Translations under genes and position numbers: made by a program | Notes under the pieces: model-generated | Database searches by the model: none | What the model saw: only the letters and a program-made list of their open reading frames with translations | Told to the model about the DNA's origin: nothing | Source of the DNA: an uncultured Candidatus Peribacteria bacterium | GTDB lineage: Bacteria > Patescibacteriota > Gracilibacteria > Peribacterales > Peribacteraceae | Direction: 5' to 3' | Assembly: GCA_964562885.1 (NCBI GenBank) | Contig: CAZLVC010000001.1 | Location: 152,688 to 216,687, forward strand | Length of the DNA stretch: 64,000 nt | Shown here: piece after piece, positions 1-64,000 of the stretch | Layout of the letters: each line of letters opens with the position of its first letter | Numbering within the stretch: the stretch's first letter is position 1

Positions 1-419
1 TGTTTTTGCTATCTTTACCATAAAAAAATAATGGTAGAAGTATTTAACACCAAAAGAATTATCGTATGGATGATGACAGCGTACTTCATGCGTTCTACGG
101 TAAAAATTCCAAAGCACGACTTGCTTTTGTCCTTCGAAAAATCGATGCCTTGTATTTTTTTACGAAAGATTTTCCAACATATCAGTTCAGTAGCACTACA
201 GCCAATCATGAAACTGAAGATCAGTATGTACATAAGAGAACAATGACTATATCTCTTTAGAGGTCTACGAAGCAATGTTTTTTATCGAGACATCGCCAAA
301 AACCTCTCAATATTTGCTGAAGAGAGATTCCGTGAAAAAAAATGATACATTTTATGGACTTTTTTCTTAGTTTTTGGTATATTTTAAACGTTCTTTTCAT
401 CTCTTATTGAATTTTGATT

Positions 420-466
420 GGATTTACGTATGAGGATCTTCGCGTAAGGTGTTCGTGTGTAAATCC
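420..466 (+). promoter_or_regulatory. Putative pnp 5' leader hairpin (GGATTTAC...GTAAATCC)
   Basis: An 8-bp closing stem (420-427 / 459-466) lies about 80 nt upstream of the pnp ATG. A regulatory role is only inferred, by analogy with PNPase leader autoregulation in E. coli. Confidence 0.3.
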
Positions 467-543
467 ACAACCAACCAGAAATCGATAAAGAGGTTTTAAA
501 AGAATTCATTGCTCATTTTAGGGCAATTTTCCTCTTTATTTTT

Positions 544-2775
544 ATGCAAAAAGAATATTCTTTGTCCCTTGGCGATAAGCCAATGGTCATTAAAACTGGG
601 CATCTTGCAACGCAGGCTAATGCTTCAGTCGTATGTCAAATGGGCGATACCGTTTCGCTCGCAAATTGCACTATTTCATCCAAAGCTCGCGATGGTGTCG
701 ATTTTTTGCCTTTACAGGTTGTGTATCAGGAAAAGTACTACGCAGGAGGTAAAATCGCTGGAAGTCGCTTTCGTAAGCGCGAAGGTCGGCCAGGCGATGA
801 TTACGTTCTTCTGGCTCGTGTTATTGATCGCGGACTTCGTCCTATGTTCCCTAAGTATTTACGCAATGATATTCAGGTTATGGCGACCGTGCTTAGTTAC
901 GACTTTGAGCACGAACATGACATCGCTTCTGCAAATGCTGCTAACTTAGCTTGTGCTCTTTCGGACTGTCCGTGCGACGGCCCGCTTGGTACTGTGCGTG
1001 TAGGCATGATTGGCGGTGAGCTTGTTCTCAACCCTTCACACGAAGCACGTGCAAAAAGCGATTTAGATATGTTTGTAACTGCCTCGCTAGAACGCGTGGT
1101 GATGATTGAAGCTGGTGCGAATCAGTTACCAGAAGAAGACATTCTTCGTGGTATTGATTTCGGGAAGAAATGGGCTCAGAAAATTGCAAAGTTTTTTGCA
1201 GATATTCAGAAAGAAGTAGGAAAACCAAAATTTGAAGTAGTTCCTCCTTTTTATGTTCATGAAGAAGATTATACGTACCTTCAGTCCTGGGCATTACCAA
1301 TTGTTACCAAGGCAATAAAAGATTCTCTTGGTAAATTAGAGCGACGTAAGATATTTACACAGCTCATGGATGGTGCGGCTGAGAAAATGAAAGAAAAATT
1401 TGTGTTTGGTCCACCCGCATCCCCCGAGCAGGAAAAGTATCAGGAAGACGCATGTAAGGCTGCAGCTTCTACTATTGATAAAATTATTAAAGCCGAAATG
1501 CGCCGATTAGTACTAGAGGAGGGGATTCGTATGAGCAGCAGAAAAGTAGAAAAGATTCGTTCACTTTCTGCCATGGTCGATATCCTCCCTTCGCGCGTTC
1601 ATGGTTCTGCCCTCTTTCAACGTGGCGAAACTCAGGGTCTTACAACGTGTACCCTTGGCTCACCAGGCGATAAGCAGTTAGTAGAGGGCATGGAAGGGGA
1701 GCACGAACTTCGTTACATGCATCACTACAATTTCCCTCCATTCTCCGTTGGCGAAACTAGTAATCGCCTCATGGTTGGTAACCGCGAAATTGGTCATGGA
1801 AATTTGGCACAACGCGCGCTTGAGCCGGTCCTTCCTTCTGCGGAAACTTTTCCATACACCATTCGTACCGTGACTGAAATTTTAGAATCTAATGGGTCCT
1901 CTTCTATGGCTGCTACGTGTGGTTCTACTCTTGCACTCATGGCTGCAGGTGTGCCAATTACAGCGCCAGTTTCGGGTATTGCGCTTGGGTTAATTTCGGA
2001 TGAAGAAAAAGGCAAGTACATCATTCTTTCAGATTTACAGGATGAAGAAGATTTTGGTGGCGATATGGATTTTAAACTTGCCGGTACTGCAACAGGGGTG
2101 ACAGCTATTCAGATGGATATTAAAATTAAGGGCTTACCAGATTCTGTCTTTAAGGAAGCGCTCGAGCGCTCTAAAGTTGGACGTGCAGAAATTTTAAAGG
2201 TGATGCTCGGTGCAATTTCTGAACCAAAGAAAGAACTTTCGCCCCATGCGCCACGTATTGAGACTATTCATATTAATCCTGATGATATTCGCCTTGTGAT
2301 TGGTAAGGGTGGTGAGACGATTCAAAAGATTACAAAAGATCTAGGTGTTGAAATCGACATCGAAGATAGTGGCTTGGTGTTTGTCACTGCTCTGAATGGT
2401 GAAGCAATGAAAAAAGCTAAGGAGTGGATTTTAGGCATTGTTGAAAAGCCTGAAGTTGGCAAGGTGTACGATGCAAAAGTGACACGCATTATTGATGGTA
2501 CAGGCGCAATTGTAGAGTTTGGACATGGTAAAGATGCGATGATTCATATCTCCGAGCTTGCCTGGCAGCGCACTGAAAAAGTAGAAGATGTCCTGAAGGT
2601 TGGAGACGTTATTCAGGCTAAGTGTGTCGAGTTTGATGCTGTGGAAGGTAAAACAAGACTATCGTTAAAACAGATGACGGCACCACCCGAAGGCTGGACT
2701 CCGCCTCCTCCACGACCTAGTTTTGGTGGTCGTTCGCATGGTGGTGGTGGGCATCGAGGTGGTTTTAGACGTTAG
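544..2775 (+). CDS. pnp: Polyribonucleotide nucleotidyltransferase (PNPase)
   Basis: 743-aa ORF with duplicated RNase PH-like core, a KH motif (VIGKGGETIQKI) and an S1 domain (GKVYDAKVTRIIDGTGAIVEF). It ends in a Gly/Arg-rich tail (GGRSHGGGGHRGGFRR). Confidence 0.97.
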   Translation: MQKEYSLSLGDKPMVIKTGHLATQANASVVCQMGDTVSLANCTISSKARDGVDFLPLQVVYQEKYYAGGKIAGSRFRKREGRPGDDYVLLARVIDRGLRPMFPKYLRNDIQVMATVLSYDFEHEHDIASANAANLACALSDCPCDGPLGTVRVGMIGGELVLNPSHEARAKSDLDMFVTASLERVVMIEAGANQLPEEDILRGIDFGKKWAQKIAKFFADIQKEVGKPKFEVVPPFYVHEEDYTYLQSWALPIVTKAIKDSLGKLERRKIFTQLMDGAAEKMKEKFVFGPPASPEQEKYQEDACKAAASTIDKIIKAEMRRLVLEEGIRMSSRKVEKIRSLSAMVDILPSRVHGSALFQRGETQGLTTCTLGSPGDKQLVEGMEGEHELRYMHHYNFPPFSVGETSNRLMVGNREIGHGNLAQRALEPVLPSAETFPYTIRTVTEILESNGSSSMAATCGSTLALMAAGVPITAPVSGIALGLISDEEKGKYIILSDLQDEEDFGGDMDFKLAGTATGVTAIQMDIKIKGLPDSVFKEALERSKVGRAEILKVMLGAISEPKKELSPHAPRIETIHINPDDIRLVIGKGGETIQKITKDLGVEIDIEDSGLVFVTALNGEAMKKAKEWILGIVEKPEVGKVYDAKVTRIIDGTGAIVEFGHGKDAMIHISELAWQRTEKVEDVLKVGDVIQAKCVEFDAVEGKTRLSLKQMTAPPEGWTPPPPRPSFGGRSHGGGGHRGGFRR

Positions 2776-2793
2776 AATTCGTTTTCAAAAGAT

Positions 2794-2827
2794 AAAGGAG
2801 TCCTTCGTGTGATGGACTCCTTTTCTT
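2794..2827 (+). terminator. Intrinsic terminator after pnp
   Basis: AAAGGAGTCC - 10 nt loop - GGACTCCTTT, followed by a T-rich run. Confidence 0.7.
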
Positions 2828-2863
2828 GACGATTCTATGTAGTACAGTAATATTTCGCACCTT

Positions 2864-4153
2864 ATGACTTCACTCCATCCTTACTCACCTCAAGAATCTC
2901 CTGCAGAAATCGTAGAACCTTCGCAGATACCTCGCACTCTCCTTGATAAATGGAACATTCTTTTACCAATTATTGGTGCATTACGATTAGTGTATTCATA
3001 TTGTCAAAAGAGCGTATGTACCATTCGTCGTGCTGTCCGAAGTGAAATAGAGGATGTTGTCGATGGAGTCGTTGATGCGGTTGAAGATACTGCGGACACA
3101 GTATTGGCATCCGAAGACCTTATCGCTCGTGCACTTATTCCGTCTCAACCTCGTTCACTTTCATCTTTTTCGATTCTACAAAATACGATGCGAGACTTAC
3201 TAAAGGGTGCATTGGCACATTGTGTTCCTGTTTTTGGTGCAGCAATTTGTTCTACAGCCGAACGTCTTGCGATAGAAGACATAGAAGAAGATGTCGATGA
3301 AGTTTTTGAGCTCTTGGATGTTTTGCTACGGGATTTTAATGATCACAAGAGCGTTGACGAAAAGCGCTGTAACGCTCTTGAAGAAAAATTACGTATCTTA
3401 GAACAGAAAATTCGTCGGTTGGAATGCATCGTTCAAACTCAGCAGAACGAAATGTTGCTTTTATTACAAACTCCTCCAGAGCCAAAACCAACGCAGTTTA
3501 CCGTACAGGACGTTCGTCGACTTGCCCAGTCGGATAAGGAATGGTGGTATTCATCAAATCCTAAGCCCAACGAGCCTCTTACGATTATGAATGCAATACG
3601 ACTACGAGAGCGTGAACCATATCTGTTGCCGTCTCCTTTAGAACTTGAATACTTTGGAGGTCTGGACGTTTCCTCGAGTGGTATTGTTTCCACTCAGTCT
3701 GGCTTATCTGTTGGGTATGATTTCATAGCTCATAACTGCCCTCGCCTACGCTCGATGGAAGGCTACGTAGTTATTGGTCATCGCTTTTCGCTTCGTGGAA
3801 ATAAATTTATTCAGCGTCCTCCAGACATTCATGTACGTTTTATTGATGGTCTCAAAGTCTTCGATTGTAGTAACTGTCCTAACCTTCATTCACTTGGAGA
3901 ATTTTCGGAGCATTTTGTTGATGCATCGAGGCCTCCACGCGTTATTCGTATTCACGATCTTTTTCTTGTTGATACGGCTGTAACCACGCTTCCCGACAAC
4001 ATTCTTCCAAGATATGTGCATATGTTAGATGTAGGTCAAGAAGTTCTCGCAAAGCATTGCTTTAAACGATGTGGTAAAAATAATGGTGAAGGCTTCCATG
4101 TCGTTAAATATACTCAAGCGGAATGGGAACAGTGGTTGTTGCGAGGGTATTAA
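2864..4153 (+). CDS. Hypothetical protein with coiled-coil centre and C-terminal Cys-containing LRR-like repeats
   Basis: 429-aa ORF with an acidic/coiled-coil segment (EEKLRILEQKIRRLE). The C-terminal part has NCPRLRSM / NCPNLHSL motifs resembling CC-type leucine-rich repeats. No family recognised. Confidence 0.6.
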   Translation: MTSLHPYSPQESPAEIVEPSQIPRTLLDKWNILLPIIGALRLVYSYCQKSVCTIRRAVRSEIEDVVDGVVDAVEDTADTVLASEDLIARALIPSQPRSLSSFSILQNTMRDLLKGALAHCVPVFGAAICSTAERLAIEDIEEDVDEVFELLDVLLRDFNDHKSVDEKRCNALEEKLRILEQKIRRLECIVQTQQNEMLLLLQTPPEPKPTQFTVQDVRRLAQSDKEWWYSSNPKPNEPLTIMNAIRLREREPYLLPSPLELEYFGGLDVSSSGIVSTQSGLSVGYDFIAHNCPRLRSMEGYVVIGHRFSLRGNKFIQRPPDIHVRFIDGLKVFDCSNCPNLHSLGEFSEHFVDASRPPRVIRIHDLFLVDTAVTTLPDNILPRYVHMLDVGQEVLAKHCFKRCGKNNGEGFHVVKYTQAEWEQWLLRGY

Positions 4154-4476
4154 GTCTTAGGCTCTGAAGACGACATCTCATTTTTTGGCTTAGGTGAGGT
4201 TGCTTTCTCTGCTGGCGTCGTGGAGGCTTCTTTCGTATCACTTTTCTTTTTTGCGATTATTTCATCACTTTTTTTTGTCGATGTTGTGACGGAGTTCGTG
4301 CTGTCTGTTTTATAAAAACCAGTCCCTTTAAATTGAACCATGGGCATTTTCATGATTTTTTGTACTTTTATTGATGTACCACAGGTTGGACATGGGGGAC
4401 TTTTTTCGGTGCCAAAGGGCAAAACTTCCTCAAAATTTGTCTCGCATCCCTTACAAAGATAGTGATAGCGTGGCAT
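4150..4476 (-). CDS. FmdB-family zinc-ribbon protein
   Basis: N-terminal Y-x-C-x2-C...CPxCG zinc ribbon (YLCKGCETNF...CPTCG) followed by a Ser/Thr/Lys-rich tail. Its stop overlaps the stop of the convergent ORF by 4 nt. Confidence 0.8.
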   Translation of the reverse strand: MPRYHYLCKGCETNFEEVLPFGTEKSPPCPTCGTSIKVQKIMKMPMVQFKGTGFYKTDSTNSVTTSTKKSDEIIAKKKSDTKEASTTPAEKATSPKPKNEMSSSEPKT

Positions 4477-4488
4477 GGGTTTTTTTTA

Positions 4489-4959
4489 TTAAGCTACACT
4501 TTTACGTGCTGCGACTCCGCGTGAATCGAAGCCTCCGAGCGCATCTAGTAATCCACTTGTTGCGCTTCCGGGGAAGCGAATCACGTCTGCCACAAGTTTA
4601 AGCGGTCTTGGTGGTAAAAGATGCGAGCCCGTTGCTTTGACGTCCCTGCCTAGTTCGCCAAAGGCTCCATCAGGTACTGAAATTCTTTCACCTACCACTC
4701 CTCCAAGCACTGCGTCAATTGCTCTACTTGTTCCATTAACGACCGCGAGTGGCAGTCCAAAGATCAATTTTGCATGGTTGCCTTCTTTCAGCGGTGTTGC
4801 AATGTAACGTTCTGCGGTATCTGCTGCGACTTCCTGTAGATTTTCGCCAATAGTATTACGAAAAAGTAATCGATCTTCTGTCGATGAATATTTGTGCAAA
4901 TGCTTCATGAGTGCATTTATTATAAGCATCACGATGTTTATATCAATGATTTTCTGCAT
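4489..4959 (-). CDS. Hypothetical protein
   Basis: 156-aa ORF directly upstream of, and co-oriented with, the FmdB-like gene. No recognisable motif. Confidence 0.55.
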   Translation of the reverse strand: MQKIIDINIVMLIINALMKHLHKYSSTEDRLLFRNTIGENLQEVAADTAERYIATPLKEGNHAKLIFGLPLAVVNGTSRAIDAVLGGVVGERISVPDGAFGELGRDVKATGSHLLPPRPLKLVADVIRFPGSATSGLLDALGGFDSRGVAARKSVA

Positions 4960-4967
4960 TAAATTTC

Positions 4968-4996
4968 TGCCGCAGAGAGGGTTAGTCTCTGCGGCA
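4968..4996. other. Perfect 11-bp hairpin (TGCCGCAGAGA-gggttag-TCTCTGCGGCA)
   Basis: Inverted repeat read directly from the sequence. It sits 9 nt upstream of the ATG of ORF 4489-4959 on the minus strand and has no U-tract. Confidence 0.5.
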
Positions 4997-5330
4997 TGGA
5001 GTTTGACCCCCTTTTCACCTCTTAAATGGCTTTAAGAGGATATTATTTTTCGGTGGCGTCGACGACGCCAGGAAAAATAAGCTCAGAAAAACGATTGCGA
5101 TGAGAACAAGAACGCCGATCGTCTTCATTTTCAACCTTTTGAGTTAAGGAAGGGGATCAAACTTAATATTATTATACAATATTTTTATATTAAAAGATAG
5201 TGTCTTTTCTGCAATTACTTATTGTTAAGTAGATCTTTTCAATAAATATATTTTTATCTTTTTTATGAATTCTATGAGTTTTTTTCATGATGAATTTTTC
5301 ATAAATAGGTGTGTTGATTTGCCTTAGCTA

Positions 5331-5425
5331 TTCATTTTTCTTCTTGAGGGAGGAGGACACCTTGTTCGGTTTCCTCCTCCCTCAATCTCCCTCCACCTTC
5401 CTAACGGTACCCGTTTTTCTTTGCT
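5331..5425 (+). repeat. Structured hairpin element, copy 1 (short form)
   Basis: A 14-bp perfect stem, TTGAGGGAGGAGGA (5344-5357) / TCCTCCTCCCTCAA (5372-5385), is followed by AACGG-TAC-CCGTT plus a T-run (5403-5418). Homologous to 25040-25180. Confidence 0.6.
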
Positions 5426-5531
5426 ATGAGTTTTTACAGAATCAGCGAGTTAATTTGCTTTCTCCTGCAATCAAAAGTGTATTATTCTATCTCGCGTTAT
5501 ACTTCACTTCTATTTTCTCCTCTAACTTACC

Positions 5532-8315
5532 GTGCTCGATAAAGCGTACGATCCAAAATTAACTGAAGATCGCATCTATCATGCATGGGAGGCAAGTGGT
5601 GCGTTTACGCCTGAGTCTTGTCCGAAAGATGGCGAGCCTTTTTGCATTAGCATGCCACCCCCTAATGCCACAGGCCAATTGCACCTTGGGCATGCGGTGA
5701 TGCTTGCATTACAGGATATTTTTACTCGTTTTGCTCGCATGAAAGGTAAAAAGGTTCTGTGGGTTCCGGGGACTGATCATGCTGCTATTGCTACTGAAAA
5801 CGTTGTCATGAAGCAATTGAAGGAAGGTGGCATGAAGGATCCTCGTAAAGAGTTAGGTCGCGAAAAACTTGTAGAAAAAATTGCAGCATTTGTGGAACAG
5901 AGTAAGAAGACGATTCGTTCGCAGGTACGAAAAATGGGAAGTTCGTGCGATTGGTCCCGTGAACGGTACACATTTGAACCTTCGCTCAATCGTTGTGTGA
6001 ACGAAGTGTTTCGCATGATGTATGCAGATGGACTTATTTACCGGGGACATCGTATTGTCAATTGGGATCCTAAGCTTCAAACAACAGTGTCCGATGACGA
6101 AGTCGTGTACAAAGAAGAAAAGACTCCTTTCTATACATTTAAGTATGGTCCTTTTGAAATTGCAACATCCCGTCCGGAGACGAAATTTGGCGATAAGTAT
6201 GTGGTAATGCACCCGGATGATACTCGGTATAGCAAGTATAAGCATGGCGATACGTTTGAAGCGGAGTGGATTAATGGTCCGGTCCGGGCAACAGTCATCA
6301 AAGATGAATCCATCGATATGGAGTTTGGTACGGGTGTGATGACTATTACGCCTTGGCATGACCATATCGACTTCGATATTGCCGAGCGTCATGGTCTCGA
6401 AAAAGAGCAAATCATTGGCTTTGATGGTCGATTACTTGATTCCACAGGTGAGTTTGCCGGAATGAAGATCGATGAAGCTAGACCGTTGATTGTTGAAAAA
6501 TTGAAATCGAAGGGTCTTCTTGTAAAAGTTGATGAGCACTACGTTCATAACAAGGCTGTTAGCCAACGAGGTGGGGGCACATTGGAGCCACAGATAAAAT
6601 TGCAGTGGTTTATTGATGTGAATAAGGAAGTAGTATCTTGGCCTCCCCAAAACCCCAAAAAGGATGATTCAGATGCGAGGCCAACGTTAAGCCTCAAACA
6701 GATTCTCCATTCGGTTGTACACCACGGTGATATTTCCATTATTCCCGATCACTTTCATAAAACGTACTTTCATTGGATTGATAACCTCCGTGACTGGTGT
6801 ATTAGTCGGCAAATTTGGTGGGGACACCGTATTCCTGTGTATTACTGTTCTACATGCTCTCATTCTTATCAAAAAACTACTACACACTCGTTGCCCTCCA
6901 ATGTATCCAGCCTACGTTCTGGTGAATATGCTTCTGCACAGACATTAACGGAATGCCCACTTTGTGGGGGTGTACTTGAGCAAGATTCCGATACGCTCGA
7001 TACATGGTTCTCGTCTGGTCTTTGGACGTGGTCAACCCTTGTAGATTCATCACTTACTCAAAATTTTGATCTTTCTCTACGCGAGATGCTCGATCGAAGC
7101 CCAGATTTTGCTACGTTTCACCCCACGACTGTGATGGAAACGGGGTACGATATTCTGTTTTTTTGGGTCGCACGTATGATCCTGATGACCACGTATGCAA
7201 CGGGTCAGATTCCCTTTAAAACAGTCTATCTACATGGTCTCATTCGTACTCGTGATGGCCGAAAAATGAGTAAATCTGATCCTGAAACCATGATTGATCC
7301 CCTCGATATCATTCCTGTCTACGGCGCGGATGCTCTACGATTATCGATGATTGTAGGCCAAAGTCCGGGGGCGGACTCTCGACTCTATGAAGAAAAAATT
7401 GCAGGGTACCGCAATTTCATTAATAAACTTTGGAATGCATCACGTTTTGTGCTTATGCAGTGCGAACAAGTTGGACTAGATCCACATACTATCCAGGGCA
7501 TTCCAGATGCTTCCGGGTTATCCTTGGCAGATCGTGCTGTTTTACATGCGACAGCATCGCTTATTGAAGAGGTGACGAAAGGTCTAGAGCAGTATCATTT
7601 AAGTGCAGTAGGGGAGCGACTCTATAGCTTTGTATGGGATTACTTTTGCGATTGGTATCTGGAACTTAGCAAAGGTAGTGCCAATCACGATGTTCTTGTT
7701 CATGTTCTTCGTTCTATTCTTTGTCTTTTGCATCCTTATTGCCCATTTGTTACGGAAGAACTGTGGTCTTCTCTTAAATACAAAGATGATTCTTCTCTCA
7801 TCCAAAAGGCGTGGCCTCTTGCACATACTGATGATAAAAATCAGCAAGCATTTGATCAGTTACAAGTCGTTATTGATGTTGTCAGCGCGTTTCGTAAGCT
7901 TCGTGCAGAACAAGGTGTAGAACTCAATAAGGAGGTTGATGGCATTATCATTAGTCCTGTGCATGCTGATCTTTTACTGTCTCAACGAGCTTCCATTCTT
8001 CGTTTAGGTAAACTAAAGAATCTGACCATTCATCAGGCATCAGTACAGGTACAAAATACTGCAAGCGCCTTTCTTTCTTCTGCGGAGGTGCATTTACCTC
8101 TTGCCGATCTTTTCGATGCAGAAACTCTCATCAAAAATCTTCGTAAGGAACAGATGGATTTAGAGAAGTACATGAGTGTTTTGCGAGGGAAGTTGGAGAA
8201 TAAGAATTTTGTTGATCGTGCACCGCCTCAATTAGTTGATGCAGAAAAGGCTAAGCTTTGTGAAGCTGAAGGTACTCTTGCAAAAATTACCGAAAAGCTA
8301 TCGCAACTTCTTTAG
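5532..8315 (+). CDS. valS: Valine--tRNA ligase
   Basis: 927-aa ORF with a GTG start. It has the HIGH-type motif (PNATGQLHLGHA), KMSKS, a CxxC...CxxC zinc module and the C-terminal coiled coil typical of ValRS. Confidence 0.97.
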   Translation: MLDKAYDPKLTEDRIYHAWEASGAFTPESCPKDGEPFCISMPPPNATGQLHLGHAVMLALQDIFTRFARMKGKKVLWVPGTDHAAIATENVVMKQLKEGGMKDPRKELGREKLVEKIAAFVEQSKKTIRSQVRKMGSSCDWSRERYTFEPSLNRCVNEVFRMMYADGLIYRGHRIVNWDPKLQTTVSDDEVVYKEEKTPFYTFKYGPFEIATSRPETKFGDKYVVMHPDDTRYSKYKHGDTFEAEWINGPVRATVIKDESIDMEFGTGVMTITPWHDHIDFDIAERHGLEKEQIIGFDGRLLDSTGEFAGMKIDEARPLIVEKLKSKGLLVKVDEHYVHNKAVSQRGGGTLEPQIKLQWFIDVNKEVVSWPPQNPKKDDSDARPTLSLKQILHSVVHHGDISIIPDHFHKTYFHWIDNLRDWCISRQIWWGHRIPVYYCSTCSHSYQKTTTHSLPSNVSSLRSGEYASAQTLTECPLCGGVLEQDSDTLDTWFSSGLWTWSTLVDSSLTQNFDLSLREMLDRSPDFATFHPTTVMETGYDILFFWVARMILMTTYATGQIPFKTVYLHGLIRTRDGRKMSKSDPETMIDPLDIIPVYGADALRLSMIVGQSPGADSRLYEEKIAGYRNFINKLWNASRFVLMQCEQVGLDPHTIQGIPDASGLSLADRAVLHATASLIEEVTKGLEQYHLSAVGERLYSFVWDYFCDWYLELSKGSANHDVLVHVLRSILCLLHPYCPFVTEELWSSLKYKDDSSLIQKAWPLAHTDDKNQQAFDQLQVVIDVVSAFRKLRAEQGVELNKEVDGIIISPVHADLLLSQRASILRLGKLKNLTIHQASVQVQNTASAFLSSAEVHLPLADLFDAETLIKNLRKEQMDLEKYMSVLRGKLENKNFVDRAPPQLVDAEKAKLCEAEGTLAKITEKLSQLL

Positions 8316-8633
8316 TGTCGATTATCATATTTTGTAGAGTTTTTTTTGAAGGTATTAGTAGGAGGTCATGAAGGTCAAGAAAGTAAGGGAGGTAAGGTAC
8401 GTATCTTGAAAGGCTGTAGATTGCAGAGGAACTGATACCACTTCGCAATTGATGTGATACCAATCGCTCCGAGTACTATTGTCGAAGTTCTTGGCTTGGG
8501 CAATTGCTTCGCGGTATAAGAAGAGAGCTTAATTTTCCTCATTGGCATCAATTCTTTTGCAACTTGGGATGAAGATCCACCAAAGAATCATATAATCTCA
8601 TGATCTTTTTTTATTATTGCAACGATAAAATTC

Positions 8634-8677
8634 TTGACGGTGAACAATCGTCCACCTATAGTGGTGTACACTTGTAC
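8634..8677 (+). promoter_or_regulatory. Putative lexA promoter with candidate LexA operators
   Basis: TTGACG (8634-8639), 17 nt spacer, TATAGT (8657-8662). The inverted repeat GTACA-CT-TGTAC (8666-8677) sits at the predicted start site. GAACAATCGTCC (8642-8653) lies in the spacer and is one mismatch from GAAC-N4-GTTC. Confidence 0.45.
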
Positions 8678-8689
8678 TCCCTACATTTT

Positions 8690-9301
8690 ATGCCTCTTAC
8701 TCCTCATCAGCGCACTGTCCTTAATTACATCAGTGAATTCCAAAGCAAGCGAGGCTATTCTCCCTCGCTTTCGGACCTTGCTCTTGCCTTTGGTGTACGG
8801 AGTAAAAATGCTATTGCGAAGGTTGTGAATACCTTGGTTCTCGAAAAGCATCTCGAAAAAGATCCAAAGGGTCGTATTAAAATTCTAAGCCAGCCCCAGC
8901 AACAGCAAGAACCTACGAGCATGTCACTACCTCTTTTTGGTCCCATTGCTGCTGGTTTTGCAGCCCCTGTGGAAGAACATGCAGAAGAACAAATTACACT
9001 CGAAGGATATTTAGTGCGCGATAGAGCTTCCACTTTCCTTCTTCGTGTTAAAGGCGACAGCATGATTGGTGCAGGTATTTTTGAGGGTGACCTTGTTGTT
9101 GTTGATCGTTCCAAAAATCCGCGTCCCGGCGATATTGTTGTTGGTGTCTTAGATGGTGAATTTACTCTTAAGCGTCTTAAAAAAGATAAAGGAAAGTTTT
9201 ACCTGCAGGCTGAAAATCCTCAGTATCCCGATTTGCACGCCCTTGAAGAGTTAACAACAGCAGGCGTTGTTGTTGGTATGGTGCGAAAAATGGTGCTGTA
9301 G
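8690..9301 (+). CDS. lexA: LexA repressor (S24 peptidase)
   Basis: N-terminal winged HTH (LTPHQRTVLNYISEF...GYSPSLSDLA), Ala-Gly cleavage region (PIAAGFAAP), catalytic Ser (KGDSM) and Lys (TLKRLKK). I chose the ATG at 8690 rather than the ORF-track start at 8600. Confidence 0.9.
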   Translation: MPLTPHQRTVLNYISEFQSKRGYSPSLSDLALAFGVRSKNAIAKVVNTLVLEKHLEKDPKGRIKILSQPQQQQEPTSMSLPLFGPIAAGFAAPVEEHAEEQITLEGYLVRDRASTFLLRVKGDSMIGAGIFEGDLVVVDRSKNPRPGDIVVGVLDGEFTLKRLKKDKGKFYLQAENPQYPDLHALEELTTAGVVVGMVRKMVL

Positions 9302-9381
9302 TGACTTTTTAGTATTGTTTCAGGTTGAAGAATCTTTCAGGTTTTTTTAAGCCTTCATCTTATATTTTGTGTACTTTACCT

Positions 9382-10578
9382 ATGATTTGTCATATCGATG
9401 CTGATTCTTTTTTTGCCTCTGTCCTCATTCGTAAGTATCCTTCGTTACAGGGGAAACCAGTTATTGCTGTTGGTATGGGGGGTAGTTGCGTCATTGCTGC
9501 GACCTATGATGTAAAAGCAAAAGGCGTACGTACAGGGATGCGTTTAAAAGAAGCACGGAAGCTTTGCCCAGGGGCGATAGAAGTGCCATCTGACTTTAAA
9601 GAAACAGCTCTTGCATCACGTCAAATTGAGGATGTACTTACCTCGTTTTGTCCTACGATTGAGCAAATGTCTATTGATGAGTGGTATTTAGATTTGCATA
9701 GCATTTGTGGTGGCGTACCTTTCGATCTTCTTTCTTGGGCTCAGGGTACGCGCCAACTTATTGTAAAGCGCACGGCTTTTTCGGTCTCTGTTGGCATTGC
9801 TCCTACAAAGCTACTTGCAAAGATGAGTAGTGAATATCGTAAGCCGGGTGGTGTCACAGTTCTTACAGACCAAAATCTTCATGCCTTTTTGTGCGACCGC
9901 CCTGCAGCTGCCATCCCTGGCATTGGCCCTCGTCGACAGGATGTTGTGCGTGCGCATGGATGGCACACTGCCTGGGACATTGCTCATGCTGCGGATGATG
10001 CTTTGCGCTCCCTTTTAGGGAGATCGGGGCTAGAAATAAAGCAAGAATTATTAGGCGAACGTGTCCATTACGTTTCCTCGTATGTACGTCTTCCACAATC
10101 TATTTCACGTTGTCGTAGCTTTCGCTCAACAACCGATGTACTTTTTCTTCGGGCTCAGCTCCTTAAACATCTGGAATATTGTATTTTTAAGATGCGTCGC
10201 TTTCATCTTATTACCCGTGAAGTTTGTCTATTGGTTCGTACACACGAGTATCATTCTCGTAGTGCTTACGTTCGATCTGCAGATTCTTGGTGTACGGTGG
10301 AAGAAGTTCTTCCGTCGGTTCTTCATTTATTTCAAGACCTTTGCTTTCCTCTTCAATCGTATACCCAGTTGGGCCTTACTCTTTCACAATTCTCTTCTGC
10401 TAACGAGCAGCAATTATCGCTTTTCACGGACAAAGAGTACGTACGGAAATCGGAACATGTGCAAGCTGCCTGCGATGCAATTACACGTCGCTTTGGAAGG
10501 AATGTTCTTACTCGGGCATCTGCCTTGCAGGTGTCGACTGGTACGGAGCTAGGTTTAGATTTTTCTCTCTATCAGTAG
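9382..10578 (+). CDS. dinB: Y-family DNA polymerase (Pol IV-like)
   Basis: The N-terminus MICHIDADSFFASV...GKPVIAVG matches the Y-family catalytic motif. It lies immediately downstream of lexA. The internal ATG at 9382 is preferred as the start. Confidence 0.85.
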   Translation: MICHIDADSFFASVLIRKYPSLQGKPVIAVGMGGSCVIAATYDVKAKGVRTGMRLKEARKLCPGAIEVPSDFKETALASRQIEDVLTSFCPTIEQMSIDEWYLDLHSICGGVPFDLLSWAQGTRQLIVKRTAFSVSVGIAPTKLLAKMSSEYRKPGGVTVLTDQNLHAFLCDRPAAAIPGIGPRRQDVVRAHGWHTAWDIAHAADDALRSLLGRSGLEIKQELLGERVHYVSSYVRLPQSISRCRSFRSTTDVLFLRAQLLKHLEYCIFKMRRFHLITREVCLLVRTHEYHSRSAYVRSADSWCTVEEVLPSVLHLFQDLCFPLQSYTQLGLTLSQFSSANEQQLSLFTDKEYVRKSEHVQAACDAITRRFGRNVLTRASALQVSTGTELGLDFSLYQ

Positions 10579-10581
10579 CAT

Positions 10582-11484
10582 TTATCGAATGGTATCAAGT
10601 TCTTTTTCTTTGGTAATTTCAATATACATAATGGTCCAGACTGCTTGTTTAAAAATATGAAGATACGCAAAAAAGTATGCAGCTATCATTGTTACAAAGA
10701 ATCCTAACACTCCACCAATAACATAGCTTATCGATGGTTTTACAATATACGTCAGCAGTACACTGCTCCCAATAATAATGCCCGGAATTAACGTAATAAT
10801 CAGTGAGTTCATGATGATGCGAATGGTGATGATAGAAAGGAGTAAGAGCAAAAACATCACATGAGGGAGGTAGCTAAAAATAAGTTTTACACTTTTAGCA
10901 CCTGATTCAAAAACCCCTAATTTATCCACAACAACACCAGATTCGGTAAAGCTGGAGAAAAATTTAATAATGTTGGAAAGTACCCAAATAATGACTGCAA
11001 CGCTTAACATCCAAATTTTTAGCGATTCTCCGTATCGGAGAATGAGTGAGATTGCTGTGATAAGAATTGTAGGAGTGGAGAAAATAAAAACTTCGTGAAT
11101 GGCAAAAATAGGAAAAAAATTATAGAGTGCCATGATAAATCCTCCTTTCAGTGGTTTTTTGTCATGAGCCTTAGCTGAGAGACCAATAATTGCTCCGGTT
11201 GCAAAACTTGGTGCAAACATTTCAATTGCAAGTAGCAGTAAAAAACCAAGAATGAGTGCCCAAAAAAGTATGGGTGGCATTGAGTGATACAACATAATTT
11301 CGATATCAAAAAATCCACCTGCCTCGCCATGAAGATACGTTGTGATAAAGTAGATCTGGTAGATAATGAGCTTAATATCGAGAAGGATTTCGAAAAGCGC
11401 CCCAATAAACCCCCACCATCGTAACGTTGGTTCGGATGTCGTTATTGCCCATGCCTGTGCAATAATTTCTCGTGGTGTAAGCAT
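10582..11484 (-). CDS. Polytopic membrane protein, function unknown
   Basis: 300-aa ORF with at least 6 hydrophobic spans. Confidence 0.7.
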   Translation of the reverse strand: MLTPREIIAQAWAITTSEPTLRWWGFIGALFEILLDIKLIIYQIYFITTYLHGEAGGFFDIEIMLYHSMPPILFWALILGFLLLLAIEMFAPSFATGAIIGLSAKAHDKKPLKGGFIMALYNFFPIFAIHEVFIFSTPTILITAISLILRYGESLKIWMLSVAVIIWVLSNIIKFFSSFTESGVVVDKLGVFESGAKSVKLIFSYLPHVMFLLLLLSIITIRIIMNSLIITLIPGIIIGSSVLLTYIVKPSISYVIGGVLGFFVTMIAAYFFAYLHIFKQAVWTIMYIEITKEKELDTIR

Positions 11485-11550
11485 GAAGAGACGAGAGGTC
11501 TTAAAAAGACGTGGAAGCGCAGTTTAGCCTAATTTACTCAAGAAGGCATC

Positions 11551-13131
11551 CTATTCTTTCTCGTGAATAAGATCTTGTAATGGCGTAAATGTATAATCTT
11601 TTCCAAGTACGATGACAATGTCTGCATGTGTATTTTTCGTCATAAACACTTCTTGTGGAAGGGCTCCTTTTGCTATCCCTACAAGATCCGAAAGTGCATC
11701 AAGGGTTTGTTGAGCGTTGGTGTCAGATTCCTGATGCTCAGCTGTTCCTTGAATGATCTTTGGATCGAGTGCAATGATCGATTTTTCTTGTTCTTTTTTA
11801 TTTTCTAATGTGAAATTTCCTGTTGTTGTAATTGAAAAGCCGTATCTCTCTAGTTCGTATCCTAGTTTAGCAGCAATACCTGACTTTTTTGTGCCATTTA
11901 AGATAGTGATGGTACTTGGTTGTAAAAATAACATGCGCTTACTAATCAGTAACTGTGAAAATGCATCAATTTGTTTCCAGGTTACTGGGGTAGGAGGCAC
12001 AGATACAGGGAGTAAAACTGCTGCACCATCAAATTGATCACGCGGAGGTGAGTATAAAAATCCACCACGGAGAGCAATGGAGCCATAAAGACCATTTTGG
12101 TCGTTGAGTTGAACATTAATGACTCGCGAAGTATCAAGTGAACGTCCAAGCGACGCTAGTCCAATTAATTCATTGATCGTAAATGTACTTTCAATGTTCG
12201 CCGCCAGGATGTCATATAGATTATTTAATTTACTTACACTTGTTATCAGTCCTTGATCTTGCAATTTTTTTCCGATTGCACGAATGATTTCCTGCTGACG
12301 ACCGGAACGCGAGAAGTCGCTTGTTGTATGACGAGATCGTGCATACTGTAGTGCGGTCGCACCATCGAGATGTTGTAACCCTTTTGTGATTCTAAACGTT
12401 TTGTATGTGTAGTTGGGTCCTGGATATTCGGTATCCACAATTGTTTCGGGTACATCAATATCGATTCCACCCAGTAAATCTACTCCTTGCTCAAAACCTG
12501 AGAAGTTAATTTTAACAACACCATGAATATCTATTCCAAACATTGATCCAATTTCTTTTGCGAGCTGCTTCATTGCTTCCTGTGATGCTTCTTTTGCTTC
12601 CATTCCTTTTCTTTGAAGAGAAATTTTATAATCACGATAGAGACTATTAATCCGTCCGCGTCCCATTTTTTCCGTTTTAAGTACGTACGTATCTCGTGGA
12701 ATAGAAATCATCACTACACTTTTTGTTGGTCCTGGGTCCGCGCTTGCAATCATCATTGTATCGGTGAGATCAACTCCGTCGTGATTATTGTCTCCTTCGC
12801 CTAAAAGTAATACATTGGTAAATCCATGGTTATCGTTAGGAATCGTCACATTGACCATTGAAACCATATCAATCGTGAAATTTTTGATACGGATGATGAT
12901 GTTGAATGTAGCATAAACAAGTGCAATTACTGCAAGTAGCGATAGGACAATCGTTCCAATTTTACGTATTCTTCTTTTTAATTGAGCATCTCGTTGATCC
13001 TCCATATTTTTTTCTTTGTAGTGGTTCCATAGTCTTTGTACGCATTGCATAACAGGTACGCCAACGGAGAGGAGCATCCATATTTTTGAAGGTTTTTTTT
13101 CTTCACGGACGCGTCGAATTTCAAATGACAT
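11551..13131 (-). CDS. LytR/CpsA/Psr (LCP) family protein with C-terminal LytR_C-like domain
   Basis: N-terminal TM segment, then the LCP core (LLLGEGDN...DTMMIASADP...ISIPRDTYV). Confidence 0.88.
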   Translation of the reverse strand: MSFEIRRVREEKKPSKIWMLLSVGVPVMQCVQRLWNHYKEKNMEDQRDAQLKRRIRKIGTIVLSLLAVIALVYATFNIIIRIKNFTIDMVSMVNVTIPNDNHGFTNVLLLGEGDNNHDGVDLTDTMMIASADPGPTKSVVMISIPRDTYVLKTEKMGRGRINSLYRDYKISLQRKGMEAKEASQEAMKQLAKEIGSMFGIDIHGVVKINFSGFEQGVDLLGGIDIDVPETIVDTEYPGPNYTYKTFRITKGLQHLDGATALQYARSRHTTSDFSRSGRQQEIIRAIGKKLQDQGLITSVSKLNNLYDILAANIESTFTINELIGLASLGRSLDTSRVINVQLNDQNGLYGSIALRGGFLYSPPRDQFDGAAVLLPVSVPPTPVTWKQIDAFSQLLISKRMLFLQPSTITILNGTKKSGIAAKLGYELERYGFSITTTGNFTLENKKEQEKSIIALDPKIIQGTAEHQESDTNAQQTLDALSDLVGIAKGALPQEVFMTKNTHADIVIVLGKDYTFTPLQDLIHEKE

Positions 13132-13351
13132 TGCCGTAATTTTACTCTTACAATTTCATTCCGTCATCTTTTTATTTCGATGTCGGCTTTCTTCATATTG
13201 TAATTTTAGTCATGTTCATTATCTTTAACGAAGAGTCTCTCTCTGACGTCGTAAGTAAAGTATTTTATTACTCGATGATTATTCGTAGTACATTTTCCTG
13301 TAAGAGTTCTTCCTTCGATTATTCTTTGATTCGGAATGCTCTGCGGGTACG

Positions 13352-14353
13352 ATGTTTGGTATGCAGTCTATAATCTTTCTTGAAGTTGATCCTGAGGATG
13401 TTTCAGTGATTCGGTCGTGTTTTCCTGATGCAGAGATTTGCACCTCTGTACTTTCAGGCCCTGATTTAATTACTGCCTGTAAAAAGCATTCAATTATATG
13501 TTGTTTTATCTATTCTCAATTTACAGCAGAGGTTTTGTCGTCCCTACCTAACTTACGTTTACTCTGTACACGTTCGGTTGGCTACAATCATCTTGATGTT
13601 ACTTATTGTCGATCGAAGAATATTACAGTTTGTCACGTCCCCGATTACGGTTCACATGTCATTGCCGAACATGCTTTTGCCTTGCTTCTTTCAGCTCTAC
13701 GTCATATTACTGAAGCAAGTACGCTAGTGCGTGGTGGGCATTTTGATTACCACGGCTTACGAGGGATGGCTTTACTGGGGAAGACCATAGGAATTGTAGG
13801 AACCGGTAAGATAGGTTGTGCTACAGCAAAAATTGCTCATGGATTTGGCATGCGCATTCTTGCAACAGATGTGTGTAGGACTGTTGAATTGGAAGATCGT
13901 TACGATGTGAGATATGTTCCGTTTGAAGAATTGCTTACAAGTAGTGATATTATTTCTCTTCACATTCCTGCAACGCCTGAAACATTTCATCTCATTCACG
14001 ATGGTACTATAGCGCAGATGAAAAAAGGTGTGATTCTTCTTAATACAGCACGAGGGGAGCTTATTGATTCTCATGCACTTCTTCGGGGCCTTGAACGTGG
14101 CACAATTGCCCATGCTCTCTTAGATGTACTGGAACATGAAACAGATACGATTCTGAATAAAGACCTTATTCAGCACCCTCGTGTGCTTGTTACTCCACAT
14201 ATTGCTTTTTATGCAGATCAAAGTATGCAACGCATGTATCAGGAATCGTTTCGTTCCATTCATGAGTTTTGTGCTGGCCGAATCCCCGTACATCAAGTTG
14301 CTCCATGTACACGAGTATGTGACCTTCCAAAGGTTGTAAAAAAGGCGTTGTAG
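13352..14353 (+). CDS. D-isomer-specific 2-hydroxyacid dehydrogenase (D-lactate dehydrogenase-like)
   Basis: NAD-binding GxGxxG motif (GIVGTGKIGCATAK), plus the ARGELID and TPHIAFY motifs. Confidence 0.88.
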   Translation: MFGMQSIIFLEVDPEDVSVIRSCFPDAEICTSVLSGPDLITACKKHSIICCFIYSQFTAEVLSSLPNLRLLCTRSVGYNHLDVTYCRSKNITVCHVPDYGSHVIAEHAFALLLSALRHITEASTLVRGGHFDYHGLRGMALLGKTIGIVGTGKIGCATAKIAHGFGMRILATDVCRTVELEDRYDVRYVPFEELLTSSDIISLHIPATPETFHLIHDGTIAQMKKGVILLNTARGELIDSHALLRGLERGTIAHALLDVLEHETDTILNKDLIQHPRVLVTPHIAFYADQSMQRMYQESFRSIHEFCAGRIPVHQVAPCTRVCDLPKVVKKAL

Positions 14354-14358
14354 TTGCC

Positions 14359-14904
14359 TTAGTTCAGGTATGTTATGACGTTTTGTACATCCTGCCTATC
14401 GTGTCCTATTGAGGGTTGTTGGTCATCTTCTTTCATCATGCCAATCATGACGCCACCGATAACAGTTTCATGGTCCTTAAGGTGCAATACATCGTGTACT
14501 GGGCCATGATGCAGCGAGACCCAACAGCTCCCTAGTCCAAGTGCAGTTGCTCCAAGCATCATGGAAAGCATCGCATTAGAGCATGAGTATTCTAGTTCTT
14601 TTGGGTTCCAAATTGGCGCGGTTGTCTGGTGCGATTTTGCACTTCTGTCACACGTGACAACAATAAGAACGCCAGCCCCTACTATAAAATTACCATAGCA
14701 TGAATGCTGCATAATTTTTTCTTTCATTTTTTCATCTTCGATGACATAAAAACGCCATGGCTGAATGTTTTCAACACTTGGGCTTTCGTGCGCTAGTTTT
14801 AGAATTTTTTCAATGACGCCTCGTTCCACACTGCTTTTCTTGGAAAAATACCGAATACTTCGTCTATTTTTTACAAGCGATGCAAAATCATCAAATGCCA
14901 TCAT
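14359..14904 (-). CDS. Nitroreductase family protein
   Basis: RRSIRYF motif at the N-terminus and family-typical length (181 aa). Confidence 0.82.
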   Translation of the reverse strand: MMAFDDFASLVKNRRSIRYFSKKSSVERGVIEKILKLAHESPSVENIQPWRFYVIEDEKMKEKIMQHSCYGNFIVGAGVLIVVTCDRSAKSHQTTAPIWNPKELEYSCSNAMLSMMLGATALGLGSCWVSLHHGPVHDVLHLKDHETVIGGVMIGMMKEDDQQPSIGHDRQDVQNVITYLN

Positions 14905-15007
14905 AGAGTAATAGGGAAGAAAAGTACCATCAGTGTACTCTCACTCTTTTCGATAGAGAATCTTTCTTTTTAGAAAGAAAGCACCTTTGAGAAAGGTGTA
15001 AAGAAAA

Positions 15008-15033
15008 AGGCCCTCTTTTTTATGAGAGAGCCT
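15008..15033 (-). terminator. Intrinsic terminator after the zinc-ribbon gene
   Basis: On the minus strand, AGGCTCTCT-loop-AGAGGGCCT is followed by TTTTTCTTT. A second hairpin (CACCTTT/AAAGGTG, 14982-14999) follows. Confidence 0.6.
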
Positions 15034-15060
15034 TCGTCGTTTAGCCTTGAGCCGTAGCTA

Positions 15061-15342
15061 TTAGTTGTTTTTTTCTGCTTTGAAGCAGTTTAAACAGAGC
15101 ACTGGGCGTCCACCCTCTGATTCTGGGCGGGGCTTAAATGGAACCTCGCATGTTGTACCACATTTGGCACACGTAGCGGGGAACATTTGCCTTGTACTCA
15201 TACGCTCGTTCTTGCGCTTATCGCGACAAGTTTTGCAGCGCTGAGGGGCAGCGAGGCCACGTTCTGCGTAGAAAGCCTGTTCACCCTCTGTAAAGGAGAA
15301 AACAGCTCCGCAGTCGCGGCATGTAAGGTCCTGATCGGCCAT
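15061..15342 (-). CDS. Zinc-ribbon domain protein (duplicated CxxC pairs)
   Basis: CRDCG...CKTCR and CAKCG...CLNCF. The ATG at 15342 (MADQDLTCRDCG) is preferred as the start. Confidence 0.8.
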   Translation of the reverse strand: MADQDLTCRDCGAVFSFTEGEQAFYAERGLAAPQRCKTCRDKRKNERMSTRQMFPATCAKCGTTCEVPFKPRPESEGGRPVLCLNCFKAEKNN

Positions 15343-15494
15343 ACAAATGAAAGAAAAAAGGAAGTAAAACTGCAACGACCTTGTTTTCCTATTCTTTCGG
15401 TTGTATTCCGATGTGAACCTGGTCGACGAAGGTGTTAGCTTTAAAAGTCTACGCTATATTGACAAGTTTTGTCAATGGTTTTCTGATTAATCTT

Positions 15495-15926
15495 TTAAAA
15501 GATGAACCAGAGTTCGATTGCTGTGAAAGCTATGCCAAAAGCGATGCCTCCCATAACTTCAAGAACAGAATGGCCTACTCGTTCAGATAACTTTATTGAC
15601 CCTTGAAGTGAGTTGAGGATTTTCGCTTGTTCTCCTATAGCCTTTCGGCTATTTGCAGCGTCATACCAAATGAATAATGCTAAGACAAAGGCAATGGCGA
15701 ATTCGGCAGACATCGTTCCACTTTTATGTCCTACCACCATCACGAGCGAAGTAACCATGGCACTGTGACTACTAGGAATCCCGCCCGGTCGCAGTAGGCC
15801 GTTTTTCCACTTTCCTTCGAGAATTCCTTCGAAGAGAATTTTTGTTGCTTCAGCAAAAAAGCCAACGCTTACAGGTACGAGTACGATGTAGTAAGATAGT
15901 ATAGATTGGGAAAGGAGAAGATTCAT
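15495..15926 (-). CDS. Divergent PAP2 / DUF212 family membrane protein
   Basis: GGIPSSHSAMVTSL motif and 4 TM spans. The internal ATG at 15926 is preferred as the start. Confidence 0.82.
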   Translation of the reverse strand: MNLLLSQSILSYYIVLVPVSVGFFAEATKILFEGILEGKWKNGLLRPGGIPSSHSAMVTSLVMVVGHKSGTMSAEFAIAFVLALFIWYDAANSRKAIGEQAKILNSLQGSIKLSERVGHSVLEVMGGIAFGIAFTAIELWFIF

Positions 15927-16013
15927 TTGATATTGAGTATAGCGTCTTTTTCTGATTCTTACGAAAAAAGCAGGCACCGATTAGTACCTGCTTTGAGCTT
16001 GCAGAAAAAATTC

Positions 16014-16412
16014 TTACTTAAGTGTGACTTTTGCTCCTGCTGCTTCGAGCTTCTTCTTGATATCTTCAGCTTCAGCTTTTGGAGAATCTTTCTTAATGAT
16101 TGCTGGAGCTTTATCAACAAGGGCCTTAGCTTCACCAAGACCAAGTTGTGTAGCTTCGCGTACTACTTTAATGACACCAATTTTCTGTGCGCCTGCATCG
16201 GTAAGCTCAATATCGTAGCTGGATTTTTCCTCAGCAGCAGGTGCTGCACCGCCTGCAGCAGGAGCTGCGGCAACAGCTACAGGAGCAGCAGCAGAAATTC
16301 CGTACTGCTTTTCCATGAATTTTACGACATTGTTTAGCTGAATGACGTTCAACTTTTCTAGTGCGTCGATGACGGCTTGCTCTTCTTTCGTGAGCGTAAT
16401 TGTGTCGGACAT
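16014..16412 (-). CDS. rplL: 50S ribosomal protein L7/L12
   Basis: Ala-rich hinge and a conserved C-terminal domain ([24 protein letters not shown]). Confidence 0.97.
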
Positions 16413-16453
16413 AACGAGGGGGGAAATGGGGTAAAAAGAAAAAAATTAATTAT

Positions 16454-17038
16454 TTATGCAGATACAGGAGCTTCTACAGGAACTTCGGCTGATCCTACAA
16501 CAGGAGTTGGCGAACTTTCCTTCTTTTTTGCAAGTTCCGCCATTGCCCGTGCAAACCCTGTGAGTGGCGAACTTAGTGCAGATGCAAACGACACAAGAGG
16601 ACTGCGTACCATGCCCATAAATGTAGCAAGAAGTACCTGTTTACTTGGAATCGTTGCAAGTGCTTTTGCTTCATTGGCACTTAAAATTTTTGCAGAAAAT
16701 ATTCCGCCTACAAGTTTTACCGCTGGATTATCTTTACTAAATTTATGAGCAACTGCAGCACCTGCAGTCGGTTCTCCTGTACTAAAAATGCACGCAATAT
16801 CCCCCGAAAGTGATTCAAGATCGATATCTGGTGCTCCTGCTTCTTTTGCGGAAATTTTAATAAGCGTTTTCTTGGCTACTTGCATGAGCGCATCTTCCTT
16901 CTTTAATTCTTGACGAAACTTTGTGATAGCGGCAACAGAAAGTCCTTGGTAATTCGCAAAGATTACCGATGATGCATTTTTCATTTTTTCTGCAAGTTCT
17001 TGCACCTGTTTTTCCTTATTTTGACGAGAAAGTGCCAT
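16454..17038 (-). CDS. rplJ: 50S ribosomal protein L10
   Basis: MALSRQNKEKQVQELAEKMKNASSVIFANYQGLSV is a typical L10 N-terminus. The ATG at 17038 is preferred as the start. There is a short Pro/Val/Glu-rich C-terminal extension. Confidence 0.94.
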   Translation of the reverse strand: MALSRQNKEKQVQELAEKMKNASSVIFANYQGLSVAAITKFRQELKKEDALMQVAKKTLIKISAKEAGAPDIDLESLSGDIACIFSTGEPTAGAAVAHKFSKDNPAVKLVGGIFSAKILSANEAKALATIPSKQVLLATFMGMVRSPLVSFASALSSPLTGFARAMAELAKKKESSPTPVVGSAEVPVEAPVSA

Positions 17039-17205
17039 AAGAGGGGAGTAAAAATAGTCTAAAAAAAGCTGGTCCTTTGGGCGAGTGCCCGGGAGACCAG
17101 CGAGGAACACGGCACGAATCACAAAGCCGGGGCCGTATGAGCGCTGCTGTATTCCTCGGGAGGGCTTACCTTCGGTCTGGGACCTAATGCCTCCGGTCTT
17201 CGGAC
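17039..17205 (-). promoter_or_regulatory. Ribosomal protein L10 leader with attenuator terminator
   Basis: A GC-rich, highly paired 5' UTR ends in CTGGTC...GACCAG plus T7 (plus-strand 17061-17100), just before the rplJ ATG. The architecture is typical of the L10 leader class. Confidence 0.65.
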
Positions 17206-17212
17206 TTGAGGA

Positions 17213-17241
17213 AGTTTATGGTACCTCTTTACTTTTGTCAA
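17213..17241 (-). promoter_or_regulatory. Putative rplJL promoter
   Basis: On the minus strand: TTGACA (17241-17236), 17 nt spacer, TAAACT (17218-17213). Confidence 0.5.
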
Positions 17242-17332
17242 GGACTTTTCAGTCCCTCAAACTTCTGGGCTTTACAGGGGTCTTCATTTTTTTCACGCTT
17301 TTCGTTAGGTTCTCTAGTATACTTAATCTCGC

Positions 17333-19267
17333 ATGGATACAGTGACAACAAGTATTCGTTCGGCTTCCGCAACACTTCGTACACGTGTTTCACCAGGAGT
17401 TATGGAACGCGTTGAGAAAGCACTTCGCTTTGCTCGTGAGGCTTATGTGGATCTGACCAGTGATATTCTTCAAGGAGTGCTCCTCATTGAGCATGCACTA
17501 TTATGTGTAGAACTTTTGTCGGAGTTTTGTCACGATGAAGATGCGCTCATTGCGTGTGTTCTACAGCATTATATGCGTATTCCTGATGCCTCGCTTCAGG
17601 ATATTGAAAAAGAATTTGGACGTGAAGTGCGAGAGATGGTTAGTAGAATTCATTTACTTTCACACCTGTATACAACAGAGTGGCGTAAATCTATAGAAGA
17701 CATGCGTATCATGATAGTGTCGGTTGCTGATGATGTGCGAGTGATCCTTATTGTGCTAGCTATTGCTTGTTCGTATATTGCTCGTTTACAGCTCATGAAT
17801 GAGGAATTTCGATTACGCATTTGTCGGAAGTCGTTGCAGCTTTTTGCACCTATTGCTTCGCGTCTTGGTATTTATACTCTTAAATATCGTTTGGAACGTT
17901 CTGCCTTTCAGGTTTGTTATCCTGTAGATGCAGAGCGACTGTCGGCAGAGCTACAGCGTTTACACGATGAGGGTGGGATGTTTTTACATAAAACAGCAGA
18001 TGCTATTCGTCAGTTTTTGACCTCTGAGGGGGTACAGTGCACTGTATTTTCACGTGAAAAGCAGCCGTATAGTATTTTTCAGAAAATGCGACAGAAGAGC
18101 GTAGGCTCACTTTCCACGATTCATGATCTTTTTGCTATTCGCTTAGTTGTTCCGACCGTTCAGGATTGTTACCAAGTTCTTGGACTCCTACATCGCATTG
18201 GTACGCCACTTTCCCATCGATTTAAAGATTACATCTCCTTTCCCAAACCGAATGGGTACCAAAGTCTCCATACGTCACTCCTTGGCTTGCCACATGTGCA
18301 AAAAGACGTTGTTGTTGAAATTCAGATTCGTACACCTGAAATGCACGAGGAGGCAGAATACGGTATTGCTGCTCATTGGCTCTATAAACAGGATAAGCGA
18401 GGGTCGGGTCACGTGATGCAAAGCGCGAAGCATTTTCAGCTTTCCGAAATTCTTTCTAGACAGCATGCAGTTGAAGTCTCTCATACCGCTGGTACATCAC
18501 ATTTAGAGCAAGAGATGACACTTGTTGATCATTTGTATGTTCTGACACCTCGTGGGGATATTATTGAATTACCTGATGGTGCAACACCATTAGATTTTGC
18601 GTTTACTATTCATACTGATGTTGGGTTACGTTTTAAAGGCGCACGTGTGAACGGAAGCATTGTTCCTTTATCGTATAAATTGGATAATGGAGATTCCGTA
18701 GAAATTATGACGCATAAGCATCCTCAGCCCGCACTGAATTGGTTAGAAGTTTTAGTGACATCATCTGCACGTACTAAATTAAAATCATATTTTTTCTCCA
18801 ATAATCGGGCCGATTTTCTCTCTTCTGGTAAAAGTATTTTCAATGCCGAATTGCAGTCGCGCCATTTGCCACTTTTAGATAACGATCTTACAATATTAAG
18901 TACGTTTGATGATGTTCCACTTTCCATGAAAGAGCGTGAGGACCTCCTCGTAAAGATAGGGATGAGCTCCATTCGTACGTCATCTATTTTTTCTCATCTT
19001 GCACTTCCCTCTGTTCCACGGAAGCTTTCTTCAAAGAAAAAGACGTCTCGTACTTCCTCTGTGCTTCCGGAGGTTATTCTCGATCATGAAGCACACGGTA
19101 TGCCTTACCGTTATGCTAAGTGCTGCTCGCCACACCTTGCTAATCCACGTCCGGAAAAACTTACGGGCGTTATTACTCGTGGAGGGGTTACGGTTCATCA
19201 GGAAAAATGTGGTATGGGGAAAGGGGCTAATGCAGCACGAAAAATTGAGGTTCAATGGGCGCGTTAA
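17333..19267 (+). CDS. relA: RelA/SpoT homolog ((p)ppGpp synthetase) with TGS domain
   Basis: Synthetase motifs (DLFAIRLVV, GYQSLHTSL, VEIQIRTPEMHEEAEYGIAAHWLYK) and a TGS domain (LYVLTPRGDIIELPDGATPLDFAF). The N-terminal HD-like region appears degenerate. Confidence 0.92.
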   Translation: MDTVTTSIRSASATLRTRVSPGVMERVEKALRFAREAYVDLTSDILQGVLLIEHALLCVELLSEFCHDEDALIACVLQHYMRIPDASLQDIEKEFGREVREMVSRIHLLSHLYTTEWRKSIEDMRIMIVSVADDVRVILIVLAIACSYIARLQLMNEEFRLRICRKSLQLFAPIASRLGIYTLKYRLERSAFQVCYPVDAERLSAELQRLHDEGGMFLHKTADAIRQFLTSEGVQCTVFSREKQPYSIFQKMRQKSVGSLSTIHDLFAIRLVVPTVQDCYQVLGLLHRIGTPLSHRFKDYISFPKPNGYQSLHTSLLGLPHVQKDVVVEIQIRTPEMHEEAEYGIAAHWLYKQDKRGSGHVMQSAKHFQLSEILSRQHAVEVSHTAGTSHLEQEMTLVDHLYVLTPRGDIIELPDGATPLDFAFTIHTDVGLRFKGARVNGSIVPLSYKLDNGDSVEIMTHKHPQPALNWLEVLVTSSARTKLKSYFFSNNRADFLSSGKSIFNAELQSRHLPLLDNDLTILSTFDDVPLSMKEREDLLVKIGMSSIRTSSIFSHLALPSVPRKLSSKKKTSRTSSVLPEVILDHEAHGMPYRYAKCCSPHLANPRPEKLTGVITRGGVTVHQEKCGMGKGANAARKIEVQWAR

Positions 19268-19271
19268 ATTA

Positions 19272-20522
19272 TTATTGATGATCACCGATCATGAGGTCGA
19301 CAATTTTACGCATTTTAAGGTCGAAGCGCATGGCTTCAAACTCATGACTTCCAGGCGAAGGAATTGGATCCTCTTGTACTTTTTTCAGAGCTAATTCCAC
19401 TTCTGCATCAGAAATTTCTACTTTTTTTACATTGGCCAGTTCCTCCATTCCGTACCGGAGCTTTAGCCTTCCATCTGCAATATCCCTCATTTCGTTGATG
19501 ATATCTGTACTGGTTTTTCCTGATGCTTTTACCCATTGTTCCATGGTTACTTTTTGCTCTTTTAAACGTTCCTGAACATCTTTCAGCATTTCTTCTAGCT
19601 CTTCTTGCACTAATTCCTGTGGCAATGTTACTTGTGTCGCTTCTTTGATTTTATCGAATAATTCTTGCTCACGACGTTCCATTTCAGCTTTTAGTTTCTG
19701 TTGAGTGAGCATTTTTTGCACTTCATCTTTAAATGATGCAACTGTACTTTGTGTCTTCAATCGTTGTGTAACATACTCTTCCGTGAGAAGAGGTTTTTTT
19801 AATAATGCGACACGTTGTACGTTCAGTGTAACGTCTAATTTTTTATTCCTGAGGACGGGGATATCATGCGTTTTGCTAAATTGAATGTTGATCGTTTTTA
19901 CTTCTCCTTTCTTCATCCCTAGTACGTGTGCTGCTAGCTCGGGTATTAGCTCTTCTTCCCCAAGGACAATTCTGTAACTTGAAAGAGTGAAGTCTTTAAA
20001 AATTTCACCATTTTCTTTGCTCTCAATTGTTAAGTTCACCGCATCTCCTTGCTCCGCACTTTTATCGATTTCTTCTTCCGTTCGATCTTGTCGTAAAAGT
20101 TTTTCGATGAACGTTTCGACATCTGAAGTGCTTGCGATGGTATCTTTTTTTTCAATCGTGATTGTTTGTGGTTTTTTAACGGTTGCCTTAGGTCTTTCAA
20201 TAAAGATTACCTCAATGGTGAGGGGATTAGTTTCACGAATGGATATTTTTGGCCTGATAATTGGTTTAGCATCACTTTGTTTTATCGCTTGCTCTACAAC
20301 TTTAGGTAAAAGGACTCGCACTGTTTCTTCCAGGATTCCATCGGTTCCTACCCTTTCTCGTACAAGATGTTCTGGCGCGTTCCCAATACGAAAACCCTTT
20401 ACTTCTACTTGCTTCTTCAGTGCTTCCAGTGCTTTTTTTTCCGCTGACTGTTCTGTGTCTTTATCAATGATTGTTTTAGTAACAATACGTGCGTCTTTCG
20501 ATTGTTCGATGGTAGTTTTCAT
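19272..20522 (-). CDS. tig: Trigger factor
   Basis: N-terminal ribosome-binding region (VKGFRIGNAP), an FKBP-like middle domain and a helical C-terminal domain. Confidence 0.94.
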   Translation of the reverse strand: MKTTIEQSKDARIVTKTIIDKDTEQSAEKKALEALKKQVEVKGFRIGNAPEHLVRERVGTDGILEETVRVLLPKVVEQAIKQSDAKPIIRPKISIRETNPLTIEVIFIERPKATVKKPQTITIEKKDTIASTSDVETFIEKLLRQDRTEEEIDKSAEQGDAVNLTIESKENGEIFKDFTLSSYRIVLGEEELIPELAAHVLGMKKGEVKTINIQFSKTHDIPVLRNKKLDVTLNVQRVALLKKPLLTEEYVTQRLKTQSTVASFKDEVQKMLTQQKLKAEMERREQELFDKIKEATQVTLPQELVQEELEEMLKDVQERLKEQKVTMEQWVKASGKTSTDIINEMRDIADGRLKLRYGMEELANVKKVEISDAEVELALKKVQEDPIPSPGSHEFEAMRFDLKMRKIVDLMIGDHQ

Positions 20523-20595
20523 ACATGGACAGAGGAAGGGTCAAAAAAAGAGGCGAAATCTTTGTTGCGAGATAGAAGCGTAGTTTACGAAAAGA

Positions 20596-21492
20596 TTAGT
20601 ATTTTTTCGAGCGATCATTCCAATAGACGAGGAGTGGAGTTGCAACGAAAATAGATGAATATGTCCCAAGTGCGATACCAATAATGAGCGTGAGGACAAA
20701 CCACTGAATGGCATGACTACCAAAAAGGAAGAGCGCGGTTAGTACGATGAGCGTAGAAAAGCTGGTATAACACGAGCGCTTCCATGTTTGATTCACCGAA
20801 CGGTTGCAGACTTCTGCAAACGACTCTTTTCGTTCTTCGAAGAGCAAATTGTCGCGAATACGATCAAAAACAATAATGGTGTCGTTGACTGAGTAGCCCA
20901 GAATTGTTAAAAGAGCCGTAACAAAGAGGGTGTCGACCTCAAAATTTGTAATGTGGCTAAGAATGACAAATATTCCTACAGTAATCATGACATCGTGCAA
21001 AAGTGTTACTACCGCTGTAATGCCGAATTTCCAAGGGCTATAACGACGTGGAATTTTGCGGAATGCCATTGCGATGTACAGAATGATACCTGCAGATGCT
21101 ACAATGAGCGCTATGAATGCACGAAATTTAAGCGTACTGCCAACCGTTGGGCCAATAACGGTGTAGGAACGAATGGTAAAATTTTCGAATGTTTTACCTA
21201 AGTGTTTCTCTAGGCTTTTACGTGTTTCGTCATTGAGATCGCGCATTTTCACAAGAAATTGACCATTACCAAGTTTATTTACCGTAGGGCTTAATGCTGT
21301 TCCAGGTAATTCAACAATGGCTTCCTGAACTTTTTCGGCAGTTACATTTCCGTCCATGCTTATTTCCATCCGTGTTCCACCAGTAAATTCGATGCTAAGT
21401 ATTGGACCAGGATAGAGGAGGAGCAAAATGCTGATGGCAGTTGCAGCACCCGAGAGTAAAAAGAAATATTTGGCAGGCTTGAGGAAGTCCAT
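20596..21492 (-). CDS. secF: Protein translocase subunit SecF
   Basis: EFTGGT motif and 6 TM spans with SecF-type loops. Confidence 0.92.
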   Translation of the reverse strand: MDFLKPAKYFFLLSGAATAISILLLLYPGPILSIEFTGGTRMEISMDGNVTAEKVQEAIVELPGTALSPTVNKLGNGQFLVKMRDLNDETRKSLEKHLGKTFENFTIRSYTVIGPTVGSTLKFRAFIALIVASAGIILYIAMAFRKIPRRYSPWKFGITAVVTLLHDVMITVGIFVILSHITNFEVDTLFVTALLTILGYSVNDTIIVFDRIRDNLLFEERKESFAEVCNRSVNQTWKRSCYTSFSTLIVLTALFLFGSHAIQWFVLTLIIGIALGTYSSIFVATPLLVYWNDRSKKY

Positions 21493-21585
21493 AGTGGTGA
21501 GAGGGTAGCGCGGAGCAAGTTTTTTTACTAGAGCATCTTGGTTGAAATGAGGGTTTAATGGCAGGTGCTTTGATAGTTTTTATTA

Positions 21586-22932
21586 TTATACTTGCACCTC
21601 TAGGACTACTTTATCGTGTAATTCTTGGATATTCCACAGGAGTTCACTTGGTATCTTGTCAAAAAATTCTTTAAGAATATCACGGAGTTCCCCTCGTATA
21701 TTTGATGGAATGAAAGAAGCTTCGTTTATCAGCCAATCTAGTCTGATCTCGTTCTGCGCGACCCTTTTCCCTGTTTCACGATTGATTGTTTTTTCAATAG
21801 TTTCCCTATCATTTGAGATGATGTAGTTATTGCTTTGTCGTGCGAGCCAGAGTGACCCTATATTCTGCATCTTCCATTCCCTAATCTTTTTCACATGTTC
21901 TTGATTAGTATTTGCGATAATATCGATGCGTACATTTTTGTCAGGAAGGGGAATTTTTCGTTGTATTCCTCCGCGATACTCTGCTTGGTATTTTTGGATG
22001 AATTCTTCTAAATGTTTTGGTGTTTCGGTACTTCCTATTAGTGTAAATGATATTTTTTTCTCTTGATTGCGCGAGAGAACAAATTCTATAGGCCTTGCTA
22101 GGACATTCTTTGCATAATCATGCAGAAAAAGCATGGATTGTTCTTCTAGTATTCCAAGGAAAATTCCTTCTAGGCCTTGCGCAAGGTCTTCATTGTATTT
22201 TTGTAATTGCTGTATGAATTGAGCTCCAAAGTGAAGAGGGGATTGATGCGAGAACCGGAGTAAGGTGACATAACCCTCTGGTAATTGAATAACATGCGAA
22301 AGATCATGATGTACCCCCTCATTTTTTGATTTGTTTTGGAGTGCAACACTCAGATGAGCATCGTCTACCCATTTCATACTTAGTGCGTACCAAGGATGCA
22401 GGATTGACTGAAGGATAGTTAGTATTTCGTTTTTGGTCGAATGCTCATGCAATGGCTCCAATGAAGCCCAAATTCCTTCGTGATTTAATCCTATTTCCTC
22501 TTTAAAAAAAGTATCCTCGAGCATTGTTTTTTTACTTTTTATTCCTCTTAGTTCCTTCTGCACTCCATTCTCGTACAATTGCTGTAAGCCAAGTGGTGTT
22601 TGGGTAAGTACCTTGTACACCAGTAAAGAGCCTGATTTCTGTAGCACAATTTCATTTTCGATGTGTTGTTCTGCCTTAACGATGGTCCTTGGGTCGATTC
22701 TTGTAAATTGTCTTATAAAGAAATTGATGAATTGTACGGCTCTTTCTTCAGTTGTTGATGAGAATGTTCGTGCAAATACAATGGTATTGTTTAAATTTTG
22801 CGTCGTAGCAAGTGTTTTTTTGTTGTGTTCAACGTGCATCCACCACTGTGTTAGGACAATACTCATGCACAAGACAATAAGTGTTGCTATCGAGATCACA
22901 ATTCCTCTTTTTGCGTAGTCATTTAGCTGCAT
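21586..22932 (-). CDS. Membrane-anchored hypothetical protein
   Basis: The long ORF is 490 aa in the track, or 448 aa from the ATG at 22932. It has a single N-terminal TM span and no SecD-like C-terminal TM bundle. Confidence 0.6.
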   Translation of the reverse strand: MQLNDYAKRGIVISIATLIVLCMSIVLTQWWMHVEHNKKTLATTQNLNNTIVFARTFSSTTEERAVQFINFFIRQFTRIDPRTIVKAEQHIENEIVLQKSGSLLVYKVLTQTPLGLQQLYENGVQKELRGIKSKKTMLEDTFFKEEIGLNHEGIWASLEPLHEHSTKNEILTILQSILHPWYALSMKWVDDAHLSVALQNKSKNEGVHHDLSHVIQLPEGYVTLLRFSHQSPLHFGAQFIQQLQKYNEDLAQGLEGIFLGILEEQSMLFLHDYAKNVLARPIEFVLSRNQEKKISFTLIGSTETPKHLEEFIQKYQAEYRGGIQRKIPLPDKNVRIDIIANTNQEHVKKIREWKMQNIGSLWLARQSNNYIISNDRETIEKTINRETGKRVAQNEIRLDWLINEASFIPSNIRGELRDILKEFFDKIPSELLWNIQELHDKVVLEVQV

Positions 22933-23164
22933 AGATGCAGTGTAACAGTACTTCCTTGTGAATACATTTGTTGAACGAAGAACATAATTTCTTAAAAAAT
23001 CAATATGTAATACTTGTGTTTTTTTCTTACAAAGGTACAATGAAACGATTTCTTTCAAAAGAAAAAGAAATCAAACACAAAAAAGAAAGATACAAACACA
23101 TAAGGCTCCGGAGCCACCTTATACAAAAGATCCTTCTCACCATTGCATGTTTTAGAGAAAGAAG

Positions 23165-23495
23165 TGGAAGACATTCAGATGATTTTCATTCTTTCTTCAG
23201 TTGAGAGGATCGTGTACGTACGCGATATGCGTGTACGCTCCTCTCTGCTCTGTAATGACGCATCGTTGGTACGAATGAGTCTAACGATGTGCATCCTTTC
23301 CTCCCCAGTGTTCTCCCGAAGCTTTTTGCATCGCGTGATGGACCGGTACGGGGACTTCGGTCGGTCCCGAGGAGAAACAAGAGACCAAAACAAGGCAGAG
23401 AATTCGGGGCTCATTCACCCAGTTAACCCTCCGCACGCAGGCTCAGCGAACGTTTGCATCATTCATTCGTTGATAGCCGAGGAGGCGAAAACAAA
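23165..23495. ncRNA. Unclassified GC-rich structured RNA candidate
   Basis: About 55% G+C by hand count, against AT-rich flanks. At least 8 local or long-range helices including UUCG-type hairpins. No credible ORF. Bounded by hairpins at 23104-23115 and 23499-23524. Strand unresolved. Confidence 0.5.
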
Positions 23496-23498
23496 TAC

Positions 23499-23524
23499 AA
23501 AAGGACCAGCAATGGTCTTTTTGT
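23499..23524. terminator. Bidirectional terminator-like hairpin
   Basis: GACCA-gcaa-TGGTC flanked by an A-run upstream and a T-run downstream. It lies 20 nt beyond the TPR gene stop. Confidence 0.7.
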
Positions 23525-23543
23525 CTGTATACCATATTTCGTA

Positions 23544-24863
23544 TTATTGTTTCAGTGTTTTTTCGATACTCAGTGCTTCAATATTCCGTGGGTCAAGGCG
23601 TAACGCTCGATTCACATATTCTTTCGCATCTTCAGGCACACCAGCACCGAGAGCTGCTTTAGCGCTCAACGAAAGCATTTCTGGCGATTCTTGCCACTTC
23701 GCAAGCCCTGCTCTTGCGACTTCCAATGCATCGAGTGCGTGCGTTGCGGTCGTCGTTGCAAGGGTAATATACATGCGAAAATCATCAATTGATGCCTGTG
23801 GCATTTCGGCAATTATTTTCAATTGTTCAAGACTAAGGTCAATATTGCCAAGCTCTCGTGCATATTCGCTAAGGAGCTGACGTGCGTCTCGTTCTGGTTG
23901 AAAGCCGTTGATGACGGCGTACTGTAAAAATGTCACCGCGTTTTGTGGGTCACCAAGTGCAGCATATGTCCGAGCAAGAAAGTATTGAATTTCTGGCTTT
24001 TGAGGGTCGATACTGTAGGCTTCTTGTAATGATTGTAATGCATCCTGCTGCCTATCAGTTGAAAATTCGCAGTAGCCTTTTACGATCCATGCATCGCGAT
24101 ATTTGCCTTCAGTTTTAAGCACGGTTTGAAGGAGCTGAAGCGCTGTTTCGCATTCATGAACTTCGGCTAAGGCTCTTGCAACTAGTGTGAATAGGTGCGC
24201 ATCTTGTCCATGCGGAAAGAGGGCAAACTCATTCATTGCCTTGATGATACTTTTTGCGTTTTGTTGGAGGACAATATTTCCTTCTGAGGCAACTTTTTCT
24301 AGTGCGACCTTTGCTTCATCCATTTGAAGTTTAGTGATGCTTATGAGGGCTGTAATGTACTTCGCCATTGGCGAAGCTGGATTTCGCGAAAGAATACTCT
24401 GTGCAGTATCGACATCGCCCATTCGTAGTGCGGTGATTGCTTCAAAATACAGAAGGTCATCGTCGTTCGTACTTACTTCCTTTAGGAGCTGTATCGTCTC
24501 TTTGGCTTCGTCGTATTTTCGTCGTTGTAGCTGTAAGAGCGCAAGTTTTTTCATTGCGGTTGCCCCACCTCCCTTGGCAATGCTTTCTTTGTATTTTTCT
24601 TCTGCCTGTTGCCATATTCCTTTTACTTCAAAAATTTCTGCTTCGCGTAGCGACGTTAACGCTTCCGATTCTGAGCCAAAAAACTCCATTGAACTGTTTT
24701 TTACCGGCATTCCTTCCAATAATGTTGATGATGGTCCTTTTTCTATTCCGTTTTCAATTTCTGCGATAGAACGATGAATTTGTCCTAAATAGAACATCAT
24801 GATTCCTCCGCCAAAACAGAGGGCAATAACTATTGGTGCGTAGATACGAATTGGAATTTTCAC
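23544..24863 (-). CDS. TPR repeat protein with N-terminal membrane anchor
   Basis: N-terminal TM segment, then multiple 34-aa TPR-like repeats (A..Y..A...P....AL..L). Confidence 0.85.
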   Translation of the reverse strand: MKIPIRIYAPIVIALCFGGGIMMFYLGQIHRSIAEIENGIEKGPSSTLLEGMPVKNSSMEFFGSESEALTSLREAEIFEVKGIWQQAEEKYKESIAKGGGATAMKKLALLQLQRRKYDEAKETIQLLKEVSTNDDDLLYFEAITALRMGDVDTAQSILSRNPASPMAKYITALISITKLQMDEAKVALEKVASEGNIVLQQNAKSIIKAMNEFALFPHGQDAHLFTLVARALAEVHECETALQLLQTVLKTEGKYRDAWIVKGYCEFSTDRQQDALQSLQEAYSIDPQKPEIQYFLARTYAALGDPQNAVTFLQYAVINGFQPERDARQLLSEYARELGNIDLSLEQLKIIAEMPQASIDDFRMYITLATTTATHALDALEVARAGLAKWQESPEMLSLSAKAALGAGVPEDAKEYVNRALRLDPRNIEALSIEKTLKQ

Positions 24864-25039
24864 AGTGTCAGCGTAGCAGCCTTTTTTTTCTCAGCAATTG
24901 TTAAAAAATGAAAATATTCGATGATTTCCTTTTTCTTATTACATATAGTTAGAGCTAACTCAAAATATTTTTACAGACAATTGCAGTCTTAGGTTTCACG
25001 AATAGTGAAAAGTTTAGATGTCCTGTTTTATTGCAGTTA

Positions 25040-25180
25040 CTCATTTTCTTCTTGAGAGAGGAGGACCCCTTGTTCGACTCACACTGATAAGCCCTTGAGC
25101 GATAGCGGAAGGTATCAGTTAGTCCCGTAAAAGATTCCCTCCTCCATCAATTTCTTTAACGGTACCTGTTTTCCTTTGGC
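25040..25180 (+). repeat. Structured hairpin element, copy 2 (long form with inserted helix)
   Basis: Same left flank and stem as copy 1 (25052-25065 / 25137-25150). An extra GACT/AGTC + ACTGATA/TATCAGT helix is inserted in the loop. The same AACGG-TAC-CTGTT hairpin is present at 25158-25170. Confidence 0.6.
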
Positions 25181-25247
25181 AAGAACTTTCTTCCATAAAA
25201 AATAAAGCACTCTTTTTATTTGAATTAAGCTTTACATCGGCGATATT

Positions 25248-25901
25248 CTAGCCCATGAGCGGGCTTAGTTCTCCGTCATCGTTCTTTTTCTTTCTTGTGT
25301 TCTTTTTCTTTACTTCTTCAGTAATTTCCTGTGTCACTGATGCCTTAGCAGCAGCTTCAACAAGGTGTTTAGGAATAATCGCTTCTACCGTCCCCCATTT
25401 TGCATCGCTATTTTTTGGGATGATGATGGTGACTTGGTCACCAATTTCTGCGCGGTAAAATGTGACAGATGCCAGAAGTAACCGGTATACCTTGCCTTCG
25501 GCAAGTACTTTGTATTGACCGTCTTCCGTAATAAGCACACCTACAACTGTACGTCTTTCGACTGGTGCAATTTGCTTGTACAAGAATTTGCCATCTTCGG
25601 TAATGGTTAATTTCATTCCGTCTCCCTCAACAAGTTTGCTTTTACTCGCGTAGTTTGCTGGTATTGGGTATGACTGGCCGGATGCGTCGATCATATTTTG
25701 TCCATCGAAAATTCCCTCAACAATTTTGGTGTTCGCTCCATGAATAATGTTTTGCCCCATCGATACCGCTCTATTTGCAATACGTTCTCGTGAAGGATCT
25801 TGTACCCCTGTTAATTCGCGTAGGACATTACTTGCAGTTTTTAGTGTAGATGCTGCAGATTCCAGTAGTTCTTGTACGGCGAGAATTTTGTCATCGGACA
25901 T
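25248..25901 (-). CDS. Hypothetical protein with Lys-rich C-terminus
   Basis: 217-aa ORF with no recognisable motif. Confidence 0.6.
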   Translation of the reverse strand: MSDDKILAVQELLESAASTLKTASNVLRELTGVQDPSRERIANRAVSMGQNIIHGANTKIVEGIFDGQNMIDASGQSYPIPANYASKSKLVEGDGMKLTITEDGKFLYKQIAPVERRTVVGVLITEDGQYKVLAEGKVYRLLLASVTFYRAEIGDQVTIIIPKNSDAKWGTVEAIIPKHLVEAAAKASVTQEITEEVKKKNTRKKKNDDGELSPLMG

Positions 25902-25936
25902 GGTGGTTCAGGGGAAAAGGGTAGGGGAATGAGTAT

Positions 25937-26926
25937 TTATGAGAGACGTCGAGTGCTTAGAGTATTCGTGCGTAGCTGATCTTCCATTTCGCGTTGTGTG
26001 AGTAGCCCTGCTTGTGCACCAATCGAACCGACAACACTTGTGGCATTAAGTGTACCAGCAATGAGGCTTTCAGACAATGTTTTTCCTGTTGCAAGTGCCC
26101 AGGTGACGCCCGTGCCAAAAGCATCGCCTGCACCAGTTACTTCCACTACTTTTGCATTCGCTTGAGTAGGACAATGGAATATTCCTTCATCGTTCATTGC
26201 TATCACTCCGTTTTTTCCGTCTGTAATACATATGGTATGTACCCCTGCATCTCGCAGTATTTGTAATGCGTCTTCCACATTGTGTGCCTTGGTAAATTGA
26301 AGCGCTTCTTCTTTATTCAGCAGAAGCACCGTTGTCATTGCGAGTAATTTTTTTTTATCGGGATGATGCATTCCTGCATCTATTTGGCAACCACCTGGGT
26401 TCCAGGTGAGTCGAATATTTTTAAGTTCAGCAATGGTGCTTAAAATATCATCTTCAATCATGCATGATGTTTCGCAAAGATGGTTCAGATACACAACATT
26501 TGCATTTTGGAGAGCTCCTTTATCAAACGTGGTGTCGTGCAGGTGTTCGTTGGCACCCGATGAATACAGAATAGTGCGTTCTCCGTTACTCAGCGAGAGA
26601 ATGATGGAGAAGCTACTTGTTTCATCCTCCACAATTGTCAACGCGGATGTATCCACACTTTCTTTCTGTAGCGTGCTTAAGAGCATTTCTCCCCACTGAT
26701 CTGATCCTATCACACCACAAAAGGAAGCATGGAACCCTAGCCTTGATAGTCCAACAGATGTATTTGCTGCACCTCCCCCAGCTGCTTCAACACAATGTTC
26801 GACTCGAATTTTACCTCCCGAAGGAAGATGAAGATATTTCTGATCGGTGTTCATCTCTGGTAGGCGCAAAAAAACGTCGTATGTTGCACCTCCGATTGAA
26901 AGTGAAAGGATGGAGCTTTTGTTCAT
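25937..26926 (-). CDS. PfkB-family carbohydrate kinase
   Basis: GGGAANTSVGLSRLG and TGAGDAF signature motifs. Confidence 0.9.
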   Translation of the reverse strand: MNKSSILSLSIGGATYDVFLRLPEMNTDQKYLHLPSGGKIRVEHCVEAAGGGAANTSVGLSRLGFHASFCGVIGSDQWGEMLLSTLQKESVDTSALTIVEDETSSFSIILSLSNGERTILYSSGANEHLHDTTFDKGALQNANVVYLNHLCETSCMIEDDILSTIAELKNIRLTWNPGGCQIDAGMHHPDKKKLLAMTTVLLLNKEEALQFTKAHNVEDALQILRDAGVHTICITDGKNGVIAMNDEGIFHCPTQANAKVVEVTGAGDAFGTGVTWALATGKTLSESLIAGTLNATSVVGSIGAQAGLLTQREMEDQLRTNTLSTRRLS

Positions 26927-26950
26927 AAGTACAAGAGAACAGTGAATGAT

Positions 26951-29401
26951 TTAGATGTTTTTTTTCATTGCGACCAAAAATGCAAGAGTTTTTTGTTGCA
27001 TGCGTCGGTGTTGGATCCACAGGAATGTTGCGATAAAACCTGTGAGAAGTGTCACCAGGAGCACAAATGATGAAACACCACTTTGAATGCTCGTTCGTAC
27101 GATAGTAGGGGGGTAGTTTGGTGCGCCTCCATGGAGACTTGAAGGGGGGGTGGTATTTTTTTGAAGCAATTCTGTTGGCGCAGCTTCGTATGCACCAAGG
27201 ACAAACCCACTTCCTGTTGGGGTTGCCTCTACGGTTGTTTCAAGATCTTTGATGGTTTTACCTCCTAGTGCAATAGGTGTAAGACGGAAGAGGTAACGAA
27301 TACCTGGAAGTAAATCGTGCATGGTTGCGGAAGTCGCTTGACCGTTGATGATTCTCTTTTCATTGAGTGTCGTGATATCCGTTCCATACTCTACAGTGTA
27401 TTGGAGTAAGGGGAGATCAGGGATAGGTACCCATGTTAACAGTACGGATGCTTTACCTGGAATCGCGGATACCTGAAGGCCAATTGATTCGGCTTTTGCA
27501 GGGTCGCTTTTTTCAGGGCTTTCGTCACCATCTTCATTTATTGCAGTGAGAGAAAATAGGTACGTTTTCCCTACCGGAAGATCTTTCAGCGTTGCAGATG
27601 ATGTAGAGCTTTTCGTTTCAAGGCTGTAGAGGTAATTATTTGGGTCTGACTCGGTGGATACATAAATTTTATACTGTGCGATAGGAATACTGTGGATCGG
27701 TGTCCACGTGAGTGCTACTTGGTTCGCATGAGCTTTTGCTTCCACCCCTTCAACACGTGGGACTTTTTTTGGTTTGACGGTCCATTTCATGAGCGTGGTT
27801 GATTCTTGATCGAGTGCATCTTTAATGTTGACACTGACGTCATACTGACCTTCCGTATTTGGCGCTGTAATGAGCCCGATGTACATTCCGGCACCCGATT
27901 CAGTGAGGACAGATACTTGATTAAGAATCGTTGCAGTCACAGAAGTTAATTTCGCCTCCGATTGTACCCGAACAATGGCCGTTTCCGTTGTTTTTCCTTC
28001 ACTTGGATCGATGGAGATTGTCTCTATTGTTGGTGGTTCGTTATCGATGAACAGATGAACAGGTTCGGATTCATACGTTCCATTCTCGCTTTCTGCAAAT
28101 AGTGTGACTTCTCTGTTTTCGGGGTCCAATGGAACATTGATTCTAAAAACACCTTCGGCATCGCTTTCGCCTTCAACAGTACTTGCTCCCCCTTTCACAG
28201 AAATATTAATGAGACTTGGTGCTTTGCCTTGAATGGTCACGAAATTTCCTCCTTTAATTTTACTGCGATCCGGCGGGTCGATAATCATCATTTTACCTTT
28301 TAAACTTGCTTCATCACGTTCCACATTAAGGATAATGGTACCTTGAATTGTAGGGTCTAGGAGGTCGGTAATGGTAATGGTTTGTGTCCCTTTGTTCCGT
28401 AGTACAAAGGCGAGGGGGACCTTGCGTTCCCCTTGATCAATATTTCGTACGTCAATTCTTCCAGCCATGGGATTTTTAGGATCATCACCTTTTTTTGGGA
28501 GCTCTGCATCTGGGTCGCTGGTTGTAACGATGAGGGTTCCAATGTATCCACGTACAATGGAAGTGCCTCGCATGGCGCGAATGGTCATACTAAACAATTC
28601 GTTAGCCTTAACCGATGTAGCATTGTTAGGAAGAAAAACTTCGAAGTGGTCGACACTTGCGTTCAGGCCTGCATCAGCACTGAGAGACGTTGGTGAAAAA
28701 GCCGAAGGATCTTGCGCCAGGACCGTTCTGTCGCCACCAATGGCTGCTGAAAGGAACGATGTCCGTTCTCCTATAGTAACTTGCGCCCTCATTTTCATTT
28801 GCTTTCCGCCGATGACATCAAACGTTGTAAGCGTCATGATGCCATTTTCAAGTGGGTGTACCGACCAGATGAATCGTCCCTGTTCGTCCGTCTGACCCGA
28901 TTTTGCACGAATTTCGTCGGTTGTTCTACTGCTAATGAGTGCGATGGGCCTCCCTACGATTGGGTTATCGAATTTATCTCGTAGTATTGCCGTGACGGTC
29001 ACAAGGCTTTGCTGATCGTCCGGAATACTATTTGGCGATGCAATAAGCTGAGAATGAGTATCGTCTGGTGTATCTGGCAGAACGGAAAACTGAGATTGTT
29101 GACTGAGTGCATGAACCGTGTACGTCCCTGCGCGCATTGTCACCTTAGAGGGCACAAGTGTCATTGCATTACCATTTGCATCGGTGACTATTTTTTGTTG
29201 ATACGATGAGTTACCAGGACCAAGAATTGAAATATCAATACTTTGAGAAGCGTTGCATCCCCGCATGATAATTTCAGTTCCTAGTCCTGCAACGGTATCT
29301 TGTCCTGAGACAAAGCAAGTGGATGCCCCCAGAGCTTGTACTGGCAAAAATTGAATACTTAGTATTGCCAATGAAAGTAGTGTGGTACGCATCGAGGACA
29401 T
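26951..29401 (-). CDS. Large cell-surface protein with Ig-like (Big_1-type) and fibronectin type III repeats
   Basis: Signal peptide, invasin-like Ig repeats (VTVTAILRDKFDNPIVGRPI), two FN3-like repeats (VALTWTPI...YKIYVS; LLTWVPIP...YTVEYG) and a C-terminal TM anchor. Confidence 0.85.
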   Translation of the reverse strand: MSSMRTTLLSLAILSIQFLPVQALGASTCFVSGQDTVAGLGTEIIMRGCNASQSIDISILGPGNSSYQQKIVTDANGNAMTLVPSKVTMRAGTYTVHALSQQSQFSVLPDTPDDTHSQLIASPNSIPDDQQSLVTVTAILRDKFDNPIVGRPIALISSRTTDEIRAKSGQTDEQGRFIWSVHPLENGIMTLTTFDVIGGKQMKMRAQVTIGERTSFLSAAIGGDRTVLAQDPSAFSPTSLSADAGLNASVDHFEVFLPNNATSVKANELFSMTIRAMRGTSIVRGYIGTLIVTTSDPDAELPKKGDDPKNPMAGRIDVRNIDQGERKVPLAFVLRNKGTQTITITDLLDPTIQGTIILNVERDEASLKGKMMIIDPPDRSKIKGGNFVTIQGKAPSLINISVKGGASTVEGESDAEGVFRINVPLDPENREVTLFAESENGTYESEPVHLFIDNEPPTIETISIDPSEGKTTETAIVRVQSEAKLTSVTATILNQVSVLTESGAGMYIGLITAPNTEGQYDVSVNIKDALDQESTTLMKWTVKPKKVPRVEGVEAKAHANQVALTWTPIHSIPIAQYKIYVSTESDPNNYLYSLETKSSTSSATLKDLPVGKTYLFSLTAINEDGDESPEKSDPAKAESIGLQVSAIPGKASVLLTWVPIPDLPLLQYTVEYGTDITTLNEKRIINGQATSATMHDLLPGIRYLFRLTPIALGGKTIKDLETTVEATPTGSGFVLGAYEAAPTELLQKNTTPPSSLHGGAPNYPPTIVRTSIQSGVSSFVLLVTLLTGFIATFLWIQHRRMQQKTLAFLVAMKKNI

Positions 29402-29585
29402 ATTTCAGCTTATTATAGCAAAAATACCATCATTCTCCCATGTATGGACATAGTGCTATCTTTCAACTATGTCATACTGTCAACCTCAAGTTGTGTATGG
29501 AATGTGTAGCGATTTTTCACGCTTCAGTGTACCTTTGGTCTCGTTTCTTGTTTTGATATTTTTTTAAAACGTCTTGAGGATTTTT

Positions 29586-29660
29586 GGTGCCGTCGCCAAG
29601 CAGTAAGGCAGGGGTCTGCAAAACCCCCATGCGCGGGTGCAATTCCCGCCGGCACCTCCA
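29586..29660 (+). tRNA. tRNA-Cys (GCA), CCA encoded
   Basis: The cloverleaf folds by hand: acceptor GGTGCCG/CGGCACC, anticodon arm GGGGT-CTGCAAA-ACCCC, T arm GCGGG-TGCAATT-CCCGC, discriminator T. The T-loop is noncanonical. Confidence 0.85.
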
Positions 29661-29679
29661 TTTTTAAGAGTATTTTTTG

Positions 29680-29919
29680 TTATTCAGACTGCTTTCTTTT
29701 TTTCAGATGAATGATTTCATCGAACAGTTCGGCATCTGCAAATGTAAGGTGTGTATTTGTTCGTAAAAATTTTTCAAGCGCATCACGTAGTCCCTCACTC
29801 ATTTTTTTTAGAGTGTTCGCACGTACTTCCTCAGGTAAAGCTAGCAATGTCTTTCGTGCAACCAGTATTTGACTCTCTACATCTTTTTGCCAAGATTTTC
29901 TTTCAAGAAAGCGTAGCAT
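29680..29919 (-). CDS. Hypothetical small protein
   Basis: 79-aa ORF, predicted helical, no motif. Confidence 0.45.
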   Translation of the reverse strand: MLRFLERKSWQKDVESQILVARKTLLALPEEVRANTLKKMSEGLRDALEKFLRTNTHLTFADAELFDEIIHLKKRKQSE

Positions 29920-29945
29920 ACATTCGTTGGTACTCTAAAATTAGC

Positions 29946-30524
29946 TTATTCCTCTGTTTGCGTCGAAGGGTCAATAAATGTCGCGCTCTCTAAAATCAAT
30001 TTTACTTCGGCTGCCTCGGTTTCACTGATGCTCAAAGGAAAAGATCCAGTAAATGTGTACCCTATTTTTTTTGATACTCCAGATACTTGATAGTAACGGC
30101 GAGACGGCTGGTCCGGGCTTGGCCTCGCACTAAAGACATGGAGCGAAACTTCTTCGCTATCAACCGTGATTGTCTGCTTATCAATCAATTGATAGTCGGC
30201 TAATGCCGACACTGCGAGCATGCTTGCCGCGCTATAGTCTTTCATCTTCATCTCTTCTGTGAGTGGTTCGCTGGTAATAGTGACCGTATCAATTTGACCA
30301 GCATGAGGAATATCCGATTGAAACGCAGCAATCGTTTCCTGTGGAATTCCAAGTGTTTGCATCGACTCTTTACTAAGCACATGCCATCCAGCAGGTAAGC
30401 ATACGCCTACTGATCCATTCCAGTATTGCTGTGTACAGACGACAGTTTTTTTAGATGTGCTAGAGCTGCAAGCAGTACAGAGTACAACAGCCATGAGAAC
30501 GAATGTAAAGCGAGTGTGTTTCAT
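29946..30524 (-). CDS. Secreted or lipoprotein-like hypothetical protein
   Basis: N-terminal signal sequence with Cys residues (MAVVLCTACSSS). Confidence 0.65.
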   Translation of the reverse strand: MKHTRFTFVLMAVVLCTACSSSTSKKTVVCTQQYWNGSVGVCLPAGWHVLSKESMQTLGIPQETIAAFQSDIPHAGQIDTVTITSEPLTEEMKMKDYSAASMLAVSALADYQLIDKQTITVDSEEVSLHVFSARPSPDQPSRRYYQVSGVSKKIGYTFTGSFPLSISETEAAEVKLILESATFIDPSTQTEE

Positions 30525-30706
30525 GCTGCTATCGTAGCATTGAGTTTTTTTGTCATGGAGCGAAATGAAAAAGATGCAAGGAAAAATAGTTTATGCTTTT
30601 ACTTCAGTTATCGTTACTTCTTCATCTGTGTTCAACGTAATATTGTCGATGACGTAAACTTCCCTTGCATTTTCGTAGGTTTTACACGTATACTCCGTAA
30701 AATCTC

Positions 30707-31786
30707 ATGAAAAAAACTGTTCAAAATTCCTCGGCAAAAAGTTCTCCAAAAAAAGATTATTGCATCGCAACAATTGGCAGTCATTCTGCGTTACAGATCT
30801 TAAAAGGAGCTCGTGATGAGGGGGTTCGGAACCTTGTCATTTGCAAGCGTGGAACTGAAAAGCCCTATGAGCATTTTGGCGTTGCTGATGAAATAATTCT
30901 CGTTGATTCGTGGGATGAGTGGGAGGAGAAGATTGAGCCAGAGCTGATCAAGCGCAATGCAATTGTTATTCCGCATGGTTCGTTTATCTCCTACATGGGA
31001 CACGATCGTGTCCAGTCGATGAAGGCGAAGTATTATGGTACAAAAGAAATTTTAGAATGGGAGAGCAACAGAAAAATGGAACGTGTATGGCTAGAAGATG
31101 CGAAATTACTCTTACCTCGTGTCTTTGAACGCCCTGAAGATATCGATGGCCCTGTGATTGTAAAATTCCACGGTGCTGGTGGAGGCTTTGGCTATTTTGT
31201 CGTCCGGACACCTGAACAGTTTTACGAAGTAAAAAACCGTAAGTATCCTGATGATAACGATTTTACAATTCAGGAATACATTGTTGGCGTACCGCTCTAT
31301 ATACACTATTTTTATTCTCCTATTACCAATGAGCTTGAAATCATGAGTTTTGACAAGCGTTACGAAAGTAATGCCGATTCTATCGGACGCATAAAAGCAG
31401 AAGATCAACTCGCTGCAAAAATTCACACCAGCTATACCATTGTTGGCAACATTCCCTTAGTTGTACGCGAATCGATGCTCCCTGAATTTTTTGAGATGGG
31501 TGAACGAGTCGTGGAAGCAAGTCGTAAACTCTTTAATACAAAAACAAAGGAGAAGCTTCACAAAGGTCTTTTTGGTCCCTTTTGTCTTGAAACGATCGTT
31601 ACTCGTAAGTTGCAGGTTTTTGTTTTTGAAATTAGTGCGCGCATTGTTGCAGGTACAAATCCATTTATCGAAGGGTCACCCTATACTGCATTAAAGTATG
31701 GCGAACCCATGAGTACCGGTCGTCGTATTGCTCGTGATATTAAGCAGGCTATTGAACAGGGTAGATTAGATGAAATTCTGGGGTAA
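30707..31786 (+). CDS. purP: Archaeal-type FAICAR synthetase (PurP, ATP-grasp, formate-dependent)
   Basis: IATIGSHSALQILKGA..., VIVKFHGAGGGFGYF, YIHYFYSP, FDKRYESN and GPFCLE closely match my memory of Methanocaldococcus PurP. A TTGCAT-18-TATACT promoter-like site lies upstream. Confidence 0.82.
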   Translation: MKKTVQNSSAKSSPKKDYCIATIGSHSALQILKGARDEGVRNLVICKRGTEKPYEHFGVADEIILVDSWDEWEEKIEPELIKRNAIVIPHGSFISYMGHDRVQSMKAKYYGTKEILEWESNRKMERVWLEDAKLLLPRVFERPEDIDGPVIVKFHGAGGGFGYFVVRTPEQFYEVKNRKYPDDNDFTIQEYIVGVPLYIHYFYSPITNELEIMSFDKRYESNADSIGRIKAEDQLAAKIHTSYTIVGNIPLVVRESMLPEFFEMGERVVEASRKLFNTKTKEKLHKGLFGPFCLETIVTRKLQVFVFEISARIVAGTNPFIEGSPYTALKYGEPMSTGRRIARDIKQAIEQGRLDEILG

Positions 31787-31846
31787 GATGTCAACACGCT
31801 CTCAATCATTCCGTGTTACTTTTTGAAAATTTCTCCTTTTCTCTTT

Positions 31847-32980
31847 ATGGACATTTCATCCATTCTAAAGCAGTACGATCAGCAAAAATTAACGATTGGA
31901 GTTTTAGGTGGTCATAGTGGTTTGGATGTTTGCCATGGAGCCAAGCAGTTCGATTTTCGTACCGTTGCAATTGCCCGCAAAGGCAGGGAAAAAACGTACG
32001 ATCGTTACTATAAAATGAAGGGCGAGCGCGGATGCATTGACGACGTTATTGTTGTTGAGAATTTTCAGGATGTTTTACGTAAAGACGTTCAAGAGAAGCT
32101 CAAAAAAATGAATACAATATTTGTTCATAACAGATATTTTTGGGTGTATTTTGATGATTTTAGTCAGGTCGAACATAGTTTTGAACTTCCTATTTTTGGT
32201 TCGAGAACATTATTGAAGTTAGAAGAAAGAGATCAGCCCTTTACTCAGTATGATTTACTAAGAAAAGCTGGAATTCGGACTCCGAAAATTTTTTCAAGCG
32301 CTAAAGATATCGATCGTCCGGTGCTCGTAAAAGCAGCGGAAGCTACTCGTAGTTACGAGCGCGCGTTTTTTCTTGCAACAAGCGAGCAGGATTACGAAGC
32401 AAAGGGGCAACAGTTGCATGCTGCAGGAAAGGTGTCGGACGACTGGCGAAGTGCGACAATAGAGGAGTTTGTCGTTGGAGCTCCTGTTAATTTTAACTTC
32501 TTCTACTCTCCGTTACTTGGTGAACTGGAATTACTTGGTACCGATACGCGTCGTCAAACGAATTTAGATGGTTTTTTACGTATGACGAGTGATCAGCAAG
32601 TTTTAGCTCTGCAATCAGTCCCGCTCAAAATGATCGAAACAGGACATATCGCGTGCACAGTGAAAGAATCGATACTGGAAAAAGCATTTGAATTAGGAGA
32701 AAAATTTGTTACTGCCTGTAAACAATTACCAAAGGAACTTGACCCAAGTGGCAAAGGAATTATTGGTCCTTTTGCATTGCAAGGCGCTGTTGTTGCGGAG
32801 GAGGGGAAGGAAGACATTGTTATTTTTGATGTTTCACTGCGTATTCCGGGTTCCCCAGGTACATCAGCCACTCCATATTCTGGTTACTTGTACGGCTCAT
32901 CGATGAGTGTTGGTGAGCGCGTTGCCATGGAAATAAGTAATGCCGTAGCACAAAAAAGATTGGAAGAAGTTGTGACGTAG
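31847..32980 (+). CDS. Divergent PurP-like ATP-grasp paralog
   Basis: Same architecture as the adjacent purP (GVLGGHSGLDVCHGA, NFNFFYSP, GTDTRRQTN, GPFALQ) but clearly diverged. The ATG at 31847 is preferred as the start. Confidence 0.75.
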   Translation: MDISSILKQYDQQKLTIGVLGGHSGLDVCHGAKQFDFRTVAIARKGREKTYDRYYKMKGERGCIDDVIVVENFQDVLRKDVQEKLKKMNTIFVHNRYFWVYFDDFSQVEHSFELPIFGSRTLLKLEERDQPFTQYDLLRKAGIRTPKIFSSAKDIDRPVLVKAAEATRSYERAFFLATSEQDYEAKGQQLHAAGKVSDDWRSATIEEFVVGAPVNFNFFYSPLLGELELLGTDTRRQTNLDGFLRMTSDQQVLALQSVPLKMIETGHIACTVKESILEKAFELGEKFVTACKQLPKELDPSGKGIIGPFALQGAVVAEEGKEDIVIFDVSLRIPGSPGTSATPYSGYLYGSSMSVGERVAMEISNAVAQKRLEEVVT

Positions 32981-33017
32981 GGGCATGATGAAAAAGCATT
33001 GATTTTGTATATGTATT

Positions 33018-33093
33018 TGGTGGAGCTGAGGAGACTCGAACTCCTGACCCTCTGGTTGCAAACCAGATGCTCTACCAGCTGAGCTACAGCCCC
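33018..33093 (-). tRNA. tRNA-Ala (UGC), CCA encoded
   Basis: The reverse complement GGGGCTGTAGCTCAGCTGGTAGAGCATCTGGTTTGCAACCAGAGGGTCAGGAGTTCGAGTCTCCTCAGCTCCACCA folds canonically. The G3:U70 identity pair is present. Confidence 0.95.
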
Positions 33094-33171
33094 ACATATA
33101 GGGTTACGTACTGGATATTACCGATCGATTCTACTGACATTCTAACAATTTCTCAATATCTAGTTTTAAAT

Positions 33172-33408
33172 TTACGAAGCGTTGTTTTGAAAGAGATTAA
33201 TAATGGGAGAAAAGAGAAAGTGAGTAGTGCCCGTCATGGTTGCGACGCTCCAGAAAAAGCCGAAAATAGCACAGATGAGAAGGACGTTATAAATGCCCCC
33301 AACTTTGCTTGCCCACTCGGGTTGTCCAATGGCGTCACCTACACCTTCACGGTATTTAATAAGGAGTATTGAGCACGCGATGCCAAAAATACCTAAAACG
33401 AACTGCAT
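33172..33408 (-). CDS. Small membrane protein, hypothetical
   Basis: 78-aa ORF with 2-3 hydrophobic spans. Confidence 0.5.
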   Translation of the reverse strand: MQFVLGIFGIACSILLIKYREGVGDAIGQPEWASKVGGIYNVLLICAIFGFFWSVATMTGTTHFLFSPIINLFQNNAS

Positions 33409-33432
33409 ACGAGAAGTAGAAAAAACGAAGAC

Positions 33433-33750
33433 TTAAAGCGCTGCGTCCAGCTTAGCAGATACATCTGCGCCTGAATGTACTCCGATGAATGTATCTATTG
33501 CTGTTCCGTTTTTAAAAAGTATGAATGTTGGAATACTCATCACACTGAATTTGCCTGGTGTTTCCTGATTTTCATCAACATTCATTTTGACAAAAGTTAC
33601 TTTTCCTTCGTACTTTTTTGCTAATTCCTCAATAACAGGGAGCATCGCTTTGCAAGGACCGCACCAAGGAGCCCAAAAGTCTACAAGTACAGGGATAGAA
33701 GATTGTAGAACTTTTGTGTCAAAGTCTGCGTCAGTTATTGAGGTTGGCAT
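33433..33750 (-). CDS. trxA: Thioredoxin
   Basis: WAPWCGPCK active site, 105 aa. Confidence 0.95.
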   Translation of the reverse strand: MPTSITDADFDTKVLQSSIPVLVDFWAPWCGPCKAMLPVIEELAKKYEGKVTFVKMNVDENQETPGKFSVMSIPTFILFKNGTAIDTFIGVHSGADVSAKLDAAL

Positions 33751-33824
33751 GAGAAATGGGGAAAGAAATGATGACTATTTTAGTCTAACAGCTTACTCTG
33801 AAATTTGAAATTTTATCTCAATAT

Positions 33825-35102
33825 TTACTGCCCCTTACTTAAAATTCCTTTGGTAATTTGTTTGCCAATTTCAACTGCAGGTTGTCCGTAGATATCAATA
33901 CGATAGAGCTTGCCCAGATACACTAATTCCGCCATGAAGAGAAAAAAGAGTTGTCCTAAATGGAATTCGTCTAATCGCTGAATGCTAATGGTTACTTGTG
34001 GACGTTTTGCAGAAGTAAGAGCCTGACTTGTGCCTTCGTAGCACGCATCCAGCAGTTGTCCGAATGATTTTCCGCCAATGTATGCAAATGCATCAGGGAT
34101 TGAATTTGGCACTTGTAACCTTGGTCGCTCAACTTCTTTTAAAAAGAGATGCCAACCTTTTCGTGGTCCTGCCATCCATTGTTGCAATAGTGAGTGTTGA
34201 TCTTGCGTACCAATCGCTGCAACTGGAATGGGGTTCATCCCCTCAGTTTTCCCTAAGCTTTCGGCAAGTAATTGCTGTTCCCACCGAGCAAGCGAGAGCA
34301 TTCTGTCGCCGTAGGGCATGATGATGCGTAGTGGGTAATTTCGTTTGGTATCCAACAAATACTGCACAGCTGCAAGTGATGCAGCAGGGTTTTTATCGAG
34401 CATTGTTTCCTGGCAAAATGTGTCCATTTCTTTCGCTCCTCGCATGAATTGATTTAAATCGCCACCGAGAAGGCTCAGCGCAAGTAAGCCCACTGGAGTA
34501 AAAATGGAAAACCGTCCACCAACGTTATGGGGTAACGAAAGAGCATGGAGGCGATTTGTTTTTGCAAACGCACGTAGCGGACCTCCTTCAGGATCAGTAA
34601 TAGCAATTACTCTGCTTCCAATTTGTGTCTTCACGTGTTCGGCTAGTTTTTCGTAGCAGGCAAAAAATGCTGCCATTGTTTCAAGTGTACTTCCAGATTT
34701 ACTGACTACAACAATCAGGGCGTTCTTCCAGTTAATCATGTCTAAATGCATCCCAAGCGTTGCAGGATCAATGGTATCGATCACGACAAAGGCAGGCGTT
34801 TTTGTACTTTCAAACGCTTCTTGAATGACGCGTGGCCCAAGCCCTGAGCCTCCGATGCCAATCCAGACTATTGTTTGAATATTCTCTGTCTTTACTTGTG
34901 CAACGAGGGCAGTAACGTCTTTCACCATTTCTTTATCGTACGGATTCATGGACCAGGCATGCATTCCTTTTTCACGTTCTGCTAGCCAATCTTCAGTATA
35001 TCTTCTAATTTGTGTTCGTATACTGGCAATTTCACTATCGGGGATGCCATAGCTTGGTGTAATTACTTTTGCCAATGTTCCTTTTGTGTCGATGGTGAGC
35101 AT
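33825..35102 (-). CDS. pgi: Glucose-6-phosphate isomerase
   Basis: SIS-domain motifs (IGIGGSGLGPR, VVSKSGSTLET) and conserved C-terminal residues. The start at 35102 avoids overlap with ruvA. Confidence 0.9.
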   Translation of the reverse strand: MLTIDTKGTLAKVITPSYGIPDSEIASIRTQIRRYTEDWLAEREKGMHAWSMNPYDKEMVKDVTALVAQVKTENIQTIVWIGIGGSGLGPRVIQEAFESTKTPAFVVIDTIDPATLGMHLDMINWKNALIVVVSKSGSTLETMAAFFACYEKLAEHVKTQIGSRVIAITDPEGGPLRAFAKTNRLHALSLPHNVGGRFSIFTPVGLLALSLLGGDLNQFMRGAKEMDTFCQETMLDKNPAASLAAVQYLLDTKRNYPLRIIMPYGDRMLSLARWEQQLLAESLGKTEGMNPIPVAAIGTQDQHSLLQQWMAGPRKGWHLFLKEVERPRLQVPNSIPDAFAYIGGKSFGQLLDACYEGTSQALTSAKRPQVTISIQRLDEFHLGQLFFLFMAELVYLGKLYRIDIYGQPAVEIGKQITKGILSKGQ

Positions 35103-35124
35103 GGAAAGTAGGTGAATCTTCAGC

Positions 35125-35709
35125 TTAAATCGATCGAAGTGCGGCCGCAAGACGATCTTCGGTTTTTGTAAGATTTTCTGGAATATTTTTAAGGGCAGAA
35201 AGTGCAGTTTTTCGGTCGTATCCTAAGGAAAGAAGTGCTTCCACTTCTTCATCGTCTCTTCTTGCTGCTCCTGATATTTTTTTGTCTGATTGCATCATTG
35301 CCCATTCGGGGTGTCTTTCCAATAATTGACCTAAGTCGACCAATAACTTTTCCGCAGTTTTTTTACCTATTCCTTTAATTGACGAAAGTGTCGTAGCATC
35401 TTTTTGGCTTGCAGCAGCAAAAAGAACATTGCGTGGAACCGAGCATAATTCCATCGCACTTTTTGGGCCAATACCTGCAATATTCATGAGTGCCACAAAA
35501 AGAGCCCTATCATCGTTACTCTTGAATCCAAACAAATCCAATCGATCTTCCCGGACGAGCGTATAAATGACGAGTGTTTTTGCTTCTCCTTCACTTAATG
35601 TTTCGTAGAACGGTGCTGTGACTGTTACGATGTATCCTACTCCTCCTACTGTGACAACAACTTGCGGAATATCGAGCCTCTGAACCGTACCATGAAGTGA
35701 GTAAATCAT
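35125..35709 (-). CDS. ruvA: Holliday junction branch migration protein RuvA
   Basis: OB-fold N-terminus, HhH motifs (IAGIGPKSA, IKGIGKKTAEK) and C-terminal domain III. Confidence 0.93.
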   Translation of the reverse strand: MIYSLHGTVQRLDIPQVVVTVGGVGYIVTVTAPFYETLSEGEAKTLVIYTLVREDRLDLFGFKSNDDRALFVALMNIAGIGPKSAMELCSVPRNVLFAAASQKDATTLSSIKGIGKKTAEKLLVDLGQLLERHPEWAMMQSDKKISGAARRDDEEVEALLSLGYDRKTALSALKNIPENLTKTEDRLAAALRSI

Positions 35710-35896
35710 CGCAGGTGATCATAGCAAATTTGCGTGAGGGTGCCACGCGAAAGTACCATGTGTTTTTGAAGGTGAAGATAAAAGTTCGAGTATGTTGAGG
35801 GTGAGATGTAGGACGGAAGATGAAAGAATGGGAGTGGGCAGCTGTAAGAGTATTTAACTTTCTTTTTTGTGATAATTATGTTATAATAATTTATTC

Positions 35897-37645
35897 ATGA
35901 AACATAAACACACATTGTTGATTTTGCAGGTCATTCTGACGATCGTTTTACAGAGCATGCTCACTGTTGCTGGTACGGTGTCTGCAAAAAATATTAAGGA
36001 ACCATCTCCTTCAATTGACGAAATAAAAACACTATGGAATACAGCAACGAGTGCAACAAAGCACAAAGCAGCTTTGCTCCAAAATTTGTGGATGACAGAT
36101 GAAAAGATGCTCAAGGCAAAGAAAGATTTAGCCAGTGCATCAAGAAAGCGAAACGATCTTCGATTTCGTATTATTAATCACCGTACGTATATCGAGGAAA
36201 TTTCTCGGCAAGTACAACGACTGGAATCAATGAATACTGCGAATTCGCTTCAAATTCAAGTAGAGAGTGGTGCTCTTCGCACCATTGCAGGTTACCTTGT
36301 TCGTCGACAGATTGTTGTGGCAGATATTAGCGTGGTGACGTCGCTCTTACGAGATCATACCGTCAGCGCATTGCTCGTCGCTAAGCATCTAGCTCAAGGA
36401 CACATCGAACGTATGGCTCAACTTCAGCAAGACCAACAACATCTTCGCTTAACCATGGAGCGTCTTACTGTGGTACGGCATGTATTAGAAGAGGAATTAG
36501 TAGGACTTGAGAATGAGCATCGATCGATGGTGAAGATTGTGTCAAAAACTGCAGTATTGATCGATACCAGTTGGCAGACAAAGGAATTGACTGAGTCTGA
36601 ATTAAAATCCGTTGCAACTGAGGCTGCAGAAGCCAGTGCACGTGTTCACGAACTACAGGCAACCATTGGTACTGTGGGTGCAACGATCACCAGTGAAAAA
36701 CGTAAAGCGAAAGAAGTTGAACTTGAAGCACACAAGAAGATACGAGATGACATAGCAATGAATATTCAATTGCTTAAGCAAGAAGATGCAGACTACCGAG
36801 ACGCGCAGATAGCATTGCGTGAGGCTGAAGAGGCAATGGACGCATCAAAAAATACAGATAAGAAGCTCTACCGTAAAATTGTTGAAAAAGAGCAAGAATT
36901 AGCGACGAAGAAAGATGTTCTGGAGCGTGGTATTTTTTCCGATACTGGTCGAAAAGAAGATGAAGTGCTACTAACACTAAGGGAGAAAGAAGTGTTAAAA
37001 AAAGAGATTCGTATTCTGCTTATACAAATAGAGCAGATGACAAAAGGTGCAACGAGCGATGCAGCACGAATATTTGCCGAAGCACGGGAGCGCATGAATA
37101 TTGCTGAGAGCATTCATGCGTCGGTGGAGGCACGTTTGCTTACGAAAGAAACAGCACGAGCAGAAACTGAGGCAAAAATTAATCAACTCATCGCACAGAT
37201 GAATGACGCGGAAGCTTGGACCATAGGCTTACCACCAGTGTTTGTTTGGCCTGTCGATGGACAAGTATCGGCGGGATATTTAGACGAGGAATATCAGCAT
37301 GTTTTTCATATTCCTCATAAAGGAATTGACCTTGTGGTGAATCCACTAACGAAAGTTCGCTCCGTTGCCGATGGTATTGTGTATGCCTTAAAAGATGGTG
37401 GAAAAACAGGATACAGTTACGTTATTATTGCGCATGCAGATGGATACTCTTCCCTCTATGGACATATTTCGAAGGCACTTGTTTCGAAGGGAGATTTAGT
37501 TGAAGCTGGTCAGACGATTGCGCTTTCTGGTGGGGTGCCGGGTACGGCAGGCGCGGGGCATATGACCACAGGTGCACATGTGCATCTTGAAATTCTCAAA
37601 GATGGTTCACATCTTGACCCTCTACTTGCATTACCTCCTCGCTAA
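35897..37645 (+). CDS. M23-family metallopeptidase with long N-terminal coiled coil (EnvC-like)
   Basis: Signal or TM segment, about 400 aa of coiled coil, then an M23 core (HKGIDL...GAHVHLEI). Confidence 0.9.
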   Translation: MKHKHTLLILQVILTIVLQSMLTVAGTVSAKNIKEPSPSIDEIKTLWNTATSATKHKAALLQNLWMTDEKMLKAKKDLASASRKRNDLRFRIINHRTYIEEISRQVQRLESMNTANSLQIQVESGALRTIAGYLVRRQIVVADISVVTSLLRDHTVSALLVAKHLAQGHIERMAQLQQDQQHLRLTMERLTVVRHVLEEELVGLENEHRSMVKIVSKTAVLIDTSWQTKELTESELKSVATEAAEASARVHELQATIGTVGATITSEKRKAKEVELEAHKKIRDDIAMNIQLLKQEDADYRDAQIALREAEEAMDASKNTDKKLYRKIVEKEQELATKKDVLERGIFSDTGRKEDEVLLTLREKEVLKKEIRILLIQIEQMTKGATSDAARIFAEARERMNIAESIHASVEARLLTKETARAETEAKINQLIAQMNDAEAWTIGLPPVFVWPVDGQVSAGYLDEEYQHVFHIPHKGIDLVVNPLTKVRSVADGIVYALKDGGKTGYSYVIIAHADGYSSLYGHISKALVSKGDLVEAGQTIALSGGVPGTAGAGHMTTGAHVHLEILKDGSHLDPLLALPPR

Positions 37646-37663
37646 TTTATTCCTTCTTTTTTT

Positions 37664-38131
37664 ATGACTCCAACTTCATTCCGGGACATAGCAGAGATCA
37701 TCGCACATGGTGATGCACGCGATTTGCAAGAGATAAGGAAGGGTATTGAAGAGGAAATGGTCATTCGATCTGGTAGTGAAACGAGTGAGGCACAAGAGGA
37801 AGCTGTGATTCGACGAAGAGTACTGGATATTCGTGAAATCACATCCGATCAATTAAGGGTATTACTGACGCAGATTGAACAGCGGGAGATCGTATTGCGC
37901 ACAGCGTCTTCTTTACCTCGTTCGCCTTCTGCATCTATGGAAGGAACTTCCCTTCTTCCTCGTGACGTAACGTTTGGACCAGGAGAGAAAACTCTTCTTG
38001 GTCAACCAGTTCCTCCAGCATTGCGTGCTGCAATCGATGCTGCAAGAGGGAGGCGAGAGGAAGAGGATCAACCTAGAAAAGATGCTCCTGGCATCTTTAA
38101 ACGAATCCTGAAATGGTTGAAGAGATCATGA
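37664..38131 (+). CDS. Hypothetical protein
   Basis: 155-aa charged ORF, 18 nt downstream of the M23 gene. Confidence 0.5.
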   Translation: MTPTSFRDIAEIIAHGDARDLQEIRKGIEEEMVIRSGSETSEAQEEAVIRRRVLDIREITSDQLRVLLTQIEQREIVLRTASSLPRSPSASMEGTSLLPRDVTFGPGEKTLLGQPVPPALRAAIDAARGRREEEDQPRKDAPGIFKRILKWLKRS

Positions 38132-38144
38132 AGTATTGAGTTTT

Positions 38145-38822
38145 TTATCGATTCTTCGGTCCTATAATCACGACAAATTCACCTTTTATTTTGAGGTTTT
38201 TAATCAATACTGGCGCGTCATTTACAGTTGTTGTCAGTATTTCCTCATGCATTTTTGTTAATTCTCGTGCAATGACGATTGTTCGCTTGGGTTCTTTGGA
38301 TAATGCGGTACAAATTTCTGCAAGTGTTTTTACTATGCGGTGAGGTGATTCGTAGAAGACGATTGTTTTTTCTTCCTCTGTCCAAGAGGCAATGAGTGAT
38401 TTTCTTCCCTTCTTTAGGGGTAAAAATCCAAGATACATAAATTGGTTGATTGGCAGACCGCTAGCGCTTAAAGCGACTAAAAATGCCGAAGGTCCTGGAA
38501 GCGCTTCTATTCTTATACCAGCCTTTCTTACCTCTGAAACAACGGTAAAGCCAGGGTCGGATATGCCGGGAGTTCCCGCATCCGATACTAAACACAAATG
38601 TTCGCCTTGCTTTAATCGGTTAAGAATAATTTCTATTTTCCTGTGATCAGTATACCCATGGAATGAGATTAGTTCTTTCCTTGGGAGGCCAAGCAGTTGC
38701 AGTAAATGTCCGGACACTCTCGTATCTTCACAGATGATTGCTATACATACTTCTAAAGCCTCTTTTGCACGAAGCGTGATATCTTTTAAGTTGCCGATAG
38801 GTGTTGGGACAATTGTCAGCAT
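38145..38822 (-). CDS. rsmI: 16S rRNA (cytidine1402-2'-O)-methyltransferase
   Basis: TPIGNLKDITLRA N-terminus and a tetrapyrrole-methylase fold pattern typical of RsmI. Confidence 0.92.
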   Translation of the reverse strand: MLTIVPTPIGNLKDITLRAKEALEVCIAIICEDTRVSGHLLQLLGLPRKELISFHGYTDHRKIEIILNRLKQGEHLCLVSDAGTPGISDPGFTVVSEVRKAGIRIEALPGPSAFLVALSASGLPINQFMYLGFLPLKKGRKSLIASWTEEEKTIVFYESPHRIVKTLAEICTALSKEPKRTIVIARELTKMHEEILTTTVNDAPVLIKNLKIKGEFVVIIGPKNR

Positions 38823-38962
38823 GGTTCCTAGGGTATCGTGTTTTGCTTTGTGCTACTAGCTGAACAACGTTTCGTGATTTACGTGTACTTTTTGTTCTTA
38901 ACTGCCCTCTTTCCTTTCTTTTAATTTCTGGTAGTCTCTACAGGCTTTTTGCACTTCATTTT

Positions 38963-41554
38963 ATGGCTAAAATACCTCCATCGGGCAATAATAGCGAGCA
39001 GGCATCTCTCCTCATTAATAATATGGGTAAGGTAAACCCGCGTCCTATTGTCACTGAAATGGAGGATAGTTATTTGTCGTACGCCATGAGCGTTATTGTG
39101 TCGCGTGCTCTTCCCGATGCTCGTGATGGGTTAAAGCCTGTGCATCGACGTATTATGTACGCGATGCTGAAAGAAGGGTTGCTACCTTCGCATAAGTATT
39201 CCAAGTGCGCGGGTGTCGTGGGTGAGGTACTTAAAAAATATCATCCTCATGGTGATAGCCCCGTGTACGAAGCGATGGTGCGCTTGGTGCAAGAATTTTC
39301 TATGCGCTATCCCCTCATTGATGGTCAGGGGAACTTTGGATCCATTGATGGCGATAATGCTGCTGCGTATCGTTACACCGAGTGTCGTTTGGAAAAAATT
39401 GCCCTAGAACTTTTGACAGATATTGAAAAAAATACCGTTGATTTTCGTCCCAATTACGATGGTACGGTCAAGGAGCCCTCGGTTTTGCCTTCTAAAATTC
39501 CCAATCTTCTTTTAAATGGAACAGTGGGTATTGCGGTCGGTATGGCTACCAATATTCCACCGCATAATTTGCGCGAGCTTGTACAAGCCATTTTGCATCT
39601 TACTGATCATCCAGATGCAACTGTTGAGGATTTACTGGAGTTTGTACAGGGTCCGGATTTTCCTACCGCTGGGTTTGTCTACAACAAAGAGGCCCTAAAG
39701 CAAGCATACCTCACGGGTCGTGGTTCGGTTATCTGTCGTGGAAAGGCTGAAATTGAAGAGGTAGGGAATAGGCATATTATCCGTATTTCGGAGTTACCGT
39801 ATCAGGTTAATAAAGCAGTACTTATTACTCGCGTTGCTGAGCTCGTGACCGATAAAGTGATTCAAGGAATTTCGGATATTCGGGATGAATCCGATCGTGA
39901 CGGTATTCGCGTTATCATTGAATTAAAGAAGGATAGTTATCCTCAAAAAATTCTGAATCAACTGTATAAACATACTGATTTACAGACAAGTTTTGGGTAT
40001 AACTGCATAGCACTTTCCGATGGCATTCAGCCTAAGCTTCTTAATTTGCAGGAACTGCTAAGTATCTTTATTTTGCATCGACGGACGGTTATCACGCGAC
40101 GTGTAACATTCGACCGCGATCGCGCGAAAGAGCGTGCACATATTCTTGAGGGTCTTACCATAGCATTAGATCATATTGATGCTGTCATTAAAACGATTAA
40201 AGAAAGTGATTCACAGGACGACGCGCGTCAGTCCCTCATCAAGAAGTTTAAACTTTCTGAGATTCAAGCAAATGCTATTTTAGAAATGCAATTGCGACGT
40301 TTGGCAGGTTTGGAACGCAAGAAAATTCAAGATGAACTAAAGGAAACCTTGGCATTTATTAAAGAATGTGAAGCAATTTTAAAAGATAAAAAGCGTATCG
40401 ATGCTATTATGAAGCAAGAACTTGAGGATATTTCGTCTAAGTATGGTGATGATCGTCGCACGGTTGTTGTGCCACATGCCGTTGGTGAGTTCTCTGCAAA
40501 AGATACTATCCCAAACGCACCAATGATCGTCACATTAACGCGTCATGGATACGTGAAGCGCTTGAGTCCAGCTCAGTTCCGTGCTCAAAATCGTGGAGGG
40601 AAGGGCATTAAGGGAATGACGACCAAAGAAGAAGACGAAATTATGAGCCTTGTGAGTGCTAGTAACCACGATGACATGCTCTTCTTTACCAATACAGGTC
40701 GTGTCTTCCAGCTCCCTGTGTATGAACTCCCACAAGCAAGTCGTACTGCAAAGGGACAGGCCATTGTGAATTTATTGCAGTTGCAACCAGGTGAGAAGGT
40801 CGCTGCAATTATGAAGGCAAAACTTGAAGGCAAAACACACTTGTTCATGACAACTAAAGAGGGGACGGTGAAGCGCACCGATCTTGCAGAGTTTTCCAAT
40901 ATTCGTCGCTCTGGTCTCATTGCTCAAAAAGTGAACGATGGAGATGAGCTTAAGTGGGTTGTTGCAACAAGTGGAAAAGACGAGATCTTCCTTTTGAGTA
41001 AAAAAGGAAAGTCCATTCGCTTTATTGAAGAAGATGTTCGCGCAATGGGCCGAGCCGCTGCGGGTGTACGTGGCATAAGGCTTGGAGCGGGAGACGAAGT
41101 GGTTGAAGCAGCTGCACTTGTTGCTGCTGAAAAGTCGCAACTACTTGTGGTCATGGAAAATGGTTTAGGCAAGGCTACGCCAGTTGACTTGTATCGATTA
41201 CAAGGACGTGGAGGTAGTGGCGTAAAAGCAGCGCAGCTCAATGCAAAAACGGGCGATATTGTGGGGGGCTGTATTTTGCAGGATAACGATCAGGGTGACC
41301 TCATTTGTATTAGTAAGCAGGGTCAGGCAATTCGCATGCGCTTAAGTGATATTCCTATTCGTGGTCGTGCAACACAGGGGGTTATTGTTATGCGTTTGGA
41401 TGCTGGCGATAAAGTTGCTTCGGTTAGCGTTATTATGCACGATGCTAATGCGGTTGAAGCTGCAGAAGAGGCAGCAGAAGAAGATCAGATGCTTATAGAA
41501 GAATTACCTGAAGTAGAGGCTGAAGAAGAAGCGCCTAAAAAGAAGAAGAAGTAA
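38963..41554 (+). CDS. gyrA: DNA gyrase subunit A
   Basis: [23 protein letters not shown], an active-site Tyr region ([11 protein letters not shown]), C-terminal beta-pinwheel repeats and an acidic tail. Confidence 0.98.
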
Positions 41555-41607
41555 GAAGGCGCATTTGCCTTGCGAATTAGTCTGTTTTCTCGTACACTCC
41601 CATAGCT

Positions 41608-41895
41608 ATGAAGAAAGATATTCATCCAACAATGCATTTCGATTCCGTCACAACGTGTATGTCATGTGGCGCGAAGTTTGATGTCCCTAGTACGGTAAAG
41701 GTCATGCAAGTTGAAGTTTGCTCATTTTGTCATCCTGTCTATACAGGTGAATTCCGCTCAACAATGGCCTCAGGTCGTGTCGATCGCTTCCGTAAGGCTG
41801 CAGAAGCTAGTAAAAAGAAACAAGAAGTTTTGAAGGAAATTGAGGAAAAGCGCAAAACAAAGCCGGTAAAGACGAAGAAGGTGATGAAAAAGTAG
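41608..41895 (+). CDS. rpmE: 50S ribosomal protein L31
   Basis: MKKDIHP...C..C...C.FCHPVYTG motif with a Lys-rich C-terminal extension. Confidence 0.92.
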   Translation: MKKDIHPTMHFDSVTTCMSCGAKFDVPSTVKVMQVEVCSFCHPVYTGEFRSTMASGRVDRFRKAAEASKKKQEVLKEIEEKRKTKPVKTKKVMKK

Positions 41896-41976
41896 CATGT
41901 TTTTTTCTTCAGTGCGCTGATATCTTCCTTTTCGCTTATCCATGCGTCTTTTTGTGTTTTGTGCTATACTAGAAGC

Positions 41977-42687
41977 ATGAATAGTCGTCAGGCGAAGCTA
42001 CTTTCGGCCATCATCGATCAGTTTATCGACTCAGCGATTCCTGTTGGTTCACATCACATTATTGAACAGGGACTTTTTCCTGTATCTGGTGCGACTATTC
42101 GCAATGAAATGCGTGCGCTCAGCGACGAGGGTTTATTGCATCAGCCTCATACATCAGCCGGTCGTATTCCTACAGTCAAAGGGTACAGAATGTATGTTCA
42201 TGAGTTTTTAGATGTCACGACGCATGAGAAGGCTGTACGACATAAATTCGATGTCCTTCGACAGCAGTATTTTCAGCACAAAGACCGTGAACGTGTGTAC
42301 GAAGCAGTAGGACTCCTTGCAGGAATGATGCCAAACGTAGCATTTGCAACGGTTCCTCACCGTGAGCGAGTGTATTACCTTGGACTTTCCAATGCGGTAC
42401 GCTTACCGGAATTTCAGGGAGACACACAATTGATGTCTGGAGTTGTAGAGGTGCTTGAAAAACGTTTAGCAGAATTACTCAATCGCATTTCACTCACTGA
42501 TGCGATTCAATATTTTATTGGCGAGAAAAATCTTTGTTCCGAATTTGAAAGTTGCTCCATGCTTGTAACAAAGTACGCCATACGCGATCAAGTTGGTGCG
42601 ATTGGTGTTTTAGGCCCCGTACGCATGGATTACGGATATAATACTGTTGCGCTCGATATGGTGCGCAGTTTATTGAACGATTTTTAA
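41977..42687 (+). CDS. hrcA: Heat-inducible transcription repressor HrcA (short form)
   Basis: N-terminal wHTH (RQAKLLSAIIDQFI...PVGS..., SGATIRNEM..L...GLL.QPHTSAGRIPT..GYR.YV). At 236 aa it is shorter than the roughly 340 aa I recall for typical HrcA. Confidence 0.82.
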   Translation: MNSRQAKLLSAIIDQFIDSAIPVGSHHIIEQGLFPVSGATIRNEMRALSDEGLLHQPHTSAGRIPTVKGYRMYVHEFLDVTTHEKAVRHKFDVLRQQYFQHKDRERVYEAVGLLAGMMPNVAFATVPHRERVYYLGLSNAVRLPEFQGDTQLMSGVVEVLEKRLAELLNRISLTDAIQYFIGEKNLCSEFESCSMLVTKYAIRDQVGAIGVLGPVRMDYGYNTVALDMVRSLLNDF

Positions 42688-42723
42688 TTTCTGTCGATTT
42701 TTATAGCAACAACAGCATCACAG

Positions 42724-45429
42724 TTGGCACTTCTCCGCATAAGACCTACACTTCCCGACCAAGAAGATGTTGGGAGCAGCCGTGGTCCACTTCATATTGA
42801 GTCTGCCATTGCTGCACTTCATTCCCTTCGCGGTCAGAGTGGGTTTATTAGTTTTGAAATTGGGTCATACCAGGGCAAGATTTGTTTTTTTGTCCGTGCA
42901 CTAAGGCGTGCATTACCTATTATTGAAAGTCAGTTATACGCGCAGTATCCAGACATTGATATTGAACACATTGCCATCACAGCATTAGAGCCAAAAGATG
43001 GTGAAGTTATTTTTTCAACAGATTTACGATTAGATAAACACGAAATGTATCCCATTAAGCGACATCCACAATTTGATGATCTTTTAAGTCGTCAAAACGT
43101 AGACACGATTGCAGGTCTTACATCGGCACTTCTTCGGTATCCGTATCCTGGGATGCGGGGCCATATTCAATTGAGCTTTTCGCCACTGTCGCAATCTTAT
43201 CGCAAGCGAGTTCTTAAATTTTTGCCACTCATGAAACGAGGACTTTCGAAACGATTCGGTTGGTATGCGCATCTATTTGCTACGGTTCATTTGGCACGCG
43301 GATGGCGCTGGTGGATAGGTCTTCCCCTTAATATTGCGATGGGTGGATTTAGGGCATGGTTTTCGTTTCTTCCGTCGCTTAGTGCGCTTCTTTCCGATGC
43401 CGTGGAACAAGAGGACGAGAGCAGTGATGAGGCAAATAAAGTAAGTAAACGCAGTCATGAGAATGAAGATGCTCTCAGTGCGATTGTTGATAAAGTGAAT
43501 CGGTTCTTATTTGCAACAACAGTACGACTATCTGTGGTTGGAACAAAAGATCACGAAGAAGCAGCAATTCATAAACTAGCGGAAATGGTCAGCAGTTTCC
43601 GTCAATTTTCTCTGCCACATTGCAATGGCTTTCAGCCAACTAAAGAATATCAGCATCAATCTTTTCTCTCACCTGTCCGCGTTCATCCATACGCTCTTTC
43701 GGTGGAAGAAATTGCAACACTGTGGCATTTTCCTAATGCATTAGTAAAAACTCCAAATATCGACTGGGTCCTCAGTAAAAAGTTAGAGCCCCCTGTAGAT
43801 TTACCCACGTACACTGCTGATTCTACTGATAGTACTGTACTGGGCGAAGCTGTTTTTCGCGGTCAGCGTAAAACGTTTGGTATTAAAACAGATGATCGTC
43901 GGCGACATTTGTATGCCATTGGCAAGACGGGAATGGGTAAATCGACTTTGCTCCTCAATATGATTTATTCCGATGTCATGGCAGGGAGAGGTGTTGGCGT
44001 TATTGATCCACATGGTGACTTAATTGAAGCCATTCTACGGTTTATTCCCTCCGAACGAACGAATGATGTTGTCCTGTTTGATCCTGCCGATCGTGAGTAT
44101 CCTTTAAGCTTCAATATGCTTTCGGCACCACACTCTGATCAGTATCCACTTGTTGTTTCTGGTCTGATGAGTGTGTTTACGAAGTTATGGCCAGATGTTT
44201 GGAGCGGGCGCATGGAGCATATTTTGCGTAATGCACTTCTTGCCCTTATTGAAGGACAAGGAAATTCGATGCTTGGAATTCTCCGCATGTTTTCGGATGA
44301 TCACTTTCGCACAAAGATTGTCACACATACGCAGGATCGTCTGGTACGAAGTTTTTGGGAAGATGAATACGCACAGTGGTCTGAAAAGTATCGAACAGAA
44401 GCCATTGCTGCTATTCAAAATAAAATTGGTCAATTGCTCTCGGTTCCTATTATTCGCAATATCGTCGGTCAGGTTACGAGTAAGTTAAGCATCCGAGAGG
44501 CGATGGATACAGGGAAAATTGTTCTCGTCAATTTAAGTAAGGGTAATATTGGCGAAGATAATTCGGCATTCTTAGGCTCAATGCTTGTCACTAAATTTCA
44601 GTTAGATGCCATGAGTAGAGCGGATATTCAGGAATCGCAGCGTAAGGACTTTTTTCTGTACGTGGATGAATTTCAAAACTTTGCCACTGAAAGTTTTGCG
44701 ACAATCCTTTCGGAGGCACGTAAATATCGTTTGTCCCTTACGCTCGCGCATCAATACGTTGGTCAGTTGCTGATTGGTGATAAAAGTACCGCATTACGCG
44801 ATGCAGTGTTTGGGAACGTGGGTTCTATGGTATCGTTCCAAATAGGTTCGGAAGATGCCGAGCTTTTTAGTGAGCAGTTTGAAGAAATGGTCCAGCCTAA
44901 GGATATTCTTAGTTTGCCCAAGTATCATGCGTACCTTCGTTTAATGATTCATGGGATGCCAAGTAAGCCATTTTCAATTTCCACACTTGCACCTCCGCAT
45001 GTTGTAGCAGATGAACGACGATTAGAAACTATTCGTCGAACTTCGCGTGAGAGGTATTGCGAAAAGAGGTCAATTGTTGAAGGAAAAATTAATGCATGGC
45101 TTGAAAGTGCAAAAGAAGCACGTAACAGTCTGAAAAAAGTTGAGAAAACTAAAGAAAAAGAAGCAGAGGAAAACGAGAAAGCTCGAAAAAAAGGTATGAA
45201 GTTAGTTGAATATCGCGCATGGAGAGATAGGGAAATGTGGACGAATGATTTTAATGCATTACGTAAAAAATCTATCCTTGAATCTTTGACAGAAGAAGAG
45301 CGTCAAAAGATGTCTGAATTACAACAAAAACTAGAGCAGAGTGGTGGAGTCCCGGCACCAAGCAAGGCGATTAACGAAGCCTTGATGCGTAAGGGAGGAA
45401 ATGGTCAGGTTGCACGTGATACTTTGTAG
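42724..45429 (+). CDS. TraG/TraD/VirD4-like P-loop ATPase (type IV coupling-protein-like)
   Basis: Walker A (IGKTGMGKSTLL), Walker B (FFLYVDEFQNFAT), a large N-terminal domain of unknown function and a Lys/Glu-rich C-terminal coiled coil. TTG start. Confidence 0.78.
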   Translation: MALLRIRPTLPDQEDVGSSRGPLHIESAIAALHSLRGQSGFISFEIGSYQGKICFFVRALRRALPIIESQLYAQYPDIDIEHIAITALEPKDGEVIFSTDLRLDKHEMYPIKRHPQFDDLLSRQNVDTIAGLTSALLRYPYPGMRGHIQLSFSPLSQSYRKRVLKFLPLMKRGLSKRFGWYAHLFATVHLARGWRWWIGLPLNIAMGGFRAWFSFLPSLSALLSDAVEQEDESSDEANKVSKRSHENEDALSAIVDKVNRFLFATTVRLSVVGTKDHEEAAIHKLAEMVSSFRQFSLPHCNGFQPTKEYQHQSFLSPVRVHPYALSVEEIATLWHFPNALVKTPNIDWVLSKKLEPPVDLPTYTADSTDSTVLGEAVFRGQRKTFGIKTDDRRRHLYAIGKTGMGKSTLLLNMIYSDVMAGRGVGVIDPHGDLIEAILRFIPSERTNDVVLFDPADREYPLSFNMLSAPHSDQYPLVVSGLMSVFTKLWPDVWSGRMEHILRNALLALIEGQGNSMLGILRMFSDDHFRTKIVTHTQDRLVRSFWEDEYAQWSEKYRTEAIAAIQNKIGQLLSVPIIRNIVGQVTSKLSIREAMDTGKIVLVNLSKGNIGEDNSAFLGSMLVTKFQLDAMSRADIQESQRKDFFLYVDEFQNFATESFATILSEARKYRLSLTLAHQYVGQLLIGDKSTALRDAVFGNVGSMVSFQIGSEDAELFSEQFEEMVQPKDILSLPKYHAYLRLMIHGMPSKPFSISTLAPPHVVADERRLETIRRTSRERYCEKRSIVEGKINAWLESAKEARNSLKKVEKTKEKEAEENEKARKKGMKLVEYRAWRDREMWTNDFNALRKKSILESLTEEERQKMSELQQKLEQSGGVPAPSKAINEALMRKGGNGQVARDTL

Positions 45430-45582
45430 TTTGTAACTTTAAGTAAGGAAAGTAATTCTTATCCTTTCTATCTTTGTTCTTGCGCTTTTTTTAGCTTCCT
45501 TTCTAAAGACTATGACTGGAAACTCCATTGATTTTTTCTTTCTTCACTTGCAGAATAATGAAGATTTTTTCCCCAATTTTTC

Positions 45583-47061
45583 ATGCTACAAAAACGTTTG
45601 ACGACAGTCATGGCAACTACCCTAGTTTTAGGAGCCGTATTTGGGACAGGCTTGGGTGTTGGTGCTGCGCTTACTGGTTCCGCAATTTTCCGTGATGTTT
45701 CATCGTCGCACTATGCTAATGATGCGATTGGTGAAATGTACAGTTTAGGAATCATCAAGGGTATTGATAGTACCCATTTCGACCCAGATGCTCCACTGAC
45801 GCGTGGACAGGCTGCTTTGCTTTTTCAGCGTTTAAGAAATAATATTCTCGGTATACGATCGAGCTCAACCAGCAGTGTTAGCTCCTCGTCCGTCAATAGT
45901 TCTTCCAGTAGTATTTCAAGTAGTACTGCATCTAGTAGTTCGAGTTCGTCTTCATCATCTTCCAGTAGCTCTAGCCTTGCATATAACGCCGGTGGGTATG
46001 TGCATTTCGATGTCAATCAGTACAATGTTGATAAAAATGTATCGACGGGTCTTGTGACGATTGCGATTGTTCGTACAGGTGGTAACCAAGGGGCTGGTAC
46101 TATCGACTACGCATTTAGTGGCGGTACCGCAATTGCAGGGAAAGATTATCAACCTCTTAAAGGAACATTAACGTTTGGAAGCAAAGAAACAAGTAAGAAG
46201 TTGCAAATGACCATTATGAATAATACCTCGGATATTGCTTCCAGAACTGTAAATTTGGTCCTTAGTCGTCCCACCGGCGCACTTGGTATGAGTTCTCCTA
46301 GTTCTGTTACATTAACTATTAACGATCCTCGAGTGACTTCTGCTTCCTCTTCAAATGCCAGCACATCATCGTCTAGCAGTGCTTCCTCTAGTCCTACGGT
46401 TTCTTTTGGTGCTGCATCGTACGGAGTACAAGAGAATGGTGCGACACTAACAGTGACGGTTGTGCGTACGGGCGTGATTTCAGGTACTTCGAGCGTTGAA
46501 TATTCTACTGGTGATGGTTCTGCTCATTCAGGTGCTGAGTATACTGCTACATCTGGTACGCTTAGTTTTGCTGCGAATGAAGTTTCTAAAACTTTTTCTG
46601 TGACGGTTGTTGATAATACGTCTATTGATGGCAGCAAGAAGTTCAGTGTTCTTTTGCGCAATCCTTCTGCTGGCACTGCGCTTGGTACAAGTGTGGCGGA
46701 AGTAACTATTAACGACAACGAAGCAAGTGTGCTCACGGGAAGTGGCTCGTTTAAATTTAGCACGTCGTCTTACACCGCATTAAAAAGTCAGGGAAAAATA
46801 GATATTACCGTGAGCAGAATTGGAGCATTTTTCCCTGCAACAGTAAATTATACGACCAATAATGGTTCTGCTGCTGCTGGAACTGATTATACTGCTACGA
46901 GTGGTACGTTGTCGTTTGCTCAGGGTGAAACAAGTAAAATGTTTACCGTTCCCTTTGCTGCGTCTGCAGGAGGAAAGACGGTGAATCTTAGTCTTAATAG
47001 CCCAACAAATGGAGTTACTCTTTCGGATCCTTCCTTTGCATCTATCACCATTAATAATTAG
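45583..47061 (+). CDS. Surface protein: SLH domain, Ser-rich linker, four Calx-beta-like repeats
   Basis: Signal peptide and an SLH-like segment (YANDAIGEMYSLGIIKG...FDPDAPLTRGQAA). Repeats of the form GTxDYxxxxGTAxAGxDYxxxxGTLxFxxxExxKxF. Confidence 0.85.
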   Translation: MLQKRLTTVMATTLVLGAVFGTGLGVGAALTGSAIFRDVSSSHYANDAIGEMYSLGIIKGIDSTHFDPDAPLTRGQAALLFQRLRNNILGIRSSSTSSVSSSSVNSSSSSISSSTASSSSSSSSSSSSSSSLAYNAGGYVHFDVNQYNVDKNVSTGLVTIAIVRTGGNQGAGTIDYAFSGGTAIAGKDYQPLKGTLTFGSKETSKKLQMTIMNNTSDIASRTVNLVLSRPTGALGMSSPSSVTLTINDPRVTSASSSNASTSSSSSASSSPTVSFGAASYGVQENGATLTVTVVRTGVISGTSSVEYSTGDGSAHSGAEYTATSGTLSFAANEVSKTFSVTVVDNTSIDGSKKFSVLLRNPSAGTALGTSVAEVTINDNEASVLTGSGSFKFSTSSYTALKSQGKIDITVSRIGAFFPATVNYTTNNGSAAAGTDYTATSGTLSFAQGETSKMFTVPFAASAGGKTVNLSLNSPTNGVTLSDPSFASITINN

Positions 47062-47078
47062 TGACGTTCTATAACAGT

Positions 47079-47114
47079 ATCCCTCCATGCGACCCAGTAT
47101 GGAGGGATTTTTTT
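47079..47114 (+). terminator. Intrinsic terminator after the SLH/Calx-beta gene
   Basis: ATCCCTCCAT - 10 nt - ATGGAGGGAT followed by T6. Confidence 0.8.
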
Positions 47115-47260
47115 ATCCCGCACCGCAGAAAGCCCTGACCGTTAGGTTAGGAATGAATGCGAGAGGAACAGTGGAGGTTGCTTAAGGTGCGGGATTTCGC
47201 AGGGAGTACCGAAGGTGCATTCATGGAAACCTCGACCGTAAGCTCGAGGAGCTTCATTCC
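47115..47260. ncRNA. Unclassified structured RNA element between convergent genes
   Basis: A 10-bp perfect stem (47115-47124 / 47186-47195) closes a 61-nt purine-rich loop. Downstream segments are complementary to that loop, so pseudoknots are possible. About 54% G+C by hand count. Confidence 0.45.
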
Positions 47261-47263
47261 ACA

Positions 47264-48034
47264 CTAATAGAATACGTGCCACAGAATCAGTGCCATGAGT
47301 ATTCGATAGAATCCAAATACTTTAAACGAGTGATGTTGTACGTATGTCACTAACCATTGCATTGCTATAAGTGCTGTGAGGAATGCTACTGAAAATCCAA
47401 GGAAGATGATCCACAAATCTTCCAAAGAAAAAAGGTGATATGAATCTTTTAATTCAAGAATACTTGCCCCAAGCATTGTAGGTACTGCCAGAAAAAAGGA
47501 AAATTCAACAATAATTGGGCGTGAAATTCCTAGCAGTAATCCAGCGATAATTGTCGCTGCTGATCGTGAAGTTCCTGGAATAAGTGCAAGCATTTGACCT
47601 ACTCCAATTGCGATAGATTGAGGCAGAGAAATATTCTCTATTCTTTCTATAATGTTTACTTCCTGCTTCATGTTGTTTTCCATGAGGATGAGCGCGATTC
47701 CTCCGATGATCATTGCAAGGAGGACAATGACCTCATTGCCCAGGAGATGTTTTTTTACGAGACCATGCAGTAAGCCCCCAATCGCCATTGTTGGAATACA
47801 AGCTCCTATGAGTGGTTTCCATATTTTTGTATTGAGGAAGATTTTTTTTGCGTATACAACCATAACTGCAGAAATCGCACCACACTGAATAATGACATCA
47901 AAGCTTTTGATGATGGATGTTTGTTCGATATGAAGAATCTTTTGAGCAAGAATTAAGTGCCCCGTTGATGAAATTGGTAGAAATTCTGTAAGACCTTCAA
48001 TTATGCCTAAAATCACTACTAAAGTACTATTCAT
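47264..48034 (-). CDS. uppP: Undecaprenyl-diphosphate phosphatase
   Basis: GIIEGLTEFLPISSTGHL motif and 8 TM spans. Confidence 0.95.
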   Translation of the reverse strand: MNSTLVVILGIIEGLTEFLPISSTGHLILAQKILHIEQTSIIKSFDVIIQCGAISAVMVVYAKKIFLNTKIWKPLIGACIPTMAIGGLLHGLVKKHLLGNEVIVLLAMIIGGIALILMENNMKQEVNIIERIENISLPQSIAIGVGQMLALIPGTSRSAATIIAGLLLGISRPIIVEFSFFLAVPTMLGASILELKDSYHLFSLEDLWIIFLGFSVAFLTALIAMQWLVTYVQHHSFKVFGFYRILMALILWHVFY

Positions 48035-48414
48035 TGTAGTAGCAGAACGATGGATGGCAGCAGTAGCAGCAGAATAGCAACTCCGTGCATAACGAGGGCA
48101 ATGAGTGAAGCAGCAGATGCAACGTCTTTGGTTAATTTAATGCCAATATGATAGTGACCCTGGTATGCCTTTTTCTGAGTGTCATCTAGCGTTTCGGCTA
48201 GTCTTTCCAGTGCAGTATTTAGTAATTCTATACTGATGAATATCGCGCCGCTGAGAAGAATGATGATCATCTTTAAAGTGTTGATTTTGAGAAAAAAACA
48301 AAGCCCAATTACCAGAATTTCTCCCACGATAAAGAAGCGAAGATTTCTTTCGGTTAGTATGGCATGTATAAGGCCGTGCACCGAGTGCGTAAAACTCTTC
48401 ACTGCTTTTTTCAT
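48031..48414 (-). CDS. dgkA: Diacylglycerol kinase family protein (prokaryotic DgkA type)
   Basis: 127 aa, 3 TM spans, ELLNTALE motif. Overlaps uppP by 4 nt. Confidence 0.88.
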   Translation of the reverse strand: MKKAVKSFTHSVHGLIHAILTERNLRFFIVGEILVIGLCFFLKINTLKMIIILLSGAIFISIELLNTALERLAETLDDTQKKAYQGHYHIGIKLTKDVASAASLIALVMHGVAILLLLLPSIVLLLQ

Positions 48415-48422
48415 AGAATGAA

Positions 48423-49688
48423 TTACGATGAAATACCAGGAACAGGAAATTGTCGACAGAAGTTTTTTACTTCTTCGTGTAGCGATGCAATAGCAGATGG
48501 ATCCTCACGTGCTGCAATTGCCCGCAACATGAAGCCTCCTAATGTTTGCATGTCTTTTTCCTTCATTCCTCTCGTTGTAATCGCAGGTGTTCCTAGTCGT
48601 ACTCCTGAAGGGTCCATAGGCTTACGCGTGTCATTAGCGATCATATTTTTATTGAGCGTAATTCCAATGCGATCAAAAAGATGTTCTACCTCACTTCCGC
48701 CTAAATTCCAAGACTGCACACAGTCGATTAGCATGAGATGATTATCTGTACCATTGGTGACAAGTTTCACGCCTTTTTCCATAAAGTAAGCAGCGAGATG
48801 CTTACTGTTCTTAATAATTTGTGCTGCGTATTCTTTAAATTCTGGTTTTTGTGCTTCGCCTAGCGCCACTGCTTTTGCAGCAATCATTTGCATAATTGGA
48901 CCTCCTTGCACTCCGGGGAAAATAGATTTATCAATTTTTTTTCCTAGCTCTGCTTCTCGTGCCATGATCATGCCACCACGAGGGCCTCGTAATGACTTGT
49001 GCGTTGTTGTGGTGATGATATCAAATCCATCATGGAAAGGGTTACGGAGTACTTTTCCTGCAATCATCCCAGCTATATGCGCCATGTCCGCAACGGTAAT
49101 TGCACCCACTTCATCGGCGATCGATTTCATTTTTGCGTAGTTTAATTCCCGTGGATATGCAGAAAATCCTGCAAGAATTATTTTTGGTTTTTCTTTTTTT
49201 GCGACTTCGCGCATTTCGTCGTAGTCAATTTCGCCAGTTTCAACGTCTTTCATTTTATAACGTACAAATTTAAATATTTTGGTGAGGTAGGTGACAGGGT
49301 GACCGTGGGTGAGGTGCCCTCCATGACTTAAGTCCATCCCCATCACAGTGTCCCCAGGTTCTAGGAGTGCAAAATACATTGCAAGGTTTGCTGGAGCACC
49401 CGCATGTGGCTGCACATTTGCATGAGCACAATCAAAGAGGGCTTTCGCACGTTCAATTGCAAGGTTTTCTACAATATCTGTGTATTCCTGGCCTCCGTAG
49501 TATCGTTTTCCTGGATATCCTTCAGAATATTTATTATTAAAAACTGTTCCCATCACTTCTAATACTGCTGGCGAAACATAATTTTCTGATGCAATGAGCT
49601 CTACTCCTTCTGTTTGTCGCTTCATTTCGCCTATGAGCGCTTGATAAATATTGGGATCTGCTTTTTGAAGATGTGAGTAGGTGAACAT
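48423..49688 (-). CDS. glyA: Serine hydroxymethyltransferase
   Basis: ELIASENY, HLTHGH and the TTTHKSLRGPRGG PLP-lysine motif. Confidence 0.97.
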   Translation of the reverse strand: MFTYSHLQKADPNIYQALIGEMKRQTEGVELIASENYVSPAVLEVMGTVFNNKYSEGYPGKRYYGGQEYTDIVENLAIERAKALFDCAHANVQPHAGAPANLAMYFALLEPGDTVMGMDLSHGGHLTHGHPVTYLTKIFKFVRYKMKDVETGEIDYDEMREVAKKEKPKIILAGFSAYPRELNYAKMKSIADEVGAITVADMAHIAGMIAGKVLRNPFHDGFDIITTTTHKSLRGPRGGMIMAREAELGKKIDKSIFPGVQGGPIMQMIAAKAVALGEAQKPEFKEYAAQIIKNSKHLAAYFMEKGVKLVTNGTDNHLMLIDCVQSWNLGGSEVEHLFDRIGITLNKNMIANDTRKPMDPSGVRLGTPAITTRGMKEKDMQTLGGFMLRAIAAREDPSAIASLHEEVKNFCRQFPVPGISS

Positions 49689-49756
49689 GCCTTAAGCATA
49701 ATGTACAAAGTCCTTTCACGGAAGTTCATCGATCTTTTTTTTCATGCATCTCCATT

Positions 49757-50344
49757 TTATTTTTTTGCAGGTTGATAGATTTTTGTAGATGTTATCACGA
49801 TATCTACTCTTTCGTCATGCGGTTCATGTGGAATTTCTTGCACTACTTGGCAGTCGAAACATACTCCTACGTACATTGTGGCAGGGTTTCGAATTCTCTG
49901 TTTTTGGATCCATCGATCGTATCCTCCACTTCCACGACCTAATCGTATTCCTTGCTTTGTAAAAGCTCTTCCCGGAACGAGAACAATGTCGATATGCTCT
50001 TCATTGATGCGTTCGTTACCTTGTTTCGCACGGGGTATTCCAGTTTTTTCATCCTTCTCAATATCATCTAAGTTCTCTATTTTTTCCATCATCATCCCAT
50101 GCTTTTCTGCCCTGGGGATGCAAAGAGCATTCTCCTTTTTTATTGCATCCTCAATGAATGGGCGAATATTTGGTTCGTCAAGAAATGGAGAAAAGATAGC
50201 AATGATTTTTTTTTCCGATCCTGTCATGTTCTTTAGTTCACGAACGATGACCGCACTTTCGACTCGACGATCGTTTTCGCTCATTTTTTGCAACCGTTCC
50301 TTTATTGAACGACGTATGTTCGCTTTTTGTAAGGTGTATTGCAT
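49757..50344 (-). CDS. 5-formyltetrahydrofolate cyclo-ligase
   Basis: VLVPGRAFTKQGIRLGRGSGGYDR motif. The start at 50344 lies 13 nt after the dnaX stop. Confidence 0.86.
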   Translation of the reverse strand: MQYTLQKANIRRSIKERLQKMSENDRRVESAVIVRELKNMTGSEKKIIAIFSPFLDEPNIRPFIEDAIKKENALCIPRAEKHGMMMEKIENLDDIEKDEKTGIPRAKQGNERINEEHIDIVLVPGRAFTKQGIRLGRGSGGYDRWIQKQRIRNPATMYVGVCFDCQVVQEIPHEPHDERVDIVITSTKIYQPAKK

Positions 50345-50357
50345 ACAGGAACGCGTG

Positions 50358-51809
50358 TTATGCATTAAAGCCAAAGACTTCGGCTGCTGCTTCTGCTAAA
50401 TCAGTATTGGGTGATACGTTTGTACTTCTTTTTTCAGTTTCCAGAATACACTGAATTTCAATGGGTACTTTAAAGATTCCTTGTAGGACTTCTTCCACTC
50501 CTCTACTTGCCTTAATGTCTTGTACCTTATCTCGATGAAAGGCTGATTCGAATACAAAAGTAACCTTTGTGCCCTCTACATTTTGTATTGATGCATTTTT
50601 TAAGCTCATACGTACCGACGGTGGTTGTATGTTTTTGATGATCGCATCCCAATTTTTCAGTATTTCTTCCTTTGACACTTCTGCCACACTGATAATTGAA
50701 GGCCTTTTTTCTTCAGGTATGTTTTGCTCATTTCGCTCTTCTTTACTCATGGGTGTTTCAACTTTTTTTGGCGCATGAAGTACGGATAGTGACTTTTCTT
50801 TTCCCTCATGGATTCCAATAAGTTCTAATAGTCCTGTTTCTAGTACAAGGCCAGGAAGGGGGGAATGTCGAATATTTTTTAATGTTTGTAGTAGTCGGCT
50901 TATCATAGCTGCAAAAACTGAAGCATCTTTTTTTTCTTCTAGTGCAGTGTGCATTTCCGTCCGCAAGAATGACAGGATATCAACGATGACACTGTCCAGA
51001 GGAATATTAGCTTCTTCAATTTTGCCCACAATGATCGTCATTGCATGGGTGTCTTTTTTTTGAATTGCTTCAATAATATCGCTGACATAATGTATGCTTG
51101 TTGCACCAATACGATCAGTGACTTCTTCCAGAGTAATTTTTGGGGATGTTCGAAGTTGATCAAGGAGCGAAATTCCGTCTCGAAAACTGCCTAATGCATG
51201 TTTGGCAATCGCACGCAGTGCATCGCGCTCAATGGAGATTTTTTCCTGATCAACAATGTACTGTAGTCTGCGCACAATATCTTCATCTTTTACTCGTTTA
51301 AACAAAAATCGCTGACAACGCGATTGAATAGTATCTGGGACTTTGTGCAATTCCGTTGTAGCAAGAATGAAGTATGCATACTCTGGCGGTTCTTCCAGTG
51401 TTTTTAGTAGCGCGTTAAATGCTTCTTTTGTTAACATGTGTACTTCGTCGATGATGTAGACTTTTGCACGTGAAACAGACGGTGCAAATCCTATTTTTTC
51501 AATGAGTTCGCGAATATCATCAATGCGTCTATTACTTGCTGCATCGATCTCAATGAAATCTACAAGATTTCCTTCCTCAATAGATTTTGTCATGTGTTTG
51601 AGAATAACTGGATCATCAATGCCACGTAGTAAAATAGTTTTAGCGATAATGCGTGCTACAGATGTTTTGCCTGTTCCACGCGTGCCCGAGAGTAAATACG
51701 CATGCGATAAACGATCTTGCGCTACTGCATTCTCGAGCGTTGTGACCACATGGTCTTGTCCTACAACATCCGCAAAAGATAGAGGCCGATATTGTAGATA
51801 GAGTGTCAT
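50358..51809 (-). CDS. dnaX: DNA polymerase III subunit tau (possibly tau/gamma)
   Basis: YRP..F..VVGQ, Walker A GTRGTGKTS, IIDEVHML and the SRCQRF sensor motif. Confidence 0.95.
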   Translation of the reverse strand: MTLYLQYRPLSFADVVGQDHVVTTLENAVAQDRLSHAYLLSGTRGTGKTSVARIIAKTILLRGIDDPVILKHMTKSIEEGNLVDFIEIDAASNRRIDDIRELIEKIGFAPSVSRAKVYIIDEVHMLTKEAFNALLKTLEEPPEYAYFILATTELHKVPDTIQSRCQRFLFKRVKDEDIVRRLQYIVDQEKISIERDALRAIAKHALGSFRDGISLLDQLRTSPKITLEEVTDRIGATSIHYVSDIIEAIQKKDTHAMTIIVGKIEEANIPLDSVIVDILSFLRTEMHTALEEKKDASVFAAMISRLLQTLKNIRHSPLPGLVLETGLLELIGIHEGKEKSLSVLHAPKKVETPMSKEERNEQNIPEEKRPSIISVAEVSKEEILKNWDAIIKNIQPPSVRMSLKNASIQNVEGTKVTFVFESAFHRDKVQDIKASRGVEEVLQGIFKVPIEIQCILETEKRSTNVSPNTDLAEAAAEVFGFNA

Positions 51810-51945
51810 TATTTTTATCGTACAGCATTCGCTGAATTCGTGCTATTTTTCAGCTCTAAAAAGATGTACGATAGTATTCGACGATCGAGTGCCGATGACT
51901 CGTATGGTGTATTCTTTCGTTTTTTGTTTCTTTACCTCATTTTCT

Positions 51946-52551
51946 ATGAAGTTCGTACACTTTTCACTTGGCTTTCTGACGTTACTTGCTCTTAGCGGTT
52001 GCGGTATTGATACCACAGGCATTAGTCCTGAGAGTTCAAAGCAGCCAGCAGGTTCATTAACAGCTTCAGTCGTGGTGACCGAATTTGCAGATTTACAGTG
52101 CCCTGCTTGTAAAAATGCTCACATACTCATCACCAAACCTTTACTTGAGAAGTACGGTCAGCGTATTCGTTTCGAATTTAAACATTTTCCACTCCGTCAG
52201 GCACATCCTTTTGCTTTTACAGCTGCCCAAGCTTTAGAGTGCGCATCTGATCAAGGTAAATTTTGGGAATATCTCGACTATAATTACGAACATCAAGATC
52301 AACTCTCGACTCGTCCTTACATGGTGTGGGCTCAAACATTAGGCCTCGATACTAGTCTTTTTGAACGTTGCCTCGAGTCTGGTATTAAAAAAGATGCAGT
52401 GAATACGGATGCCGAAGAGGGGAATGCATTGAAGGTTGATTCGACTCCTACTTATTTCGTCAATGATACTGAAGTAAAACTTGAAAAAGCTGATGATCTA
52501 CAAACAGCAGTTGATGCTGCACTATCGAGCGTCAACAATATTGCATTGTAA
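51946..52551 (+). CDS. DsbA-family thiol:disulfide oxidoreductase lipoprotein
   Basis: Lipobox LALSGC and CPAC active site (FADLQCPACK). Confidence 0.85.
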   Translation: MKFVHFSLGFLTLLALSGCGIDTTGISPESSKQPAGSLTASVVVTEFADLQCPACKNAHILITKPLLEKYGQRIRFEFKHFPLRQAHPFAFTAAQALECASDQGKFWEYLDYNYEHQDQLSTRPYMVWAQTLGLDTSLFERCLESGIKKDAVNTDAEEGNALKVDSTPTYFVNDTEVKLEKADDLQTAVDAALSSVNNIAL

Positions 52552-52598
52552 CTTCTTCTTGTTCGTTCATAAAAGTGGATGATGGTCATCCACTTTTT

Positions 52599-53180
52599 TT
52601 AGCGACTCGATAATTGTGTAAATGCATGGAGTCTTTTTAGCACAATATCCCAAAGTACGACGGTGCGATACAGTTCGGGTCGTGCCTGATGAGGCACTTG
52701 ATAGGTTTGTGCGCCATAAACGCCTTGTATTTCCCCTAAATCAATTGCAGTTGTATCTGGAAATACGACATCTCGTGGATCAACAGCTTGTGTTAGGTAT
52801 ACATGGAGGTTAATACCAGGTTCGACGGAAAAATCTGAGGAGAGAAATAGTTGATCGTGAAGATAGGCAGCAAAACCGTGTGCATCGCTTTGTATGGGTA
52901 TTAATGCTCCTTGCATTGCTTCGCTTAACATTTCGCGCGCATCTGCTGCTATTTTTTTCGCTTCGCCAATTTGCTGATTTATAACCTTCATCATCGTCTC
53001 GTCTTTGGTGATTGGGTCTTCATTAATGACAAGGTTTGCAAGCGCATCGGCAAGTTCGTCACCATACCGCGAAGCAGTAAGAGGATTTTGATTGTGTGAA
53101 GATATTGTGCTTTTGGCCCCACTACACCCTCCAAGAAGGATAATGGAGAGTGCAAGAGCTAAGGTGGACATTTTGTTCAT
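52599..53180 (-). CDS. Lipoprotein with C-terminal DM13-like domain
   Basis: The signal peptide ends in LLGGC. The C-terminal region (FLSSDFSVEPGINLHVYLT) resembles the DM13 pattern (dF.v..GPdL.VyL). Confidence 0.6.
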   Translation of the reverse strand: MNKMSTLALALSIILLGGCSGAKSTISSHNQNPLTASRYGDELADALANLVINEDPITKDETMMKVINQQIGEAKKIAADAREMLSEAMQGALIPIQSDAHGFAAYLHDQLFLSSDFSVEPGINLHVYLTQAVDPRDVVFPDTTAIDLGEIQGVYGAQTYQVPHQARPELYRTVVLWDIVLKRLHAFTQLSSR

Positions 53181-53231
53181 GTTTTATGCGGGGGAAATTG
53201 AAGATGATAAAAGTGGAATGGTAGACATATC

Positions 53232-55028
53232 TTAATTGAGACACATTGGTGGTCCAAATTCGGTATAGCGAAAGCCCGCATTTTCTATCGTACGACTTTC
53301 GGACCGTAATTCTGTAAGGTAAGAGACTAAATCTCGGTGCCAGTTTTCGCTGTATGGATGTCCGTCGCTATGAAAGTTGACGGTAGTCCAATAGAGCCAT
53401 TTTGGATGTTGCTCGCGCTCCATTTCACCTGCAAGCGTTCCCTGTACGCCACCACTTGCGAGGTTTGCGTGTAATAAGGTTGCTTTCTTCTTCGCGATTT
53501 CTTTATCTCGAATGTAGGCTAAGTCTGCAGTTTCGGTACTTAGACTATCGTTTCTGCCAACATCTAGCCCATGTTCAGCTCGATATTTTGTCATCGCAAT
53601 GGCGTCCTCGCTTGCACCTTTGCGCGCAATGTCATCGTCTAACCATGGTGGACCATGTGTACGGCACCAAATGTTATTGTACGTAATCCATCGCAACTGA
53701 TGAAGTGCTCTATTTGGCATTCTGCTTTGTAGTAGCCGTCGTACTAGTGGAACCATGCCAGGGTGGGTGCTTTGCATATGTGCAAGCACGGTGCCAATAC
53801 GGTTGTGTGCTTCTCTTACGCTTACCATTTTTTCGTTCTCATCTTTGTCGCTTTCCTCATCTTCAGATTTTTCTTTCGTAAATTGCGAAGCGTACTCTTC
53901 CATTGAGCGAAGTCTCTTTTTTTGTACATCATCAATATTCATCATTTTTGCTCTTGTCATCAGCTTTGTTGCCTCTTCCCAGTCTTTCATATCTATTGCG
54001 TGTCGAATTTCGATAAAGATTGGCAGCTCCTTTTCAATACTTGGCGATTCATGCAGACGATCTTCTAGTTCTTTTACATACGATAATCGCTGGCGGTAGT
54101 GTAAATCCAGAAATTTTTGTGTGGTGAGTTGAGGCAGACCTCTTGGCATTGTTTTTTCGTTTGTTGTATTAAATTTCTTCGTTGCCTGTATAAATCGTTG
54201 TTGTACCTCTCTCCAGTTTTGTATCAGGACGGAGAGGCTGTTTGAGTTTTTTCCAACGATAAAATCCTGAATGTCTTGTACGGTATTTTTTTCGTTCAAA
54301 ATCTTTTCTAGCCATTTTCCTGTTTTATATTTTGACAATACTCCTTCCGAAACCGCGTTTTCAAGGATTTGATTTGCATCTTTATAGCACTGCTCTCGTT
54401 GCTTTTTTATTGATTCGATTGCAGCTTTTGCTCTTTTGATGAGGTTTACTCGATTGTCAAAATGTAGATCGAGAAAATCTTCTTCACGCTCGGGTTTGAG
54501 AATATTTAGAGATGGATCAAGGTTAAGAATATTCTTGAATTCCTTTAACTTCAGTAATTCCTGCCTTTCATTGGCTACTTTTTCCCAGTTTTTCTTGTAT
54601 TCAGGCAATTGGTGTTCCACCCAGTATTCTCGTTGTTTATAGTTAATGGAAGGATCCTTAAAGCGCTTCATCCACTCGTGTGCAGATTTCTTGGAAATGT
54701 TTTTTTTGTTTGCTGCTTCCTGAATATGAGTAGCAAATACTTTATAGAGGTTTTTTCCTGATTCTAATCTTTGTTGATAGTCTACGTTATAGAAGTGTTC
54801 TCGTTCTGCAATTTCTTTTTCGTCGAGAGGAAATTCAAGAGCCCACTTTTTTAATTCTTCCGTTTGCGATGTTGATGCGACGCCAAGTTCCTCTAAGGTG
54901 ATACGAAAATACTCGCGATATTTTTCCTGTATCAACCTCGATCTTTCCAGAAGATCTTTGCCAGAGAAAACCCCTTCTTCATGCATAGTGTTGCGCTCTA
55001 GCTGTTGATGTTCAATAACATTTATCAT
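53232..55028 (-). CDS. Hypothetical helical repeat protein
   Basis: 598-aa ORF with three recurrences of an F-[LY]-[DN]-[LV]-[HD]-[FY]-x2-R-[LV] motif. The Trp/His-rich C-terminal domain has no recognised family. Confidence 0.7.
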   Translation of the reverse strand: MINVIEHQQLERNTMHEEGVFSGKDLLERSRLIQEKYREYFRITLEELGVASTSQTEELKKWALEFPLDEKEIAEREHFYNVDYQQRLESGKNLYKVFATHIQEAANKKNISKKSAHEWMKRFKDPSINYKQREYWVEHQLPEYKKNWEKVANERQELLKLKEFKNILNLDPSLNILKPEREEDFLDLHFDNRVNLIKRAKAAIESIKKQREQCYKDANQILENAVSEGVLSKYKTGKWLEKILNEKNTVQDIQDFIVGKNSNSLSVLIQNWREVQQRFIQATKKFNTTNEKTMPRGLPQLTTQKFLDLHYRQRLSYVKELEDRLHESPSIEKELPIFIEIRHAIDMKDWEEATKLMTRAKMMNIDDVQKKRLRSMEEYASQFTKEKSEDEESDKDENEKMVSVREAHNRIGTVLAHMQSTHPGMVPLVRRLLQSRMPNRALHQLRWITYNNIWCRTHGPPWLDDDIARKGASEDAIAMTKYRAEHGLDVGRNDSLSTETADLAYIRDKEIAKKKATLLHANLASGGVQGTLAGEMEREQHPKWLYWTTVNFHSDGHPYSENWHRDLVSYLTELRSESRTIENAGFRYTEFGPPMCLN

Positions 55029-55142
55029 AGAGAGCTTTCAGTATACATCATTTGTTTTTTTTCGTTGAATAGTACTTTTGTTCATTTGCTATTCTCTGAT
55101 AAGTAAAGAGTGTGGTACCGTGAACGTACTTACTTTCTTTTT

Positions 55143-55739
55143 ATGATTCTTTCCGATCGCGATATTAAAGCTGCTATTCAGTCTGGACGTGTAAAAATTG
55201 AATCGAATCAATCTGAACTCTTTCAGTACATTCATGCCAGTAGTATGGACTTACGGCTTGGGAATACGTTTAAAGTGTACGAACATAGTCGGTATGCAGT
55301 GCTAGACCCTAAAAATCCAAAGACCTTTGCCCAGAATATGCGCATTATTACCGTACCAGATGGTGAAGCATTTATTGTTCAGCCAGGCGAATTCATTCTT
55401 GGCGTCACACAGGAAAAAATTACCGTACCAGACGATTTAGTTGTCCGTGTCGAGGGCAGAAGTTCGTTGGGACGTCTTGGGATTATCGTTCATTCCACAG
55501 CTGGCTTTGTTGACCCTGGTTTTAGTGGAACGATTACCTTAGAAATTAGTAATCTCAATCGTTTGCCGGTTGCACTGTATCCAGGCATGCGTGTTTGCCA
55601 ACTAGCATTCGAAAAAATGTCTTCACCAGCTGAAACTCCTTATAACATGAAGCCATTTAGTAAGTATCAAGGGCAAGTATTACCAGAAGAAAGTCGCCTG
55701 AGTATTGATCCTGAATTCGTGACCTCAGCGAAAGAGTAA
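55143..55739 (+). CDS. dcd: dCTP deaminase
   Basis: MILSDRDI start, the VEGRSSLGRLG motif and a dUTPase-like fold pattern. Confidence 0.93.
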   Translation: MILSDRDIKAAIQSGRVKIESNQSELFQYIHASSMDLRLGNTFKVYEHSRYAVLDPKNPKTFAQNMRIITVPDGEAFIVQPGEFILGVTQEKITVPDDLVVRVEGRSSLGRLGIIVHSTAGFVDPGFSGTITLEISNLNRLPVALYPGMRVCQLAFEKMSSPAETPYNMKPFSKYQGQVLPEESRLSIDPEFVTSAKE

Positions 55740-55972
55740 GTAACCGTTATTTTTCAGCATACTCAATTTCTGTTTCAGTAAAATACTTCTATTTTTAGTC
55801 TTTTCTTACTTTTAAAAGTGTTAGAGCAATTGTGACGCTCTCTAAGATAGAGTTGTGAGAAACTTTTCTTTTTGACCTTTAAAAAATGAATTCATCTTCT
55901 GTTGTTAGAATTAGGAACATCAGAATCAATAAAAATTATTGTTGTAAAAAATAACAACATCAATGAAATTCC

Positions 55973-56887
55973 TTATACCATTTCTGTCATGAGTTTTGTA
56001 ATATCTACTTTTTTTACCTCTTCTACCGCTGTCGTTTTTATCTCTTTCCTTGCATCTAGTCGTTCGTAGAAGTTAGGCACTTCTTCTGTTCGATACAAAA
56101 TTCCTGTTGCAATTCTTTTCGATGTGTCGACGGCAATTTCTCGTCCTTTTTTTCTGTCACAAGAGTTATGATGTTCATCTTCTACCTTGTAGCACTTTTG
56201 CGTGAGCATTGTATGGGTTGCAAATTTGTTATAGGTAGGGCATGCCTGGAGCATATCGACAAATGCAAAGCCTCGGTGGTTCATTGCTTCTTTGAGAATG
56301 TAGGTCATTTGCTTAATGTCTCCTGAAAAACCTCGTGCCACAAAAGTTGGCTCGAGTGAAAAAATAAGATCCATCGAATTTAGCGTATGTTCGGGTATGC
56401 CATGAGGGGACGAATTCATGCTTTGTCCCTGTGGAGTGAGCGAGCTAGCCTGACCGGTTGTTAGGCCGTAGTTTCCGTTATTGTGTAGCACAAATACGAT
56501 AGGGTAATGACTCCGCACCGCATGAATGAGGTGCCCAATACCCTCCGAAAAACTTGCGCCATCCCCTCCGAATGCAAGTACGGGTACTGTAGGATTTGCA
56601 AGCTTTGCGCCTGCAGCAAATGGAATGACTCGTCCATGTAGTCCGTGAAAACGGTATCCTTGTATTTTGTCGGATGTATTACCGTGACACCCTACGTCGT
56701 AACATAGCACTACTTGATGTGGTTTAAGCCCACGCTCAACAAGTGCCATTTTTGTTGCGGTCCAAATGCCGTAGTCGCCACAACCATCGCACCACGTACA
56801 GCGATTGGGCGAGTAGTACTCCTTCATGGATTTGCCGATATCAAGAGGGATAGTCATATGCTCGGAGGAAGTGCTGTTATCTATCAA
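55973..56887 (-). CDS. 2-oxoacid:ferredoxin oxidoreductase, beta (TPP-binding) subunit
   Basis: WCDGCGDYG and GGDGASFSEG motifs. The start could instead be the internal ATG at 56857. Confidence 0.9.
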   Translation of the reverse strand: MIDNSTSSEHMTIPLDIGKSMKEYYSPNRCTWCDGCGDYGIWTATKMALVERGLKPHQVVLCYDVGCHGNTSDKIQGYRFHGLHGRVIPFAAGAKLANPTVPVLAFGGDGASFSEGIGHLIHAVRSHYPIVFVLHNNGNYGLTTGQASSLTPQGQSMNSSPHGIPEHTLNSMDLIFSLEPTFVARGFSGDIKQMTYILKEAMNHRGFAFVDMLQACPTYNKFATHTMLTQKCYKVEDEHHNSCDRKKGREIAVDTSKRIATGILYRTEEVPNFYERLDARKEIKTTAVEEVKKVDITKLMTEMV

Positions 56888-58658
56888 GAATATTCATTAT
56901 TTTTTGTTCTAGTTCATCAACAAAGAAGGGGCGACCATCGAATTTGAGAATTTTATCAGGAATTTCAATTCCTGATTCCTGGCGAATGAGCATCCCTAAT
57001 TGACCTTGGTAATTTCCTTCGACCAGAATAGTTTTTTGCACTTTGTCCATGAGCGAACGAAGGACGTTCGTGTGAAGTGGCCATAGGTACGTGTAATGAA
57101 GATATCCTATTTTTTTACCCTTCATTTCCTTTTGTAGTAGGTCCACAATCACGGATTTTGTGCTACCCCAACCGATGAGCAAAATATCAATATCTGCTTC
57201 TGTTGTTATGCTTGTTACTTTTCCGTCTTTCAGACCATAAAACGTTGGTTCAGGCAGGCCTTTTGCTAGTGCTTTTGCTTTTCGCATTCGCTTCTCCATT
57301 TGTTCTATGGCATTTATTGCACTTTCATCGACCGTTCCATCTGGTGTGTGCTCATCTCCTTGTGCAACAAATGTTGCTGCATTACTCCCTGGCAACCATC
57401 GTGGCGAAATTCCGTTTTCATTGTTTATCCGGTAACGATCGTAACTATGTAATTTTTGTAGATCTTCTTCGTTTGTGATGAGCATTCCACGGTCAATCGT
57501 CGTATTTCTTTGGTCAAATGGCGCTTGGGTATATAACCCTTCTGCAATGTGTTTATCGGTTAACACAATTACACTTATTTGGTATTTTTCGGCAATATTA
57601 AATGCCTCGCCTATTAACGAAAAAGAATCTTCGCTATTTGAAACTGATACAATACAACGTGTAAATTCTCCATGAGCTGTATGGACTGCCATTAGTAAGT
57701 CACCTTGCCCTGTCCATGTAGGTAGGCCTGTTGCGGGCCCTGGACGTTGCGCTAACACGAATACGGTGGGGTTTTCGATCATTGCATTGAGTGACAAGGT
57801 TTCGCTCATGAGGTCAAAGCCACCACCTGACGTCGCTGTTAATGCCCTTGTACCCATGTACATGGCACCCGATACCATTTGAGCAGCGGTTATTTCGTCT
57901 TCGGCTTGTTTAATGATCATTCCTGTTTCATCTTGAATGCTCGCAATATACGTGAGCAATGGTGAACTGGGTGTCATAGGGTAACCGGCATAGAAACGAA
58001 CACCGGCATGGACTGCACCAAGACCCATTGCTTTACTTCCTGTAACTAGGATATTTTTTTGAGCTTTTTTCGTGGGTGCTGGCAGTGTAATCCGTAAATT
58101 TTTTTTATCTCTATACAGTGAAAAGCCTTCGTCGATGCATAACATGTTTAGGTCTAGTAACTCTTTCTTCTTTGCAAATTTTTCTCCAACGATAATTTTA
58201 AGTGTATCAATATTCAGCCCACACATTGCCCAGATAAATGCTGTAAAAATTACGTTAGAGAGGAGGGGTTTTGCTCCCATTTTTTTTAATGATTCCTCCA
58301 GAGGTAATTCGATACAGTTTAAACTCAGCTCTTCTATCTTTTTTTTGTCTTTTTCTGTAAAATTCCAGTTTTTTGTAGCGTGAATGAAGTTTCCACCAGG
58401 CTTTACATCTGGAATATTGTGTTCTAATCCATGATGATTAAACGAGACAATGCTATTCACTTTTGTTTCGCTGCTTTCAATGGACACATTACTGATATCG
58501 AGTTGATAACTTGCGTGTCCACCTTTAATGAGGGAGGGATACTCGCGATATCCAAATACGTAGTACCCACTTCGCTTCAGCCCTTTTGCAAGAATTTCGC
58601 CAACGGAATCTATTCCTTGTCCGGATGAGCCGACAATTTTTAGTGAAATTCTTTCCAT
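56877..58658 (-). CDS. 2-oxoacid:ferredoxin oxidoreductase, fused gamma-alpha subunit
   Basis: N-terminal gamma-type domain (IVGSSGQGIDSVGEILAK) followed by an alpha-subunit core (GYPMTPSS). Confidence 0.9.
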   Translation of the reverse strand: MERISLKIVGSSGQGIDSVGEILAKGLKRSGYYVFGYREYPSLIKGGHASYQLDISNVSIESSETKVNSIVSFNHHGLEHNIPDVKPGGNFIHATKNWNFTEKDKKKIEELSLNCIELPLEESLKKMGAKPLLSNVIFTAFIWAMCGLNIDTLKIIVGEKFAKKKELLDLNMLCIDEGFSLYRDKKNLRITLPAPTKKAQKNILVTGSKAMGLGAVHAGVRFYAGYPMTPSSPLLTYIASIQDETGMIIKQAEDEITAAQMVSGAMYMGTRALTATSGGGFDLMSETLSLNAMIENPTVFVLAQRPGPATGLPTWTGQGDLLMAVHTAHGEFTRCIVSVSNSEDSFSLIGEAFNIAEKYQISVIVLTDKHIAEGLYTQAPFDQRNTTIDRGMLITNEEDLQKLHSYDRYRINNENGISPRWLPGSNAATFVAQGDEHTPDGTVDESAINAIEQMEKRMRKAKALAKGLPEPTFYGLKDGKVTSITTEADIDILLIGWGSTKSVIVDLLQKEMKGKKIGYLHYTYLWPLHTNVLRSLMDKVQKTILVEGNYQGQLGMLIRQESGIEIPDKILKFDGRPFFVDELEQKIMNILDR

Positions 58659-58668
58659 AGATCGAATG

Positions 58669-59163
58669 CTAGGTATTTTTCTGTGAGGGTAAGGTTTTGA
58701 GGACGGCTGATAATTCCTGGGCCCATGATTGAATTTTATTTATCTGATCGTAAGGATCGTTAATAATTTTCATCGTTGGGACAATGATGGTTGCATGATG
58801 TTTCTGCAGAAAATCCGTAAGATGATCTGCTGCTTTTGCGGTGAAATGATACCGGTCGTCGCCAAGGCCTATTGCTGCTGCGTAAACGCCAGATAATTGT
58901 GTGTCTACTGCTTTTTTATGGATAAATTCGTGCATGTAAGGTGAAAGTTGCCCTTCAATATTTTCGGTATTCCAACTCCCACATGCAAAAATAATCACCT
59001 GGTATTTATGCAGGTCCTCTTCGGAGGTACATTCAATTTTTTGTTTATTAATGCGTAGATCTTTTTCGTCTTTCTCTAATGCTTGTATTACAGTATCGAT
59101 CACGAATTCTGTATTGCCAGTAGCTGTGGTATAGAAAAATGCAACTGACTTCACCATGATCAC
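58669..59163 (-). CDS. Flavodoxin
   Basis: A 164-aa protein with an FMN-binding loop pattern (FFYTTATGNTE), immediately downstream of the OFOR genes. Confidence 0.82.
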   Translation of the reverse strand: MIMVKSVAFFYTTATGNTEFVIDTVIQALEKDEKDLRINKQKIECTSEEDLHKYQVIIFACGSWNTENIEGQLSPYMHEFIHKKAVDTQLSGVYAAAIGLGDDRYHFTAKAADHLTDFLQKHHATIIVPTMKIINDPYDQINKIQSWAQELSAVLKTLPSQKNT

Positions 59164-59381
59164 AGTGTAGTAGTGTCTTTGATGAAACGAAAGGTTTGTT
59201 TGTAAAAAATCATCGGTTGTCTGTCGGGCAAAAAGTAAGGAAGGTCTATGTTAGTTAGTAGGTGGCAGCTTGTAGGTTTTAGGTAACGTAAAGTAAGCCA
59301 TGTATAGATCCTGCATGGAAGCATGCATGTCCCGAGCAAAGGTCGGAGAGTTTCATGTGAATTTCTTATGTCCTTGAAGAG

Positions 59382-60218
59382 TTAAAATAGTTCACGATAC
59401 GAACAAAGTTCGATGTTCCGTTCCTTGAGTTCTTTTTTTAATTCGTCCGAAAGGAGCATGTTTAGTTCAGTTTGGCGTTGTGGGTGAACTTCAAAAGCAT
59501 CGCCAATTGCATTAGGACTCCCTGGATGTACCATTAATTCGGTCGTCCCTTCCGGTAAGCGACCAAGGATATGACGCAAGTTTCGTGCTGATGCGTTCCC
59601 TGAAAGTGCAAGACCCCGAAAGTGGTCTACAAACTTCATTCCGTGTGCAGCAAAAAGTTTTTTCGATTCCTCTGTCCATGTAATGATTGATGTAAGGTGT
59701 TGTATTTTCTCTTTTGGAATTTCAAAGCCGAATGGCGGTAATGGTTCACTTGGGATACGAACGAACGATATTCCGTAACGATCGAATATTTGCGTAAGGA
59801 TTGGCGCAATAAAAGGATGAACATGGAGATGATGGTGACTATCCGCATGTGTAGGCATGCCGTAGTGCTCAATGCACCATTCGGTTTGCGCCCTCGCCTC
59901 ACGTAAGATGTGATCTTTTTGAATTTCACCTATTGATAATTTTCGCAGCAGCGATTCGCGGTCGATGAAAAATCCATCAGGTGTCAAAAGTGAAAATACG
60001 TCGCCAGGCTTACTGATTGGTACGCCTTCCGTGAAGTTGAAGTGGATGCCAACGGGGACATTTTTTTCACGCGCGTGGCGTGCAGCAAGTGTACTACCGT
60101 ATCCATTAACCATGAGGCTGGCGCTTGTGACTGTTCCAAATGCTGTGCACAAAAAAATGCCATGACTCCGCTGTTCAGTGACTCCTAAATCGTCAGCGTT
60201 GATAATAAGCTTCCGCAT
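59382..60218 (-). CDS. ChbG/YdjC-family carbohydrate deacetylase
   Basis: LIINADDLG N-terminal motif and conserved His residues (HADSHHHLH). Confidence 0.87.
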   Translation of the reverse strand: MRKLIINADDLGVTEQRSHGIFLCTAFGTVTSASLMVNGYGSTLAARHAREKNVPVGIHFNFTEGVPISKPGDVFSLLTPDGFFIDRESLLRKLSIGEIQKDHILREARAQTEWCIEHYGMPTHADSHHHLHVHPFIAPILTQIFDRYGISFVRIPSEPLPPFGFEIPKEKIQHLTSIITWTEESKKLFAAHGMKFVDHFRGLALSGNASARNLRHILGRLPEGTTELMVHPGSPNAIGDAFEVHPQRQTELNMLLSDELKKELKERNIELCSYRELF

Positions 60219-60341
60219 TCTTTTGAAGAATATCAGTACATCGAAAATCTCATACTTGCATTTGCGAGAGTGTATGATGTGTTAATATATTGACAAGTTC
60301 ATTTATTTTATTAAAATATTATAAATTCACTTCATTGACTT

Positions 60342-60581
60342 ATGAATTCATTCAATCGCTCCAGAATACCCGAAGGACCAACAGAAGAAGAATTGCTATT
60401 AACCGCAATTCCTGCGAACTATGTCACGTTTGGGAAAGGTTTCTTGAGATCTCCTAAAGATCAACATGAATTTTTTACTGGACTTTTTAAACAACATCCT
60501 TCTGAAGGCGTAGTAGATGTGACACGGTTTGAGTATCGAGATACTCCTCCTAATCCATTCGATGACCTTTCTGATAAGTAA
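60342..60581 (+). CDS. Hypothetical small protein
   Basis: 79-aa ORF with no motif. Confidence 0.45.
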   Translation: MNSFNRSRIPEGPTEEELLLTAIPANYVTFGKGFLRSPKDQHEFFTGLFKQHPSEGVVDVTRFEYRDTPPNPFDDLSDK

Positions 60582-60601
60582 AGTTAGGTTATACTCTTCC
60601 T

Positions 60602-61279
60602 ATGCCTATTGATACACACAGAATACTTTTTGAAGATGATTGGTTTTTAGCGGTGACTAAATTAAGTGGGGAATTAGTGGTGAAGGGGAAGGGGAAGGTT
60701 GATCGACTACCTCTGCTCGATTATCTCCGCAAACAGTACCCTACGCTTCACGCACTGCATCGATTAGACTTTGAAACGTCAGGCGTCACGGTCTTTACGA
60801 AAACAAAGGGAATTCTTGAAACGGTTCTGGATACAAAATTTATGGGATGGAAAAAAAAGTACTTCGCCCTGGTTCTTGGTACACCAAAAAGAAGAAGCGG
60901 GCTCATTGAACTTGCTTTACCATCGCGTACGGATGGTGAAAAGGTTCCAGCGACTACGCACTATTCGGTTGATGAGTCTTTTATTGATGTTTCGCTTGTT
61001 GCGTGCGAAATTGAGAGCGGTAAGCGTCACCAAATACGTCGACATCTATCCATGATTGGTCATCCATTAATTCTCGACTCACTCTATGGAAACGAAAAAG
61101 CTAATAGAGCATTTGCGAAATTTTTAAAGATGAATCGGTTCTTCCTGCATGCTTCTTCCGTTTCTTTTACCCATCCCGTGACTGAAAAAGCAGTTTTTGT
61201 CGAATCTCCATTGCCAATGACATTCGAACGAGTCCTTAAGACATTTCGTGAAGCAATTAACGTACAGAAGAAGCGATAA
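60602..61279 (+). CDS. RluA-family pseudouridine synthase
   Basis: HRLDFETSGVTVF catalytic motif and the KRHQIRRH motif. Confidence 0.9.
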   Translation: MPIDTHRILFEDDWFLAVTKLSGELVVKGKGKVDRLPLLDYLRKQYPTLHALHRLDFETSGVTVFTKTKGILETVLDTKFMGWKKKYFALVLGTPKRRSGLIELALPSRTDGEKVPATTHYSVDESFIDVSLVACEIESGKRHQIRRHLSMIGHPLILDSLYGNEKANRAFAKFLKMNRFFLHASSVSFTHPVTEKAVFVESPLPMTFERVLKTFREAINVQKKR

Positions 61280-61353
61280 TTTTGCATCTTCTCTTTATTC
61301 ATTAACTTTTAGAGGATCTTTCATCCTCACTACTTCCCTAGTACACTACGTTT

Positions 61354-62319
61354 ATGCGCGTCCTTTCTGCTATGCAGCCTTCCGGCACCTTGCATGTGGG
61401 TAATTACTTTGGTTCTATGCTCCCTAACCTTACATGGGTGGGCAAGGCACAGAGCAGCCTTTATTTTATTGTCGACTTACATGCTCTTACAACAGTTCAC
61501 GATGCATCGCTTTTGCGAACATATCGTGAAGATGTTCTTTTAGACTACTTAGCTGTTGGCCTTGACCCAGAGAAGGCCATCCTCTTCTTTCAGTCAGATG
61601 TTCCAGAGCACTCCGAGCTTTCGTGGATTTTATCCACAATTACGCCGATGGGCTTACTAGAACGTGCTGTAAGTTACAAAGATAAAGTTGAAAAAGGCAT
61701 TGCTGCTTCGGTGGGGCTTTTTACGTATCCTGTCCTCATGGCTGCGGATATTTTGCTCTACGATACGAATATTGTTCCCGTTGGGAAAGATCAAAAACAG
61801 CACGTGGAAATGGCCCGTGATATTGCACTTAAATTCAATCATACTTTCGGAGATACCTTTATGATTCCGGAACCTCAAATAGAGGCAAGTGTTGCCGTTG
61901 TTCCTGGTACTGATGGTCAAAAAATGAGCAAGAGCTATGGTAATACCATTCCTCTTTTTGGTGATGAAAAAGCTATAAAGAAAGCGATAATGGGCATCAC
62001 GACTGATTCTAAGGGAATCGCAGAACCTAAAGATCCAGATACTTGCACAGTCTTTCAACTTCATAAGCTTTTTCTTTCAGAGACCGATTGTCTTGCACTT
62101 GCTGAAAAGTATCGTGCAGGAGGCATGGGTTATGGTGACGCAAAGACAATGTTATTGACTACGTATATGGATTACTTTGCTCCCATGCGAGCAAAAAGAG
62201 TTGCATTACAATCTCAGCCTGACTTTGTGCGTTCCGTTGCATACGAAGGCGCTAAAAAAGCTTCATTTATTGCGCAGAAAACAATGGAAAGAGTGAAGAA
62301 GGCAGTAGGTCTACTATAG
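61354..62319 (+). CDS. trpS: Tryptophan--tRNA ligase
   Basis: PSGTLHVGNYFG (HIGH-type), GKDQKQH and KMSKS motifs. Confidence 0.96.
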   Translation: MRVLSAMQPSGTLHVGNYFGSMLPNLTWVGKAQSSLYFIVDLHALTTVHDASLLRTYREDVLLDYLAVGLDPEKAILFFQSDVPEHSELSWILSTITPMGLLERAVSYKDKVEKGIAASVGLFTYPVLMAADILLYDTNIVPVGKDQKQHVEMARDIALKFNHTFGDTFMIPEPQIEASVAVVPGTDGQKMSKSYGNTIPLFGDEKAIKKAIMGITTDSKGIAEPKDPDTCTVFQLHKLFLSETDCLALAEKYRAGGMGYGDAKTMLLTTYMDYFAPMRAKRVALQSQPDFVRSVAYEGAKKASFIAQKTMERVKKAVGLL

Positions 62320-62427
62320 AGTATTTCATCTTCTCTATTAATTACCTCCGATAGCTGAATCAATAGTATTTTCTCCATTAATGAAAAATAATGTAAATAT
62401 TACTTTGTATTCCTTTAGCAATATCAC

Positions 62428-63132
62428 CTACTCTTGCATGAGTTCTACTATCGCCTTTTCGGCTTCTTTATAGTCGCTTTCGCCAAAGTATGTGTAACGA
62501 ATGTACCCTTGCTTATCTACGACATAGATTGCAGGCCAGTATTGATTTCCAAATACATTCCATGTTTCAAATTCGTTATCTTGTGCTATGGGGTACAGTA
62601 GTCCAAATCGCTTGATCGCATCATCGAGATTTTGTACAGACTTTTCATACGCAAATTCGGGTGTATGAATACCAATCATCTGAAAATTTTCACTGAGTCC
62701 AAATTTTTTCCATAAGCTTTTCATCGCTGGAAGTGTACGAATACAGTTGATGCATCCGTACGTCCAAAATTGAACGACCAGTACCTTTCCCCGTTGCTGA
62801 AGTACGTTGAATGGTTGTCCATTGAACCATTGTCCCAACCCCTCAAATTCTTTAGCGATACTAAGGTAAGGGAGAGGTATCGAGGTTCCCTGTTGCCAAG
62901 GTGTATTTGTTTTTGTAGTGGTTGATTTAGCTTCCCATACTGCTTTTCGTACACTGAGCGGACAACGATTCCACCACGATTGATGTTGAATGTTGTGCGC
63001 TTCACCAAGGATAATTTTTTTTTGCAACATTGATAAAAGACGCTCGCTACTGCAGTTCGTTGCTCCAAATATTTGCGTAGGAAGTACACTTATTCCAGCT
63101 AAAACTACGATGAAGCTTGCCATGATTCTCAT
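62428..63132 (-). CDS. Secreted thioredoxin-like (TlpA/redoxin family) protein
   Basis: Signal peptide from the ATG at 63132 (MRIMASFIVVLAGISVLP) and a WTYGCINC active site. Confidence 0.78.
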   Translation of the reverse strand: MRIMASFIVVLAGISVLPTQIFGATNCSSERLLSMLQKKIILGEAHNIQHQSWWNRCPLSVRKAVWEAKSTTTKTNTPWQQGTSIPLPYLSIAKEFEGLGQWFNGQPFNVLQQRGKVLVVQFWTYGCINCIRTLPAMKSLWKKFGLSENFQMIGIHTPEFAYEKSVQNLDDAIKRFGLLYPIAQDNEFETWNVFGNQYWPAIYVVDKQGYIRYTYFGESDYKEAEKAIVELMQE

Positions 63133-63187
63133 AATACTATCGTAGCTTTTGTGTGCATCGGTTACTATAGTTTTGTTTCTAAAACTC

Positions 63188-64000
63188 ATGTCGTACATCC
63201 TGACATTTTTACGATCGTTTTCTATAAGGCATTCAATGCTGATTATTGCTTTAGCATTAGGCATCGCTTTCTTGTTCCTTAGTGTATCTACAAGTTCTTT
63301 GTACGGTGTCACATGGGACGAGCCCATACAATACCTTTGGGGCAAGATGACTGTTTTGTATTGGCAGAAAGAAGACGCCGAGTACCTTTCGTCTATGCCA
63401 GGAGGTGGTATGTATTATGGCTCACTTTATTATGTTCTCGTGTACCTTTCATCGCAGTGGTTTACCTCTCTTGGTTTTTCGCTTGTTCAAAGTATTCACT
63501 TTCTCAATATTTTCATCGCAAGTCTTTCCATCATTTTTACCGCAATCCTTGGTTTTCAGATAACAAATAAAAGATTAATCGGAGCATGTTCTGGCTTACT
63601 CTATTTTGTCTTTCCTCCGTTTATTGCACACGCTCAGTATAATCCTAAAGATATTGTCTTACTTTTTGCCGTCGTTCTCACTTCCACTTTTTTTGTTCGA
63701 GCATTACAAAAAAAGTCAGTAAGGCATTTCGTTTTTCCCTCTTTTCTTTTTGGATTTTCAGTTGCAATCAAGGTAAGCGCAGTACTGTTTGCACCGGTTA
63801 TTGCTGTGAGCATGATCTTCTTTTATTGCCAACATCGTCAGATGTATTCTGTACAATCACTGATTATTTTGCTGCTCGCTTGCAGTACTGCCTTTCTTGG
63901 CGGAGTGATCCTTTTTTGGCCAAGTCTTTGGGGCGATATTTCATTGCTTTGGCGTTCTTTCTTGCTTTTTTCCGAGCCAGATTTTTGGCATGGTCACGTG
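63188..64000 (+). CDS. GT-C fold glycosyltransferase (family 39 / ArnT-PMT-like), 3' end outside the window
   Basis: The open frame (not in the ORF track) runs to the window edge. It has many TM spans and a DE motif in the first loop (YGVTWDEPIQY). The start could be 63188 or 63236. Confidence 0.65.
   Translation, partial: MSYILTFLRSFSIRHSMLIIALALGIAFLFLSVSTSSLYGVTWDEPIQYLWGKMTVLYWQKEDAEYLSSMPGGGMYYGSLYYVLVYLSSQWFTSLGFSLVQSIHFLNIFIASLSIIFTAILGFQITNKRLIGACSGLLYFVFPPFIAHAQYNPKDIVLLFAVVLTSTFFVRALQKKSVRHFVFPSFLFGFSVAIKVSAVLFAPVIAVSMIFFYCQHRQMYSVQSLIILLLACSTAFLGGVILFWPSLWGDISLLWRSFLLFSEPDFWHGHV

Follow-up and report, generated by a model that had tools for sequence, protein, structure and literature searches.

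The stretch of DNA analysed here (hereafter, the window) covers 64,000 nt of the genome of an uncultured Candidatus Peribacteria bacterium and contains a 611-bp intergenic gap (positions 22933–23543), flanked on one side by the stop codon of a TPR gene (23544) and on the other by a gene whose ATG is at 22932. In most genomes, the gap is directly adjoined downstream by an operon encoding a 448-aa protein, SecF and trigger factor. The gap is compositionally heterogeneous, with G+C content of 0.57–0.58 at 23300–23449 and of 0.25 at 23000–23099. Both the borders of the gap and the contrast between its GC-rich middle and AT-rich edge agree with a preliminary description of the locus, which had proposed that the gap hosts an unannotated multi-helix structured RNA. 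Folding, conservation and covariation, considered below, bear out this proposal, although the unit turned out to be ~480 nt long and to start near 23047, rather than to span 330–400 nt bounded by a palindrome. We consider it very likely that ~23047–23524 on the plus strand is a free-standing gene of a highly structured noncoding RNA (ncRNA), representing a previously undescribed family of Peribacteria/Peregrinibacteria (CPR).

A plus-strand ORF of 245 aa (23143–23880) does exist in the window, and, as had been suspected, it is not a credible gene, showing no coding conservation. The indels in the conserved block include 116 runs of 1 nt and 97 of 2 nt, whereas runs of 3 nt number 5. Column entropy is devoid of 3-periodicity. 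Because of the prevalence of 1–2 nt indels and the lack of periodicity, the region is noncoding, and a protein-coding reading was dropped on the same grounds. The broader alternative that there is no RNA gene at all, and that a small protein gene, a pseudogene in decay or the remnant of a mobile element merely folds well, could draw on stop-free stretches of 51–128 codons present on both strands and on DUF559 and bAvd genes inserted beside the RNA in two relatives (L084 and L088), which indicate that the gap tolerates mobile DNA. The chances of this alternative are close to nil, considering that nearly all indels are of 1–2 nt, codon periodicity is lacking, compensatory base-pair changes are abundant, and the element is present as one copy at a fixed syntenic position across the class, without a transposase. 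In addition, a search against phage DNA databases produced no match.

Using nhmmer, we identified 41 homologous loci besides the one in the window, including 35 distinct full-length copies, in genomes and metagenomes of Peribacteria/Peregrinibacteria, so that the element is indeed conserved in relatives. The window carries a single copy, and one relative (L087) lacks the element at the corresponding locus. The core of the RNA (~290–300 nt) displays 80–90% DNA identity among homologues, compared with ~50% for the flanking proteins (37–53% for TPR, 41–70% for SecF). The RNA gene is encoded on the plus strand, and in most genomes both of its neighbours lie on the opposite strand. In L102, however, it is inverted and co-directional with the 448-aa/SecF/trigger-factor operon, and in divergent lineages it is found beside AlaRS, between GatB and EF-P, near HrcA, or near a TrmB-like gene; in L104 the convergent partner gene encodes EF-P. 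The compared neighbourhoods lack a consistent functional hint, and the unrelated or inverted neighbourhoods in distant relatives argue that the RNA acts in trans. Two further searches for relatives added no loci: the 448-aa downstream protein used as a query retrieved only itself, and a SecF search of genome contigs yielded no syntenic RNA loci, the two closest contigs ending just upstream of SecF. The family is restricted to one lineage, uncultured groundwater Peribacteria. Literature searches on structured or noncoding RNAs of Peregrinibacteria, Peribacteria or Patescibacteria turned up no account of it.

The alignment supports, with high confidence, a layout in which a variable 5′ arm (5′ hairpin, C/A-rich linkers, GC palindrome hairpin, single-stranded block and variable insert) precedes a core of ~290 nt. 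Within the core, the order of elements is, in all likelihood, P1, then a P2-closed multi-helix junction with P3, P4/P5 and an H-type pseudoknot, followed by P6 and P7 (Table 1).

Table 1. Features of the RNA gene and its flanking signals, in window coordinates
Feature	Position	Strand	Characteristics
−35 box TTGTGT	23014–23019	+	TTGCGT/TTGTGT-like hexamer in 19/19 loci with enough upstream sequence
−10 box TACAAT	23036–23041	+	TAnnnT in 19/19 loci, TACAAT in 11
5′ terminal hairpin GAUUUCUUU / AAAGAAAUC	23047–23072	+	Present in 19/19 loci
C/A-rich, G-poor single-stranded linker	23073–23103	+	Composition kept in relatives
GC palindrome hairpin GGCUCCGGAGCC	23104–23115	+	4-bp stem, self-complementary CCGG centre
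Conserved single-stranded block GAUCCUUCUCACCAU	23129–23143	+	Consensus GAUCAUUCACAYCAC; recognisable in most loci, between palindrome and P1
Variable hairpin, lineage-specific insert	23154–23199	+	Seen in the fold of the window
P1, long hairpin GAGAGGA..CGUGUAC / GUACG..UCCUCUC	23203–23245	+	Helix of 10–14 bp, 33/33 loci tested
P2-closed core	23245–23398	+	P2 (23245–53/23390–98) around P3, P4a/b, P5 and pseudoknot
P3 hairpin	23260–66/23284–90	+	Changes on both sides at all 7 pairs; conserved GAG in loop
P4a	23302–06/23350–54	+	Invariant, 100% paired
P4b	23310–15/23337–43	+	5/6 pairs covary, UA to CG
P5	23317–19/23331–33	+	3/3 pairs covary
H-type pseudoknot	23355–23386	+	S1 23355–60/23367–72, S2 23363–66/23383–86
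P6, small hairpin GGGG / CCC	23406–23419	+	3/4 pairs covary, GC to AU; 93.5% paired
P7 domain	23422–23493	+	Outer stem ~23427–32/23481–85 with GU../..ACA extension; P7a 23440–43/23475–78; P7b 23446–50/23466–70
Bidirectional intrinsic terminator	23499–23524	both	Plus: stem followed by UUUUUGU, ends the RNA; minus: ends the convergent TPR mRNA

The 10-helix structure, including the pseudoknot, comprises 52 pairs; across the homologues, 95.6% of the alignment cells at these pairs are paired, compared with 40–49% when the partners are slid; since the structure was partly derived from the same sequences, the paired percentages are somewhat inflated. This inflation is not the explanation for the result, as can be judged from the slid and shuffled controls and from the number of compensatory changes. 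Thus, 28 pairs covary compared with 20.0 in shuffles, changes on both sides of a pair occupy 219 cells compared with 64.5 (none of the 500 shuffles reaching the observed value), and the covariation score is 0.360 against 0.163 in the control. Compensatory changes therefore exceed the shuffled controls and pairing exceeds the slid ones, as expected of a structured ncRNA, and the covariation in relatives anticipated by the preliminary description is indeed present. P1, the outer stem of P7, the terminator and the 5′ hairpin were each verified apart from the 10-helix statistics.

Individual helices differ in how they are conserved. The inner half of P1 covaries freely and encloses an insert of 14–170 nt. 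P2 is 98.9% paired, with two covarying pairs and a U–G wobble that is invariant in 34 of 35 sequences. The P4/P5 region (23302–23354) features invariant internal-loop bases, CCCC-AGU-GUUC on one side and GAAC-CGGUnC-GGGG on the other. In the pseudoknot, S1 is 99% paired, with UA in 24 and GC in 8 sequences at one pair and an invariant U–G wobble (35/35), and pairing in S2 is complete (100%), one of its pairs being CG25/UA10 and another GC33/AU2; loop 3 (AGAAACAAGA, 23373–23382) is A-rich and invariant. The P7 domain has a conserved CA / UGAU internal loop, and its outer stem occurs as CCCUCC/GGAGG, CCUUCC/GGAAG, CCUCUC/GAGAGG, CCCUUC/GAAGGG and CUUUUC/GAAAAG, with a mean duplex energy of −12.4 kcal/mol (−6.4 kcal/mol in shuffled sequences). 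Two GAGGAG motifs were also considered as Shine–Dalgarno mimics; both are helix strands, one in pseudoknot S1 and the other in the outer P7 stem.

When checked for covariation across 35 homologues, about half of the pairings previously listed by eye coincided with conserved helices, about half did not, and the pseudoknot had been missed. Segments 23203–09/23239–45 belong to P1 and 23440–43/23475–78 to P7a, both supported by covariation; 23261–67/23283–89 corresponds to P3, where 7 of 7 pairs covary; and 23427–32/23481–85 is the outer P7 stem, which covaries as well. In contrast, pairings 23329–32/23337–40 and 23366–70/23404–08 are either not conserved or in the wrong register, the bases of 23340–45/23362–67 form P4b and the pseudoknot instead, and 23449–52/23468–71 was placed out of register with the real helix, 23446–50/23466–70. 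The long-range pairing of GUUCUCC (23310–16) with GGAGAAAC (23371–78) is not supported either: both sides are invariant and hence offer no covariation, and 23310–15 pairs with 23337–43; in P4b, GUUC pairs with GGAC/GAAC in a covarying manner.

The strand of the RNA can be read from the wobble pairs. In the plus-strand reading, the conserved helices contain 176 G–U pairs and 21 A–C mismatches, which places the RNA on the plus strand; by the same counts, just 87% would pair on the minus strand. The invariant U–G wobbles, read on the plus strand, mark the strand too. Consensus and single-sequence folds are both better on the plus strand: z-scores are −5.28 for 23100–23530 and −5.85 for 23047–23526, with 0 of 100 shuffles equally stable, compared with only −2.16 on the minus strand. 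The preliminary description had leaned towards the opposite orientation, in which the RNA might be taken for a cis-acting 5′ leader, riboswitch or attenuator of the 448-aa/SecF/trigger-factor operon. Such a leader would suit the position directly upstream of the operon in most genomes, the GC hairpin (23104–15) followed by a G/U-rich run on the minus strand in several loci, and the co-directionality with the operon in L102. Nevertheless, we give it hardly any weight: besides the wobble counts, the conserved promoter and 5′ hairpin described below are plus-strand features of fixed geometry, no conserved minus-strand promoter was found between the TPR stop and the core, and neighbourhoods in divergent lineages are unrelated. 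Nor does the RNA behave as a T-box, cobalamin or other riboswitch leader: in most genomes neither neighbour shares its strand, and it matches no Rfam riboswitch.

Upstream of the plus-strand RNA lies a predicted sigma-70-type promoter, with TTGnnn and TAnnnT hexamers within the 16–18 nt spacing typical of such promoters. The spacer is 16 nt in 15 loci and 17 nt in 4 loci, and the distance from the −10 box to the base of the 5′ hairpin is a constant 5 nt in 19 of 19 loci. A simple promoter scan missed this promoter because the −35 box fits the consensus at just 3–4 of 6 positions. The upper stem of the 5′ hairpin covaries (GAUUUGCUU/AAGCAGAUC, GAUUUGUCCC/GGGACAAGUC), and on the plus strand the hairpin accounts for 157 Watson–Crick and 12 G–U pairs. 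From the sequence we infer a transcription start at or near 23047, as well as the 3′ end and any processing of the RNA. The transcript made from its own promoter would thus begin with the 5′ hairpin, run antisense to both neighbours and end at a terminator common to the convergent TPR gene.

The remainder of the 5′ arm is organised around the palindrome. C/A-rich composition flanks it on both sides in relatives (e.g. acaaacacacaa-GGCUCCGGAGCC-accaauacaaac), and a spacer-less perfect palindrome, with CCGG, GGCC or CGCG at its centre and at least six different stems, is found in ~22 of 30 loci. In the L082/L083/L103 sub-clade, a GACG loop replaces the palindromic centre, and the divergent group is also without a palindromic loop. 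Both hairpins proposed to bound the unit, namely, the palindrome GGCTCCGGAGCC (23104–23115) and the hairpin at 23499–23524, do exist, but the former lies inside the transcript and is no boundary. A search by eye for a pairing partner of the conserved GAUCAUUCACACCAC block, with the loop of P3 among the candidates, revealed no consistent complementarity. The insert at 23154–23199 varies in length and sequence among relatives, being absent from some and consisting of short tandem-like repeats in others. At the 3′ end, a G+C-rich terminator hairpin (ΔG ≤ −6 kcal/mol) directly followed by a run of at least 4 U is present in 33 of 33 homologues, its stems differing in sequence and retaining complementarity. 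The terminator of the window was also found on the minus strand by a consensus scan and is therefore bidirectional, in agreement with the preliminary description.

The preliminary description had left two options, a known RNA that has diverged strongly and a new class; the lack of Rfam 15 matches and of signature motifs favours the latter. Searches of the whole window with the 4227 families of Rfam 15 at gathering scores produced only tRNAs and noise, with no match at the RNA. At E ≤ 10, region 22900–23600 (701 nt) and eight diverse homologues matched no family beyond noise, the range covered by this permissive search ending at roughly 14 bits; RF00010, RF00011 and other RNase P models gave no match at this threshold in the same sequences. 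Covariance models of OLE, ROOL, GOLLD and raiA, as well as those of SRP and 6S RNA, did not match either, and ARAGORN detected no tmRNA in the window. The T-arm motif GGUUCGAnUCC, with up to one mismatch allowed, is absent from 36 of 36 sequences. The SRP domain IV motif (GGAAGCAG-type) has no exact occurrence in these 36 sequences, and with one mismatch it occurs twice on the plus strand and seven times on the other strand. CR-I and CR-V are the two strands of the universal RNase P helix P4. Neither CR-I GAGGAAAGUCC nor CR-V ACAGAAnnnGGCUUA gave a match in 36 sequences on either strand with up to one mismatch; with up to two mismatches, CR-V again had none and CR-I had one.

These results bear on the alternative that the RNA is an extremely diverged universal housekeeping RNA, most plausibly RNase P RNA. 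The two share size, housekeeping-level conservation, a pseudoknot and a single-copy trans-acting gene. Some segments could also serve as leads, since AGCAAGGC presumably recalls J5/15 of E. coli M1 RNA, and GAACCGG..CUU..GGUCA recalls what we take to be its CR-V. Yet these look-alike segments are in the wrong order for RNase P, and the AGCAAGGCAG segment is here a fully paired strand of P2 rather than a single-stranded junction. The minus-strand GAGGAAAGG, which had been likened to the P3/P4 junction of RNase P RNA, is specific to the window, relatives reading GGGGAG(A/G/U)AA(A/G)(G/A)G, and is on the strand opposite to the RNA, as judged from the G–U/A–C counts and the orientation of promoter and terminator. 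According to Lui et al. 2021 (PMC8172020), CPR RNase P RNAs can drop below Rfam thresholds, which was the case in 10 of the 35 complete CPR genomes. Even so, with no RNase P model matching at E ≤ 10, no CR-I/CR-V in any of the 36 sequences at up to one mismatch, ends that do not pair into a P1, a terminator at the 3′ end, a local H-type knot instead of the long-range P4/P6 and no tmRNA, T-arm or SRP domain IV signature, we regard this alternative as very improbable.

6S and Ms1 RNAs offer another comparison, being abundant-type stand-alone RNA genes with a strong sigma-70 promoter (predicted here) and an intrinsic terminator. RNAs of this type are often missed by Rfam in unusual phyla; 6S and Ms1 each fold into one long, irregular hairpin that opens into a central bubble, and are poorly conserved in sequence. 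By contrast, the consensus of the Peribacteria RNA combines several domains around a junction and includes a pseudoknot, separate P6 and P7 and long invariant blocks. Its consensus fold has no end-to-end helix closing the molecule, as the 5′ end forms a local hairpin and the 3′ end the terminator.

The closest resemblance is to the OLE, ROOL, GOLLD and raiA motif RNAs, which are likewise free-standing, several hundred nucleotides long, and feature many covarying helices, pseudoknots and invariant nucleotides in junctions and loops. Like them, the Peribacteria RNA is restricted to one lineage and has no known biochemical function. It differs from these families in its CPR/Peribacteria host and in having no association with prophages or OLE-associated protein genes, is smaller (~480 nt) than OLE, ROOL and GOLLD, and would form only putative oligomers. 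Its invariant bases are concentrated around P2, P4 and the pseudoknot, where they occupy the junction, the internal loops and the loop of the knot. Such a pattern, shared with other large ornate bacterial RNAs, could reflect a binding pocket or the active site of a ribozyme-like RNA or an RNP scaffold. For OLE and GOLLD, switching of a loop tetranucleotide between palindromes has been taken as evidence for symmetric intermolecular kissing loops (Kretsch et al. 2025). The loop tetranucleotide of the Peribacteria RNA switches between CCGG, GGCC and CGCG in the same way, and by this analogy the palindromic-loop hairpin of the 5′ arm could mediate symmetric homodimerisation, an unlikely but conceivable role.

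As to function, it is plausible, if tentative, that the folded molecule works in trans rather than via antisense pairing to mRNAs; if we were to guess, we would favour a folded scaffold or an RNP RNA that might dimerise with itself. A more specific version, which we regard as possible and somewhat on the unlikely side, is a new, Peregrinibacteria-specific class of large ornate housekeeping-type RNA working as an RNA machine, either as a homodimer or oligomer through the CCGG/GGCC/CGCG loop, like OLE and GOLLD, or with a new ribozyme or RNP core at the P2/P4/pseudoknot junction. A plus-strand regulatory RNA, be it a base-pairing sRNA, a protein sponge or a ligand-sensing element with read-through antisense to the TPR operon, would suit a gene that, as is usual for classical sRNAs, carries a promoter (here predicted) and a terminator of its own; the C/A-rich single-stranded stretches could bind protein, and because in most genomes the TPR gene ends right next to the terminator, read-through would be antisense. 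However, a ~480-nt molecule with an ornate 290-nt core, a pseudoknot and ~28 covarying pairs exceeds the needs of seed-pairing sRNAs or sponges, repeated short motifs of the CsrB or CrcZ type are lacking, and the strong terminator (33/33) has no evident alternative anti-terminator. Moreover, the convergent partner is different in L104 (EF-P) and the orientation is flipped in L102, so that antisense control of TPR cannot be the conserved function. Consequently, the probability we assign to a regulatory RNA is small.

New classes of large structured RNAs are rare, and OLE, GOLLD, ROOL and raiA each opened structural and functional work. In CPR organisms, which are not culturable and whose genomes are tiny, a ~480-nt RNA that is nearly invariant across the class implies an important function. 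This role might be confined to the lineage, and annotation based on proteins does not reveal it. The locus also illustrates how a gene can go unnoticed in a CPR gap that looks empty. With its predicted promoter, its terminator, 35 diverse sequences and a structure of 10 helices that includes a pseudoknot, the RNA represents a well-defined target for structural work and a new Rfam family.

The pseudoknot itself has counterparts elsewhere. H-type pseudoknots with an A-rich loop 3 are found in telomerase RNA, SAM-II and preQ1-II riboswitches and viral frameshifting knots. The geometry of the Peribacteria knot matches theirs: its stems S1 and S2 have 6 and 4 bp, and its loops L1, L2 and L3 measure 2, ~0 and 10 nt, respectively. 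Its invariant A-rich L3 (AGAAAYAAGA) is suited to minor-groove triples, as in the known knots, and probably sits in the minor groove of S1. In contrast to those knots, it is one module in a much larger fold.

A gap of 611 bp separates the TPR gene (23544-24863, minus strand) from the following minus-strand gene, whose ATG is at 22932; G+C content in the gap is 0.57−0.58 at 23300-23449 vs 0.25 at 23000-23099. Both the GC palindrome and the 3′ hairpin listed in the preliminary description were found in the sequence. The plus-strand fold of 23100-23530 has z = −5.28, none of 100 shuffled sequences being equally stable, whereas the minus-strand fold reaches only z = −2.16. The initial observation of a structured locus in this gap is confirmed.

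Genes around the gap encode SecF, trigger factor, RelA/SpoT, PfkB and a Big_1/fn3 surface protein. SecF shares 67−68% identity with its counterparts in Candidatus Peribacteria/Peribacteraceae MAGs, and the source of the window is therefore a CPR bacterium. Full-length orthologues of the TPR protein number more than 100 (37−53% identity), and comparison of eight contigs encoding them revealed conserved synteny: Big_1/fn3, PfkB, a ~217-aa gene, TPR, the gap, a ~450-aa protein, SecF and Tig. A large post-TPR gap of 580−1150 bp is present in seven of the eight relatives' contigs; in the GC-rich relative L087 the gap is 286 bp and the element is absent. The L087 gap (6315-6599) contains GC-rich inverted repeats, cctcccgacgggagg and ctctcccgtcgggagag, resembling REP-like palindromes. 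In two other relatives, an inserted gene separates the TPR stop from the RNA terminator: one of the bAvd/23S_rRNA_IVP family in L088 (6339-6695) and a DUF559 gene in L084 (6444-6827). The L084 locus has another DUF559 copy farther on (L084:10756-11199).

Across the aligned gaps of relatives, a block of ~300 nt (window ~23200-23525) retains 80−90% DNA identity, whereas the flanking proteins share only ~50% identity. A pattern derived from invariant columns was used to scan metagenomes and provided 34 further contigs. With nhmmer the element was then detected at 41 loci and a single time in the window; 35 distinct full-length copies entered the alignment. A protein-coding reading of the region was rejected, because indels in the best-conserved block are mostly 1−2 nt long (116 gap runs of 1 nt, 97 of 2 nt and 5 of 3 nt) and column entropy is flat over codon positions (0.50, 0.54, 0.52). 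The variable insert of the 5′ arm, between the conserved block and helix P1, carries short tandem-like repeats in several lineages (L081, L088, L096, L106 and L116), for example of AGTATT type in L081/L088 and GTAGCT/GCTAC in L096/L106.

RNAalifold predicted 49 pairs in this alignment, 26 of them with compensatory changes on both sides. A pseudoknot stem spotted by eye (column 297, C25/U10; partner column 314, G25/A10) was then added, giving a final structure of 52 pairs in 10 helices. In this structure 95.6% of cells are paired, compared with 40−49% after shifting the 3′ partners by 1−3 columns; both-side changes affect 219 cells (shuffle mean 64.5, with 0/500 shuffles reaching the observed value), and the covariation score is 0.360 vs 0.163. 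Helices blurred by MAFFT were examined separately. P1 is a helix of 10−14 bp in 33/33 loci, enclosing a lineage-specific insert of 14−170 nt, and the outer P7 stem covaries (CCCUCC/GGAGG, CCUUCC/GGAAG, CCUCUC/GAGAGG, CCCUUC/GAAGGG, CUUUUC/GAAAAG), with a mean duplex energy of −12.4 kcal/mol vs −6.4 for shuffled sequence. The predicted pseudoknot is of the canonical H type, and invariant nucleotides are concentrated around the P2/P4/pseudoknot junction. About half of the helices drawn in the preliminary description were retained and about half needed correction.

In plus orientation the structure contains 176 G−U pairs vs only 21 A−C, including two invariant U−G wobbles (34/35 and 35/35); read from the minus strand, pairing would drop to 87%. 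In plus orientation, 33/33 homologues end in a hairpin whose sequence varies yet stays complementary, with UUUUUG after it, and this terminator is common to the convergent TPR gene, which it ends on the other strand. All 19 loci with enough upstream sequence have a −35 box (TTGCGT/TTGTGT), a spacer of 16−17 nt and a −10 box (TAnnnT; TACAAT in 11/19). In the same 19 loci, the base of a GAUUU...AAUC hairpin lies exactly 5 nt past the −10 box; the upper stem of this hairpin covaries. From the positions of both boxes and this hairpin we infer a plus-strand transcript of 478 nt (~23047-23524), which folds with z = −5.85. The G−U excess and the orientation of promoter and terminator correct the strand favored earlier, and the unit boundaries have been redrawn to those of the transcript: the palindrome previously regarded as one of them lies between the 5′ hairpin and P1 and is thus internal to the RNA.

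Predicted features of the RNA and the adjacent gene (window coordinates)
Feature	Position	Strand	Remarks
−35 box	23014-19	plus	
−10 box	23036-41	plus	
5′ hairpin	23047-72	plus	followed, up to P1, by the next four features
C/A-rich linkers			
GC palindrome	23104-23115		
Conserved block	23129-43		
Variable hairpin			
Pseudoknot S1	23355-60 and 23367-72	plus	CUUCGU/ACGAGG
Pseudoknot L1			2 nt
Pseudoknot S2	23363-66 and 23383-86	plus	GGUC/GACC
Pseudoknot L3	23373-82	plus	invariant AGAAAYAAGA
3′ hairpin	23499-23524		
448-aa protein gene	21586-22932	minus	directly downstream of the gap

Rfam 15 at gathering score retrieved only two tRNAs from the whole window, a permissive scan of the region gave only noise, and nine diverse members searched at E ≤ 10 matched no family consistently; ARAGORN found no tmRNA. 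Since RNase P RNAs of CPR bacteria often fall under Rfam cut-offs (Lui et al. 2021, PMC8172020), defining motifs were searched directly in 36 sequences. RNase P CR-I, CR-V and CR-IV were absent from both strands within 1−2 mismatches, except for one sequence matching CR-I at 2 mismatches, and the tmRNA T-arm was absent from all 36 at ≤1 mismatch. No sequence contained the SRP domain-IV motif exactly; at 1 mismatch, it occurred in two sequences on the plus strand and seven on the minus strand. Unlike in RNase P RNA, the ends of the RNA do not pair into a P1, and its architecture differs from the single bubble-hairpin of 6S RNA. The RNase P-like GAGGAAAGG pointed out previously is on the strand opposite the RNA, and relatives do not conserve it. 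We consider an extremely aberrant form of a known RNA highly improbable; the lack of a consistent Rfam 15 match and the essential absence of known-RNA motifs favor the new class proposed as one option at the outset. The closest known kind are the large 'ornate' RNAs without assigned function (OLE, ROOL, GOLLD, raiA), none of whose models the RNA matches, and no description of such an RNA was found in full-text literature on Peregrinibacteria, Peribacteria and Patescibacteria.

Most copies lie antisense between the TPR and ~450-aa genes. The orientation is inverted in L102, and in more divergent lineages the RNA adjoins AlaRS (L093), lies between GatB and EF-P (L104), or has a TrwB-like ATPase and HrcA (L094) or a TrmB-like gene (L101) in its vicinity. 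This inversion and these unrelated neighborhoods argue for an autonomous, trans-acting gene; a leader of the SecF operon was rejected on the same grounds.

Taken together, the comparisons show a conserved, highly structured and, judging from its promoter and terminator, independently transcribed RNA. Tentatively, it might work as a folded RNA rather than as a base-pairing regulator, because the nucleotides that stay invariant belong to the junction, the internal loops and the pseudoknot loop, whereas the helices at the periphery change freely and accommodate insertions. Such an RNA would serve as a scaffold for an RNP or form a core for catalysis or ligand binding. The 5′-arm GC hairpin is a perfect spacer-less palindrome in ~22/30 loci, its center alternating between CCGG, GGCC and CGCG across six or more different stems. 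For OLE and GOLLD, the same switching of palindromic tetranucleotides was used to argue for symmetric kissing loops between molecules (Kretsch et al. 2025). Homodimerization through this loop nevertheless seems unlikely, because the palindromic loop is absent in one sub-clade (loop GACG) and in the divergent group.

The 448-aa protein encoded next to the gap has a single N-terminal transmembrane segment, no Pfam/NCBIfam match and only a self-match among 5.8 billion proteins. Its gene occupies the position where SecD normally precedes SecF. Positional equivalents in relatives (410−470 aa) are only 19−26% identical, which suggests a lineage-specific SecF partner that evolves very fast.

Upstream of the TPR gene, a second GC-rich island lies in an AT-rich gap (24864-25247; core ~25050-25150, minus strand). 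It forms a ~95-nt structure closed by GGAGGAGG/CCUCCUC (MFE −37.1 kcal/mol, z = −2.2), has no Rfam match and is absent at the same position in relatives. A shorter copy at ~5290-5455, with shared flanks TCATTTTTCTTCTTGAGRGAGGAGGAC... / ...TAACGGTACCYGTTTT, is located within a further large gap on the 5′ side of the minus-strand gene 4489-4959. The element looks like a dispersed intergenic repeat or leader specific to this genome. Between ORFs of ≥120 aa in this compact genome there are further long gaps of 400−840 bp (4960-5531, 14905-15494, 32981-33824 and 41555-41958); apart from tRNA-Ala (33018-33093) they gave no Rfam matches, and they may hide additional unannotated elements.
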